From Pseudovirgaria hyperparasitica (lineage: Eukaryota), in NCBI GenBank assembly GCA_010093815.1, contig ML996570.1: DNA of 64,000 bases. One strand, given 5' to 3'. This document shows, piece by piece, positions 1 to 64,000 of this stretch. The position numbers were made by a program, and so were the translations under genes. The notes under the pieces are model-generated. The model was not told where the DNA came from and searched no databases. It saw nothing but the letters and a program-made list of their open reading frames with translations. The first letter of the stretch is position 1. The number at the start of each line of letters is the position of its first letter.

Positions 1-53
1 TACATTAGTTTGCGGAATCTATGCTTTTCCAACAGCTTGAAGTAGTACTCATC

Positions 54-1052
<999 letters not shown>

Positions 1053-2536
1053 GACAGCTGACCTGGTAGCGTTCAGGTGACAATGAGTATCTCCTTTGTT
1101 TGAAGGCTACCTGGTAATTATAGCTGCAGCTGCGCCTATAAAGCTTGGGGTTTACGATGGGCAAGGGTATTACTCGATACTAACTTCTTTTGTTCTACGC
1201 GACTGCTGAGTAATTATTAAGCGAAGCAGACTTCAATCGGTTCTCCTAGCTAAAGTCACACTTCTTTAGCAACCTCGCAATCACTCGCGAACAATGATGT
1301 CAATGGCTCTGACCATATTTTGCGACCATGCATACCTGCTCAATACCCACTCAAACCTAGTTCTTGTAACCTGACTACCATATATAGGTCAGCGACGTGG
1401 ACATTCCCGTACATACTCGATTTCTACCGTACGCAAACGTCAAGCTACATGCAGGAGCGAGATACGAGGTCGACATATAAGAGCATGGAGATCAGAAAGT
1501 AGTAAATGGTATCGTGTCGCACTTTACGAGCTTGGCTGCACGTTGGTCCACAAGCACGCCGAGCCTGCGCTCACCGCGCTCGTAGCCCAATATCCGGTTA
1601 CGAGACTTGCATTCGTCCAATGGTGCAAGTTATGGCTGTGTTATCGGCATCATGTCTGCTTGCTTGCTTGCGGTGGTGGAGTGGTTTTGCTGTCAAATAA
1701 CCCTGTTAAAAGACGCTTAACCGGTCAGAAATTCTTGAACGTTGTGAAACTTTCCGAGAAATATTCTGGTGATACGCTCCCGCCTATTTAAGCTACTTGG
1801 GGGTGGATCATAACTAGGGTGGGTGAACATAAGCGATGTACGCTATGACCATCCCCCGGCGTTCGCAATTCTGGCGTCATACGGTGGACGTTTGGATCCA
1901 TTTCCTTCGGGATCTGAAGAAAACCAAGGGGATCGAATCGGCCATTCGCGGCTTTAATATGAATCTCTCCTGAGTTTACGACCCAGCACTGCTACGGCAC
2001 TGCTGGGGGGCTTTTGCTGCTTGCTGCGCCGACTCGAGAAGAGGATTTGGACGGTATGGCAGCTGTTCGAGAGAGTCGGCGTTCGACTTTTTGCGGTTAC
2101 AACTCTGTTCGAAAATGAACGTGTGATCTAGCTGCCTTGTGCTTTTGCCTACGCTCGTCTCTAGCTTCTGTGGTTTGAGCAATATGACTGCTTCTGCATA
2201 ATATGTAAGATATGTCACAACCATTTACTTTGCATTGCCATTGCCATGATGCCATCAGCTGAATAGAATGAGGTGGTTGGTAACCAACCCCCAGAAATGT
2301 ACACGCGAAAGTGCGCTATATGTAAAATCTATTCACGGGCGGGGTCGTGCTTTCTACTTGTGTGCTATTGACACTCTTCTCAATAGCTTTTCCCCAGTTT
2401 CAGCTGAGTCTCGAACAGCTCAATTCTGGTACAGCGCTATTTAATCTCTCCTACAGGGTCTACTTGCACACCCATCCTCCACCACAAATACCGAATCTCC
2501 TAAGCAGTCGAATTTGCCTCCTAGTAGCATTTCATC

Positions 2537-3685
2537 ATGCCTCCCCCCAAAATTGCCTCTAACCAAGCGGAAGCCCGCAAAACAAAAACTGAGTGTGTCA
2601 TCTTACCGCGTCGGAACAACAAACCACCACTACTGACCGTACCAAGCAAGCCACGCAAGCAAGTTGGATTCTCCGACCTACCTGGAGAAGTGCGGAACCA
2701 GATTTATGGCTATTACTTTCAGAAGCGTTCTCGTGTCGAGCTACACACGGTTCCAAAACGCACAACACGAAAGAACCCGCTCCCTCGCAAGTCCAATCAA
2801 ACGTTCATCTTCGTGAGCCCGACGGCGGACTCAAGGAAAGTGGTCTATTCACCGAAGAAGCCATCAGCACAATCAACAGTACACATCACTCGTCCGCTCT
2901 TCAAAAGCTGTCACAAGATCAGAAGCCAGTATCACGATACAAAATGGTCCAGCTCAATCGGTGCGCTGTTCCTTGTCAGCCGTCAGCTCTACGAAGAGAC
3001 TATACATTTCCACTACGTTAACACCACCTTCGTATTCGACACCAGCAAGCGTCTCCGGTCTTTTCTGACTCACGTCTCTACCGAGCGTCTCTCCGCCATC
3101 CGGAATATCGAGGTCAAGCACATATCCTACGGCGAGCCTCAACATCCCCGCGATTGCGTATACAAGAATAAACACGACGAGAAATGGGAGGTTCTCTGCG
3201 CTGACACTGCCCGGCTTATGCCCAGTCTGCGCTCCTTGGTCGTGTCCTGGCACGTTGTCGAATGCCCCATGCGCTTCGAGGTGACGGAAGAATGGCTCAA
3301 GCCGCTCTGGGCATTCAACGTGCTTAATAAGTCTACAACCCCGTCAGAACTTCGTCACCTGAAGCGAAGTCATGATATCGTCCAAGATACCAAAATTCTG
3401 CAGTCAGCCGTACGCGAATCACCGTTCAAGATGCGGGTGCGGTTTTCAACATTCGCAGATGCAGCGCATCGGTATCAGCTGAAGAAGTATCAGATTGACC
3501 CGCGGCTCACAGCGGCGTATGATGCTCTGAAAGGAAGGTTCGAACAGGCAATCGGATACGTGGTTGCTGGATGGACTATGAAGGACGCTATCTGGGTGTA
3601 CAAGGAAGTGTATCGCCAGCGGCACATCATGTGGGTCGCAAACTTGAACTTGAATGAGCCATTGGCGATCTTCATAGAGGATTGA
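2537..3685 (+). CDS. Fungal hypothetical protein, 382 aa, with F-box-like N-terminal motif
   Basis: Long uninterrupted ORF; GFSDLPGEVRNQIYGYYF and LFLVSRQLYEETIHFHY resemble the widespread fungal F-box-like/DUF7730-type family. Confidence 0.75.
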   Translation: MPPPKIASNQAEARKTKTECVILPRRNNKPPLLTVPSKPRKQVGFSDLPGEVRNQIYGYYFQKRSRVELHTVPKRTTRKNPLPRKSNQTFIFVSPTADSRKVVYSPKKPSAQSTVHITRPLFKSCHKIRSQYHDTKWSSSIGALFLVSRQLYEETIHFHYVNTTFVFDTSKRLRSFLTHVSTERLSAIRNIEVKHISYGEPQHPRDCVYKNKHDEKWEVLCADTARLMPSLRSLVVSWHVVECPMRFEVTEEWLKPLWAFNVLNKSTTPSELRHLKRSHDIVQDTKILQSAVRESPFKMRVRFSTFADAAHRYQLKKYQIDPRLTAAYDALKGRFEQAIGYVVAGWTMKDAIWVYKEVYRQRHIMWVANLNLNEPLAIFIED

Positions 3686-3960
3686 GGGTGTGCTTGGTTT
3701 TGCTGTGATTCTTACAAGAGGAGGTTTGTCTCGGTTGTTACACGGAAGTACACATCAACAAAGAGACACAATCGCAACGAGAAGTGATTTGAGTATAGGG
3801 ATAGCGAAGCTCCACGATGAATCTGAAAGTTATAGTAGCTCCATACGATTGACCGAGAAGAGTCTTTTCGAAGCTTCGAATTAAATAGGCTTGCTATGAT
3901 CTCTATTCATTTTCCATCGCGCGCCGATATGCTTCAACTACAGCAGTACAGAGTACACGC

Positions 3961-5001
3961 TCAAGTCTCCATCTTCTCCTCGTCTTCATCATCGTCACCC
4001 TCAATCGCCTTCTTAGCCAACTTCTCTGCCTCCTCCCTCAGATCTTTCGGCACCTCCTCAAATCTTCCCTTGGTCGGTCCAGCCAACGAGCTCACCCAGC
4101 ACATTTCCAGCTCAAACTCTTTATCTTTGCTGTCCTCGTGCGCCACGTAGATGATTCTCGCCGCTTCCTTGATCCCCTGCTCCAGACTCAGCTCTCCTGC
4201 CGCTAGATCAAGCTTCTCCAGCTCGCTCTTCGCACTCTGCCGTCCCTTGCCCGTCGCCGCACCGTAGTATGCCCAATACATCCCGCTCGGCTCAATCATA
4301 TACAGATATGGTCCACCCTTCTTCTTAATGTCCTGCTTGCCACCCGCACCTATACTTGGGCCTGAGCCAACTTGTCCGTCGACACCAACCTCTGCCTCAC
4401 TGTCCCAGCCGGCAATGATGGACGTCACGCCGAATGGTCGTACAGACGAGAACAGTGTGTACGCTTGTGTGTATTGGCCCATGCGGTCAGCGAGCGCAGA
4501 GACCGGAATGGGCGCTTTGTACATTTGGCGCCAAGAGGCAGCTTCTTCCCGAGAGCGTGAGACAAAGTGGCGTGCATCGGGCAGAAGGCCAGAGGAGACC
4601 TGAGTGACGATGTGTTAGTGGTTGATGTTTCGTATCTCTTACAGGATGGGCAACGTACGACTCCCATGTTGCGGTCGATGGTCGATATCCGCTTGTTGGC
4701 GTTGGGCTTGAGCAACTTGCTGGTGACGAGCTTTTCGAGCGCAAGCACGACGCCATCCTTGCATCTTATACCGATTGCAGTGCCACCGTTCTCAACAGCC
4801 TTAACAGCGTATTCAACCTAGTGTACTGTGTAAGTATAGATGTTGGAGCTTCATGGAAGCTAGAGTGAGGGAGATTGTACTTGGAAGTTGCGGCCATCAG
4901 GCGAGAAAACGGAGTTTGTCAGGTCATAGCCCGTTCCTATGGACGTCTTTGGAAGGGTTTAGCCTCTGAGGAAAAGATCGTTAGGTTGGAAGTGTTACCA
5001 T
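3961..5001 (-). CDS. PRE10: 20S proteasome subunit alpha-7; 4 exons, the first coding exon is the ATG alone
   Basis: Spliced [60 protein letters not shown], acidic tail; introns 4947-4998, 4818-4880 and ~4600-4658. Confidence 0.96.
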
Positions 5002-6288
5002 GTTGGCTGAGCAATGGAGGTGACGGAGGTAAGGCTTCTATTGTGGTTGACAGCCGAGATCGTCGGATAAAGAGTTGGGTGATCGAGATGGGACCTTCTA
5101 CAGAGGTTGAGAAGTTCAAATTGGTATTGTTGAGTCGAGAGTGGTGGATTATCGCCTTGAGCGTCGATGTCGAGCTTGGAGCTGGATCTCTAGGCGTTGA
5201 TGAATTCGCGTCGTCGGAGAGCTATCGCGTTAGACCGGTTTAGGAGGAGGTAGCTTTACTCACGTGATATCTCCAGGATCTTATCTAATCGGACACAGCT
5301 GTCCTACAAATGCATGGATGGTTCTGCATGGAACCGCCAGTCGTGCTTTGTCTGGTGTCTCGCAGAATGCAGAATATCATAAGTAACCTCGTGGCAGTGC
5401 GTAGATAATATACTGCTTCACTTAGTGAAGCATACAACCACCAATCTCATTTCTCCAGAATATACTGCGACTTTTCAAAAGCATTGCACGCGCTGCACGT
5501 CCTTCACCTTCGAATGCTCGTGCCAAACTCCACAATGTCTTGTCTGGATGGCCTCCACGCCGTGAGCTGGCGATACCCTCTTGCGTGCGTGATAGTGGAC
5601 ATCTATTGGCAAGCACTGAGTGCTAGTGGAGCAGCGTCTGTTTCACGTCCATTCACGTTGGGCCACGCTGGGCCACCCTGAGCCTCGCTGGGCTTTGGAA
5701 GGCTCCACCCCTTTTGGGCGTCGGCGTCTCATGACCGCATCAACTCTGACTGGTACATCATACCTCCTTGGCTTGGTACTTAACCTCTTGCACCCCCAAC
5801 CGCACAACCTCAACACTCCGCGTCTTGCTTCCAATTTACGGTGTTGGAACTGTACGTCTGTGTTTGAAGGCTATCCTACCGGTTGCGACATCTTGTAAAG
5901 TCCCTCATCTGCCAGAAGCGGGGCAAATCACGCCGTCTTGCACACCGCTCGTATCTTATAGATCAGCGTCTACTTGCACCACGATTCGTGGCGCGGTGGA
6001 AAAATTCCTACCAAACACCAAACGATTGAATACTCACTCGATTAATCCATAGTTTCAGCCACCACGGGCGTCCACAGTCGTCTGTTCAGGATATATGCAG
6101 CCAGTTCTAACGCACTTCTGCATGTCTTGCAACTATCACACTCCAGTAGCCTACACAGCAGCAGTTTTCTCACAGCTCCAGACTTGCAATCACGTAAGCC
6201 TAGTTTCGCAACTTATGATAGTCACTAATTCTCATCTCAGTGCGGTGCCCAAGCCAGTGGCCTAGTGAATCCCCCAACCGCAACCACC

Positions 6289-7167
6289 ATGCAAGACACA
6301 ATGCAGCAGGATGAGCTAGCAAATCTCTTTTCACGAAATCTCAGCCTCCAGCACCAGGCTCATGAGCCTCAAGTAGAGCAGCAGGAGTCTAAACCCGTTT
6401 CTTCGCAGGCGGTTCCTCTTGAGCCCCAACCCATTACGTACATTTCCCAGCATTACACTCATTCCGCTCATGTTATTCCCAAGGCGCATTCCGAGCCTTC
6501 ATCTATACATGTAGATAGCTCAGAGCTGGTAGCAATTCTCCTCAGGAATAGCATTGATCCTACTGCCCTGTCTCCTTCTCAAATCAATCTTTTCCAGAAC
6601 GCGGACGACGGACAAAAGCTGCGGCTTTTAGAACTATGGCGTATATCCCCTCCAAGCTACAACAAGAGTCAAGAACTGGGAGTGCCAGCGGACACGACAC
6701 TCCAGCAAGAAGAGCATTTGGCCAGGCAAAGATATGAGGATACTGAACTTGTTAAGCAAAGGAAAGCCAATGAACAATCGATGTGGTCTGAGAACGAACA
6801 AATGATGGAGGAGGACTCCGGAATAGGGATCTCACTGGCTGGTCTTGCCGCACAAAATCTTGCAGGCTCAACCTCCGCTGACCAGGGATGCCGAAGCGCA
6901 GAACCGTACATGGAATCAGGTTATGAGTATCTCGCCAAACGAGATTATGACGAGGAATCTCGCTCTCTTCGAGAGTCGAACAGGTACAATCAAGCCGTGG
7001 ATCCAGTCTACAACAAACCCACAGGTGACTGGCTTTGGGGCAAACCGGGAGTTCAGGATATGGAAAATCAATATGGTGCCTATACGGCCATGAGAGAGTA
7101 TGAGATCCAGCAACAGCGAGGTACTTACGTCGGCATCCACGGAATGGACGAGGATATGATCATGTAA
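6289..7167 (+). CDS. Conserved-looking fungal hypothetical protein (~292 aa)
   Basis: ORF from ATG 6289 in accaccATG context; 5'-UTR intron (GTAAGC..CTAAT..CAG, ~6194-6240); motifs LRLLELWRISPP and AEPYMESGYEYLAKRDY. Confidence 0.8.
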   Translation: MQDTMQQDELANLFSRNLSLQHQAHEPQVEQQESKPVSSQAVPLEPQPITYISQHYTHSAHVIPKAHSEPSSIHVDSSELVAILLRNSIDPTALSPSQINLFQNADDGQKLRLLELWRISPPSYNKSQELGVPADTTLQQEEHLARQRYEDTELVKQRKANEQSMWSENEQMMEEDSGIGISLAGLAAQNLAGSTSADQGCRSAEPYMESGYEYLAKRDYDEESRSLRESNRYNQAVDPVYNKPTGDWLWGKPGVQDMENQYGAYTAMREYEIQQQRGTYVGIHGMDEDMIM

Positions 7168-7773
7168 ATATTGATAGTCCTACGCAAGTTTGTGGGATCA
7201 GTTGGTGCACATCAATTGTTGTTTGATTTTGTTGGCATGACTATACCCAAAGATCGAGTTTTACTTGTTGGAGATCGAACACTGGTTGTTGAGGCGGACG
7301 TCGAAGCGGCGATTTGGCATTCAGGATTATTCTGAACAGGACATTGTCGAGAGTATATTCTCATGAGGATAGCCTTCTGGATATTCTATTCCATGCATAC
7401 CGCAATATTCTAAACGGTTCAATAACCTTTAAGCCTCGCGTGAATACTATCCTTTTCCATTACGCAATTTAGTTTTCTTTCCAGCAGCCGTGCATCGTAG
7501 ATATCCATAGTCATTCAAGATGTTCCACCAAGCAGATCAGTACCAATGCTACGTCAAGACGGTATCTCATATTCACTGCAACCTTCGTCGGACATCCCGG
7601 CCGAACTGCCGTCGAGTCACAATCATCGTCATCCTCCTCGAGTGATCACGATGATCCACAACATATCACCTCATTTCCGATTTCTCGTCATATCAGGGCT
7701 CCTCCTACCATTGATCCTTCTGGTCATTCACCAACTTGATATATTTCCTCTGCAAACCTTCAAGTCCAAGAGA

Positions 7774-8814
7774 ATGCCGCCTACATTAATACTGATTAGA
7801 CATGCCCAGGCATTGCATAATGTCGCGCAGGGTAAGCTGTGACACTTCCAATAATCATGCGCAACTCATGCCGTAAGCTTGGTCATTCATGATCATCACT
7901 TATTGATGGTATCTCAGATTGGTCTCTCCACGATCCGCCGCTATCGGAGCTAGGTGTGCAGCAATGCGAAGCGTTGAAAACGAGTTTACAAGGACTGCCC
8001 CTTGCGAAGGATATCGAGCTTGTTGTTGTTAGTCCGATGAGAAGGACACTACAAACGATGAAGTTGGGCTTGGGATGGAAAATTGATGAGGGTGTGCCGG
8101 TCTTGCCGGATGCAAAGTGGCAGGGTGAGTGTTTTTCTTAGTTCTTTCGTTAGTGGTCATCTGCGTCTGCTTGTCTCAATACTATGCTATCCAGACCGTT
8201 TTTCGAAAGTAGCTGGGGGCTTGGTTGAGGACCTCCAAGCTCTAAGAATGGTCGTAATGTCACGGGGCACGTCGTGGATTTTGGGCTTGAAGCCACGCGT
8301 CTACCTTTAATGGTACAGCTTTCGTTCAAACTCCACATACACTAATATGCCTCTAGAAAACTCCGACAAGCCCTGCGACACAGGCTCCCCCATCGCCACC
8401 ATACAATCCGAATACCCCGAGTACAACTACACCTCTGTCGACCCCATCTACCCCGAGAAGGTAAACCCACCAGACAACCTCTACGTCTTCACTCGAGCCG
8501 GCGTTCTCGCACGCGGCCAAGCTGCTCTTGCTGCTCTATACTCGCGCCCTGAAAAGGTCATCGCCGTAGTATCGCACTCCGCTTTCCTTCGCACCTCAGT
8601 ATCGCAGTCGCACTACATGAATGCCGACTATCGGATCTTTGAGTATACGCTGGACAGTGGGAAGAATGGTGAGTTCAAGCTGAAGCAGTGGGTGGAGACG
8701 GAGGAGAAAGGGGGTGCGCTGGGCTTGAGCCGGAAGGGGCTCCAGGAGATTAAGCCGACTGATTTTCCGAATAAGGCAAAGGGGGAGGATGTTCCTCAGT
8801 TGCCGAATGACTAG
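7774..8814 (+). CDS. Histidine phosphatase / phosphoglycerate-mutase-like protein; 3 exons (introns 7832-7917, 8125-8356); possible upstream start 7651 adds a hydrophobic leader
   Basis: LIRHAQALHN (RHxxxxHN), DPPLSELG, VSPMRRTLQT, WQE-NSDKPCDTGS, IAVVSHSAFL. Confidence 0.9.
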
Positions 8815-10049
8815 GTGCAAGGGCCGAACCTGAACTTGGCATTGAGCAATATAGGGGCTCGATGCGCTGAATGAGAGATAGACTTGCGGTTACGCGTGTT
8901 ACATAGAAGTCGATCATGGAGGACCGAGTTTATGATTCTACAGTCACAAAAGTACAATACGCAGCTATTATCTCCTCGTGCATGTAACTATGGGTAGTAC
9001 ACGCCGGTAGTCATGCGAGTCGTCATCATAAAGTTGGTGACGTAGTTTCTGATAGCGTTCTGGTATTGGCAGCAACTTTGTGCGACACAGTAGTCGATGA
9101 CTTAGACGTAGGTCAAAGTGATAAATATACGTGTAGTCGGATGTCTGCGCACGCACTGCCAAAACCGTCATGTCGACAGTACGGTTCCAGAGTAAGCACT
9201 GTCTGAGCGAAATAGGCGCAAGGACTGAAGATGTTGCTATATCCGTCGGGCTCGAATCAGCTTTTGCTATTGATACTGGCTCTACATTGCTTGTCTCACA
9301 CACACGCCCCGATCAAGAGAATCCTTTCAGTCTCTATACGTCATATTATTTGACGATCTTAGATATAGACATAATTGATGTATAAGTATGGAGTTTGAGT
9401 AGCTATGTTAAGTTCAGGAGAGTCTATCAGGAATAGAAAAGTATACCTGAGAGCACATATCTAAATCTATCAAGGGACAACTGGGCGATCCAAAGCGACG
9501 GAAAAGCAGTCAAAGCATGAGCCTGAAGATGATAACAAGAAATACATAGCTACAGGAAAATCTTTGCCAGTGAATTCTTTCGGTCTGGAAAGTGGCTCAA
9601 GGTGTTGCGTAGATACGTCAAAGCTTACTATGTGACGTTAGACACTGACAAGAGTATTGCTACTTATCAGGGACAGACATACAGTTCCATTCGATGTAAT
9701 ATACATGGCTATGGTGATAGCCAGTGACCGAGTGAGTGATTTTGAATACGAACTCAACATAGGTGCGGTAGCTCCAAAAAATACCAAACGAGCAAATGGC
9801 CTAGCCTGGTCAGATCCATCACAATGACTAAGGTGTGTGGACATTGATGTGCGTGCCCCCGAGCTTTGCTACACTAATCCCTCCTGGAAGCATTCCATAC
9901 TTACCCAGTAGGATCACAAACCGCATGAACGGGAGTTAGGACGATGAAGTTAATCGCAGATATCATCGGATATACAAGTTGGTAAAGTTCATCCGCGGTC
10001 CCTAGTTGGCAGAAGACGTCTAAAGCATGCCTCAAGGCACGTCTCAACT

Positions 10050-10243
10050 CTCAACTCATTGAATGTGCTGAGAACATACGGAGATGTCACGGATGGCGAA
10101 ATCAGAAGACCTTGTCACAAGATAATACTCCTCATCCAGACACGAACGATGACGGTAGTATCAATGATGAAGATAGCGCAGGCTTCATTGCAGTAAATGC
10201 GGCTTCGGAGGCTCTAAGCAATAAGACGATGAGGGCAGCTTGA
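10050..10243 (+). pseudogene. Frameshifted DnaJ J-domain relic
   Basis: Frame A LNSLNVLRTYGDVTDGEIRRPCHKIILL; shifted frame HPDTNDDGSINDEDSAGFIAVNAASEALSNKTMRAA*; follows J-domain helix/HPD consensus. Confidence 0.55.
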
Positions 10244-11131
10244 AGAGGGACTAGATGAAACCGAGCGAAGCTCCTGATAGGCACAAGCTACAGGAGGCAG
10301 GATTCTACTTTCTCGGATTGAAGGGAGCTATCTCGCAACAAGAGAGAATGCAAATTTGAAGCAGGTAAAGAGCGATATGATATTTGACTGCTAGAAACAG
10401 TGTGATGCTTGCATATAGTGACGTAGTGAGACGATGCACAATGGTTGACCTGATACGTTGCAGGCTGGCGCCCCACATCCTCGGTGAATAGTGGCATTGA
10501 CAAGCATTTCAATAGGTTTATTATAGACTGTTCTCAAGGGTTTTCACTGTACAGGCATTGTTGCATCGCATACAATGTGCGGGTAACTTTATGAAACACT
10601 CAATGAGTATGAACTGTCAGAGTTCGCGGCTGGAAAGATATTCGTAACAGCAGAGAGCAATTTAGTACCGTCCATGAAAATTTTATGGTCCCTGACTTTG
10701 CTCTAGCAGCTGACAGGCTTGAGATGTTCTGATGATTTTCAGTTATTACATATAGTTCTATAGCCATTTCCGCTAATTTTCCTGTATGAGATATGTTTCC
10801 AGTTGCCAGGGCGAGATGACACGTGAGTAAATAAGACTCAAGAAGCCAATGTAAATGGGAACAATGGAAAGTTGAAACTCTATTGACGAAATGATGGCCG
10901 ATTCAGCTGCCCGTAGGATGTCAATGACGTGTGTTCCGCCTGAGCAATGACCTTTGTTGCATGTACATAGTACAGGACTGCCTGCCCACAATCACGATTC
11001 CCAGCAACTCTGCACAAGTTATTCGTGAGAGATACCTCTGACATCTGCCCAGATATTATTACCAACACTTTATCAATCTTCACAATATCAAGTCCTTTCT
11101 TACCGTAATCATTGTCACCATATTTGGGAAC

Positions 11132-12886
11132 ATGTCGTACTGCGAACCTGACTTTGTCCCGGATCCTATGGACATTGACGACGACGATTTTGAAGTCAAT
11201 GGTACACCTCTGCAGGATTCTGTCGAAGGCTCCGCAGAAGAGCACAGGGTGGCCTATGATAGCCCCAAGAGTCCCCTTGTCGACTTATGGACTCCGTTTG
11301 ATATCTTTGCTGAAGGTCAGCAACGCCGCGCGAAGGCAGACGAAGGGACCGAGTACAAATGCATACAAGAACACATCAATAGTCTGCAGGATTCGCCACT
11401 TCATTCGGGCACAAGTAGAAAGCCGAACATCTACAGACCCATGAGCCCATCCCGTCTGAAGACAGAATACAGCGATGACAGACACACCAACTGGTGGCGA
11501 CCAAGACCAAAGGCTGTGGAAGCTCTACAGTGCTTCATAGGGGCCTACGAAAAAAGGATCGGACGAGACATAGTGTTCAAGATGTTCAAAGACCTCGACG
11601 ATGCCCTGTTTGGTGGCTCTTTGTTGCACCGGGTACACATTTCGTGGTTCAGCAGTACTGGCGACTGTTGTAAGGTCGATGCGAGCAAGAATAATGATAT
11701 CAGCATATATCTCAATGCGGCGAAAATAAGTGGAAGTTCCCCGGAGCTGTATGGAGCATACCTGCATGCCCTAGTACACGCTTTCATGAAATCGCAGACC
11801 ATTCTTCCGGATTACTGTTGTTCTGGACCCAGCAGCAAGTACAGGTCGAAAGAACATGACGATATATTCTACAGCATTCTGGCAAAGGCGAGTAGGCGTC
11901 TGGACCATGTGTTCGAACTACTTGTACAGGACGCGGAGATGTGCGAACAGAAAGGCTTTCTTCCAAGTCAGACACAGCGTGAGAACATCAGGAGGCAGTC
12001 ACAAATCAATCGGACCGACAAGAAGCAGCCTGGTGATAATGTCTTCGCAGAGAAAAAGAAGGGGATTGGCGCAGATCAGGAATCAAGGCAAGGTACACAG
12101 GATAATGGCGAGGACTTCTTTCACAAAAATACAGAGATACCACCACTGTTTGGAGAAAGTCGGCAAGCATATGATCGACAAAAACACAGCAGCTGTGCTG
12201 AACACACTCAGTTCCATGGCAATGCAAGAGGCTCCGCTCATGACAATGCGGATTATAAACAGTACTCGCAATTTGGAGGCAGGAGCAGAAAGGAACATAA
12301 GAAAGCTCCAGCCGAGACACAGTGGAGGAACTGGTTCAGACAAGATGAAAAGGAGGAGAGAAGAGGCACTTTCGGTGATGACAGGCCGTATGAGGGCAGT
12401 CGCTACCAACGGCGTCATTACGATTACGACAAGAGCGAGGAGTCCAGCCATTATGCACCACCACCACCACCACCACCTCCTCCTCCTCCTCCTCCTCCTC
12501 CTCCTCCTCCTCCTTACGGTCATTCACAAGCTGGTAAAAATTATGGCTCTAGTGGATTCCCGAAGTATGAGCGGTATCAGCACCACTACCGGTACGAGCA
12601 ACAAGCAAAACCAGACCCTCCGCCTGCATGGCAGCCACCACTACTTCCTCCCCCTCCACCCTCGAGTAATATATTCAATCCCTACACTGTACTTGGCATT
12701 CATAGGACAGCGAGTATAGAAGAGATCGGGAAAGTTTATAAAAAGCTGGCGTTGGCGAATCATCCGGACAAAGCACATGATAAGAAAGAGGAGGCAACGG
12801 AGAGGATGAAGGAAATTAATATGGCAAGAGAGATACTTGTTAATCCTAAGCGCCGAAAGGATTATGACACAAAGGGAAAATTTTGA
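11132..12886 (+). CDS. 584-aa protein: degenerate SprT-like metalloprotease domain, low-complexity/poly-Pro linker, C-terminal J domain
   Basis: FKDLDDALFGGSL..VHISW..YLHALVHAFM..HDDIF (SprT-like pattern); NPYTVLG..YKKLALANHPDK..MKEINMAREILVNPKRRKDYD (J domain). Confidence 0.85.
   Translation: MSYCEPDFVPDPMDIDDDDFEVNGTPLQDSVEGSAEEHRVAYDSPKSPLVDLWTPFDIFAEGQQRRAKADEGTEYKCIQEHINSLQDSPLHSGTSRKPNIYRPMSPSRLKTEYSDDRHTNWWRPRPKAVEALQCFIGAYEKRIGRDIVFKMFKDLDDALFGGSLLHRVHISWFSSTGDCCKVDASKNNDISIYLNAAKISGSSPELYGAYLHALVHAFMKSQTILPDYCCSGPSSKYRSKEHDDIFYSILAKASRRLDHVFELLVQDAEMCEQKGFLPSQTQRENIRRQSQINRTDKKQPGDNVFAEKKKGIGADQESRQGTQDNGEDFFHKNTEIPPLFGESRQAYDRQKHSSCAEHTQFHGNARGSAHDNADYKQYSQFGGRSRKEHKKAPAETQWRNWFRQDEKEERRGTFGDDRPYEGSRYQRRHYDYDKSEESSHYAPPPPPPPPPPPPPPPPPPPYGHSQAGKNYGSSGFPKYERYQHHYRYEQQAKPDPPPAWQPPLLPPPPPSSNIFNPYTVLGIHRTASIEEIGKVYKKLALANHPDKAHDKKEEATERMKEINMAREILVNPKRRKDYDTKGKF
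12458..12514 (+). repeat. Coding microsatellite (CCA)6(CCT)13 encoding 19 prolines
   Basis: Read directly from sequence. Confidence 0.95.
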
Positions 12887-13511
12887 ACAGCCGCAGTATA
12901 TGTAGAGGAAGCAATGTAGCAGTCACAGACGGACGGGACCAACCAACCATGGTGGATATGGTAGACTATCAGGAGACTCACAAGTGTAGACAAGGAGAAT
13001 ATGTCGCGGCACTTATTTTCATTCAGGTTTGAAGATCGTCTTTTGAGGAGGCAAAATTAATGACCTGAACCGTAAAAGTTTACGTCACAGAGAAATGAAT
13101 GGTTGGCAGTTGACCTTCGCTTAGGCTTTGTACGCCGATGAGGGTCTGTCTGTCGGAGGTCAGTATGTATAATAGTAGTTAATTTTCAGGTTATGCAGAG
13201 ACCGTCCCGAAAGAACAGAGACGCCACAATTTTGTGAGTTAGTGCTCCAGCCCTCGCTCGACCACGGGAATAGCGTGAAACTGTGGAGATGCCTTCTTTA
13301 TCCCCGAAAATCGACGCTAGCACCAAGGCTGGCCAATGGAAGCTCCGCTTCTTCGAAGTTGTCATCTGCTCGACGATTGGCCAGCCAGATCGCCCTCGGC
13401 AGACGGGCAAGAGTGTCTGCATCACCACTCTCTCTGCCACATCTGACCGTTTTGACCTCAAAACGCCTTTTCAACCTTTACCCCCTCTCCCTCTCCACTC
13501 CACCATACACA

Positions 13512-14505
13512 ATGGCAACCTCACGAGCTCTATCACGGCTTGCCCTCAGGCGCGCAGGTACGTGCGCACCCGCAAGGTCACTATACTCGCCAATGCTAAC
13601 AGCCGCATAGCAGCACCCACCTCGGTATTCACACGCACCTTCGCCACGGTCTCTCCCAGCCGCCCTGTCGTCCCCGAATCACAAACCTCGACCGCAAAAG
13701 AACCTTCGCCCGAAAAAGATGCTAGAATCAAGACCTTTCACATTTATCGCTGGAATCCTGATGAGCCGACCAGCAAGCCAAAGATGCAATCCTACACACT
13801 GGATCTCAACAAGACCGGACCCATGATGCTCGACGCCCTGATCCGCATCAAAAACGAACTTGATCCTACCCTCACCTTCCGCCGTTCGTGCCGCGAGGGT
13901 ATCTGTGGTAGCTGCGCCATGAACATTGACGGCGTGAATACACTGGCATGTTTGTGTCGTATTCCCACCGAGACAACCCAGGAATCACGCGTCTACCCAC
14001 TGCCACACATGTATGTGGTCAAGGATCTAGTGCCAGATTTGACGAACTTTTACAAGCAATACCGCTCAATCAAGCCGTACCTGCAGCGCGACACCCCGCC
14101 GCCAGATGTATGTCTCCTAAATAGCCAGCCTCCCTCTGGTGTCTCCTCTAGTAGTCATCCAAATGTACTAATACTTACCAGGGCCGTGAGAACCGTCAAT
14201 CCAAAGCCGAACGCCGCAAGCTTGACGGTCTTTATGAATGCATTCTCTGCGCCTGCTGCAGCACATCATGCCCGTCGTATTGGTGGAATCAAGAAGAATA
14301 CCTCGGTCCCGCCGTTCTCCTACAGTCATACCGGTGGATTGCTGATAGCCGTGACGAGAAGACGCAGGAGCGACAGGATGCGTTGAACAACAGTATGAGC
14401 CTGTACCGCTGTCACACAATCTTGAACTGCTCGCGCGTGTGTCCAAAGGGGCTGAATCCGGGTTTGGCGATCGCGGAGATCAAGAAGAGTATGGCGTTCA
14501 CTTGA
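13512..14505 (+). CDS. SDH2: Succinate dehydrogenase iron-sulfur subunit (SdhB); 3 exons (introns 13558-13610, 14108-14181)
   Basis: [57 protein letters not shown]; Arg-rich presequence [15 protein letters not shown]. Confidence 0.98.
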
Positions 14506-14825
14506 GCATCGCATGGACGATTAAAAGGCGTAGGGTTGTAGAAAGATTGCATGAGTATATGGGTCAGAGAGATTTTCTTATGTATATTTTGTGCTCGGAG
14601 TCGAGCATGCGACACTGCTTGATTGTGCAAGTGGCGTTTTAACTAGGCATGTAAAGCATAGCAACATTCAGCATTCAACAATCCATAATTGTGCCAATAT
14701 TGTTCAGGTGATCTCACCGTTTGTCTAGTTATCCCAATTCGATAATGCTCGTACGAATCGCTGTCTGCTTACACTTCCAGCACCTTCACTTTCGTCATGC
14801 ACAACACAGACCTATCTCGGACTTG

Positions 14826-17466
14826 CTATTCTCCAGACATGCAATGACAAGTATTGCCACGTTCGTGCTCAGGACTCCCCCGGCTGGGAGGCGGTAATGG
14901 AGCGACGTCAGGCATGTCCTCGTCGGGTGCGACGACCGACATCTCTGCCAGGGCTGCTTCGGCCTCGAGGGCATCCATCATGACGGCATCGATCGAGTAT
15001 CTTTCCGTACTGATGACCCTTCTCAACCTCGTCTCCACACTTTGAAGCCTCCTCTCGTTCACAGTTGCAGGCGTCCTCACAGTGAAATCTCTACTCTCGC
15101 TCATATCGATATCTGTCGACGCCTTCGTGTTTGCATCATCAAGTATGTCGTCCAAGTCATCGTTTTCCTCTATCCACGGTCGAATCACGAATTCTCTGAC
15201 TAGTACATCACCAGTATTAATCGGGTGTGCCATCGCACTGTCTTTCCGGTCGTCCTTATTCCGTCCAATAGATCGACAGACGACACGTCCGTTGCGCTCA
15301 TAGAGCACGCAATTTGCCTTCAGTCCGTGGTTGCCTTGACCTTCAACTCGTAGTATGCTCGCGATCGGATACAGGCTGCCTACCCAGAGCTGCTTCTCGC
15401 GGAAATTCTCGTCCTGCCAAATTCTGCCAGGGATTAGCTGCCGTGTCTCGCCCATCACGTACTCAGCGACAGATTTGTAGCGCGCTAGCGGTCGTTGTGA
15501 GCAGATGGAACCGTCATCATTGTAGAGCTTCTTAAAGCGAGCACCAATCGTAGTGTCCATATTGTCCCAGATCTTGAGAAGCATAGTGTTGAGCATCCAG
15601 CCGTCATAGTTTTTAACTTCGAACGCGAGTTTGGCACCGCCAATCTTCATCAGGAACTCGAAGGGTTTGCGAATGTTGAGATCGAAATGCCATGGAGCAA
15701 GGTGATCTGTCGATCCAGGACTTTCAGGGAAACGGAGAGCTTGATTTTTACAATTATACTTGTCTGGAAAGGTATAGTGCAACGGTGCTGGGGTGAAGTT
15801 ACAGTGTCGATATAGACTCGGGGCTTCTTGGCAATTAAGATTAAGCAACTGTACTCCGGCATGTGCCAAAGGATGCTGCCTAGTACCACTGGTTTGAGCA
15901 ATTATACGGAGCAGTAATAAGGACGACATACGCGCCTCGTGAGGAGTTGGTACACCAACCATTTCCTTTGGGGACGTGGTGTCACGTATCCACCCGTCTA
16001 GCTTTAGGCCACAGGTATCCGCATGATGCAGGTCAGTGGTTGCCGCCCAACAATCTTTACAGCAGAAAGGTACGTCCATACAACTGTCGCAGACGCTGAA
16101 TCCCTCTGATGGTTCGACTGTAAGCCTTTGAACTGTGCGTTGTGTTGGTGCTTCAAATGATCCTTCAGCTATCGTTGTGAACGAATCATCTTGGTCATCT
16201 TGGTAAGCCTCGTCGTCCTCGGAGACTTCGGTGACTCCTACAACCACGGGAGGAGCGGTTGGCTCGGGAGACATAGAAGGCCCTGGTGACCTCGAGGTGG
16301 GATCTCGCTTATCATTGACGCAAAGGGCGTCTCTGTAAGCTTTTTCAAGCAGCTCTCGCGATGCTGTCAGACTAGCGAAACAGCCTTCACATGTGGGATC
16401 GTTCCCATATAGAATCGTGCTGACAGACCCGACCATCCATGTAGATCGCTCGCAGAATATTTGCTCCTCCTCTTCCGTGAGATTGTCTTCGGCACAGAGA
16501 TGGAGGTTGAGCACCTGTAAGCTTTCACCACGAATGCTGACATTCTTATTGCCATTGAGCGCAGATTTGTTCAATTTCTTAAGCGTTTCATTGAATTTTC
16601 CAGTAGTTTCGATATAGTTGTAAGTGTCCCAAGGATATAAACACCGGGGTATCCTCGTGTACTTCATTTCCATGAGTTCGTTTATCAACGGAGTAGACGT
16701 GTTTCGTTGCAAGTTCAGCCCTGCGGACGCCTCCTCTTTCTGTTGTTTGGCAAGACTTGAGAAAATCTCAGACTCTAAGCTGAATAATTGTTCACGCTCA
16801 TCAGATGAGCAAGTAGCCTCGTCATGAGCATCCACCATTACGTCGAGCGCAGACTTAGCTGCACCACCACCAAGCTGGTACAGCGACAGTGCTAACAAGT
16901 ACCGGGCTTTCATTTTGAGACCGTAGCAGAAATTGGAATAGTTCTGTACTAGAATGTCCACGTCGTCTGGAAAATCGACCTCCGAGAGAAAGATTCTGAT
17001 GCTTCCGAGTTTCGTGTTCAGCCATGGGAGTTCCCCTCGAGCGATATAGCATGTTGGGGGCAAGGTCCAAGGCTCTTCTCTAACATCTGCAGCTATGTTC
17101 ATGTATTTGAGAAAGTGCTCAATCTGATCTCTCCACAAGTTCTCCTGCTCGTCAATCATGCCAATGTTGGCAGCGTGCATGGCTCTGCATTACTATGTCA
17201 GTACGACACTCTAATGTAAGACTTGCGGACTACCTGTATGCATCCATTGCGGCCAACTCCGGATAGTCAAGCAGGAGATGGGCAAGGGCCCTACCGATGA
17301 AAGCGCAAGCATGACCTGGTGACGTTCTCGTTAAGACTTCTTCTGTGTAAAGCCCTTCTGCTTCGACGTAATGAGCTTTGACGAGGTACCCATTTGCCTT
17401 GTCGATCTTTTGGGCAGCTCGTTTGAGTGCCCTGGACGAGTGACGATCATCGCCTGCGAGCGACAT
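14826..17466 (-). CDS. TPR plus MYND-zinc-finger / SET-like hypothetical protein; intron 17185-17233
   Basis: N-terminal TPR-like helix pair (AFIGRALAHLLLDYPELAAMDAYR); CEGC...CDSCMDVPFCCKDCW...HHADTCG; 784-aa second exon. Confidence 0.75.
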
Positions 17467-18808
17467 ATTTACAACTCACTTGAAATAATGCAGAGGCTGA
17501 ATGCGATACTCATACGGGGGATATCAGGAGAGGGAGCCTCGAATGAGTGGAAAAAGGAAAATGAGCTGCTATCGAGTTGGAAGACAATGGAAGGTGTTTC
17601 AAGGTCGGCGACCTGGCGAAGCTGCCGGGCATTGTTTACATGAACAAGGAAGGAACACACACAGCGCTCACACTGGTAGAAGTGAATTCCCCTGTCTCGC
17701 TAATCATAGCAGGTATTCACTTCAGCGCTTACAGTGTTTGTGCTCACTCATAACGGCTTCTTCTACGTTCAGATCGCTATGCTCAGTCGAAAGTGAAAAG
17801 GATTGTACGACAGTGTTTGGGAGACGGCATGATGATCACGTCTCGCACAATCTTGGTGTTGTGCCTATTGGCAGTCTCTATTCTCTGAGATCATCCGTGG
17901 GCTCAGCCCTGTGGTCGATCTACCTAATATACGTTGTGCACAGATTGAGAGGCGTGAACAACGCGTCTTCGGAGACATTGACCAACGCTCAGGTGTTGAC
18001 AGTGAAATCGGGAGACTTGGATCTGGACATGCCTTAAGAATAGAAACGATGCTTGGCCATCAGTAGGTTCGTGCGTGAAATTGACGTTCAAAGAAATGTG
18101 GTATTGTTTTGTAGTAAGCTCTCTCTAGGAGGTGAAAACAAGCAAATTGATTAATGGGCCCCGGTAATAAGTTCCCACTGTTACTGTGCCACCCGTCAGC
18201 CACCCGTCAACGCCACAGGAGACACAAAGCTTAAGGCTAGAGCTGCAAAGTAATTAGTGACTGTGCACGAGCTTCTTGGCTTCACAAGCTCATCATCTGA
18301 TGTGATGCGCTGCGATGCGATGCCCGCGACTAATATACATAGTACAATATTAAGCCTTTCCAAGCATGGCTTGTTGGCGATCTCTGCTCCGTGCTCCTCA
18401 GCAGAACAACCATCCCATCCACCCCCGGACCATGGTTCTCCGCCTCTATTGTGCTTCGGACTGCTCGCACATTCATTGCGCGCCCAGCACCAGCAGTCTC
18501 TCCTCTGGTACCGGGTGCTGTAGCTCTTTAGCCCGACCCAGAGTCTGGTAGCTCTATTAATTTATTACCTGGTGTTAGACTTTCAATCCTGCGATTAATT
18601 GTCCTCTTCGAGAACACCCTCAGACTTCGGCTTCTTCTAATCTTCAGCAGACTTCCTTTGAGACAACCTTGGAAGAACGTGATAGTCTGTAAGTACGAAT
18701 ATAACATGTCTCATTTGCGACCATGGCAGACCTGACTCGCATTCCACAGACAATCTACCAATCAGCCACTTCGCTCGCATCAACGTCCAAACATTCAGAA
18801 TAAGCATC

Positions 18809-19057
18809 ATGGCCGCTGTCAATTTTGCCCTCCTCGCCCGCTCCGACGAAGCAAGAGCTGCCGTCGAGAAGCTTGCCCGCCGTAAGAATTGGGCAGCTCG
18901 CGAACCAGGCGTCATTGTCGTCTTCATTATCATCTCCCTAATCGTATTCCTCCTCGTTGGTCTACATGCCTCAAAGCAGTACAAGGCCCACAAATTGAAG
19001 AAGGAAAACGAGAAGGCGATGGCTTTAGTGCTCCCGCCTGTCCGGGAGGCCCAGTGA
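18809..19057 (+). CDS. 82-aa single-pass membrane microprotein
   Basis: atcATGG context; KNWAAREPGVIVVFIIISLIVFLLVGL hydrophobic helix followed by a basic tail; canonical 5'-UTR intron ~18689-18749. Confidence 0.75.
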   Translation: MAAVNFALLARSDEARAAVEKLARRKNWAAREPGVIVVFIIISLIVFLLVGLHASKQYKAHKLKKENEKAMALVLPPVREAQ

Positions 19058-19642
19058 TACACACTCTGCTTGGCCACTGGTCTTGAACGTTTTACTGTAT
19101 GATGGGATGGGACCTTGAATTTGTACATGGGAGATACCCTCTTACTGTTGGGATACAGTTCTGTTAAACGTAGAGTGCTGTTCTGACAGGGCACTTGATA
19201 CCGTCCCATGCGCCGGGTCGCACCTTGTACCCCTCGCTGAAGCTAATATAAATAATTTTCTTCGAGACCTGCATGGGTGTCTATTGCAATCGTGTGATCA
19301 CAGCACTCATGTGGCAATTTACATGAATTCTTTGATCTTCACATTCCATCAGTGTGGTTGAATGTAGTGAATGTTATCCCACTCTACTTCTGATATGACG
19401 CGACGCCATAAACTGTGGGGATTATGGGAGAAACACAAGCGGCAGCGGGCGGGTAGGTTCAGCGGAGTGGATTGGAGTCAGTGCTCCCAGTGTTGAAAAT
19501 ACGTCAGGCAGGTAAACTTAATTTGCTCTGCTGAGTATAGTTACAGCACAGGTGTATATGGCTGAGAAAGCATAAACACTTCTTCGACTAACGCTCAGCA
19601 TTATTCACCTTCTCATCTAAGTAGCTTTGTCCTGAGAATTGT

Positions 19643-19686
19643 CCAATCACGTGATGGCGCGTTTACGCGTCTACGCGTTCGCGCCA
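19643..19686. promoter_or_regulatory. MSH3 promoter: CCAAT, E-box CACGTG and two MCB elements (ACGCGT)
   Basis: CCAAT 19643-47, CACGTG 19648-53, ACGCGT 19665-70 and 19673-78, ~90 bp upstream of a DNA-repair gene. Confidence 0.7.
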
Positions 19687-19770
19687 CATATCTATGCTTT
19701 CCACTATATTTCTGTACTGCAGTTGTCGTTGCTCCGCTAAAGCCACAGCCTCAACCCCAGGCCTCAACAA

Positions 19771-22700
19771 ATGGCACCCCAAAGCTCTCCTCTGCCCTCG
19801 ACGCAAGCGAAGAAGCAAGCTTCCATCTCAAGCTTCTTCACACCTAAGTCATCAGCGCCGAAATCCTCACCACCTGCCCCGGAAGCTACCACCAGTGGCG
19901 GACACAAACCAGTAAGTAAAGAGCATGGAGACTCTGTGCGCTCAACATCGGGCACAAAGCGATCTCGTGAGGATGGAGAAGAGCATTCACCACTAGCCCG
20001 ACCTCAATCGAAGAAGAAGCGTCCTTTGATGGCATCTGCTAGCATTGATGACAGCTTTGAGGCGGGGACTCTCCCCATGACCAATGGATGCACTGCTTCC
20101 AGCTCTGCAACACAAAAGAATGCGAATGGGTTGAAAGTCTCGGGGCGAACGTCCAAATACCTCTTCTCGAGCTCACCTCTGCACGATGAGAACGAAAGCG
20201 ACCAGGATACAGAGGAGAAGAAGCAAGAGAAGGACCGCCTACACCAGCGCTTTGTCAGGAAGCTGGGTAGGCCAGAGGCTATGGCAGAGATCAGACGACG
20301 CAATCATACCGGCACTGAAGACCCCGCCGCTGCTGAGGAGGGCGAGGAAGAGGAGGGCGAGGAAGAAACCCCAGCACTGAAAGGCAGAGGAAGGAGATTA
20401 GCTGCAACAAAGAAGCCCAAGACACTTACACCTATGGAGAAACAAGTGGTGGAACTCAAAAAGAGCAATATGGATACACTTTTGGTCGTAGAGGTTGGTT
20501 ACAAATTCAGGTTTTTCGGTGAAGATGCTAGAATAGCAGCGAAAGAACTGAGCATCGTATGTATACCTGGCAAGTTTCGATTCGACGATCATCCATCAGA
20601 AGCACATCTCGAAAAGTTTGCGTCTGCAAGTATCCCCGTTCACAGACTGCACGTCCATGTCAAGCGACTGGTTGCAGCCGGACACAAGGTCGGCGTAGTC
20701 AGGCAATTGGAAACGGCTGCATTGAAGGCAGTCGGTGATAACCGCAACACGCCGTTTGTCAGGAAACTTACCAATCTGTACACAAAAGGCACGTACATCG
20801 ATGATGTGGAGGGCCTGGAGGGATCTTTGAACACACCTAGCGACCAGGCCCCTGCCACGGGATATCTGCTCTGCATGACAGAAACGAACGCAAAAGGTTG
20901 GGGTGATGATGAGAAGGTTCATGTTGGCATAGTTGCTGTGCAGCCTGCGACTGGCGATATTATATACGATGACTTCGAGGATGGCTTCATGCGGAGTGAG
21001 ATCGAGACGCGCCTTTTGCATATCGCCCCTTGCGAATTTCTCATTGTTGGAGAAATGTCGAAAACGACGGAGAAGCTAGTCAGTCATCTGTCGGGAAGTA
21101 AGACAAACGTGTTTGGCGATCAGGCCCGCGTAGAGAGAGTTGCAAAGAACAAGACTATGGCTGCGGAAGCCTTCAGTCATATCTCCAATTTCTATGCGGA
21201 TAGAGTGAAGACGGAAGCAGGTTACTCTGCGAACACAGAAACTGCCACACATGTCCTCGATCAAGCACACCAGCTATCTGAGCTCGTATCAATATGCTTG
21301 TCAGCTATGATCAAGCACATGTCTGAGTATGGTCTCGAACATGTGTTTGACCTGACTAAATACTTCCAGCCATTCAGTGCACGATCACATATGCTGCTGA
21401 ATGGAAACACACTTACGAGTCTGGAGATCTATCAGAATCAAACTGATCATACTGAGAAGGGCAGTTTGTTCTGGTGTATCAATCGCACGAAAACAAGGTT
21501 CGGTCACCGATTGCTTCGCAAATGGGTAGGCAGGCCTTTACTCGACAAGCTGCAGCTTGAAGACCGCATAGCTGCAGTGGAAGAACTCAAGAAAGGAGAA
21601 CACACTATCCCTGTTGATAAGCTGAACCATGTACTAGGTGGTATCAAGGGAGACCTTGAGAAATCTTTACTTCGAATATACTACCAAAAGTGCACGCGCC
21701 CAGAACTCCTGAACGTACTGCAATCCTTACAGGCTATAGGCAATCACTACGCTGGCGTGAAAGGCCCTGAGTCCGCTGGATTCAGGTCTTCAGTCTTGAA
21801 TGAAGCCATCACTGCTCTTCCCAAAATTTCTGAAGATGTGGTCGGCTATCTGGAAAGAATAAATCCTCAAGCCGCCAAAGTCGACGACAAATATAACTTC
21901 TTCCGTGACGAGTACGACACCGAAGACATCGTTGCTCACCGCTTAGGAATTGCGACCATAGAAAGCGAACTCGACCACCATCGCGCCGAAGCTGCTGAGA
22001 AGATCAAGAAGAAACGTGTCGACTACACCACCGTCGCTGGCATCGAATATCTCATCGAAATCGACAACAAAGAATTAAAGAATGTTCCAGCATCCTGGCA
22101 GAAGATTAGCGGCACAAAAGCCAAATCGCGATTTCACACTCCCACAGTCATCGCAAAAATTCGTGAACGCGACCAACACAAAGAATCGCTCGCCGCCGCC
22201 TGCGACACCGCTTTCAAGACCCTCCTCACCGACATCAGTACTAGATACCAATCTCTACGCGACTGCATACAGGCCCTCGCCCACCTCGACTGTCTCCTCA
22301 GCCTGGCCACCGTCGCCTCGCAACCTGGCTACACGAAACCTACCTTTACCACCTCCCAAACAATCGCGGTTCAAGGCGCTCGCCACCCCATGGTCGAACA
22401 CCTCCTCCTCGACGCCTACGTTCCCAATGATATCCACCTCTCGCATGACCCCAACACCGCCCCCCGCGCCCTTCTTCTCACCGGCCCAAACATGGGCGGC
22501 AAGAGTTCATACGTACGCTCTGTCGCCCTCACAATCATACTCGCCCAACTCGGCTCCTACGTACCTGCGTCCTCAGCATCTCTACCCCTCCTGGATGCCG
22601 TCTTCACCCGCATGGGCGCACATGACAACATGCTCGCTGGCGAAAGCACATTCATGGTCGAGCTCTCCGAAACCGCAGATATCCTCAAGACTGCCACCCC

Positions 22701-23172
22701 GCGCAGCCTGGTCCTCCTGGACGAATTGGGCCGCGGCACGAGCACGCATGACGGCGTTGCCATTGCCAGCGCCGTACTGGAGTATGTCGTCCGCGAGATA
22801 GGCTGCTACACTTTGTTTGTCACACATTACCAGACTCTGGCCCATACTACAAAACGCTTCCCCGCTGGCGAGCTGCGCAATGTGCATATGCGCTTTCGCG
22901 AAAATGAAGGCGTAGAGGAGTCGGAAGGTGAGGTGACATTCTTGTATGAAGTCGGCGAGGGCGTCGCGCATCGCAGTTATGGGCTTAATGTAGCGAGACT
23001 GGCGAGGGTGCCGGGAAGTGTGTTGGAGGTTGCGAGGGAGAAGAGTGGCGAGCTTGAGGGCAGGATGAGAGGAGTCCTAGTGGGCAATGTTGTGAACCTT
23101 GTAGCAAGGGTGATGGAGGAGGGCGATGAGGATGCGGTGGACATGCTAGTAAGGGGTATAGAGGAGCTGTAG
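19771..23172 (+). CDS. MSH3: DNA mismatch repair protein Msh3 (intronless, 1133 aa)
   Basis: PIP box [22 protein letters not shown] (Msh3-type); Walker [40 protein letters not shown]. Confidence 0.97.
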
Positions 23173-23326
23173 AGATGGAGCATACCGGCCAATGGGCAAC
23201 ATCGCCATGTCACACGTTTATGTATCGGATGATGCAAGCCGCAAGGCCTTAATATACATCATTGCATGAATACACTATCGACATCCCGTGCGAGTGATAC
23301 TTTTATCGTACAAGCCCCCAGTTGCA

Positions 23327-25296
23327 TCACTCAGTAGAAGCCAGCGGTGGGAATAACATCCCTGCCTCGCCCTCAGGTATGTCAGGCGACTCCCCATAAG
23401 TCCGATCGCAACCGAATTCACAATGTGCCAACGTCCTCTTCTCCTCGCTCACACCCAGCATGTCCAACAACTGCCTGGCCTTGCCGGGCATGAACGGCTG
23501 CAGTAAGATGCCCAAGACCCTGATCGACTCGACAGCATGGAATATGGTAATGTCAAGCGGCTTATTGAGCCCCTTAGCATTCTCCTCGTTCGATTTCTTC
23601 TTGACCAGCATCCATGGCTCGGTCTGTTGGATGAAGGCATTTGCATGCAGCGGCAACTCAATAATGGCCTGAAGTGCCTGATTGACGTCGTTGTTTGCCA
23701 TCATCTGCGAAGCAATATCGCGAGCTTTCTTTATGTGTGCACGCATATCAACATACTCACGATTCTGGCTGTGTTTTTCCGTCGTCTCCATGACGGCGCG
23801 GCGGATGCTCCACTTGCCCTTCAGCAGGCGAGAGACTAAGTTGCCGATTCGATTGCGGAGAATAGTCTGGTATGTGTCGTATATTGCATAGTTGCTGTAG
23901 CTGCTATCTTTAGTAACATTACCGTGAAGAGCAAGGAAACAGCGCAGATTATCCACACCGAACCGGTCGAGTGCGAAAAAGGGGTTGATCACGTTGCCAG
24001 TTGATTTGGACATGCGTTCTTTGCCGAGAAGCCAGTAGCCATGAGTCAGAAATTGTTTGGGAAGGGGAATGTCAAGGGCCATCAGGAATGCGGGCCAGTA
24101 AATACAATGAAAGCTGATTATGATCAGTGGCTGTGGTTGCAAGGTGTATGCATTCCCTGACATACCGCATGATATCTTTGCCGATGATCTGACAATGGGC
24201 TGGCCAGCCACCTATACTCTCCTGTCCCGGGGTCCATGGGAACCCTGCAGCAGTGATATAATTTATGAGAGCGTCTAACCAGACATATATGGTTTGACTT
24301 GAGTCGGTAGGCACAGGTATCCCCCATGTTAATCGTGCACAGGGCCGCGAAACGGACAAATCTTCAGTGTCCGTGCCAGCTTCCACGCCACGAACGATAT
24401 CCTGCATTCGCACGTCTGGCAGGATCCAGCGCGGATTATCTTTGTACCATTCCAACAACCTTTCTCGAAAAGCTGAGAGTCGGAATCGGTAATTGATCTC
24501 TGAAACCCATTGAACCTCTTTACCTGTCTCTTTACTGACATTCTTCGTTTTCCCAGTTGCTGTGTCTAGCACACTATGCACTTGAGAAGTAGGATAGAAG
24601 GTCTCATCACTAACGGCATACCAGCCTTCATGCTTCGACTCATATAAGTAGCCCCGATCCGCCAGCATGGACCAAGCATACTGCACAGCTTCTATGTGAT
24701 CCTTGTCGGTAGTCCGTATAAACCGATCGTATTCAACATTACATTCGCTTGCTAGATTCTGCGGGTCTTAGACAGACGGTCACTATAAGCAGAGTGTTTG
24801 GGTGTACCTTGAACAATTGGGCACCGTCGTCGCAGAACGATTTACTTTTGATGCCGGCAAGGGCAGCTGCTTGTTGAATCTAGATTGTTGACAATGGTCA
24901 GGCCGATTGAAAATACAGTCTAATACTGCCATACCTTCATGCCATGCTCATCAGTCCCAGTACACAATATAGCTCTCTTTCCGCATAAAGTGTGCCATCT
25001 CTTCATTATGTCTCCCAGTATCATGGTGTACATATGCCCAATATGAGGCGCTTTCCTTCCATAAGCTTGGGATAGGCCTTGCGGAGTCGAGAGATATCAT
25101 TCGCACCTGCATTGACATAGAATATAGGCGTAGTGATGTATACTGGCCGGTCATCTGAAGCTGTTGAAGCTGTGCTTGAGTAGTAGTGCCACTGCCGCAA
25201 GTCCGTGCGCAAGGAACATGATGGCAAGAAACTCGTTCGTGATACTATGCGAGAGACGGTACGCAACAGTGGCGGAGGTAGAAGTCGTGGTGCCAT
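23327..25296 (-). CDS. MSM1: Mitochondrial methionyl-tRNA synthetase (multi-exon)
   Basis: YITTPIFYVNA|APHIGH (HIGH), TGTDEHG, YVWLDALINY, IGKDI, RMSKS (KMSKS); Arg/Ser-rich presequence. Confidence 0.95.
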
Positions 25297-25558
25297 TGCA
25301 TGAAGCAGATCCCCCGACACGATGAATTCAAGTCGCATGTCCAGAGCTACCAGATATGATGGTCCGAGCTTACAATGGGTAGTCACGTGCAAGGTCCCAT
25401 ATGTAAATCTTCCGACCAACACTCCATCTCTATGTTCTGTATCCGTTCTTTTGGCCAGTCCAACACTCATCTGGCATGACTAGCGAACGTAAAACATACC
25501 GATCGAGTGCTCCGAGACGAGGCAGACAACGTCAAACATCTAGCTCTTTGGCTCGTGC

Positions 25559-25604
25559 CGCTTTCTCCTGCCTTAAACATCGCTTTCTCCTGCCTTAAAC
25601 ATCG
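25559..25604. repeat. Perfect 22-bp tandem duplication (CGCTTTCTCCTGCCTTAAACAT)x2
   Basis: Read directly from sequence. Confidence 0.9.
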
Positions 25605-25753
25605 AGCCATGCAGAATGGGATGAATCTGGAACAAGATTCTCCACGGAACACGACGGCCCAGTTGAGTGGTGAGATGCGTGCAGGACGTCGTATCTTCAT
25701 CTGCGGAGATAAGGCATCCAAGTCTGGGGTCCCCTGAGTCGAGACGCCTCATC

Positions 25754-26010
25754 TGTCTCTATTCAAACCCATTTTTGTCTTCTATTCAAACCCCCTTTTA
25801 GGCAGTCCCTCACCCAGTCTCCTCTCATAAACCAAGTTCTATTTAGAATACACCCTAGCTATTATGTCAGTTCTGAAACATGCAGACTCTGTTTTGCGTT
25901 CTGCATGCGTACTTGATGTGGACGCCGCCAATGTGCATCTGATGCCTTACGATTCGATACGACCCTTTTGACACCTCAATAGAACCCAGAGTTGAATAGA
26001 GACACCCTGT
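25754..26010. mobile_element. Degenerate MITE-like element (~255 bp), possibly Tc1/mariner-derived
   Basis: 13-bp perfect inverted repeat TGTCTCTATTCAA (25754-66) / TTGAATAGAGACA (25992-26004); right end reads CAGGGTGTCTC on the minus strand; sub-terminal direct repeat TCTATTCAAACCC x2; no ORF; no clear TA target-site duplication. Confidence 0.5.
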
Positions 26011-26487
26011 CATTTAGGCGCATCTAACTATTGGTTTCTCGCATATCGGCCAAGAGCAAGATTCGCCGGAGTCAAGGTCACATCCTTGACCATCTCATTC
26101 TCCATCGTATCCATCTAGCTGTTCCCAGTTTTTCCTGACCCATCGTCTTTCCTTGCGTAGGATCAAGGTATGCGTCAATATTGAAAGCCTCCTGGACTGA
26201 CGACTCGTCCCAACTTGAACGTACACGTTATTTTTTAACAAACTTCGGGGCTGAGTCGTTTGGTTGAAGCCCCTCAATATTGCATTCCTGCTCTGATCAG
26301 ACTGGGTCAGTATCAGTATCAACGAGTCCCGCTGTGTTTGAGCCTATATAAAACGCTCAAGTCGCACGAGCTTTTCCTTCCTGTACCAAACAACCTCTCT
26401 GTTCCTCCTTCAGCTTCCTTCACAAGCATCGCCCTCACAACCCAACACCCAGCCTATTCATTCGATACTCTTTTCGGCCTATACACC

Positions 26488-26661
26488 ATGTACCTCAAGC
26501 ATCTCATGGTTGCCTTTGGCCTGGCCTTGATGGCCAGCGCCTCCGCCCGCTACAAAGTCGATGATTCGAAAATCGAAGTGAGAGACCCGAAGTCACCCAT
26601 TTACCATGAGAAGCCCCACAACGTCCAGTGCCAACATCTAGGCGAGCCTTGTGGTGGCTAA
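26488..26661 (+). CDS. Small secreted peptide (57 aa), candidate effector, possibly truncated
   Basis: TATATAAA at ~26345, caccATG, signal peptide MYLKHLMVAFGLALMASASA, C-terminal CQHLGEPCGG*. Confidence 0.6.
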   Translation: MYLKHLMVAFGLALMASASARYKVDDSKIEVRDPKSPIYHEKPHNVQCQHLGEPCGG

Positions 26662-27613
26662 GTTTGTTCAGCCCCGGTGGATAAAGCTCTCCTCGATCCG
26701 CATGGCACTGTCGCGGCGCATCCTACCGCCATGGAAGCTTTATATCAGAATATCATTAGACGATGTCGGTCGATACTTAGCACGTTAAAGTAGCCTATCG
26801 TCAGTGAACAATCATACAAATCTGGTTTACAGTCCACTCGAAGGACGCCTCCAATTCACCAAGCCACACCTCGCATCTGGATCGCCAAGTCACTGGTTAC
26901 TCTTAGAGACATCGACAATCGGAGAACTTCATCCTCTTACACTTTTCATATAGTACGCTGACCTGAATGCAATTTGGTTCATGGTTTTCGGATATCGCAA
27001 TTTTTTTGTAGTCACAGGCAACACACATATTCTTCCTAGTCAGCCCCGACGGTGACAGATTATGTTCATAGAAAGAGGGGGAAACGTACACTGCTTGTTT
27101 CCGTTTGCCTCAGATAATTTGCTGTTGGATACAAAGTTCCAGTCGTTACCGTCGAATACTCACATATATATATACAATGCTTTTATTTACCACGGGCCTT
27201 CACTTTACATAGCTTTTCCAATACTACAGTACCAGGACATTGATCTAGGAACATTTCAGGCAGCGAGGTGTATCCAGATGAATTATCCCTCACTGTATGT
27301 CGGGATTAACACTTCTGCCATGTTCAGACGTTGCATATTTTAGCCTGGTCATCATCCTGCGATTCTTCTAATCAAGCAGAGCACTGTTGTAGCGAACATC
27401 TCGACAGTTCGTAACCGAGGTCCACCGGCTACTCCAAACACACTTCCGCAACTAGTCACGCGCTATACCCGAACCAGCAACTAGCACAGCTGGACACCTA
27501 CTTTATTGCAACCTCAGATTTACGTTCCGGAGCAATTATCAGGATTTCATACCTCCTCTTTACAGTGTTCCACAAAGAACTAATCATTACAGCAAGTAAT
27601 ACTATTACACACT

Positions 27614-29685
27614 ATGGCCAAACCCCAGATCACATTGTACATTGATATCGTGTCGCCATTCGGGTATTTGGCATTTTATGCACTGCGGGTACGTCATCTC
27701 TTTTCTGATTACTACGTGTATGCGACGATCTACCTCTCCTTATGATCGATACCTTTTCTCAATACAAAAACCCACTACGGCCAAGAGATGTTTTTACTAA
27801 TCCAAGATAGAACTTCCCTGTCTTCAAAGCATGCGATATCACGTACGTGCCTATTTTACTAGGCGGCGTCATGAAGGACGTGGGAAATCGTCCTCCATTC
27901 ACTGTCAAAAGTAAGTTTCGTGCTGTATCTTTCTTGAGAGATTAGGTGTGCGCGCGTTGGAGTGATTGTGAATGCTACTGAAAAGGTTGGGACACCACTC
28001 GCTGGCATATGCTCCGGTTCCTCTGAATTCTCAAAGAGCAAAGTTTAACTTTGTTTACGGGATCCTGAGCGCTCTGTGTGTCAAAGCGACATTGTGATAA
28101 TGGCACATTGTGTATGTGACCCTGTTGAGTATATCATGGGACTTGTTAAAGTGCCGTGAGCGAACTTCCCTTCAGACACATTTCAAATTATTGCTGCAAA
28201 ACCTGAGCGTCATTATTTCGATCTTATCACCGATGGATACACCTCACAGCCGCGGGCAACCTACTCCTAATACCACGGACGACTCCAAATACGTCAGTTT
28301 CGGTGTGTTCTTTGGGACTACTACGTTACTGGTATTACTTTTCTTTCAGGGTATTCTCGCCGCCATTATTTATTTTGGCCTTGATACCCCACGCAGGAAG
28401 ATGCTAGATAGGAATCATCATTCAGCACCCGATTTCGTAAGTCATAATGAGCCCTAAATAGTACTTGATCGACTGATATTCCTAATGAATGCCAGACGAG
28501 TCATCGCGCAGAACACTGTTCAAATCAGTACTGGCGATGAAGAATCGTTTCATGACGGCTTTCAATCAGTCACAACTTCGGTTCGTACCACTGGCGCCAT
28601 TCAACAATCCAATCCCATGGACTACGAGTCTGCCATAGTCTCTGAATCTGCACCGCATGTCTCATACCAAAACTCCTCCGGATACGAACAAAGGTCAAGC
28701 GTAGGTCAGCCGAGCTTTGACTCTGAACCGGTCAGCCCCTTGGAGAGTCCTAAGGACAGCAGTATAGGATTTGGAGATCCTAGCTCCTCAGATGTCTCGA
28801 GTGTCTACCAGCAAAGAACCATTTACTCCCATAATCAACCAGCACAAGTCCACCTCCAGGGACCACACCCTTTTTCCCAATCACAGAGCGCCCAAATCTG
28901 CAACCCCTCGCCATATTCTCCGCATGGCTCTACATCCAACGACATTGATTCGATCCGTACGACTGTAGCCTCTGAGAAATACAACACAACACAGCTTGGC
29001 CACAAGTCCTGACCGAGCACATAATCCTCCACGAAGACAGCAGCTTACAGCACACACTGATTACCTATTTCATGCTCTACCTCCGCCCCTCTCCATCACG
29101 CCCCCCTTACAGCAACTAACCACCCCTTTCACAGACAAAGACACCTGGATCGCCAAAGAACGTACACGCTGGCAAAAGACCTTCTCCATCCCGATGCTCA
29201 CCGGCATGCCGCCCAAATTCCCTGCAAACACCGTCCTCGTCCAACGTGCTTTGACGCACGTTTTCCTTACCACACCCTCAGCCACGGCCGACGCCGCCGC
29301 CGCCTGCTTCGAAGCGTACTGGGTCAAAGGGCTTGACATCACCGAACCGACCGTCGTGCATGCGGCGCTGGAGAAAGCGCTGGGACCCAAGGAGGCAGGC
29401 GATGCGTTGGAGGGCGCCAAGAGCGTCCGAGCGAAAGAAGAGTTGGGCAGACTGAGCAAAGGCGCTGTGAATGAGGGCGCGTTTGGGTTGCCATATTTTG
29501 TTGGTGAGTTGAACCGCTGTTGGGTGGTGGAGGATAGGGGTATAGGAAGTGTAGCTAAACATCGAGTAGCGACGAATGCAAAGGGCGAGAAGGAAACTTT
29601 CTGGGGGTTTGATCATTTGGGACAGGTGTGTCGCCATCTCGAGATTGATATGCCGCGCGAGGGCGGGTGGAGATCGGTGTTGTAG
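27614..29685 (+). CDS. 2-hydroxychromene-2-carboxylate isomerase / kappa-class GST (DsbA-like); 4 exons (introns 27689-27810, 27911-29134, 29504-29569)
   Basis: MAKPQITLYIDIVSPFGYLAF, YVPILLGGVMK..GNRPP, N|KDTWIAKERTRW, GAFGLPYF, FWGFDHL; phases match across all three introns. Confidence 0.88.
28233..29012 (+). CDS. Putative nested gene in intron 2 of the HCCA isomerase: single-pass membrane protein with Ser/Pro/Gln-rich tail (~234 aa; intron 28437-28511)
   Basis: Exon 1 has hydrophobic FGVFFGTTTLLVLLFFQGILAAIIYFGL then RRK; GTAAGT donor in phase 0; acceptor 28511 joins the 28485-29012 ORF in frame. Confidence 0.55.
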
Positions 29686-30159
29686 GTGTCTTGATGTAAC
29701 TATGGAACTCGGCGGTGCAAGATGGGGGAGACCCTATCTGGTGAGGAAGAAAATGTACGCCTACGCGTCGCCATCTGGCTCAGAGAAGAAATAGTGCAAT
29801 GGAGTGGGGATAGTCAGTAAGGATTTATTTTTATAGTGAAGTGGGTATCTTTGTTCCTTCATATGCATAAACTTCATAAGTAATGATCGATCCAAACATG
29901 TTGCCCGTAGCATACGACGCCCTTGAATCATGCGATGTGAAGAGACAAACGCCCATGCCAATGCAGTCTTAGAGATACAGAAGCCCAGAACCCACCCGAC
30001 ACTCGCTATGCCCGATAACCCTGATATAACAAAAGAAACTATTCATGCCATTTCGATTTCGTCATAGCTGTACATCTCGCGCAATTCCTGACACCGTCTC
30101 TGCAGAGAACGCACACGGGCCATGCGTTGTAGTCTTGCAGCTCCTTCCTATCGACCATG

Positions 30160-33100
30160 TTAGCTCGCATAACTAGCAGCAGATAGAACCCGCGACGCAG
30201 GTGCCGAAGCTACTACATTATCATGAGCTGCTGGCTGCGTAAGTCTCTGGCGAACTCCTGCAAGAGAAGTGTTACTTCCGATAGACGAGTTTGCACCAGT
30301 CTGAAGGCCAATGTTACGGGTGCTGCGTCGCCGGTTGATAGTAGGCGATGGTGGGTTGGCACCCTGATTTGTAGACGAAGCACTTGCAGGCGTCGATGTA
30401 GGAGGATGACTAGTGTTCATTGACACGTATGCACCCCCTGCAGAGAACCTGTTAGCTCCATTTGATATGATTGAACCTTGCGCTGGGGTTCCAGGATTAC
30501 TCGAGATGCTCGGCCTTCTACTATTTGGAGCGAAGGGGTTGGTAGCGCGCAGCTCTCTTAGGCGACCTTGAACAAGTTCGTTTGCACGACGTTGTCGCTC
30601 CTCTACCGACAGACCAGAGGTCGAGGTTGGATTTGCACGGGTTCCAGGACCAGCACCAGTTGCAGCTGAATTGATTGGCGACAATTGTACGCCGTCATTC
30701 TGACGTAGTGTACGCGTCGACGGCTGGCTATGCAATCTTTGCACAGATGGCTGAGCGCGAAGTGTCATGCGTGATCTTTGTGCCCTCATCGCCCCAGTTG
30801 GAGCTACCTCATCTCTGACATCAGCCCTGGATTGTTGCGTGCGGAGGGCGCGACGTGAAGTCGAAGGACGGAGCGTTGCTGTGGAAGATTGCTCTCGAAG
30901 CCTCTGTGAAGATTGTCTGGGTCGAGGTGCGTTGCCGTGCATGCCAATGAAAGCCGAATACGGATTTCTTGTCTGAGATTGCCAAGTACGTTGCGCAAAA
31001 TTGAGCCCAGGGCCACCCAAACTCGATCCAGGTGCAATTTGAAGACCAGGATGAGTACCCATGAAGCTTTGGGATCCTCGTCGGCTTGAAGACGAGGGTG
31101 GTCGTGCTGGAAGCCGGCTTGCAGGGCGTTCAATAGGGTCCATGGGAAAAGACGTCACACCCGGTGGTACGCTGCTCATGGTATTGGAAGGACGATGCCG
31201 ATCGTCAGGTGAAGGAAAAGTACTTCGGAGTGTCGATCCACTACCCACAGAACCTACAGATGTCTCTCGATCGAGGCGAACTCCATTGTGAAAGCTGTGC
31301 GCATCTGTCGTGGAGAGGTTGGAACTTACGCTACCGGTCCGTTCGGATCGCGAGGTTGATTCGGCATTGGTGGCCATATGAAAGGATTGCCTATCGGCTC
31401 TTCGTGTACGAGGTGAAAGATCACTAGGTGCCGTCAAGGGGTTCACGTTGTTAGAAAGTGGCGAGAAAGGCGTTGGTGTAATAGACTGGGCATTCCGGTT
31501 GCGATTCGCGGTACGTGGTCGAGCTATTGGCGTCGTCGAACGGAGCTCTTCGAGCCAGTTGATTTGTTGGGTTAGTGCGGCTTGCATCTCATTCTGATGC
31601 TGGGCAAACATCCAGCTGATACGTGGATTATATTCCTGTCTATTTTGACCCAGCTGTCGCCGTCTAGGGGACTGGATGGATGTGTCATCCGAATTGTCAT
31701 CGTCTTCGCCATCCAGACCGTCCCCTAACGTCAGAGTATTCGTAGAGCGACCAGGCTGCGAGGATGGAAAGGGGCCGTGAAGTCGGATTCTCGAGTTGCG
31801 ATTGCGAAGCTGGCCTCCATTCATGACGGTATCACCATCGCGATCCATTTCTGAGTCATCATCATCTGCCTCGCCGTCTTCGTAATTACTAGTCGATACG
31901 GACAGAATCGAGCTTCTTCTTCGTAGTCCTCGGGAACCGTCTGGGAAACGTGTCTGGCCAATTCGAGATCGGGGCCGAGCTTGTAGGGTTGGTCTATCTG
32001 CAACAGGCGTTAGAGAATTCGTGATCCGAGGTCGCGCGTTTGGGTCCGCAGTCTGTTCCCACCCAACTGTCGTGCGCCCACCGTCGCTTTCATCTCCTTG
32101 GCCCTCCTCCACATCCTCTTCCGGTCCATGTTGCAGGGGCGACCATCCATGTCGGCTAAGCAGTCGTTGTGTATCCTCATCAAGATCGTGGTCCGCTGAA
32201 GCGTCTGTTGATATAGACGAGGCGACTCTATGAGATCCTCCATTGGCCCGCGAGAGGACCCGTTGTTGTCGTCGTTGACGTCCAGGTCGAACTGGACCAC
32301 CCTCTTCATCATCATCGTCATCGTCATCGGCTTGCGTGGACCTTGGTCCGATGCTAGACGTTTCGGATTCAACAACACGACGATTCCTAGCCCTACGGCG
32401 CTGGCTTGATTGACTTGAGATTGGTGGTTGCGGAGTTTGGCTATTGGTGGAACCGCTGGCATCGGACATCTGTTCGGTTGCGCGATCATCCAGGAACCCG
32501 CTCATTGATGAATCCTCATCGTCCATATCTTCCTCCTCCTCCTCTTCAAGCATCTCAAGGTCCTCGGTGCCGTACATGTCTGAGGCTGAAGCAATGCTCG
32601 CGCTGTATCGCTGGCGACCACCGGCAGCACTATGTGCTGCGGGTCGTCTACGTGCAAGTCCGGCGGGCATGGCGGCGCGTGCCGCCGCTGGGTGGTTGTT
32701 CAGCCATTGGCTCACTACCAAGTCGGCTTCGTCCATGTAGGCTTCTTCCGAGTACGGAAGGTCCCCGGTGCCTTCAAGGTCGTCCTCATCAGGAAAATCG
32801 TCTTCATCCATGTAATCATCACCAATGTCAATATCTCTGTCCATGTCTTCACTAGAGCCACCCATGTCCGACTCGTCGACATCGATTGCGTCGAGGTGAA
32901 ATTCGATGTCGTCCGCCTCAAATCCGCATCTTTGACAACTGCCCTCTTCAAGCTCCCAGGTGCAGAATGGGCACCTGTCGACATTGTCTTCGAAGTCTCG
33001 GATAGCACGCCTAGGCCCCAAGCGAGACAAATTGGATCTAAAAACGCCTTTGAACAGCCCCCCTAATCTTGGGTCGTCATTCTCACGATCTTTCTGTACT

Positions 33101-33850
33101 GCTTCTGCCTCTTCTGCTCGCCATGCTTTGTGCTGCTCGAGACTTTCGCCGACTGGGAGGTATTCGGCGCGATTGATGAAGATTGTTGTCATTTCTCGGA
33201 TCTTAAACAATCAGCATGCATACGTTGAACAACACGATAGGGGTCACATACTAGATATGCTGGTGATGGTACCTGAGTGACCAATGTGCGGCAGTCGGGA
33301 CATGTTTTGCGTTTCTTGTTGTTAACAAACCAGTGGGAGAGGCACTATGTGCTTGTCAGCTCGAACCTGCGTGCTGAATGATATAGGTAACTCACACTGT
33401 AGCAATAAATGTGCCCACACGCAACCACATAGGGCTCGTATAACAGTTTATCGCATATCTTGCACGTAATAATAGATCGAAGACTGGCAAAATCTTCAGA
33501 ATAGCCTTTCAATAGCTGCATTATTCTGTCAGTAGAGCTCATATCAATTCCGCGGGATTGCTGGCCTCTTCATTTTTGCTGAGCGTTGCAGACTCATCCA
33601 GCTTCTTCGAGCCCTTTGATTTCAGGCTGATACTACTGGCAGTCCGGGTGGGCTTGTCCTTGTTCTCGACAGCCTTGTTGAACGCTGTATCGGAGCTTAT
33701 AGAGGGTCTCCTGGGTTGTTTGGACGAAGACGCAATAGCAGCTGATGGAGGGGGTGTACTAGTCTGAGCTAGATTGTTGGCTGGATTTGAAGACGATGCT
33801 GTGACTTTGCTTCGTGAGCCGGTGGGGGTGGGGGACGGTCGTGTGTCCAT
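30160..33850 (-). CDS. PSH1: RING-finger E3 ubiquitin ligase, Psh1-like, with long acidic/disordered C-terminus; 4 exons
   Basis: CKICDKLLYEPYVVACGHIYCYS|CLSHWF..KTCPDCR (C3HC4); DFEDNVDRCPFCTWELEEGSCQRCG second Cys cluster; first intron probably GC-AG (33516-33565). Orthology is inferred. Confidence 0.8.
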
Positions 33851-34921
33851 TATGGCGATAGAGTGGAAGACCTCAGTCCTGTGCCAGCTTCACGGAAGAG
33901 AGAGCTATGCAGCTCATGAGGCTCATGAGGCTCCTCGGCAGTATTGGGATGGATGGTCTCAGGTTCTGGGCAAAGTTGAAGACAGCACGGGCACGAAAGC
34001 AAAGCGAGTGCGCGATGGTTGTTTGTGAAAGCGTAAATGTGAGGCGCACCTACCGTTGTAGCAGCACTAACAATTATTGACTAAGCGAATCTATGCTGCC
34101 TGAGGGACAGGCTCACAAACAGCCGTAGTCTTGCCTAACATTTGAGGCCAACTTTCGCAATGTAATTCAGGAAAAGTCCGATTTCATCACCCTTCAGCCT
34201 GCTCCTCTACCTCCCTATATCACACATAGCATATCACATAACCGCTTTCGCTCGACTGCAATGTCACCCTGTTTTTACCGGGGACTAGATGTTGAACTGT
34301 GCTAGAAAAACCAGGTCCGATGTTTGCTCCTCTTTAAATGTCCGTGAGTCGGACATGCATAATCACATCTGATCTATTCGTTCTAGGCTTACTAACCTGT
34401 CAGAGCACATGTCGCATATTATGCCTTGATATACATTTCCTAACGATTGAGTTTAGGCAAGTTTTTCCTGCGTCAGTATCGATCATCCGTAGGACATGCG
34501 TAGGTATTTCTCTTGACCCTATCGCTGTTTGCACGCGTTTGTGCAATTCAGCTCTTGTTCATTTTAAAAAAAAAAGCTTGCAATTTCGGGTTTTCGTCCT
34601 GACATACATCCACTTGCATCTCATTTAAAACGCGTCAAGTCTTAAACCTGGTTCGCAGAGTAACAAGCCAGGCATACATTCTTAGATGTCATAAGTGCAA
34701 CAGAAAATGTCCGATACGCTCAAAATACTACCCCCTTGCAAAGTAACATATATGTGCTCGAAATTAGCCATTTTGCAGACTTCCGTTTCTCTGCGAGACC
34801 ATATTGATCGCAGATTTGGACGATCGTCATGTTCATACAGAGCGGTTGTCGTCGATAACTAACCAGTTCATCAGTTTCTGCTCAAAGCAGGCGCGCTTCT
34901 TGGAGTCACTTTGCATTACCT

Positions 34922-36143
34922 TCACTCACTAATGATAACGTCTAGATTGCCGTCCATTGGCGGGATGTATCCTGCGATTATATCATTCTCCGGTACCAAT
35001 TCTGTATTGGTATGTTTGATGAAATGTTTTTGTTCTCGTAAGAAGTTTTTCACCAAAGACGTTGGGCACTTTCGACCAGCGTGACGACTCTTCCTGAGCT
35101 CTTTCTGCAGGACTCTCATCCTCTCCTGCTGTATCTCGAGTCGGTATTCGATGAACTCGTAATGCAGTTCAGAGACGTCCGAAATACCACGCACAGTGGT
35201 CAAAACGCTGTCGTCTTTCAACTGGGCCGAACGCGGGCGAAAAGAGGTCACAGAGGTGATTCGCTCTCGGGCACCAAGTGCTCGAAGTGCCTGATGGGTG
35301 ATGTATCTACCTTGAAGTACGACGGCACAGCCCTGACACATTAGTCAGTGATTGCAGCACAGTCAAAACTGGCAACGAACCTTTCCTGGACCTCGGACTT
35401 TAATCACGTTCCCATCAGCTGTACGCAATGCCGTCTCACCACCGACCATATCGGTACAGTCGCTCAGCATGGTAACGCACACGAAAGGGTAGCTATCTGT
35501 ATGCCAACCAACGATTGGCTTGTCATCTTCGAACGGACAACCAGCAATACCCTCATCAGCGGCAAAGAACGACTTCTGCTTGTTAATGGCATCAAGTTCC
35601 TCAGCAGTTTGCTGCGCGGTCTTCATTGATAGATTAATATGCCCAATCTCGTAGTCCATGACCGGCACTAGATCAACACCGGCTATCTTCGATATGATCG
35701 CTAGTGTCTCGGGACAATGCCAAGCATCGTATGTGAACGGAGCATACCTGAATCTTAGCAAGTTTAAGGTACTTGTTGGGCAAGACTCACTTGGCAGCAT
35801 ATCCTCGAAACTGATGTGCGGCAATATTCGAAGAAAAAGAGCAGTCTCTCAAGACCTCGGGCTTGAAGATCTCCGTGCGCATTTCATTGATTGCTTCTTC
35901 AGAAAAGAGCTGAAAAGGCAGACTCACTGCCACAGGTGACACACCGGCATCCTCGTCATAGCCTAGGTCCTTCATCATAATGATATTTCCTGGAGGCTCA
36001 TAGGTAAGATGCGTTGCTGGATCGAACGTGGCAGCAGCTGATACTGCTTTATCATTGAACGCGGACTCTTGAGTCTTGATGACCGGTCCCACTAGGAATT
36101 CGGGTGCATTGAACACTTGCTGAGCTCGTACCTCGGTTGCCAT
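34922..36143 (-). CDS. Fungal Fe(II)/2-oxoglutarate dioxygenase-like protein (introns 35748-35790, 35333-35380; an optional last intron would move the stop to 34833)
   Basis: WHTDSYPFVCVTMLSD (HxD), GGET, QGRYITHQAL (distal His), RITSVTSF (Arg motif). Confidence 0.82.
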
Positions 36144-38128
36144 ACCGTTGGACTCGTGTATCGTGTACTAAGCCGGCGTTTGTTGTTTCCACTACTTTCC
36201 CAGTCCGGAATGTGAGAAGCCCGCAGATACTAATGGAATATATAGGATGATTAGGTGACGAAAGATGACTTTGGGAACGAAAAGCTTTGCATGGGTAAAA
36301 TTGAAAAAGTTGCACAGTTTCTGGCCTATTCGACTCGTCGGACACAGAGTATCCTTGGCAAGCAATTACCAACAGAGAGAGCAAGCCAAAAGTTATACGT
36401 CTACCAAAATTGATCGAAGGTGAAGTGACACTGTCAATCTGTGACAGAGACTGAACGTCGTTGGGTATAAAGTTAAACAGTGAGAGGTTTGGGTGGCGAT
36501 CCGTAACAGGAAAGCACGTCGCAGTACGAGAAATGATGAGAAAGATGTTGAAGAAAGGACTCAGATCATGGAAGTATGGATGGCTCTTCATCTCAGCGAA
36601 GATGCCCCTTGCCAGCTTTATACATGGAAGGGCCCACGGCAAGTGTGGAGCAGTACTGTCGGCAGAATCGATTTGGCTTCAGAGGCACACTAAGCCTCCG
36701 CGAACTGACGTGACGATGAAGTATATGACTGGATAACAAACAAGCCATCGATCGTACCGAATGCGGAGTATCCTTCACTCAAGATTTCGGTCAATCCCTG
36801 ATCCTTGTATTCAGTACAGTGCCTTTATCTGATTTCAAACAAATAACGACTCAAGCCGGAATGCTAGGTATGTTCCAAAACGTTCGACGCCACTATGTAT
36901 CTTCCTAGATGCAGACATATTCTCCCGTTATTCCCAGAAACATGTCAAGTCGAACCAACCATTTCTGATCATACTGAGGATAGGTATGCAGCAGTACATG
37001 ATGTAGGCAAACCCCAAGATCATGGTACATCATACTGAATCCAGTAGCTAATCATCATTTTCAACGAACACCGAAACTTAGCATGTGCAAATGTTGTGTT
37101 GGTCTGGCCACGACGCCAAGGTACAAATGCTTACATCAAAATAGATATCTGCTGTTCAACATGACTGCTTACCAGATCAACTGGTAGCTTCAAGTTGCCA
37201 CGGTCATGATGGTTGGGCAGTCATCTTGCGGCGGAGATAGCGACACGTAGACAAAAAAGTGGAGGCATGCTTGTGAGGTGTGGAGGGCTAAAGAATCGAA
37301 GCACTGGAACCAAGTTGTCTCCAGCAGATAGTGACAGTGATAGGAGCAGGAGTATGAAAAATTGACGTTGAGGAATGGATCTCATGCCCGAATCGGGAAG
37401 CGAGATGACACTTGACCACGGGTTCAAGCAGCAGATGCCGGAGCACTAGGTCCATTACAACATCGCCCGGAACGTCCCAGTTGGCTACCTGGAGCATGCG
37501 CATTCATTCTGTGGTAGAGCATCGTGGAGAGTGGAAAATTGTGATGCCGTCACATCATGCTTGCGCGTATCCAGACGATATCGACGTCCATGCGTCACAC
37601 AATCCCAGGGAAAACTTAGCCCATCAAGAATCTCGAGGCGCGGATTCGTTTCTATTAGTAAATGCAAAAACAGTCCCCCTTGAAGATTTTCATACGGATG
37701 CTCGCAATGCCACTACGCCTGGGTCATACCACGGCACGTATGATCAGCTACAGACATACTGGTCAAAATGGTATTAGTCTTTTCTAGGCTTCGACAACTC
37801 TTCGAGAAATCGCTTTTGGACAGTTTGAAAATGTGCATTCCAAGCTAACTATTTGCAAGCGTCTGGCGCATATCAACCATGAATTTTGATTTATATGCGT
37901 ACATGCGTACATATGCACATTTATCGGCTACTTATCGTTCTAGCGCTGTCTTGGCAGCATGGATGGATGGGTTCCATATGCCGACAATGATCTAGGGCTC
38001 TCAAAGTGCACCCAACCGTCTAGATCTATTTCAACCTTTCTCCATCTTCACAGGGAAACGGCGCAACAATTGCCTCTCTCGCATTCGTCCGCACACTCGT
38101 CATCACTCCAGGCTCCTGGTAGACAGCA

Positions 38129-38992
38129 ATGGCAGCGGCAGCAGTCCCGAGTGGAGATGGGTCCTCAGACTCCAAGCAAAACGAGGAGCCAATAGTATTT
38201 GACAAGAAGGCTGCTTCGCGGGCCATGTCGTAGGTGAACCGCTCCCTTGCTACTGTGATATACGGAGCGTACATCTGGTTGGCTCTAGACGCTTGAATAT
38301 CTGCTGGGTAGCACACGCGACACCACAATAGCGTCACACCCAGCATTTCATGCGAGCCACACAGTGCAGACTTCGTAATATACATGTCCATACAGACTCA
38401 CTAAAGCTGATAAAATACCTCTGTCTAGAAAATCACAATCACAGTTCGTTGATCCTTGCCAAGAATTCGCCGATCGAAGCATACGATGCTTACACCGGAA
38501 CGGGAAAGAGAAAGATTTATGCCAGGACTATTTCGAGTACGCATCCTTCATGCCCTCGCATCCCCGATTTCTCCACGACTCTTGTCTCCAGCGTACACAT
38601 ATTACAATCTCTGGTTATGTTGCAATATATACACCGGGTGGGAAAAGGGTTGTGGAATAGTTGCATTTCATACCAAAATGCCTTTCTTGGTTAAGCATGC
38701 TAATGTACTCTCTCTGTTAGTGCATACAAACAGTGTAAAAAGCAATGGGTACGTATGTCTTCTTTATTGGCCCCAAGTTTACCGATCCAACCGCCTTCGT
38801 CATATATCTACATGCACCATTGGATCCTCTCGGTATCGTCTCCAGGCTTGAACCTAAAGGATATCTGTCGCAAAAGTCCTCTACTTGCAGGCGTTTTCCT
38901 CCATTTCTAAAGCCAACAAACCCAGTCTAACAATACACATGCAGATGGAACATCGCCGAGAAGAGCGCCGTAAAGCTGGCAAATGGTTCTAA
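38129..38992 (+). CDS. COX23: Cytochrome c oxidase assembly factor Cox23 (twin CX9C); exons 38129-38229, 38429-38536, 38721-38748, 38945-38992
   Basis: Spliced [94 protein letters not shown]; two CX9C motifs; all junctions GT..AG and in phase. Confidence 0.92.
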
Positions 38993-41821
38993 ACTGTATG
39001 ATCATGATTATGATTATGACACGCCAACATAACGACCTTAATATTACCTGCATCAACAGTTCGTAGATGTATACAACACCCTTCACATCCACGATGAGCC
39101 GCTACGAGTTAGTTGTCACATGCCATACAACAGCAGATGTTCAATACACGGTGATAATTCACTGCACGAACGATCAAGTATACAGGATACGTATCACATT
39201 CGAAAACGCTTCACCAACCTCAACGGCTCTCCTAGAATGTACACAAGGCAAGGCTGTCGAGAGACAAGTTATCAAATCTACACTTCATCCTCGAGCTCTC
39301 ACTCCCAGAACGATGGCTTGCGCACCTCAGACACATCATTGTCGCAAAGCCTTTCCAAATTCCCTGCCCAGGCTACCTCCCGTCGCCTAGCGCACAAAAA
39401 TTGAATCGTCATCTTGTACACTACCACGAATCTCTCACGTGACTGCCACAGATAACAAACTTTGGGATAACTTTCCATTTCCTGTTTCAATCCCGCGTGG
39501 AACCTGGCCCTCCTTGCATCATGGCATGCATACCGTCTCTGACTTCTCGGGCGCTCTGATATCTATCTTATATATGCAGATGAACAGACATCTGAGCCAA
39601 TGGTGTCGTTTGCTACCTCCGGGCTATGGTCCTATATCAAGATTTGGGAAGCGATGTGGGAAGAAGTAGAATGGTTTGCTTCGGCCCACAATCACAATGT
39701 TGGTTGGCTGGTGATACGGTGCGGTAACGGCGGTTAGGACAAAGATGCGTCCAACATCGTTCGGAGACGTAGATAAGATTGATCCGTTCGAGAGGTCACT
39801 TCAAACGAGGTGCGACGTGAGTTGTGTTGCTGAGTCACATGGTTAGCCACCAGGGTGAGATGGACGGAAATGGAAATTAGATCCATTGGCACATCCAGCA
39901 AGCCGGGGCGCGATTCAACGTAGGCTGCAGACCAAGTGGTGGATGGATATGTGACGGAGTTAGGTGGTCGGATGTTCATCTGGGAGATGTGTGTTGTTGG
40001 AGTGAACATGCAAGATACTGCCCGCACGACGCGCTTCGCATCTTGTCGTGCTCGTACGTCTCCATCTTGCTCTGATTCGGCCCACCATCATAGCTGCTCG
40101 GCAATGTGTGATACACCTCCAACAAACTTCGATTTCTCCTGGCCTCTATACGTATCCTCCGTCACTCCTGCACCACAAGCCCACTGCAATCATTCCACAC
40201 AACCCCCAACCAATCTTCCACCCCCCAGACCTCCCACCACTACTTCATACCCCTTCACTAAAATCTACACCCGCAACACGCTTTGCCCAGAACTGCCACC
40301 CATCAAAGCATATTGGGGAATGGTCAATCTTATGATGTATATCTGTCTAATGCTGGTATATAGAGAGGCATGTGATACTGGTAAGTGGAGACGAAGATGT
40401 GACGTGAAGGAGACGAGAAACAGCAGAACGAGGAAAAGATATATTAATGGAAGATAGATGTGAGGAGAGTGTGCCGATATGGCCGAGCCAGGCGTTTGTA
40501 ATCATGGCGTGTCAAGCATAGACGTTCGTGACGCGCTGGCTGACTATACGGCGCTGGATAACGTGTGCTTTAGCGGCGTTGGGGATGGTGTTGACGGTGT
40601 GTATTTCGACACCTGTAAGGTGCTTACAGGTGTGTATGGATAGACAGGTGCGCACATAAAATCTACTCGAGAACTACTCGAGTTGTAGCCCTGATAACGT
40701 AATCAGCTGTATATATATGTGTCTTGGAAGGATGAAACGCTCGTTGTTTGAGCTCGAACTGCTTTCAAGATGTCAGTATTCATTGACCTCTGCTAGAAAC
40801 ATCTGTTTCGCCTTTACCGTAATACTTGAACAAAGCTGTGCGTTTTATACTAACCACGACTCCGTGCTTGTCGTTCCTAGTGATCTGGAGAAGGCTGCGT
40901 GCTTGTGGTGATTCCCTCTACTCGCAGCGGACCCTTCATCCGCCCAACGCCTTTGTGAAGCTCTACTAGAATCATGAACAGTCATAAAAGAGTATTCTCT
41001 GATCTTGTAGCTGACGGTGAGGGTCGGAAATCCCTGTCTGCGCTCTGAACTACGAAGAATAGGAATCTCACAAACTTACGTAGCCGAATTCGCAATCAAG
41101 CTTCAATGAGGTAGCGAATGTGGTGCCTTCAAGGAGCAATATGCTTTATAGCCAGCTCGGAGACACAGGAGGTCTTTAAGGTCCAGTAAATCAGTAGCGT
41201 GGATGGCTGATGTCTAGAAAAGTACAGCTCCCAGCTGGGCGAGTGCCTGCAAACAAGTTTGATATCTCCCTGAGGCGACTCCAGTGGTTTCGAGGAGTTA
41301 TACAGGTGACAGATATCTTACAACAGTTGAGTTGAGAGCAGACCAAAGAGCTTGGTACACAACAGAGATGTGAAGTGTCGGGGGTTTGAGGTGACTGGAA
41401 AGCCATATTAGCGATAGAGATTTAAAGGCCTGCTTTTGCTATAGCAGCATTCAACCCCAATTTAAGTTTACAAGTCTGAAGAAACAGCTGTTTATGAATC
41501 CTTGACGAGCCAAGTTCCCGTCTGATTTTGTAGGGATACCTGATTCTCCTTAGTTTAAAGCGTGATTTCGGCGATAGAGTGTCCAAAATCTGTTGTTCTC
41601 GGATATTTGGTAGGGTCGCTGCTGTTGAGCGAAGCTAGAGCTTTGCCTGTTTTCCATGTGAGCGCTGTATAATCTGCTCGTAGCCTGCCTCCCTTTTCAA
41701 CACCACAACAACATCACAGCGTCCATATCGCCAACCCAAGATCCACTTCAAACAAGTCAAACCTCTTCTTGATAATCTCATAGCCAACCTCTAAAGTTTG
41801 TAGATCTACTTTAACTTCATC

Positions 41822-42013
41822 ATGCCGTTCGCGCCTCTCGACACCACCGTCTGCTGCGTATGTTCCCGGTCGAACTCGACCTGAACACCCACGCTCAACC
41901 TCTGGCAGCTCAAGAGGAGCTGCTATGTTTGTTCTCATCATCTCTGCTGCTACTGCAGCTTGGTGCCGACTACCACCAAGGAGGTCGCAGCCCTCAAGTG
42001 CAAGGGCCTGTAG
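41822..42013 (+). CDS. 46-aa Cys-rich microprotein, two exons (intron 41858-41908)
   Basis: MPFAPLDTTVCC|LKRSCYVCSHHLCCYCSLVPTTTKEVAALKCKGL*; atcATG context, GTATGT donor, 51-nt intron, CA-rich leader. Confidence 0.6.
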
Positions 42014-42168
42014 GCCATCAAATCGATGATTGTACGTATCTACCACCATTAATGACCTCAGATTACGGATAGCCATCAGAACAAGAAGCTAATCTGTTGT
42101 GCTTGAGCAGTGTATTCATATCTGTAGTATACATACGATAGCGGTCTTGTCTTGTCCAAAGAGCGCAT

Positions 42169-45100
42169 CTACACCTTCTCAAGTGCCTTTACCACGCCCT
42201 CCAGCGCCGAAGCAATCGATGATTGCCCAAGGTAGCTTGCTAGAGAACCTACGTGAAGCCTGTTCTCTAACCTTTTAGCGATCCTCTCACCAAGCGGATC
42301 CTGCTTCATCGCAGCCTCGTATTCCGAGATGGTCGAGGCTACCGCGCGACCGGTGCCCTTCCACTCTCTTACATACGTGATGATCCGCTTGGCGGCGGCC
42401 GCGGAAACGCCAGACAGCTTCTTGATGCTCTCAGCACCGAGGTGCTTGTTGGCAGCATGCTTTGAGTCTTTATGAAGCTCGCCAGCTTTCCTGGCAAGCT
42501 TCGACAGCGAGCGCACCAGCTCGGCAGCGCTGTGGAGCGCAGTTAGGGCCTTGTTGCCATATATTTTCGGCAAGTTCTTGCCGAAGAAAGGAAGCTGACT
42601 GTCAGCAGCAGCACAAAGCTCCTCCCAGTCTGCGTTCAATGACTCTCCCGGCGTGGACATCTGAACAGCGACGCGACGTACGATGCTCCAGAGAGCTAAT
42701 GCGGCCTTTTCGGACTCGGTAGTCTCACTTCGGTACTCCTCTGGATGCTTCGACACATACTGCTCATGTGCGGCACAGTCAAGGACAAGCGGGCGGTCTC
42801 CGTAGATGAGACTCTGCGTATTCTCGACAATCAAGAAAGCAGATAGCCAAGCCTGTCTAGGGATAGGATTGCCCATAACATCTACTTCGCTGTGTGTAGG
42901 AATGGGAAACATTTCAGGCATGCCTGGTGGCGCTACGACGGAACCAAGCTTGAAGTCTCGCTTGTCTATAATGGTCTCAGGAGAGCCAAGAGCTGGAGAT
43001 ATCAGTGGAAAATTCTTATGCTTGGGGAAACTACTCACGGATCTGGCACTCTACGACCCTGTCGCCTGTCATACGATTGATGCGTCGCAGTTCGAGTAGC
43101 ACCATGGCTCTAGAGAAGCTGTGATCCAGCTCAAGGGTCAAATTCAAGCGTTCGATGATACCACTCAGAGATCCCATCGACTTATTCTTGGGCAACGAAG
43201 ATTGTTCAACGGCCAACTTACTGTCATCTGTGACAAACTTTCTTAGGCTTCTGCCCTTGGCCAGCAGATCTTTATCAAGCTCGCGATCGTAATACTGGAC
43301 ACTAGCTTCTAGCTCTCTGGTTAACGTGCGCTCCTTCTCCCGAGCAGATCTGAAGACCCTCAATGATTTGTTGGGACCGCCGGAGTACGGCTCGCAAGGC
43401 TTTGCTAAAGGATGTTGGATCGATATTCGAGAGAACATGTTATGTGCCATTGCATCGCCAACGAAGTTCTTGATGGTCAATGTGTGCCATATTGAGATGG
43501 CGAGATCTCCAAGGCCGAGCGACAACAAAACCTTAACGAGAAGTAGGCGGGTTGCTTGCTGGGGCTGTTTACCCTCATCATCTATGGTCCAGGTCAATAG
43601 CAAAGCCGCTTGTATGACTCGGACTCGGCGATTCTCAGCGGGAAGCGACAAAAGCGCCACTGCAGCCAGGAATATCGGATTCTTGTAATCAGGCTCGCAG
43701 GCCTCGGCCATCGGTTTGGCTCCAGTCTCGGACCAGCCAATACAACGCAGAGCAAAATGGTCTGCTTCCTCTTGAGTAAAAGGTATGTTGCCTTCTGTTG
43801 TTCTTAAAATGAATTCGCAAAACAATGCATTCATTCTGCGCTTGTATCGGTTTCCTTTATAAGGTAATGGCATCTCGTAGAGCTTCCAAAGAAAACTTCG
43901 AATGTCAACATTAGTCATGATCGAACGCATGTCGTCAACGGCCATGATATCCTCGCAGTAGTTGCTGAAATACTGCACGCATTGTCCGAGGAAGGTTTCG
44001 TCATCCTGTCGGCTCTTGGACAGTACGACTTTGGCGAGCTGGGGACCGCTAGTTAGGCGAGGGACCCAATCTGGGAGGGCTCCGAGAGCATAGATGGTCC
44101 GGTCGAAAGCCTCTTGACATCTGAATCGAGACTGGAATTAGTAAGAGCGATTCAAAAGTGGTGATTTCCTTACGAAGTATCGCCTTGTTTGGACAGCTCC
44201 CGCACTGCTACAGCCCACTGGGTAAAAACCTCTGCTTGGTCCATCATAAAGATGACACGAGTGACGAGCGATGCTTTATTAGAAGGATCGGATTTGGATC
44301 CTTGCGCGTCCTTCAAGGCGACTTCCATGAGATCTGCAAGATATTCTACCATCGCCTTCCATTCACCCAAATCCCGTAGGCTCTTAAATTTCTTTGAGAG
44401 ATAGGACTGCATACCTTGATGTACAGCTTCACTCAGGGCACCGCTACCATCTTTCGAGAAGAATTCCTTGAGCTTGTCGCGTTGTTGAAGCTTAGTATAC
44501 ACAGTCAAGGCAATATTGAGGTGAGATGGAGTCGTGATCCTTGGGCCTTGGGCCTTCAAAATTGTCAATCTGTGGATTCGGTCGACTTCAAGGACAGAGT
44601 CTGACAAACCTCGTTGATGGTGTTCTCGAACGCTTTCGTGATCTCGGTGGTCGCACCTCGCTGAAGAGCAATCGCATAGAATGTTTCAGAGCTACAGGCC
44701 TCTGAGGCTAACTGGCAGAGGTGCGCGCTCAAGAAATGAAGATCCGAATCAGTTCGTGTCTTCTTGAGCTCTCGACAAGCCTATCGCCTGTGAGATGAGG
44801 ATTCAAGAATTATGGTACAAGTGGTTGGATGAACATACCGCGACAAGGTCCTTCAGAGCAAGTGAGCCATAAGCACATTGAAAGAAGATCTCCATGGGTC
44901 TTGAAGATGGAACTTTGACTTTGCTTTTAAGGAAAATTGCTTCAGCAGCCTTGAAATGATCCAAAACTAGGGATGGAGCTCCAAGGAAAATGATTCCCTG
45001 TCTCCTCTTATTCAGGGCATAGGCGTTGTACACACGTCGGAGGTAATTCGTCTCAATCGTTGTTGGTTTTGCTTCAAGCAGACTCAGAAGAATCTCTTCG

Positions 45101-45322
45101 GCTTGAACATATTGACCAAGCCTCGAGTGAAGTTCTGCAATCCAGATCTTTTAACGTTATCAGTCCCGACTTCAAAGGATATATCGGAGGAGTACGCACC
45201 TGACAAAAGACGGAAGGGGACTTCTTCAGCTCCTTTCGTAACACCTTGATTGCCTGAGGGTAGTTTTTCGCATAGGTATACACTATCTCGTCGATACGGC
45301 TGATGTGCGCGGGAGGAGCCAT
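42169..45322 (-). CDS. MDM20: NatB N-acetyltransferase auxiliary subunit (Mdm20/Naa25-like), multi-exon, divergent
   Basis: TPR-like N-terminus (KNYPQAIKVLRKELKKSP); VIQAALLL..RLLLVKVLLSLGLGDLA..TLTIKN..MAHNMFSRISIQHP matches the NatB_MDM20 pattern. Confidence 0.72.
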
Positions 45323-47230
45323 GTTTCTCCACACTGGATAAACAGTGGCAGATGAGTCTGGCTTGGATGAAGTTGAGATGCTGCTTTTGGGAACGTCGTA
45401 ATCTGGAAAGTAGGTACTGTCAGTCCCATCTCTGTATCCAAGCATTAAAAAGTTCTCCATGGTAACCAAAGACCATCAAAAACTGACAAAAATGCAGTAC
45501 TTAGGAAAGAAACGGATAGTAGTGCGGAGATATACAATTGGTGAGGCTTTACAGATGCTGCGGTACAATACGACTTCAGTGCTGATGTTGATGTTGGAGG
45601 TAAGAGGGAAGTGCGCTGGTAGATAATCTCAAAGCTCCCCATCTCCCAAAGATCCCGCACTGACGCTACCCCCAGAGTGTATGTTGATGGACCCCAGAAT
45701 GGCTCACCTGCCACGGCAAAGTATCCGTCATTGAGATTGACTCAGAGACCAAATAGATACGAATTTGAGCTCTGTCACGTAGATCTGCTAAGGATATTGG
45801 GCACGCGATGCATATACCCAGACAATATGGAAATCGCGAAGCTCCCTCTTTAGACCGAGAAACTGGTTTATGGATGCAAGAAGATGCTCCGACATAGCGA
45901 GCTGCGCAAACAGACCTAGATCCTGAGACACTCCAGGCTATGAGATATTCAGACTTGACCCGCAAGAACACCAGCATCTATGCAGATGCACGCCTGCGCG
46001 GGATCATGCAAACATCGTATGGAGCACAACCTACAGTCAGGGGGCTCCTGATACTGTTCGATCTTAGCCCTTGTCAATGCTTTCACACACTTTGACAAAG
46101 CATACCCCTAGACATTTGACTTCACATGATGAAAGCTGAACGAATACAAAGGCTTACCATTAGAACTCTCGATAATCTGTACAGAGTCTTTCGGCTCTAG
46201 AAAGCACTGACACTCTACATTCTGCAGAAAAGTGCCATTTGTGCATGTACGTAAAAAACCCCCCTCCTTCCTTTATCTCGCGGTATATTTTTATCATTGT
46301 TGACTCCACGAAGCTTTGAAAATGAAACGAAGAAGCTACAAGAGTAACGGAATATGTGCTTACCTGTTGAACAAGCTACTAAAGGCCCAGCGTTGTATTT
46401 CTGGAACTTGTGAATCGACCAGTCGGCCACCCCTTTTGAAGGATCTACCTGAACCCATCAGCCTTGTCCGATCGATATCTTTCGTATCAACCCCTTACCG
46501 AAGCACAAGTATACCTTCCCCCTGCAAGGGACAGAATTCAATGCATAAGACTTAACTAACGATGTCACAGATGAGTCCAGATAGGAGTCCGTTGTCCGTA
46601 AAGTCGGAAGTTCGAGTTGATATTCGGTGATGAAATCTTCAATAAGGCTATAAAAGGAGAATAGTCTGATGAGATGTTGACTTGAGCAATCTATAAGACA
46701 ATGCTCTTTGATATTAGGTGGTCATGGACGACAGGCCTTGGGCAATGCAGGTTTTTCGATGGCTGGGCACTCCCTTGTTCTAAGCTCGCGCCGGATGCAA
46801 CAGGTTGCTGTGAATTATCCCAGAAAGAGACGTAAGATCCTAACACCAGAGCCCGTATACGACCCTCGAGGGCTGGCAGCAAGCAAGAAAACCGTGTGAG
46901 GAAGAGATGAAGAGAGAGAAGACGTCCATCTATCATTATGTGGTCGTGCAGGCTTGGCTTGGCTTGGCTTGAAGGCGGCGTTCCTCCCTCAGCCTACCCA
47001 CTTACCTAGCCCCCCAGTCTCTTCTTTCCTACTGTCTCACCCGACCGCACGTCAGCCAGCCCGAGCTCGTCATCTATCGGGGAATCGTCGGTGAATCTGC
47101 TAATAGCTATTCCAAGCCTACACGCGGCTGTTTGCTTCATCACTGCTGTCGCAAGCGTTCGCTCCTTCGTCAACAACACATTTCACCACCTATTTCCACA
47201 GCTGCGACTTCTTCGCTCCCAGCTACTACT

Positions 47231-49421
47231 ATGGATGACTACGAGAGAGATCGTGCGCAGCTCAACGAGATCGTCGCGCCCGTGGTAAGGAGCTATGACA
47301 TAGACCTCGTCGAGTGAAGATGGCTGACATGGTTTTCAGATCGGTGAACCTGATGACTATCTTATATGGGATGGAGTCATCAAAGTTCTTATGGACTTCG
47401 ATGGTGGCTTGAACCGCAATTCTAGTGACCTCGCCATCTCAGCAATTCGCGACGTGTACGACCGCCTGCTTCTCAAGTTTCCTCTATTCTTTGGTTATTG
47501 GAAGAAGTACGCAGATCTTGAATTTTCGCTCTCTGGTACCGAAGGTGCTGAACTGGTACGTTGATATTCTTCTTCACAAGATAGGACAGCTACTAAGAAG
47601 GTTTAGGTGTACGAGCGAGGAATTGGCAGCGTTGGCGTCAGTACCGCTCTTTGGGCTTATTATTGCGAGTTCAAGATGCAAACCTGTCACGAACCTGAGA
47701 TCGTTCGAGAGTAAGTCCCATCGCTTGTGTCCTTCCCCCTCAGAATCACAATCAGACACTATGCAACAGCTACTGCTACCGACGATCTTCTATCTGAAAA
47801 CCTTAATGTGGTGAGAGCGCTGCGACCCAACGAACCCCCGAAACTACTTCTCACCTGTTGTTGCTCAGAGTCCTCCACTACCTTCGTTATCCTTCATATG
47901 CATGAGCGGGGCGTCTCGAATCAGTCATTAGCTGTCTACCGCTCCACTTTCGAGCAGGGCTGCGCGCTTCACGTTATTCCAGACGTAAACCCCTTTGCTT
48001 CCCCTACCAATACTCTTGCCCCTTGTGCGCCAATCTATATACTGACATGTTTTCATTAGGCTGTTCGAGCGAGGCGCTGAATGCTGTGGCTTAGACTGGC
48101 ACTCCGAAGCTTTCTGGGACAAGTGGCTTGAGTTTGAGGATCGAGTCGACGCCCCGGCCGAAAAATACAAAGTCCTGGTCCGGGTCAGCACATTGCCAAT
48201 CTCTCACTATGCCAGATATTATGAGCAGATCCGCATATACGCCAATACTCGACCCGTCGACGAGCTTGTACCTGCAGCTCAGCTTGCAAGCTACCGTGAT
48301 CAGGTCAGCTGCGAAAACTCCTACGGCCGACAAAAGAGCGAAGCCGAGAAAGACCGTGAGATACGAGCGCTGGTCGATGCTCACTACATCGAAGTTTGTC
48401 AAAAGACCTACGCGGAGTACGTAAAGCGGTATAATCACGAGGAGAGGTTCACCACCGGATTCTTCACACCGGGCGAAATAGAAGAGGCTCAGTTGGAGAA
48501 TTGGCGCAAATATCTCGACTTCGAGGAACAGGAGGGAAAGTTTAATCGTACCATGTTCCTCTACGAGCGTTGTGTATCCATTTGCGCAAATTACGAAGAG
48601 TTTTGGCTCCGCTACGTTCGTTGGATGTCCGCGCAGCCTGACAAGCAAGAAAATACTCGCCATATCTTCGCTCGAGCATCAACCATATTCCTTCCCATTG
48701 CACTGTACCAAATACGTCTACTATGGGCCCTGTTCGAGGAGACAAGCATGAATCGCCTAGACGTCGCCAGGGACATCCTTCAAGGAATCATCTTCGCCAC
48801 GCCTCAGAATCTGGAGGCTCTGGAGGCCTGGGCAAGTTTAGAACACCGGCAGAATGGACTGGACGCTGCGCTCGATGTCTATCGCGCCCAGATCGGAAAT
48901 ACAGACACAGATCTTCATGTCAAAGGTGCAATTATCAAAAAGGCCGGACTCATGATCTGGAAATTTCGTAGTAGCACCGAGGCACGTCGTCTCTTCGATG
49001 AGAACGTAGAGCACTACATGTCGATCCCCGCGTTTTGGAAAGGTTATCTCCAAGTAGAGATGAGTCAGTCGGCCAAAGAGCCCCACGATGTAGCACAACG
49101 TCAGCGTGTCAGGAATCTTCACCAGCAAATTCGCAACAACGGTCGTCTTCCTCCTCATGCGGTTCGACAATTGTCTGAGATGTATATGCACTTCCTCCTA
49201 GACAATGGCGCGAAAGAATCAGTTGAAGAGTACCTTCACGTGGATCTTCTTGTCAATGGGTAAGCTTTACATTCCGAATCCGTTCACAGTATATTAATAC
49301 TAGCAGATCCTTCCCAACGTCAGCGGCTGTCCAGCGTGCTCAGCCCATGATTCAGAAGCCTCAAAGCAAGGGCAAAGCAAAGGAAAACAAGCGCTTGGGA
49401 GATGTTGAGATGACCGGCTAG
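47231..49421 (+). CDS. PRP39: U1 snRNP HAT-repeat protein Prp39; 5 exons including a 349-nt intron 3 (47711-48059)
   Basis: GGLNRNSS, VYDRLLLKFPLFFGYWKKYADLEF, QLENWRKYLDFEE, FLYERC..CANYEEFWLRYVRWM. Confidence 0.93.
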
Positions 49422-50836
49422 AAACACTAGCACTAGATACCATAGCATTCCAATGAAGTATAAGGGTGCCCATAGGCACATTGGCCCAGGCAGCACCCAT
49501 CTTGGCTAATACAAGCATGGGCACATTCATCTTTCACAGTAGCACCACTGCGAGAAGCGCGTTAAGGATCCCAAGGGTCGTGCAGCGTAATTAGTCTCTT
49601 CTGATTCTAAGAGATTCAATCTGGTTGATATCGGATGCATGATTAGACTGTTAGTAGTCATCCGCGCATGACGTGGTCTGAGAATATGTACCTGCACTCC
49701 TAGCTCCCAATGTCACGACGCCGCACTACTTGGTGTCTGGGCGCTTTCATACATCTCTATGACTCCAAGATCAAATGTACCCATGCCTATCTATATTTGG
49801 ATTAGTTTTGCGTTATACAAGCATCATAGCACCTCTCGTAAGGTTTAATGAAATGTCAAATATATGGTACAGAGAATTTGGAAGCAGGATAGATCTATCG
49901 TGTCAAACCGAGTGTGGAGTCATTAACACTGGCCAAACAAAAATCAATATATTATTCACCGAACTTCTTAGAACTCAAAGGCACTTGTTGGATACGAAGC
50001 TGTATATACTTCTATTTATCTTACAGAGGTGTAGTTTCTTGGATAGGCATCTAGCTTGGCACGGGCTCCAACATGAATGGAAATTGTGTTTGTCTATATC
50101 TATTTTGCCAATAATGACTTCCAACTATCTGTGTATGTATCGTCGAACATAGACGTCGAACCAGATAGCAGATCCAGCAATTCGGTGAAGAGATTATTCT
50201 CATACGGATACTACTAACCAGTGATTTCGACTGTCTTAGACACTATCTCGAGCTGTTCAATAAACTCGCTAAAAGGCATTTCTTCTACGTTAAGCAAGTA
50301 GTGGAGTATATAGAGTGCTAAGCACCACAGCCTAGCTCAAGGACTTCTCAGCTGCTCTTCAATACGTTCCATCTTCAGCGCACGCTTTCGCTTATGGCCC
50401 CAGCCACAACGAGGCGTTATAGTTTTTTATTTGCCTTCCCATCTACCCTACTCCGAAACACCTTACCAGGCTTTCCTCTGTGAGCATAAGCTCAACTGCT
50501 TTCCACCACGACAATGTGCATAATGGTGCAACGCAGACCAAATTTATCCTACAAATACAACAGGCCTATGTGTTGGAGGTACTTGGCAATTTTGACAGCC
50601 TGACAAGGATGTCTGCTTCGTGTTTTGCGCTTTGACTGTACTACTTGAATTGAGGAGCTAAGGATGCAACAGGCGAGGCTGAAACTCGATCGCCTATATA
50701 TGCTGGTCAGTTGTCATTGTTAGTCGCATGGTGAACCCCAGGGGATGAGCATGGGGCGAGAATGTCAGATTCTCTGTCAGACTCTCCTTTCTTCTTCTCT
50801 GGTTGATTTTTTGCTCCGGATCTCCTACTATGCAAT

Positions 50837-51866
50837 ATGAGATCACCGTTCAGAATGACAAAACCATCGTGGATATGCGTGATGTTATTCACAACACTTA
50901 TATCAGCCCAGCAATGCTACTATCCAGACGGCACGGCCATCACCGACCCAGATTTGAACGTCTCGTGTGGCCGAGCCAACGAAGCAAGTGCGTGTTGCGG
51001 TGCCCGCGACGAATGCTACACCAATGGACTGTGTAAGGGGAATGGCGACGGCTGGCTGAACTGGTTTTGGCGATATGGATGTACTGATAGAGACTGGAAC
51101 GCTAAGACATGTGGGCATTTTTGCACCCGTGAGCATACGTGTATCTCTGTCTGAAGACTCCGTCTCTGATCTCAAGCTAGAGTTTGATCGATCCGGACGG
51201 TCGCTTGTCTTGCAGTGCTCTCAGACCGAGTTCTGTTGCGCGTATCCTGATACGGTGTTTTTGAACGTGGAATCGAATTACACCTGCTGTCATGACGAGG
51301 AGCGAGTTTTCGATGCAGGGAAGCCGGTTCATTTGTCTGGCCCAAGTGTATATGTCGATGGCGTGTATTCGGAGTTTGAGAAAAGTGATGGCGCCACAAC
51401 GACGGCTCCAACATCTCGAGTGTTTAGCACATTTACCTCGACGATTGCTTCCGCCACTCTTACACCAGTCACGCTGATAAGCTCGTCCCCAACACTGTTT
51501 AGCAGTATGCCTGTACCGTCCGCTTCGCCATCAACATCGTCTTCTCCGAACCGTCTCGCCATAGGAATTGGAGCTGGTCTAGGCATTCCCCTCGGTATCA
51601 CGTTGACTGCAGGCCTTGCCTTTCTAATCTGGCGTTACAAGAATCGTACCAAACCCCAAGGTCCACCTTGTCCGCCGATGTATCAAGAATGGCTACATCA
51701 GCATGGTTACAAGCAAACAGATCCCCACGGTCCATACTTTGCCCCCACTGAACCGCAGGAGATACATGGCGCGCAGTTCTATGAGTTGCCTCTGAGCGGA
51801 GCTGAAGCAATGACGATGCAACAAGGTCCGCAGGAATTAGCTGATGTGTCTCGCACGAAGACGTAG
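50837..51866 (+). CDS. Type I membrane protein: signal peptide, Cys-rich ectodomain, Ser/Thr stalk, TM helix (Mid2-like sensor architecture); intron 51129-51180
   Basis: AQQCYYPDG..SACCG..C..NGLC..RYGCTDRDW..C..FC; AIGIGAGLGIPLGITLTAGLAFLIWRY; tail with PQEI / FYELP / PQEL motifs. Confidence 0.85.
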
Positions 51867-52667
51867 ACGCACATAGATCTCATTGCTACTGGGAAGTGAA
51901 AAGACCACGTTGTTGATGATTTGTTCAAGTTTAGCATTAAAGATCCTGTGGGAGCTCATTGATTGGAAGCCCACAGAGACAAGCTCACAGCCATGCATTG
52001 CGCCAGAGGATATTAGGCTAAAAAGGACTGGGTGGGCCGCTACAAGAAAAAGTGTAGGGCCAAACAATGGGGGCGTTGCTCTGAAGAGGTACATGCTGCA
52101 GTGGTATTTGAGGACAATGGCATGTTGGGTAGCTGAGAAATTCATTGTGCAGATCTAAACATTCTTACTGGATACCTGATAGGTGTTAGACACGAGCGAG
52201 GAGGTAGAAAGAGGTGATTACTATGATAATTGGATGGTATCTTAATAATCGCATCAAATGCCCACGATCTTGCGAGAATTGGCCAGAAGAAAGAACGCAG
52301 ATGAGCGTGTGCCTGCTTGAGTGGAAACAGGTGTGTATTATGTCTCAGATCCTCGCCACGCAGCACATGATTGTGGACTATTATTGTTCGCCCAATCTTT
52401 GCGCATCCAAAGCAGTACACCACTATCAATATGATGTGCTTTTCGTGGAGCGTTCTCTGCAGCCTGATGTTTGGTGCCGATCCGAACCAGGTTTCCACTC
52501 CGGGTTGCATACACCAGACTCATGTTGCCCCAGAAACACCAGCTCTCAATGCTTAACAGAATATGCTTGTTTGTGCCGTCTGGGCGGCATCATTTCACAG
52601 AGATGCTGAGCATGTACCATATCCCATACCTGAACACATATCTAATGTGCTTTCATATCGTGTGCTT

Positions 52668-53586
52668 TTATCTTTGGCCAGCGAAACCAGGTGGGAAACC
52701 ACCGCGTCCACCAGGTGGACCGCCCTGGGGTGGGCCACCTTGAAATCCAGGGGGGCCTTGAGGAGGACCGCCTTGAAAGCCTAAATCTTGTTAGAGAAGC
52801 CATATAAAGTGATGATTTTCATAGAGGTCTTACCAGGAGGGCCACCACCTGGCGCACCGGGAAAACCTGGGCCACCGAATCCAGCAGGCGGACCACCTCG
52901 ACCTGGGAATCCGCCTGGGGGTCCTCCGAAGCCACCTGGAGGCTGAAATCCACCAGGTCCTCCAAAGCCAGCGGGTCCCGGTCCACCAACACCAGCAGCT
53001 GGACCTGTGAGTCCTGTTGGCATCCCTCTACCGGCTGGTCTGCTGATTCCTGGTCCAGCGGTCATGGTGGCTGGTGCACCCGTGCCTGCCGATGAAGACG
53101 CACCGAGACGTGCAGAAGGGTCTGCGGGCGGTGGTCCATCAACTGATAGCGACACGATGGTGGCGCCGCGGATGATCAACAGTCCAAGCGACCTTTTCTC
53201 TTCTTGATCTGTGAGCGGCTGGATAGTCCCCGGTGGACCTTTGTTGCCTTTGCGCTTTATGCGTCGGAACTCCTCTGTGTCTGCGAGAACGAGGTTCATA
53301 TGCTGCACGAAGTATAAGTATTCGACAAAGAACATAGAGCGGGACTAGAGCAGGCTTCTACCTTATCAAAAGCCAGCATTTGCCCAGCCATCTGTCTACC
53401 ATCGGCAAGTGTGGCACGCATACGATAGTTGAGCTAAGATTCATTAACCACTGGGGAATGCGTGCACACATAGGTCACTCACGAGATTTTGCTGTTGATC
53501 CAAAAGTCAGCTACACCTGTCAACGATTCCGCGTTGCAGCGCGTATTCATAGAACTTACAATCTTTCCTTGCTTATTCGCAGCCAT
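52668..53586 (-). CDS. SMB1: Sm protein B (snRNP core); 5 exons including a 9-nt microexon
   Basis: MAANKQGKI|QNL|LNYRMRATLADGRQMAGQMLAFDK|HMNLVLADTEEFRR; Gly/Pro-rich tail. Confidence 0.96.
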
Positions 53587-53890
53587 GGTGGCGTAAAAGG
53601 TCCGAGACTTGACGACAACGAGAGGATGTCCGGTATAGAAGAAAACAACAGCTGATTGAGCGACACTGGATGGGTACTCGAGTGTAGTTATGTGCTAAAG
53701 TCGGTGTTGTATCGCGCGGTCGGCAAAGCTTTGATATGAGGTTGCGATGAGGCTCCAGCCAGTTCGCTTAGAAAGCTCTTTTCGGCTAGCGCCCTCACAC
53801 TTGGATTTTCATGAACACCACACCAAAGACGTCTCTTTACAATCTCACCTCCAACTTACCTCACCGGGATTCACTAACATCACAGCAGCT

Positions 53891-54597
53891 ATGGTACGCT
53901 CCAGCTACAACACTGCATAGACACCTCAGCATGCTAACATAACCTTTAGTCGGACAGCAAGGACAAGTCCACCAACCCCATGCGGGAGCTCCGCATCCAG
54001 AAGCTCGTCCTTAACATTTCCGTCGGAGAGTCTGGTGATAGACTTACGAGAGCGGCCAAAGTGCTCGAGCAATTGAGCGGTCAAACCCCAGTCTACAGTA
54101 CGTTCATATCGGTCGCGCCTCCACAGAATTTATGAAATAATAATGTGTTGTCCTCCAGGCAAGGCCCGTTATACTGTCCGCACATTCGGTATTCGTCGTA
54201 ACGAGAAAATTGCTGTCCACGTCACCGTCCGGGGTCCCAAGGCTGAGGAGATTCTTGAGCGTGGCCTCAAGGTCAAGGAATATGAGCTGAGGAAGCGCAA
54301 CTTCTCCGAGACTGGCAACTTCGGCTTCGGTATCAGCGAACACATCGACTTGGGTATCAAGTACGACCCAGGTATTGGTATCTACGGCATGGACTTCTAC
54401 TGCTGCATGTAAGTAGACTTGGCACGGTCCAGAATCCACACGTATGGGAATCTGACTTTTGCTTTCGCAGGACCCGCCCAGGTGAGCGCGTTGCTAAGCG
54501 CAGACGAGCGACAAGCAAAATCGGTGCATCCCACAAGATTACCCAGAACGAGACCATCAAGTGGTACAAGAACAGGTTCGAGGGTATCGTGAGGTAG
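53891..54597 (+). CDS. RPL11: 60S ribosomal protein L11 (uL5); 4 exons, the first coding exon is the ATG alone
   Basis: [85 protein letters not shown]. Confidence 0.98.
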
Positions 54598-55498
54598 AAG
54601 GTGTAAAAATGAATGGTTCGAAGGGGTGGCATATCAGCATTAGGGCATTTGAATGAAAGCCGCCGGCGCAAGAGTATTTGGAGTGAATCCGCAATGGGCC
54701 AGTGTACCTACAGGGAAAAAATACTCAAGTCAACGGCCTATCAATGGAGCTTTTTTCAATGCATCGATCCATATACCAATGAAGGCTTCACTCTGGTGAT
54801 GACCGCATAACCATTGGTGATCTGCATTATACCAGACAAGGCTGCGGGAGTACACAAGACCCATGCTCCTGCTGGGCTGTCCTGCCCTTTGCCCATTATA
54901 CGTGTATCTGGGTGACTTGTGATCGTACTTTGCGCGCAGTCGTCACGTGTGTCGGACTCTTTTGCTGTCTTTGATATGACATTAACTAATACAAAGCCCT
55001 GCATGATTTGCCACAGGCTGATGTCTAATATAGGGATAGCGAATATCGGCCATAAATCATCCATTGAATACCACGTAAAGAAGAAAGATGATCTGATGAT
55101 TTCGGTAGCTGTAACATTGGACTAAGATGCCGATTTTAAAAATGTTACATATTCTGCAATCACTCGAATTTAATAATTACTGAAAACCTCAAGTTGTCAT
55201 GATTTAGGACGTCCAGGGATGTGTTTTTCAGGGGTGTGTTTTTAACTGAGGGTGATCGCATCGTGGCTGCCTTGTCGAGCGCCCGCTGACGTCTCTCGCC
55301 CCAACATCTTTCCTAGGGCTGAGCACAATGCCGCGTAATCGCCCATTGGCATGTGAATCTAACTCAACATCCTGGGCTATCATGCGCAGGAACAATTCAT
55401 ATTCTCTTGACGGATCCTGACCTCACAACCTCCTCTGACTGGACTGACACTCGCCTTGCCAGCATCACTCGCGAAATGCCCATAGCTCGAAGGCTAAC

Positions 55499-58347
55499 AT
55501 GCAATACAAGGATGAGCCATTAGAGCCACGCAACGCTTCGACTTTCCCACAAGACCACGAAGAAGTAGATCCAGAAGCGCTGCGATTCTTCAACCGCTCA
55601 CCACATCCGTATCACCGTAGAAGTGCTTCGATTGACGCTGTTGACCGTCCTGACGACCTATCGACTTCCCTCGATGAAGGAACAAGCCCGCAGCATACTG
55701 GTTCAAGAGAACGGGCCCGGCGTCCTGGTTGCTTGGAATGGACCACTCAATTCAAGACGCCACATTCATCCAGCGACAGTGGCTCAGAAGCTGATGATGA
55801 GAGCTATTCGGTGTTCAGAGCCTTGCCTGCACCACCGATCAAGCCACGGAAAGGACTGCGAGACCTGGCCGGAGAGCTCGATGGATCCAACACACCCCTA
55901 CTATCTCCAGCACAGGTGGACGAGGATGGCCAGAAATACGAAACAAGCTATTTCCAGTTGAGGAGAGGAGGTATCAAACAGTCCCTCGTGGATGAGGAAG
56001 CTATCGCTGCTAGGAAACGGTATGTCAAGAGACGGCGAGCAGAGATGCTCAGGCGCACCACTGAAGTGGGACTCAATGCAGTCATTGGAGTCATTGTGAT
56101 AAGAGGCATAACTGTTTCTCAAACTATCCACACTTGGCATTCTGGTAAGTGGAATATTGGCCTGCGGTCGTACATGTTTTGAGTACTAAGAGCTCTCCAG
56201 CAGAGCTTGTTTCCTATATCTCTATGGTACCAGCTTTAGCGCTGACTTATTTCACTCGAATACTGTTCTTCCGACCAAGCAGTCATGGCAGCGAGCAAAT
56301 CCCTTTTCGTGAGCGAATCAGAATACCAGCGGCATTTGATCCAGCCACTTTGTTATACCCCGTTCTGCTACCGGTCATGGTGACCCTATCCATTACTCCT
56401 GCCGCAGAACATGCACTTTTACCGAACATCATTCTTGGACTAGCTTCTATTCCTCCTCGATTGGTTCAGTTCGGCGCTAGCCATCATGGCTATAATGTGA
56501 TTCACTGGTTCATCAGTATCGTCCCCTTAATACTCTCCGAAAATACGGTATGGGTCGACAAGACGAGGGCCACAACGCCGTATCTACTAAAGTCAGGACC
56601 TCCGGACGCATTACGTCCTGACGATCTTGCAATTCTGTACGCTCTCCACCAGGCGCTGTTGTCTCCGTTACAATATCTCACCACAACGAGTCTCCTACCT
56701 GCTGAGCTTCAATTACTGTCTGTAGCATTGATCAACGTGCTCTTGTTTGCGCAGTCATCACAGACCACTATATTGTCAATCATTATCTGGGTCGGTGGCT
56801 TAGGCGTCTTCATTATGTGCGGTAAAGTCCTCACATGGGGAGTTCAGCTAGCACGTATCCCAAGGTGGCGTTTTCGTCGAGTTGGTGCCGTAATCAAGGC
56901 ACGACAGTCATTCATCACAGCGCTCAAAAGAGGTCGAAAGTCTCATCAGCAAGCCGATGGGCCCATTGAGGTCTTTGACTCCGAGGAGGACGACAAGCTT
57001 GCCTCCAAAGCATTACAAAGACGCCGTCGAGAGAGCATCGGTATGGACGCACTGAAGGCGTTCTTACCGGATTCAATGCAAGACTCGGACGGATTGTATC
57101 GTTCGCTGAGTGCGAGGCACATACCTGCACCTGAACCTACTCCTAGAATCGAATCTCGCCAGCGAAGCAATACCTTATCTGCCCTTGAACTACCATCTCC
57201 ACTGCCACGGCAGCCTTCGACTAACCGACGACGTCCGCGGCGCTCGGAGGTCAAATCTCTTCTAGAACTCACACCAGCACAGGCAACTACCCGAAAATGG
57301 GTTTATGCAGCGTACATATACGTCGCCATCATCAGCCTCATCCTCGGGCCTATCCGCTACCTTGTAGCACAACATGCTCTTCAAGGCAACGAACCATTCG
57401 GCTGGGCTTTAGGCTACCTGGCCGGGGGCATCCCAAGGTTTCGCGATCTACGCCGATCTCTCGATCTCGAGCCCTGGATCCCGCTCCCACCCCTTTTTCC
57501 ATTCGAATACGATGATCTCTCGTCCAGCCTGTGCCGTGCAGATCATGTACGTACACAAGTGATCGGTGCTGCAAACACACGCCTCTGTATCGCTGCCTAC
57601 TGCGTTGTCGTCCTGGGCTTTGGCATGCTCACCGTGCTCGGCCTGCCCTCTACTGTGGAAGTCGACACGCGGCGCAAAGTTTTTCACGGTATGATGGTGC
57701 TCATGCTTCTCCCCACCATCTTCATCGACCCTGCCTTCGTCTCACTCGCCCTTATCATCATCCTCGCCGTGTTCCTCCTCCTCGACCTCATCCGCGCATC
57801 GCAGCTGCCTCCGCTCAGCAAACCGCTCGCATACTTCCTCCAACCTTACGTTGATGGCCGAGACCTGCGTGGTCCTGTTGTTGTCAGCCATATCTTCCTG
57901 CTCATCGGCTGCGCGATCCCGTTATGGCTCAGCTTGGGTGGCATGGCGCGCACAGGCGTCGAGCCGTGGGATGGCTGGGACGTTGTGGGCCGCGATGTAA
58001 GTATGCTTGCTGGAGTTGTTTGTGTGGGCATGGGTGATGCTGCAGCATCGCTTGTAGGTCGGCGTTTTGGACGTCGCAAGTGGCCATGGGCAGGTGGAAA
58101 AAGTCTCGAGGGCAGCGCAGCGTTTGCGGGTGCCGTTACCATGGGATTGATGTTTGGCAAGACATGGCTATGGGCTGGGGGATGGGATGAGGCGAGTACG
58201 ACCGGTAGCTCGTGGGTGAGTACACTGTGCAAGGCGCTGGGCGCGGCGTGTGGAGCAAGTCTGATGGAAGCGGTGTTGACGGGTGGGAATGATAACGTGA
58301 TTGTGCCGGTGGTTTTATGGCTGCTCGTCAGGGGTCTGCGGATGTGA
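55499..58347 (+). CDS. SEC59: Dolichol kinase; intron 56145-56200
   Basis: VDTRRKVFH, DGRDLRGPVVVSHIFLLIGCAIPLWL, GMGDAAASLVGRRFG, KSLEGS, GNDN; many TM helices. Confidence 0.95.
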
Positions 58348-58587
58348 CGTGATACCCCATGTATGCTTTATTGGAAAGATTTGGCAGCCCTGTGAACTGT
58401 CCTGCAAGGGAAGGTATGTCAGAATAGGCCTGTCGAACTAAAGACATAATTACTCCTCGTGCCTGGTGCCTGGCACAACAACATCATCATCGTCGTCACC
58501 GTCAGTGTCATCCGACACAGGTATAGCATGATTCTGAATCTAAGACACTGATCTGACATATGCGCAAGCGCGAGCGAGCCTCACCAC

Positions 58588-58880
58588 GTGTGTGCCCGCG
58601 TGTGCCTGCGTGTGCCTGCGTGTCTACAGTCAAGCCAGGAGAGCCGGAGATGGTTTCGTACGTTTTTATGCGCGTGCGTGCGCGTGTGCGGAGTGAAATG
58701 GTCGAGTCGAGTTGAGTGCACGCTTCGTGGTCTGCAAGTAGTGACGTCACATCCAGTTCCCCCCGTCACTGTCATTCTCTCTGTGACATGGGAATTGTTC
58801 GTGTTAGTTAGGATACGCATGTTTCGAGCTCTGCTTTGTTTTTTATTTTTGCTTTGCTCTTTGTTTTGTTTTGTTTTGTT
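58588..58880. repeat. Low-complexity simple repeats: (GTGTGCCYGC)x3 at ~58590-58622 and TTTTG-rich tract at ~58835-58880
   Basis: Read directly from sequence. Confidence 0.7.
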
Positions 58881-61800
58881 CCATGGGTTCATTGCATCAT
58901 GGTCATGGCGAGGGAATATTGGTGTAATCACTGCAGCTGCGCGTGCATGGAGGTAGGGAAAGGTGCTTGATGGCATGGACGTGGCACTGCGTAGACATTC
59001 TAGAACATCTTTGACGCGTGAGCTGGTATTTAAAGGAGATCTATTGGGATTGTGATGTCGACGAGGGGACTGCGGTGGACAGTGATGAAGCATTGATAGT
59101 TACGCTGTAGACGGAGAGTGGATTTTAGGGGTGTTGGTCGATTGGGCGTCATGCCGACGTTCAACGGTGGTGTGAGCACGAATTATTTCCGTTTCTGGTG
59201 GCTCGGGAGCCAATGAGGTGCCCGCGTTGACTACGACCTCGACACTAACCCGTGGACGCTCGCGATCGAGAAGTTTGAATGCTGCCTTTGATGAGAACAT
59301 TGGTGATAGGGTAATATTTTGCTTCTTTGGGAGGATGGCGTTGAATTTTGTTCTTTGAGGTTGTGTTTTGACGTACGATCTGCGGGATTGCTCGTCTCGC
59401 ATCTGGGATGCGTTGTTCCCACGCGTCTAGAGTGGATGCCTCGAGGCGGATACCTTGTGGGCGGATGGAGCCATCCCCATCCATACCTTATGCTTCTTGC
59501 ACGTTGTGTTGTGGGGCGATGGCTGGTTTCTATGGCAGTTGCATGTGTGTGTGCGTGTGGACAAGATCATCGGTGCATATCCAGATAGCCCAGCATGGAG
59601 ACGGCGTAGGCGTAGTGACGATAAGATGTTGTGCCTGTGACGGATCGCCGTGGAACAGTGGAAGTCTAACTACCTGGTACAATCTACAGTAGGAGTACTT
59701 TAGTCGTAGTATCAGCTTATCGATAAGTGGCCTTGATACTGGCCAATCGCTCCTTATAGGCGCACCCGGGCGGCCGTAAAATGTCATCGATAAGGTAGCG
59801 CTGGACCCTGGCGGGCTACCAATCCTTCGCTGGTTCTGCATCTTCCCGGGCATCGTGAGGCTTCTTCGTGTGGGAGGGATCGCCGAAGATACGGGATGCT
59901 CCACTCTCCAGTCTGTTTGTCTGGAAGCCTAGGAGCTCCGGAGCGGTCGTGAAACAACAGCCTCTACCATGAAATGAATCCATGCTGTCACTACCGTATG
60001 CCTATGGAATGCTCCGGCTGGCACGCAAGGAAAGGAAAAAGGAACGAGGAAATGACCGCAATTAGGAGCATTCGGCTGCTACCGTACTTGGTACTTAATT
60101 AGTTACGTTGGCCTGGAGCTACTCTCAGGGGCCACTCTGCCTGCTACGGATGCCTGACCGATGAGCGACGTGGAGGGAGCTGGTTGCCGTTCGGGGCGGG
60201 GAAGGCTGCCGGTGCTGAGCTGCGTTGGAGGCGCATGTCCGAAGCCTGCTGTGTGATGGGCGATGGACGAGGGAATCCCAAGGGCGGAGTTGTGTCACTG
60301 TCGCACTTACTCGACGCCCGCTATTCCTTCCTTGTCTTCACCCTGAGAGCTGGAGACGCGGGGAGATGGTCCATGAAAGGATCATGCTATATCGCCGGCC
60401 GTTGCTGTCCTCGCTCCCTCGTTCAAGGCGTCATTGTATGCTCATGTTGTGTCTTCGTACCTACTATACTGCACGCCAGAATTGCATGCTGTGAGGTGAT
60501 GACCGGTACACATGGCGAGAGCGGTCGGAGTAGGCGTCGACGTCAACGTCAACGTCCTCATTCCGCCGCCTGTTCACGCAATCCATTTCCTGTCAGGCTC
60601 ATGCTGTCACGATGCGATACCTCCAGCCACCATCGCCCATCCGGGGAAGGCCCGTTTTGCAGTTGATTGGCTGCATTGGTGCGACGCGTGCTTGTGATCA
60701 TCCGCCCCCGGTTTATCTTCGTGACGCTACAGTTGAGCGTGAGCAGTATTGGGTGTTGAGTACTGAGTATGGAGTATTGGCTCTTGTATTTGAGCACCCT
60801 TCCTCCGCTGATGCTGACGCTGAGGCTGGCGAATGAGCTCTTGACCTGTTCTGTCACTCATGACGTACCGACAAACGTACTGATACTTCTGTCTCGCTGT
60901 GAGAGACCTCTAGCGGAATAGGATGCCGCTGACCGGAAGAAAAGGCCATCACGGTAGCAGTTCGGTATTGATCTGCTGAAGGATCGTGGTACGTAGGTAT
61001 ACATAGAAGTAAGTAGTACATGATACAGGAACGGATGGAGAGAATGCTGCATCGTCCAGCTGCAGCCTGCAAGCCCCAGATAGGACAACGGCAGCCACTC
61101 CAGGCCCAGTTCCATACTATTACCACTTTCTACCACAACGCATGTTTGTGTCGATAAGGCGATGCGTGATATTGATATTGGAATCTATTGGTAGCTGGTG
61201 CTGAGTCCTCTCGGGGCGAACTGCGCTATTCTAGAACCAAGTTAGCGAGGGCGCAGGCCGCCATACAGCCCCGGAGGCCCCTCTCCTACCCACCACCTGG
61301 GGACCCCCTCCCCCCCAAAAAAATACAGGTGCACACCCTACCGAATGGATGGCCGCCTGCCTGCACCATCTGCTGCCCCCATGTCCTCATGCTTGCCCCG
61401 AGCTCTGACTCTATCAATCCACACACACTCACTCACTAACCACATCATTCATCCAGAGAGAGCTCTCATCACTACCCGATAATACTGCTGTTGTCTCTGT
61501 TTCCCTTCCTCTCCCAGTCACGCAATTCCTCGTCCTCCTCTCTTCACCATCCCTTGTATTTCTTCTTCTCCCTACTCCAACACCTACCTTCACCATCCCT
61601 CCCTCTGCGTCCTTGGTGCCCGCCTATTGCTGTCAACCTCCGAATTCTACGTACGCCCTTCCCGCTGCCGACCCGCTTGCTTCAGAGCCTCGCCTGTCAA
61701 CCACGTTGTACCTGGTACCATCTATTGACGCTCGCTTCTGTTCTCTCACAGTATCATCCGTCTCCTTTGCGACCTTGCTTTACGCCTATACTCCATACCG

Positions 61801-61947
61801 ACGTCTTCTACCAGCTTCCGCCGTTGCATCTTATACTTGTTACACGGCACTTCTAGCTAAGCTCTCGTCATCCCGGTCATCAAGCCCTCACCGGTCAGCT
61901 TCCTACCCTCCATCTCGACCATCCTCCGATATCGCCTCTTCCAGCTC

Positions 61948-61995
61948 ATGTTCAATATCCTGACAGGCTCGCTATATCCACATCTACGCCGGTGA
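61948..61995 (+). promoter_or_regulatory. Upstream ORF (MFNILTGSLYPHLRR*) in the ATG1 5' leader
   Basis: Only ATG found between ~61420 and the ATG1 start; leader also has a probable intron at 61651-61751. Confidence 0.5.
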
Positions 61996-62076
61996 TTCAT
62001 CGCTTCGACTTATATCGTTCGTGGGAAACAACCAGAAGGCCTGGACAGGCTCTGGGCATTATCAACATTCGCCACC

Positions 62077-64000
62077 ATGGCTACTCAAGCCCAGGGCTTC
62101 GGCTCAAGGAGGTCAAACCTGCAAGAGGATGAGAGCACAAGGATTGGAGATTTCAGGAAACTGGAGAATATCGGCAAGGGAAGCTTTGCCATCGTCTATC
62201 GTGGAGAGCATGTTGTACGTAGGGAGATGAAGCCCGACCCAAAACAGCTTGCTTTGGTCAGCAAGAGTGCTAATGTATACCTTGATAGAAAAACAGAGCC
62301 CTCGTGGCCATCAAGTCCGTCCATCTTCAAAAGCTGAATCGCAAGCTTAGAGACAATCTTGTCACCGAGATCAATATTCTACGAAGCCTCCAACACCCGC
62401 ATATTGTCGCCCTAATTGACTGTCAAGAGTCCCCGAAGTTCATGAATATCGTCATGGAGTTCTGCGAACTGGGTGACTTGTCGAATTTCATCAGAAAGAG
62501 GCATCATCACATAGAGCATCCTGCTACAAAGGATATGGTGACAAAATATCCATGCCCACCAGCAGGCGGCCTGCATGAAGTAGTCGCTCATCATTTCAGC
62601 AAACAAATAGCTAGTGCTCTCGAATTCCTTCACGCCAAAAACTTCATTCATCGAGATTTGAAACCACAAAACCTCCTACTAAACCCGTCGCCGCGCTATT
62701 ATCATCAGTACAAGCCAACCGAGATGCCTTACATGCCCACGAAGAACTCCCTTGTTCCTGCCACTGGTGTCGAATCACTCCCCATGTTGAAGGTGGCCGA
62801 TTTCGGGTTCGCTCGGTTTCTTCCCCAGACGTCACTAGCAGAGACATTGTGTGGGTCTCCGCTGTATATGGCCCCTGAAATATTACGTTACGAGAAATAC
62901 GATGCGAAGGCCGATCTGTGGTCTGTTGGAACTGTCATGTACGAGATGATGGTTGGTAAGCCTCCTTTCAAGGCTAACAACCACGTGGAATTGCTCAAGA
63001 AAATTGAAAGGCAAGAAGATCGAATCCGATTCCCTGAAGACCTTATCATCGGCACACAGATGAAGACGCTGATTAGAGCTCTTCTAAGACGGAAGCCGGT
63101 GGAAAGGATCGGGTTCGAAAGTTATTTCGATGATCCACTGATCAGAGGTCCCATCCCAAATCTTGTTGGTGATGACAGACCGGCATCCGAGCGTGAGACG
63201 ACACCCCCGCCCGATTCAAAAGTTGGTACACGAGCAGAGCAGAAAAGACCGTCGACATCCTCTAGAGCACCGAGTGATCTTCGTCGACAGAGCCTTGATC
63301 ATACACATCCAAAAGGTCCGCAAGGTCAGGCCGTTGTCGGCTCGGCTCCAACGTCACGGCCGAGCTCGAGAGCAACTACAACCACAAAGGCACCTCGCCG
63401 GTTGAGCTATACGCCTACGCCAGACGCAGACCTAGCTCGACAACAACAGCGCCGGCCGATAATGACAAGTCATCCAACCGCACCGGCTCGGCAGACGGTG
63501 CCTTCTCGGCCTGCTTCTCAAAACATGGACAGGCATAGTGGCAGAAATTCTGTATCGCCTACTTCATCTGTACATTTGAAAGAACATCTCGATGCCCAGC
63601 GGATCCCGCGTGGTGCTGAAGACAGAAGCCAACGTGATGGCAGGGATCGCACTGACCAGGAAATTGCCTTTGAAAGAGAATATGTCATGGTTGAAAAAAG
63701 AAGTGTCGAAGTGAACGCGCTTGCTGATGAGATGGCGGCCACTCCAGGGGGCAGACCGAACTCACAGCACAATGCAATGGTTCGTCGGGCCACAACTCAA
63801 GGATCGCCTACTTCGACAACTGGAGCTCATGTCTTACCGTCACGAGCCATTTCCATAGCACAAGGCAAGAGTCGGCCAGACTCGACTCATGCACGGACTG
63901 GCTCGTACGAACGTAGATATGGACGCATTCCCGGATCAGTCTCATCGGCGATCTCAAACGCCCTCAACGCAGTTGCTTTGCGCTCTGGCATGGGTTTGTC
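62077..64000 (+). CDS. ATG1: Autophagy Ser/Thr kinase Atg1, truncated by window end; intron 62215-62288
   Basis: IGKGSFAIVY, VAIKSV, GGLHEVVAHHFSKQIASAL, IHRDLKPQNLLL, ADFGFARFLPQTSLAETLCGSPLYMAPEILRYEKYDAKADLWS, EREYVMVEKRSVEVNALADE. Confidence 0.97.

Follow-up and report, generated by a model that had tools for sequence, protein, structure and literature searches.

The long second intron of an intact kappa-GST/HCCA-isomerase-like gene, which encodes a conserved fungal enzyme of detoxification type, is a real intron that contains a transcribed orphan open reading frame (ORF) and is alternatively retained. Our preferred reading, to which we give a probability of roughly 55%, is that this is a genuine spliceosomal intron at an old phase-1 site that has grown in this lineage around an orphan ORF, and that the locus yields two exclusive RNA forms, of which the intron-retaining one is a possible off state of the enzyme. 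Short introns and a great scarcity of nested genes characterise compact fungal genomes, and same-strand models within introns are usually dropped by gene callers. The locus is useful in combining an old, well-anchored intron position and a 10-20-fold lineage-specific expansion with RNA for both a spliced form and intron-retaining, guest-bearing forms. It offers a tractable case of how new reading frames obtain free expression within host transcripts, and of how, under intron definition, a long intron with internal splice sites competes against being removed itself. Should the guest ORF be untranslated, the locus would still illustrate clearly how an oversized intron can be retained unproductively.

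The host gene lies on the + strand of the 64-kb window (the whole stretch of DNA that was analysed), and its four-exon model (Table 1) translates to a 219-aa protein identical to the public protein P0001, labelled Pseudovirgaria hyperparasitica. Exon 3 alone matched the Pfam family PF01323 at 26.7 bits against a cut-off of 25.6, and the same domain is precomputed on P0001. Alignment to human GSTK1 (1yzx_A, E 6.7e-19) covered residues 6-200 and was gapless across the exon 2/3 junction. Among 26 aligned sequences including the host, invariant positions comprised D11, V13, S14, P15 and F16 of the N-terminal D-x-V-S-P-F motif, as well as N59, encoded by the codon that intron 2 splits, and K60 at the exon 2/3 junction; every residue invariant among these homologues is retained in the host protein. 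We take the Ser of the motif to be catalytic. Compared with kappa-class GSTs and 2-hydroxychromene-2-carboxylate isomerases (DSBA-like, PF01323), the protein is no different, having the length of ~220 aa found in 100 fungal homologues, and gene structure alone sets the host apart, through one intron that is about 10-20 times longer.

Table 1. Features of the host gene, its second intron and the guest ORF, with positions in the window.
Feature	Position	Strand	Description
Upstream stretch	27300..27613	+	in an X3 contig that also contains host exons 1-2 and guest exon 1
Host exon 1	27614..27688	+	25 codons from ATG; translation equals P0001
Host intron 1	27689..27810	+	122 nt, GTACGT..TAG; skipped in X3 and X4 contigs (27687/8 joined to 27810/1)
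Host exon 2	27811..27910	+	33 codons plus 1 base; ends ..PPFTVK plus A; covered by contigs of both RNA runs
Host intron 2	27911..29134	+	1,224 nt, phase 1; GTAAGT donor, CTAAC branch-like site at 29116-29120, CAG acceptor ending at 29134
Guest ORF exon 1	28233..28436	+	68 codons from ATG; hydrophobic helix at residues 32-50, then RRK
Inner intron	28437..28495	+	59 nt, GTAAGT..CAG (nearer AG); CTGAT and CTAAT branch-like sites upstream of the AG
Short guest ORF tail	28496..28540	+	14 codons plus TGA; 82 codons in total; translation of the RNA join
Long open frame	28512..29012	+	166 codons plus stop (29010-29012), in frame with guest exon 1; joined only through the farther AG (28511)
Host exon 3	29135..29503	+	DSBA-like domain core; PF01323; P0001 match; RNA contigs
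Host intron 3	29504..29569	+	66 nt; join in X3 and X4
Host exon 4	29570..29685	+	stop TAG at 29683-29685

Exon 2 ends on A and exon 3 opens at 29135 with AC followed by KDTWIAKERTRW, so the split codon is AAC and intron 2 is in phase 1. The initial annotation had described a 1,224-nt host intron with phase preserved, and both the sequence and RNA agree. Record 5 of the X4 contigs joins 27910 to 29135, skipping 1,224 nt between GT and AG with 101 letters on the shorter side, and is also joined across the 122-nt and 66-nt introns. X3 and X4 derive from one sample in one study, and we take them to be RNA only because their contigs bear GT..AG joins that are absent from the DNA contigs X1 and X2. 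Join support was set at a threshold of 31 letters on the short side. The records are assembled contigs with one depth each, which cannot prove single molecules, RNA starts or ends, or ratios.

Intron length in orthologues, a check that the initial annotation had proposed, was informative. A phase-1 intron at the N59 codon was found in 14 of the 18 metagenomic homologue loci tested and measured 52-175 nt there, making host intron 2 about 7-23 times longer than the intron at the same site elsewhere. Since short introns share the same codon and phase in these loci, it follows that the intron occupies an old position and that its size is lineage-specific. Near-full-length homologue loci (n=47) measured 660-1,112 nt, as against 2,072 nt for the host locus. 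The statement that introns in the window are mostly ~50 nt was checked on the three neighbouring RNA-supported introns, of 122, 59 and 66 nt, together with the orthologous introns.

The intron held no direct-repeat families, three short inverted pairs and no tandem repeats, its 15 ORFs gave no Pfam match better than E 0.39, and comparison with the rest of the window returned nothing longer than a 14-nt match. A mobile-element insertion was rejected, as target-site duplication, terminal repeat, element domain and other copies in the window were all missing. The recent insertion envisaged in the initial annotation is plausible just to the extent that the intron at an old position has lengthened 7-23 fold here; there was no repeat, no mobile-element domain and no paralogue to betray an inserted piece. 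An intron-hosted snoRNA or similar small RNA was likewise unsupported: an Rfam scan of 27000-30000 with E up to 1 had a sole match, to CLRN1-AS1 (E 0.15), whose 18.1 bits fall well short of the gathering score of 48.

The X3 contigs present a different form of the RNA. Records 3 and 4 run unspliced through 27910/27911 and 29134/29135, with far more than 31 letters on each side, and these two records have introns 1 and 3 spliced out. Both splice sites of intron 2 are thus crossed in X3 and the intron is removed in X4, with the other introns spliced, which identifies the event as intron retention. In record 4 the pieces 28418-28436 and 28496-29502 are adjacent, joining 28436 to 28496; this join is weak because its short side has only 19 letters, below the 31-letter rule. 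No join from 28436 to 28512, at the farther AG, was present among the listed contigs. Outer splicing in X4, and retention with inner splicing in X3, therefore define two mutually exclusive RNA forms from the locus. Of the mutually exclusive expression switch that had been suggested, two forms that cannot coexist on one molecule (intron removed in X4, unspliced at both ends in X3) were recovered; a role as a switch is our inference.

Further details of the contigs bear on their extent. Record 3 of X3 spans guest exon 1, and its alignment ends at 28436 with two unplaced letters beyond; these letters may mark a graph branch between joins to 28496 and 29135, which we offer only as an idea. In the same record, the piece 27300-27687 occupies letters 630-1017 of 1,219, and 202 further letters lie past the aligned stretch. 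The X4 host contig starts at 27610. Apart from this spliced contig, X4 contains separate low-depth contigs at 28111-28318 and 28745-29099, and cover is absent at 27911-28110, 28319-28744 and 29100-29134. Placing an RNA start at about 28.1 kb and an RNA end at about 29.1 kb from these holes was given no weight, because contig gaps prove nothing.

Retention of intron 2 ends the host ORF after 69 codons, and an RNA of this form has 13 ATGs ahead of that of the guest. The stretch 28139-28232 is free of ATG, and an RNA starting there would therefore meet the guest ATG first. Three ways of recovering a host product from unusual splicing or initiation were rejected: a retained-intron isoform that extends the host protein, as the exon 2 frame reads just 11 codons into the intron; a host re-start upstream of exon 3, as the frame is open from 28969 but has no ATG; and splicing of the guest donor to the host acceptor, which is out of frame.

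The guest ORF (28233-29012) lies wholly within the host intron on the same strand, the inner join being GT..AG on +. As the initial annotation proposed, it has its own GTAAGT donor, at 28437, which is used in X3 RNA by the 19-letter join, and it has a candidate transmembrane segment, the hydrophobic stretch at residues 32-50 having a Kyte-Doolittle mean of 2.47. Two AGs follow the donor, ending at 28495 and 28511. A 234-aa protein had been modelled through the farther one, with the caveat that the nearer AG would give a much shorter product. The caveat proved apt: the RNA contig splices at 28495, and this only join found, with its 19-letter short side, yields 82 codons in place of the longer model.

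Beyond the observed splice, the long frame at 28512-29012 is rich in Ser, Gln and Pro. First-order Markov simulation of the whole intron (3,000 runs) put the 184-codon open frame at P about 0.014, and simulation that kept local composition (5,000 runs) put it at P about 0.01. A 303-codon span with a single internal stop had P about 0.0005 in 4,000 simulations; that stop falls inside the mini-intron. Codon scores were 0.096 for guest exon 1 and 0.057 for the long frame, values reached by 4.2% and 7.6% of 118 spurious ORFs, respectively, whereas the 44 open codons that lie upstream of the ATG scored -0.115; the rise to a coding-like score coincides with the guest ATG, which has C at -3. The homology search recommended for the guest protein came back empty: neither guest exon had a credible homologue or paralogue in protein libraries that include the Pseudovirgaria hyperparasitica host protein, and an Atlas search gave no usable match for either exon. 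The only representative matching guest exon 1 at E <= 0.001 was P0002 (1,112 aa, 10 stretches), a tandem-repeat, junk-like translation that we rejected as spurious. Missing homologues are weak evidence against a real gene here, because the closest sequenced relatives are only 53-54% identical even in the conserved enzyme.

Under our preferred reading, removal of the outer intron would give the mRNA for the 219-aa enzyme. In the alternative form the outer intron would be kept and only the 59-nt inner intron cut, leaving a host frame that stops after its 69 codons and an RNA that bears the guest ORF, as spliced a putative 82-codon frame for a single-helix membrane micro-protein. Fungal spliceosomes probably pair sites across short introns, in which case they would readily recognise the inner intron and have difficulty with the outer pair, 1.2 kb apart. 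Keeping the big intron in may in this way place the enzyme in an off state that is possibly regulated. The guest ORF is most likely a lineage-specific, presumably young frame that rides on the intron-retained RNA.

The same observations can be read as a true same-strand nested gene, with its own promoter in the intron, its own polyadenylation before the host acceptor and, as its product, a small membrane protein, 82 aa long or, if the farther AG is used, 234 aa, in which case its transcription would interfere with host splicing and lead to alternate expression. This is a serious possibility, although one we doubt. Coding-like ORF statistics and codon scores that begin at the ATG, a canonical guest donor used in RNA, the ATG-free stretch just ahead of the ORF and X4 low-depth contigs separate from the spliced host contig all fit such a gene, and nested genes have been described as provoking host intron retention and exonization in human cells (PMC3192792). 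In the X3 contigs, however, the guest region runs on into host exons without a break at either side, RNA starts and ends are unreadable from contigs of this kind, the ATG has C at -3, the long frame is unused by the observed splice, and the libraries that include the host protein offered neither homologue nor paralogue. A variant that we hold more lightly is that a protein-coding gene arose in the old intron of this housekeeping-type enzyme gene, or settled there with no detectable parent, and shares the enzyme's transcription unit, so that the choice between outer and inner splicing would set the product and acceptors 16 nt apart would give a membrane protein of 82 or 234 aa. Against our preferred reading, sequence statistics speak for genuine coding by the long frame, and the observed splice shifts that frame out of register.

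At the other extreme, nothing beyond the enzyme may be functional: the intron simply grew, T-poor DNA happened to contain an open frame, and what X3 shows is pre-mRNA of an inefficiently spliced long intron, nuclear or slow in processing, made visible by library type or depth. Intron retention is the usual splice variant in fungi. The guest is an orphan, about 1% of simulations produce a 184-codon frame, the window has several more unexplained frames, of 170-244 codons, and X3 and X4 represent a single sample, all in keeping with this explanation. We nevertheless consider it unlikely, given that the X3 contigs take the unspliced path while the same records show complete splicing of the two short flanking introns and the inner intron is removed too, and given the rarity of the 303-codon span whose sole stop sits inside the mini-intron. 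Far less probable again is a recent insertion that broke, or is breaking, the host gene, the crippling that the initial annotation had feared. The 7-23 fold greater length of the intron and the truncation of the host ORF in the retained form would suit it. The precisely spliced X4 mRNA contig already largely refutes it through the join of 27910 to 29135, and the protein is full-length, keeps all invariant residues and has a full-length gapless match to the solved GSTK1; nor was any target-site duplication, terminal repeat or mobile-element domain present in the intron, or a further copy of it in the window.

A limited literature search found no report of a same-strand intronic nested gene in a filamentous fungus, which is not proof of absence, and nested genes of the type treated by Kumar (2009) have been called rare (PMC4363200, citing Kumar 2009). 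In Drosophila melanogaster, according to Lee and Chang (2013; PMC3814207), 71.27% of nested genes lie on the opposite strand from the host and 72.53% of the same-strand ones are single-exon, and the splice sites of a same-strand nested gene were proposed to disturb host splicing. Like the fly same-strand genes in that account, the candidate here lies wholly in a same-strand host intron, and here a host-unspliced, guest-spliced RNA form is present. Fly same-strand guests are mostly single-exon, whereas this one has an intron. The fly cases are also described there as annotated, with their own transcripts and often as young duplicates, whereas the candidate is known from an ORF and host-continuous contigs, with no homologue or parent copy found, and its host is a compact fungal gene with other introns of 66 and 122 nt.

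Transcriptional interference induced by nested genes and L1 elements in human genes was reported to involve retained introns, forced exonization and polyadenylation at cryptic sites (Kaer et al. 2011, PMC3192792). In both systems some transcripts retain or exonize the insert-bearing host intron, according to splice sites of the insert; the human introns in that report are many kilobases long and the effect was demonstrated with minigenes, whereas our case consists of two sets of assembled RNA contigs. The early host stop brought by the retained intron, after 69 codons, resembles the intron retention that feeds nonsense-mediated decay in Yarrowia lipolytica (PMC2911113). The retained piece here differs in being 1.2 kb long with its own spliced inner intron and a long open frame. 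An intron within an intron in a filamentous ascomycete also recalls the stwintrons of Aspergillus (PMC6616335), in which the inner intron interrupts an outer splice signal. We rejected a stwintron for this locus: the outer GTAAGT (27911), CTAAC (29116) and CAG (29134) are all whole, and the inner intron (28437-28495) is far from all three, with 526 nt separating it from the outer donor and 639 nt from the acceptor.

The four-exon spliced model of the kappa-GST/HCCA isomerase gene (the host) equals, residue by residue, a public 219-aa protein (P0001, labelled by NCBI as HCCA isomerase/glutathione S-transferase kappa, Pseudovirgaria hyperparasitica), and the model with its long second (outer) intron is therefore already present in public annotation. 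P0001 was the sole match longer than 214 aa to host exon 3 in a word-index search, with 100% identity over the query. Host exon 2 ends with PPFTVK and one further base before GTAAGT, and the 3' end of the outer intron holds CTAAC (29116-29120) and a CAG acceptor ending at 29134. The intron splits an AAC (Asn) codon, the last two bases of which come from exon 3, which goes on KDTWIAKERTRW.

Coordinates of the host gene and of the spliced RNA contig aligned to it
Feature	Position	Strand	Source
Host exon 1	27614-27688	+	sequence reading
Host exon 2	27811-27910	+	sequence reading
Outer intron	27911-29134, 1,224 nt, phase 1	+	sequence reading
Host exon 3	29135-29503	+	sequence reading
Host exon 4	29570-29685	+	sequence reading
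X4 record 5 pieces	27610-27687, 27810-27910, 29135-29502, 29569-29900	n/a	contig alignment

Exon 3 alone matched Pfam DSBA (PF01323; 26.7 bits versus a cut-off of 25.6), and P0001 matched (E <= 0.001) five distinct solved sequences, led by human GSTK1 (1yzx, E 6.7e-19, residues 6-200), which aligned without a gap at the exon 2/3 junction. At E <= 1e-20, 100 homologous proteins were found among 943 candidates, the nearest non-self ones merely 53-54% identical. N59, the residue whose codon the outer intron splits, and K60 were invariant in an alignment of 26 of these homologues.

Four sequencing runs were found, all examined as assembled contigs. X1 and X2 are DNA, possibly the source of the assembly, and their contigs were colinear with the window (0 joins, 0 differences); X3 and X4, treated as RNA, come from one sample in one study. 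X4 record 5 (4,854 letters) carried GT..AG joins skipping 122 nt, 1,224 nt and 66 nt, the shorter side of the 1,224-nt join being 101 letters. The host junction 27910/29135, the absence of which the initial annotation had set as refutation, is present in this record, and the join and the sequence together confirm a long host intron with a same-strand two-exon ORF, the guest, inside it. In X4, cover of the outer-intron interior is limited to two separate contigs of low depth (28111-28318, depth 5.1; 28745-29099, depth 4).

X3 record 3 (1,219 letters) covered 27300-27687 plus 202 letters farther out, was spliced over intron 1, and then ran uninterrupted from 27810 to 28436 across the exon 2 donor. 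In X3 record 4 (5,315 letters), 28418-28436 abutted 28496-29502; this contig was unspliced at the host acceptor 29134/29135, had intron 3 spliced and extended beyond 29900. The join 27910|29135 was sought in the X3 contigs and 0 were found. The short side of the inner join 28436|28496 is 19 letters, below the 31-letter rule; supporting the join, X3 record 3 aligns up to the predicted donor and no further, and the 59 nt left out have GT..AG ends. Depths of 113.6 (X4 record 5), 737.3 (X3 record 3) and 257.1 (X3 record 4) cannot rank the RNA forms, because each record has a single figure and X4 record 5 and X3 record 4 are mostly a convergent downstream gene; the contigs are likewise uninformative on single molecules, RNA starts or RNA ends. 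RNA contigs with the last host exons extend about 3.9 kb beyond 29900. The convergent 1,016-codon ORF at 30160-33210 (-) is Ser/Arg/Pro-rich, has Cys-x2-Cys ... Cys-x2-Cys near its N-terminus and has no Pfam match; its 3' end would overlap that of the host if the RNA contigs are colinear with the genome beyond 29900.

Removal of the outer intron yields the 219-aa enzyme, and its retention extends the host frame by 11 codons to a stop, 69 codons in all; with that early stop, a second host isoform read through the long intron is rejected. From its ATG at 28233 the guest frame is open for 68 codons up to 28436, and splicing to 28496 adds 14 codons before a TGA at 28538-28540, for a total of 82. 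The 234-codon guest proposed initially requires the farther AG at 28511; the corresponding join (28436|28512) was absent among the listed contigs. The host exon 3 frame is also open for 55 codons upstream of its acceptor (28969-29134, +), without an ATG, and overlaps the end of the guest long frame (28512-29012).

Several observations speak for a coding guest. Guest residues 32-50 have a Kyte-Doolittle mean of 2.47 and are followed by RRK. Scored by codon-usage log-odds (training set: 14 long ORFs from the window), guest exon 1 reached 0.096 and the long frame 0.057, near the median and lower quartile of true coding chunks; among 118 spurious ORFs, 4.2% and 7.6%, respectively, did as well, and the open stretch of 44 codons before the guest ATG scored -0.115. 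A 184-codon frame arose in 1.4% of 3,000 whole-intron Markov simulations and 1.0% of 5,000 local-composition simulations. The long frame continues guest exon 1 in the same phase, with the sole stop between them inside the mini-intron, and such a single-stop 303-codon span occurred in 0.05% of 4,000 simulations. Against coding, neither guest exon had a Pfam match at E <= 1 or a usable match in the Atlas (recognition values were low, at 815 and 1,421), and the long frame had 0 matches at E <= 0.01 (10 word-sharing candidates). The only exon 1 match at E <= 0.001 among 1.84 billion representatives was a tandem-repeat junk translation and was rejected. Protein libraries that include P0001 contain no protein with either guest exon, so the guest is unannotated and without an annotated paralogue. 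Given that the nearest relative of the conserved enzyme is only ~54% identical, a protein that is disordered and evolves fast could go undetected.

The age of the intron position was addressed by scanning metagenomes with the alignment of 26 sequences, which kept 80 loci, and then by tblastn chaining. The match was continuous through residues 50-68 in 61 loci (34 of them broken elsewhere), broken near residue 59 in 17, and in neither class in two. Splice sites were refined in 18 loci, namely 16 of the 17 broken-match loci (L056 was omitted for having the same coordinates as L055) plus L030 and L040. Fourteen had a phase-1 intron at the identical codon (..K|NK..), with lengths of 52, 53, 53, 52, 53, 62, 74, 62, 82, 55, 62, 175, 131 and 55 nt versus 1,224 nt here; the solution for L027 was implausible, none was obtained for L045 or L058, and L040 does not fall at this site. 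Near-duplicates (L028/L029, L030/L049, L035/L044) reduce the independent lineages to about 11. Near-full-length matches (n=47) span 660-1,112 nt (median 933) versus 2,072 nt for the host, leaving no room for a guest. Judged from these homologues, the intron position predates P. hyperparasitica and the 1,224-nt length is lineage-specific. The other two host intron positions (after residue 25; between 181 and 182) recur in many loci (L004, L014, L017, L020, L039, L045, L048 and others), so all three look old, different lineages having lost different ones.

The outer intron matched no Rfam family (the sole match at E <= 1 fell far under its gathering score), contained neither direct nor tandem repeats and resembled nothing elsewhere in the window; 15 ORFs of the intron and its edges, on both strands, had no Pfam domain (best E 0.39). 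A stwintron was ruled out, the outer splice signals being whole.

We favor, at a probability of roughly 0.55, expansion of an old intron, which today contains an orphan frame that is transcribed and carries a functional inner intron. Under intron definition, splicing would readily remove the short inner intron and take out the 1.2-kb outer one less reliably, so the locus would give either mRNA for the enzyme or RNA that keeps the outer intron and has a truncated host frame. That the guest is a true independent nested gene is a less likely alternative. An RNA starting at the distal end of X3 record 3 would carry 13 ATGs ahead of the guest ATG, so a start site downstream of 28138 would be needed for the guest to be translated efficiently (28139-28232 has no ATG). 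Of the nested genes in Drosophila, 71.27% are on the opposite strand and 72.53% of same-strand ones are single-exon, biases that the authors ascribe to selection against mis-splicing (PMC3814207). Host-intron retention and exonization are provoked by nested genes and L1 elements in human cells (PMC3192792), and a paper on fungal gene prediction calls nested genes rare (PMC4363200); titles and abstract openings from a full-text search of partial literature indicated no case, in a filamentous fungus, of a gene nested in an intron on the host's strand.

No function at all is improbable. An insertion that broke the host is largely refuted: the invariant N59/K60, the gapless GSTK1 alignment and the spliced X4 contig speak against crippling, and the host gene is intact. 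The initial interpretation is partly supported: the long intron and two RNA forms stand, and host crippling and the 234-codon guest lack support.

An 18-nt inverted repeat (27259-27276/28234-28251, 89% complementary) has its second arm beginning one base past the guest start codon's A, and its first arm is reported to lie upstream, where the X3 contig gives cover; it may well be due to chance. Just upstream of the host, TATAAAA (26346-26352, +) precedes a 57-codon ORF (26489-26662, +) with a hydrophobic, signal-peptide-like N-terminus, which may be a small secreted-peptide gene; the longer stop-to-stop frame around it has no Pfam match. Farther upstream lie an uninterrupted 1,143-codon MutS-family ORF (19741-23169, +) and a methionyl-tRNA synthetase spread over two overlapping ORFs (23330-24767, -).
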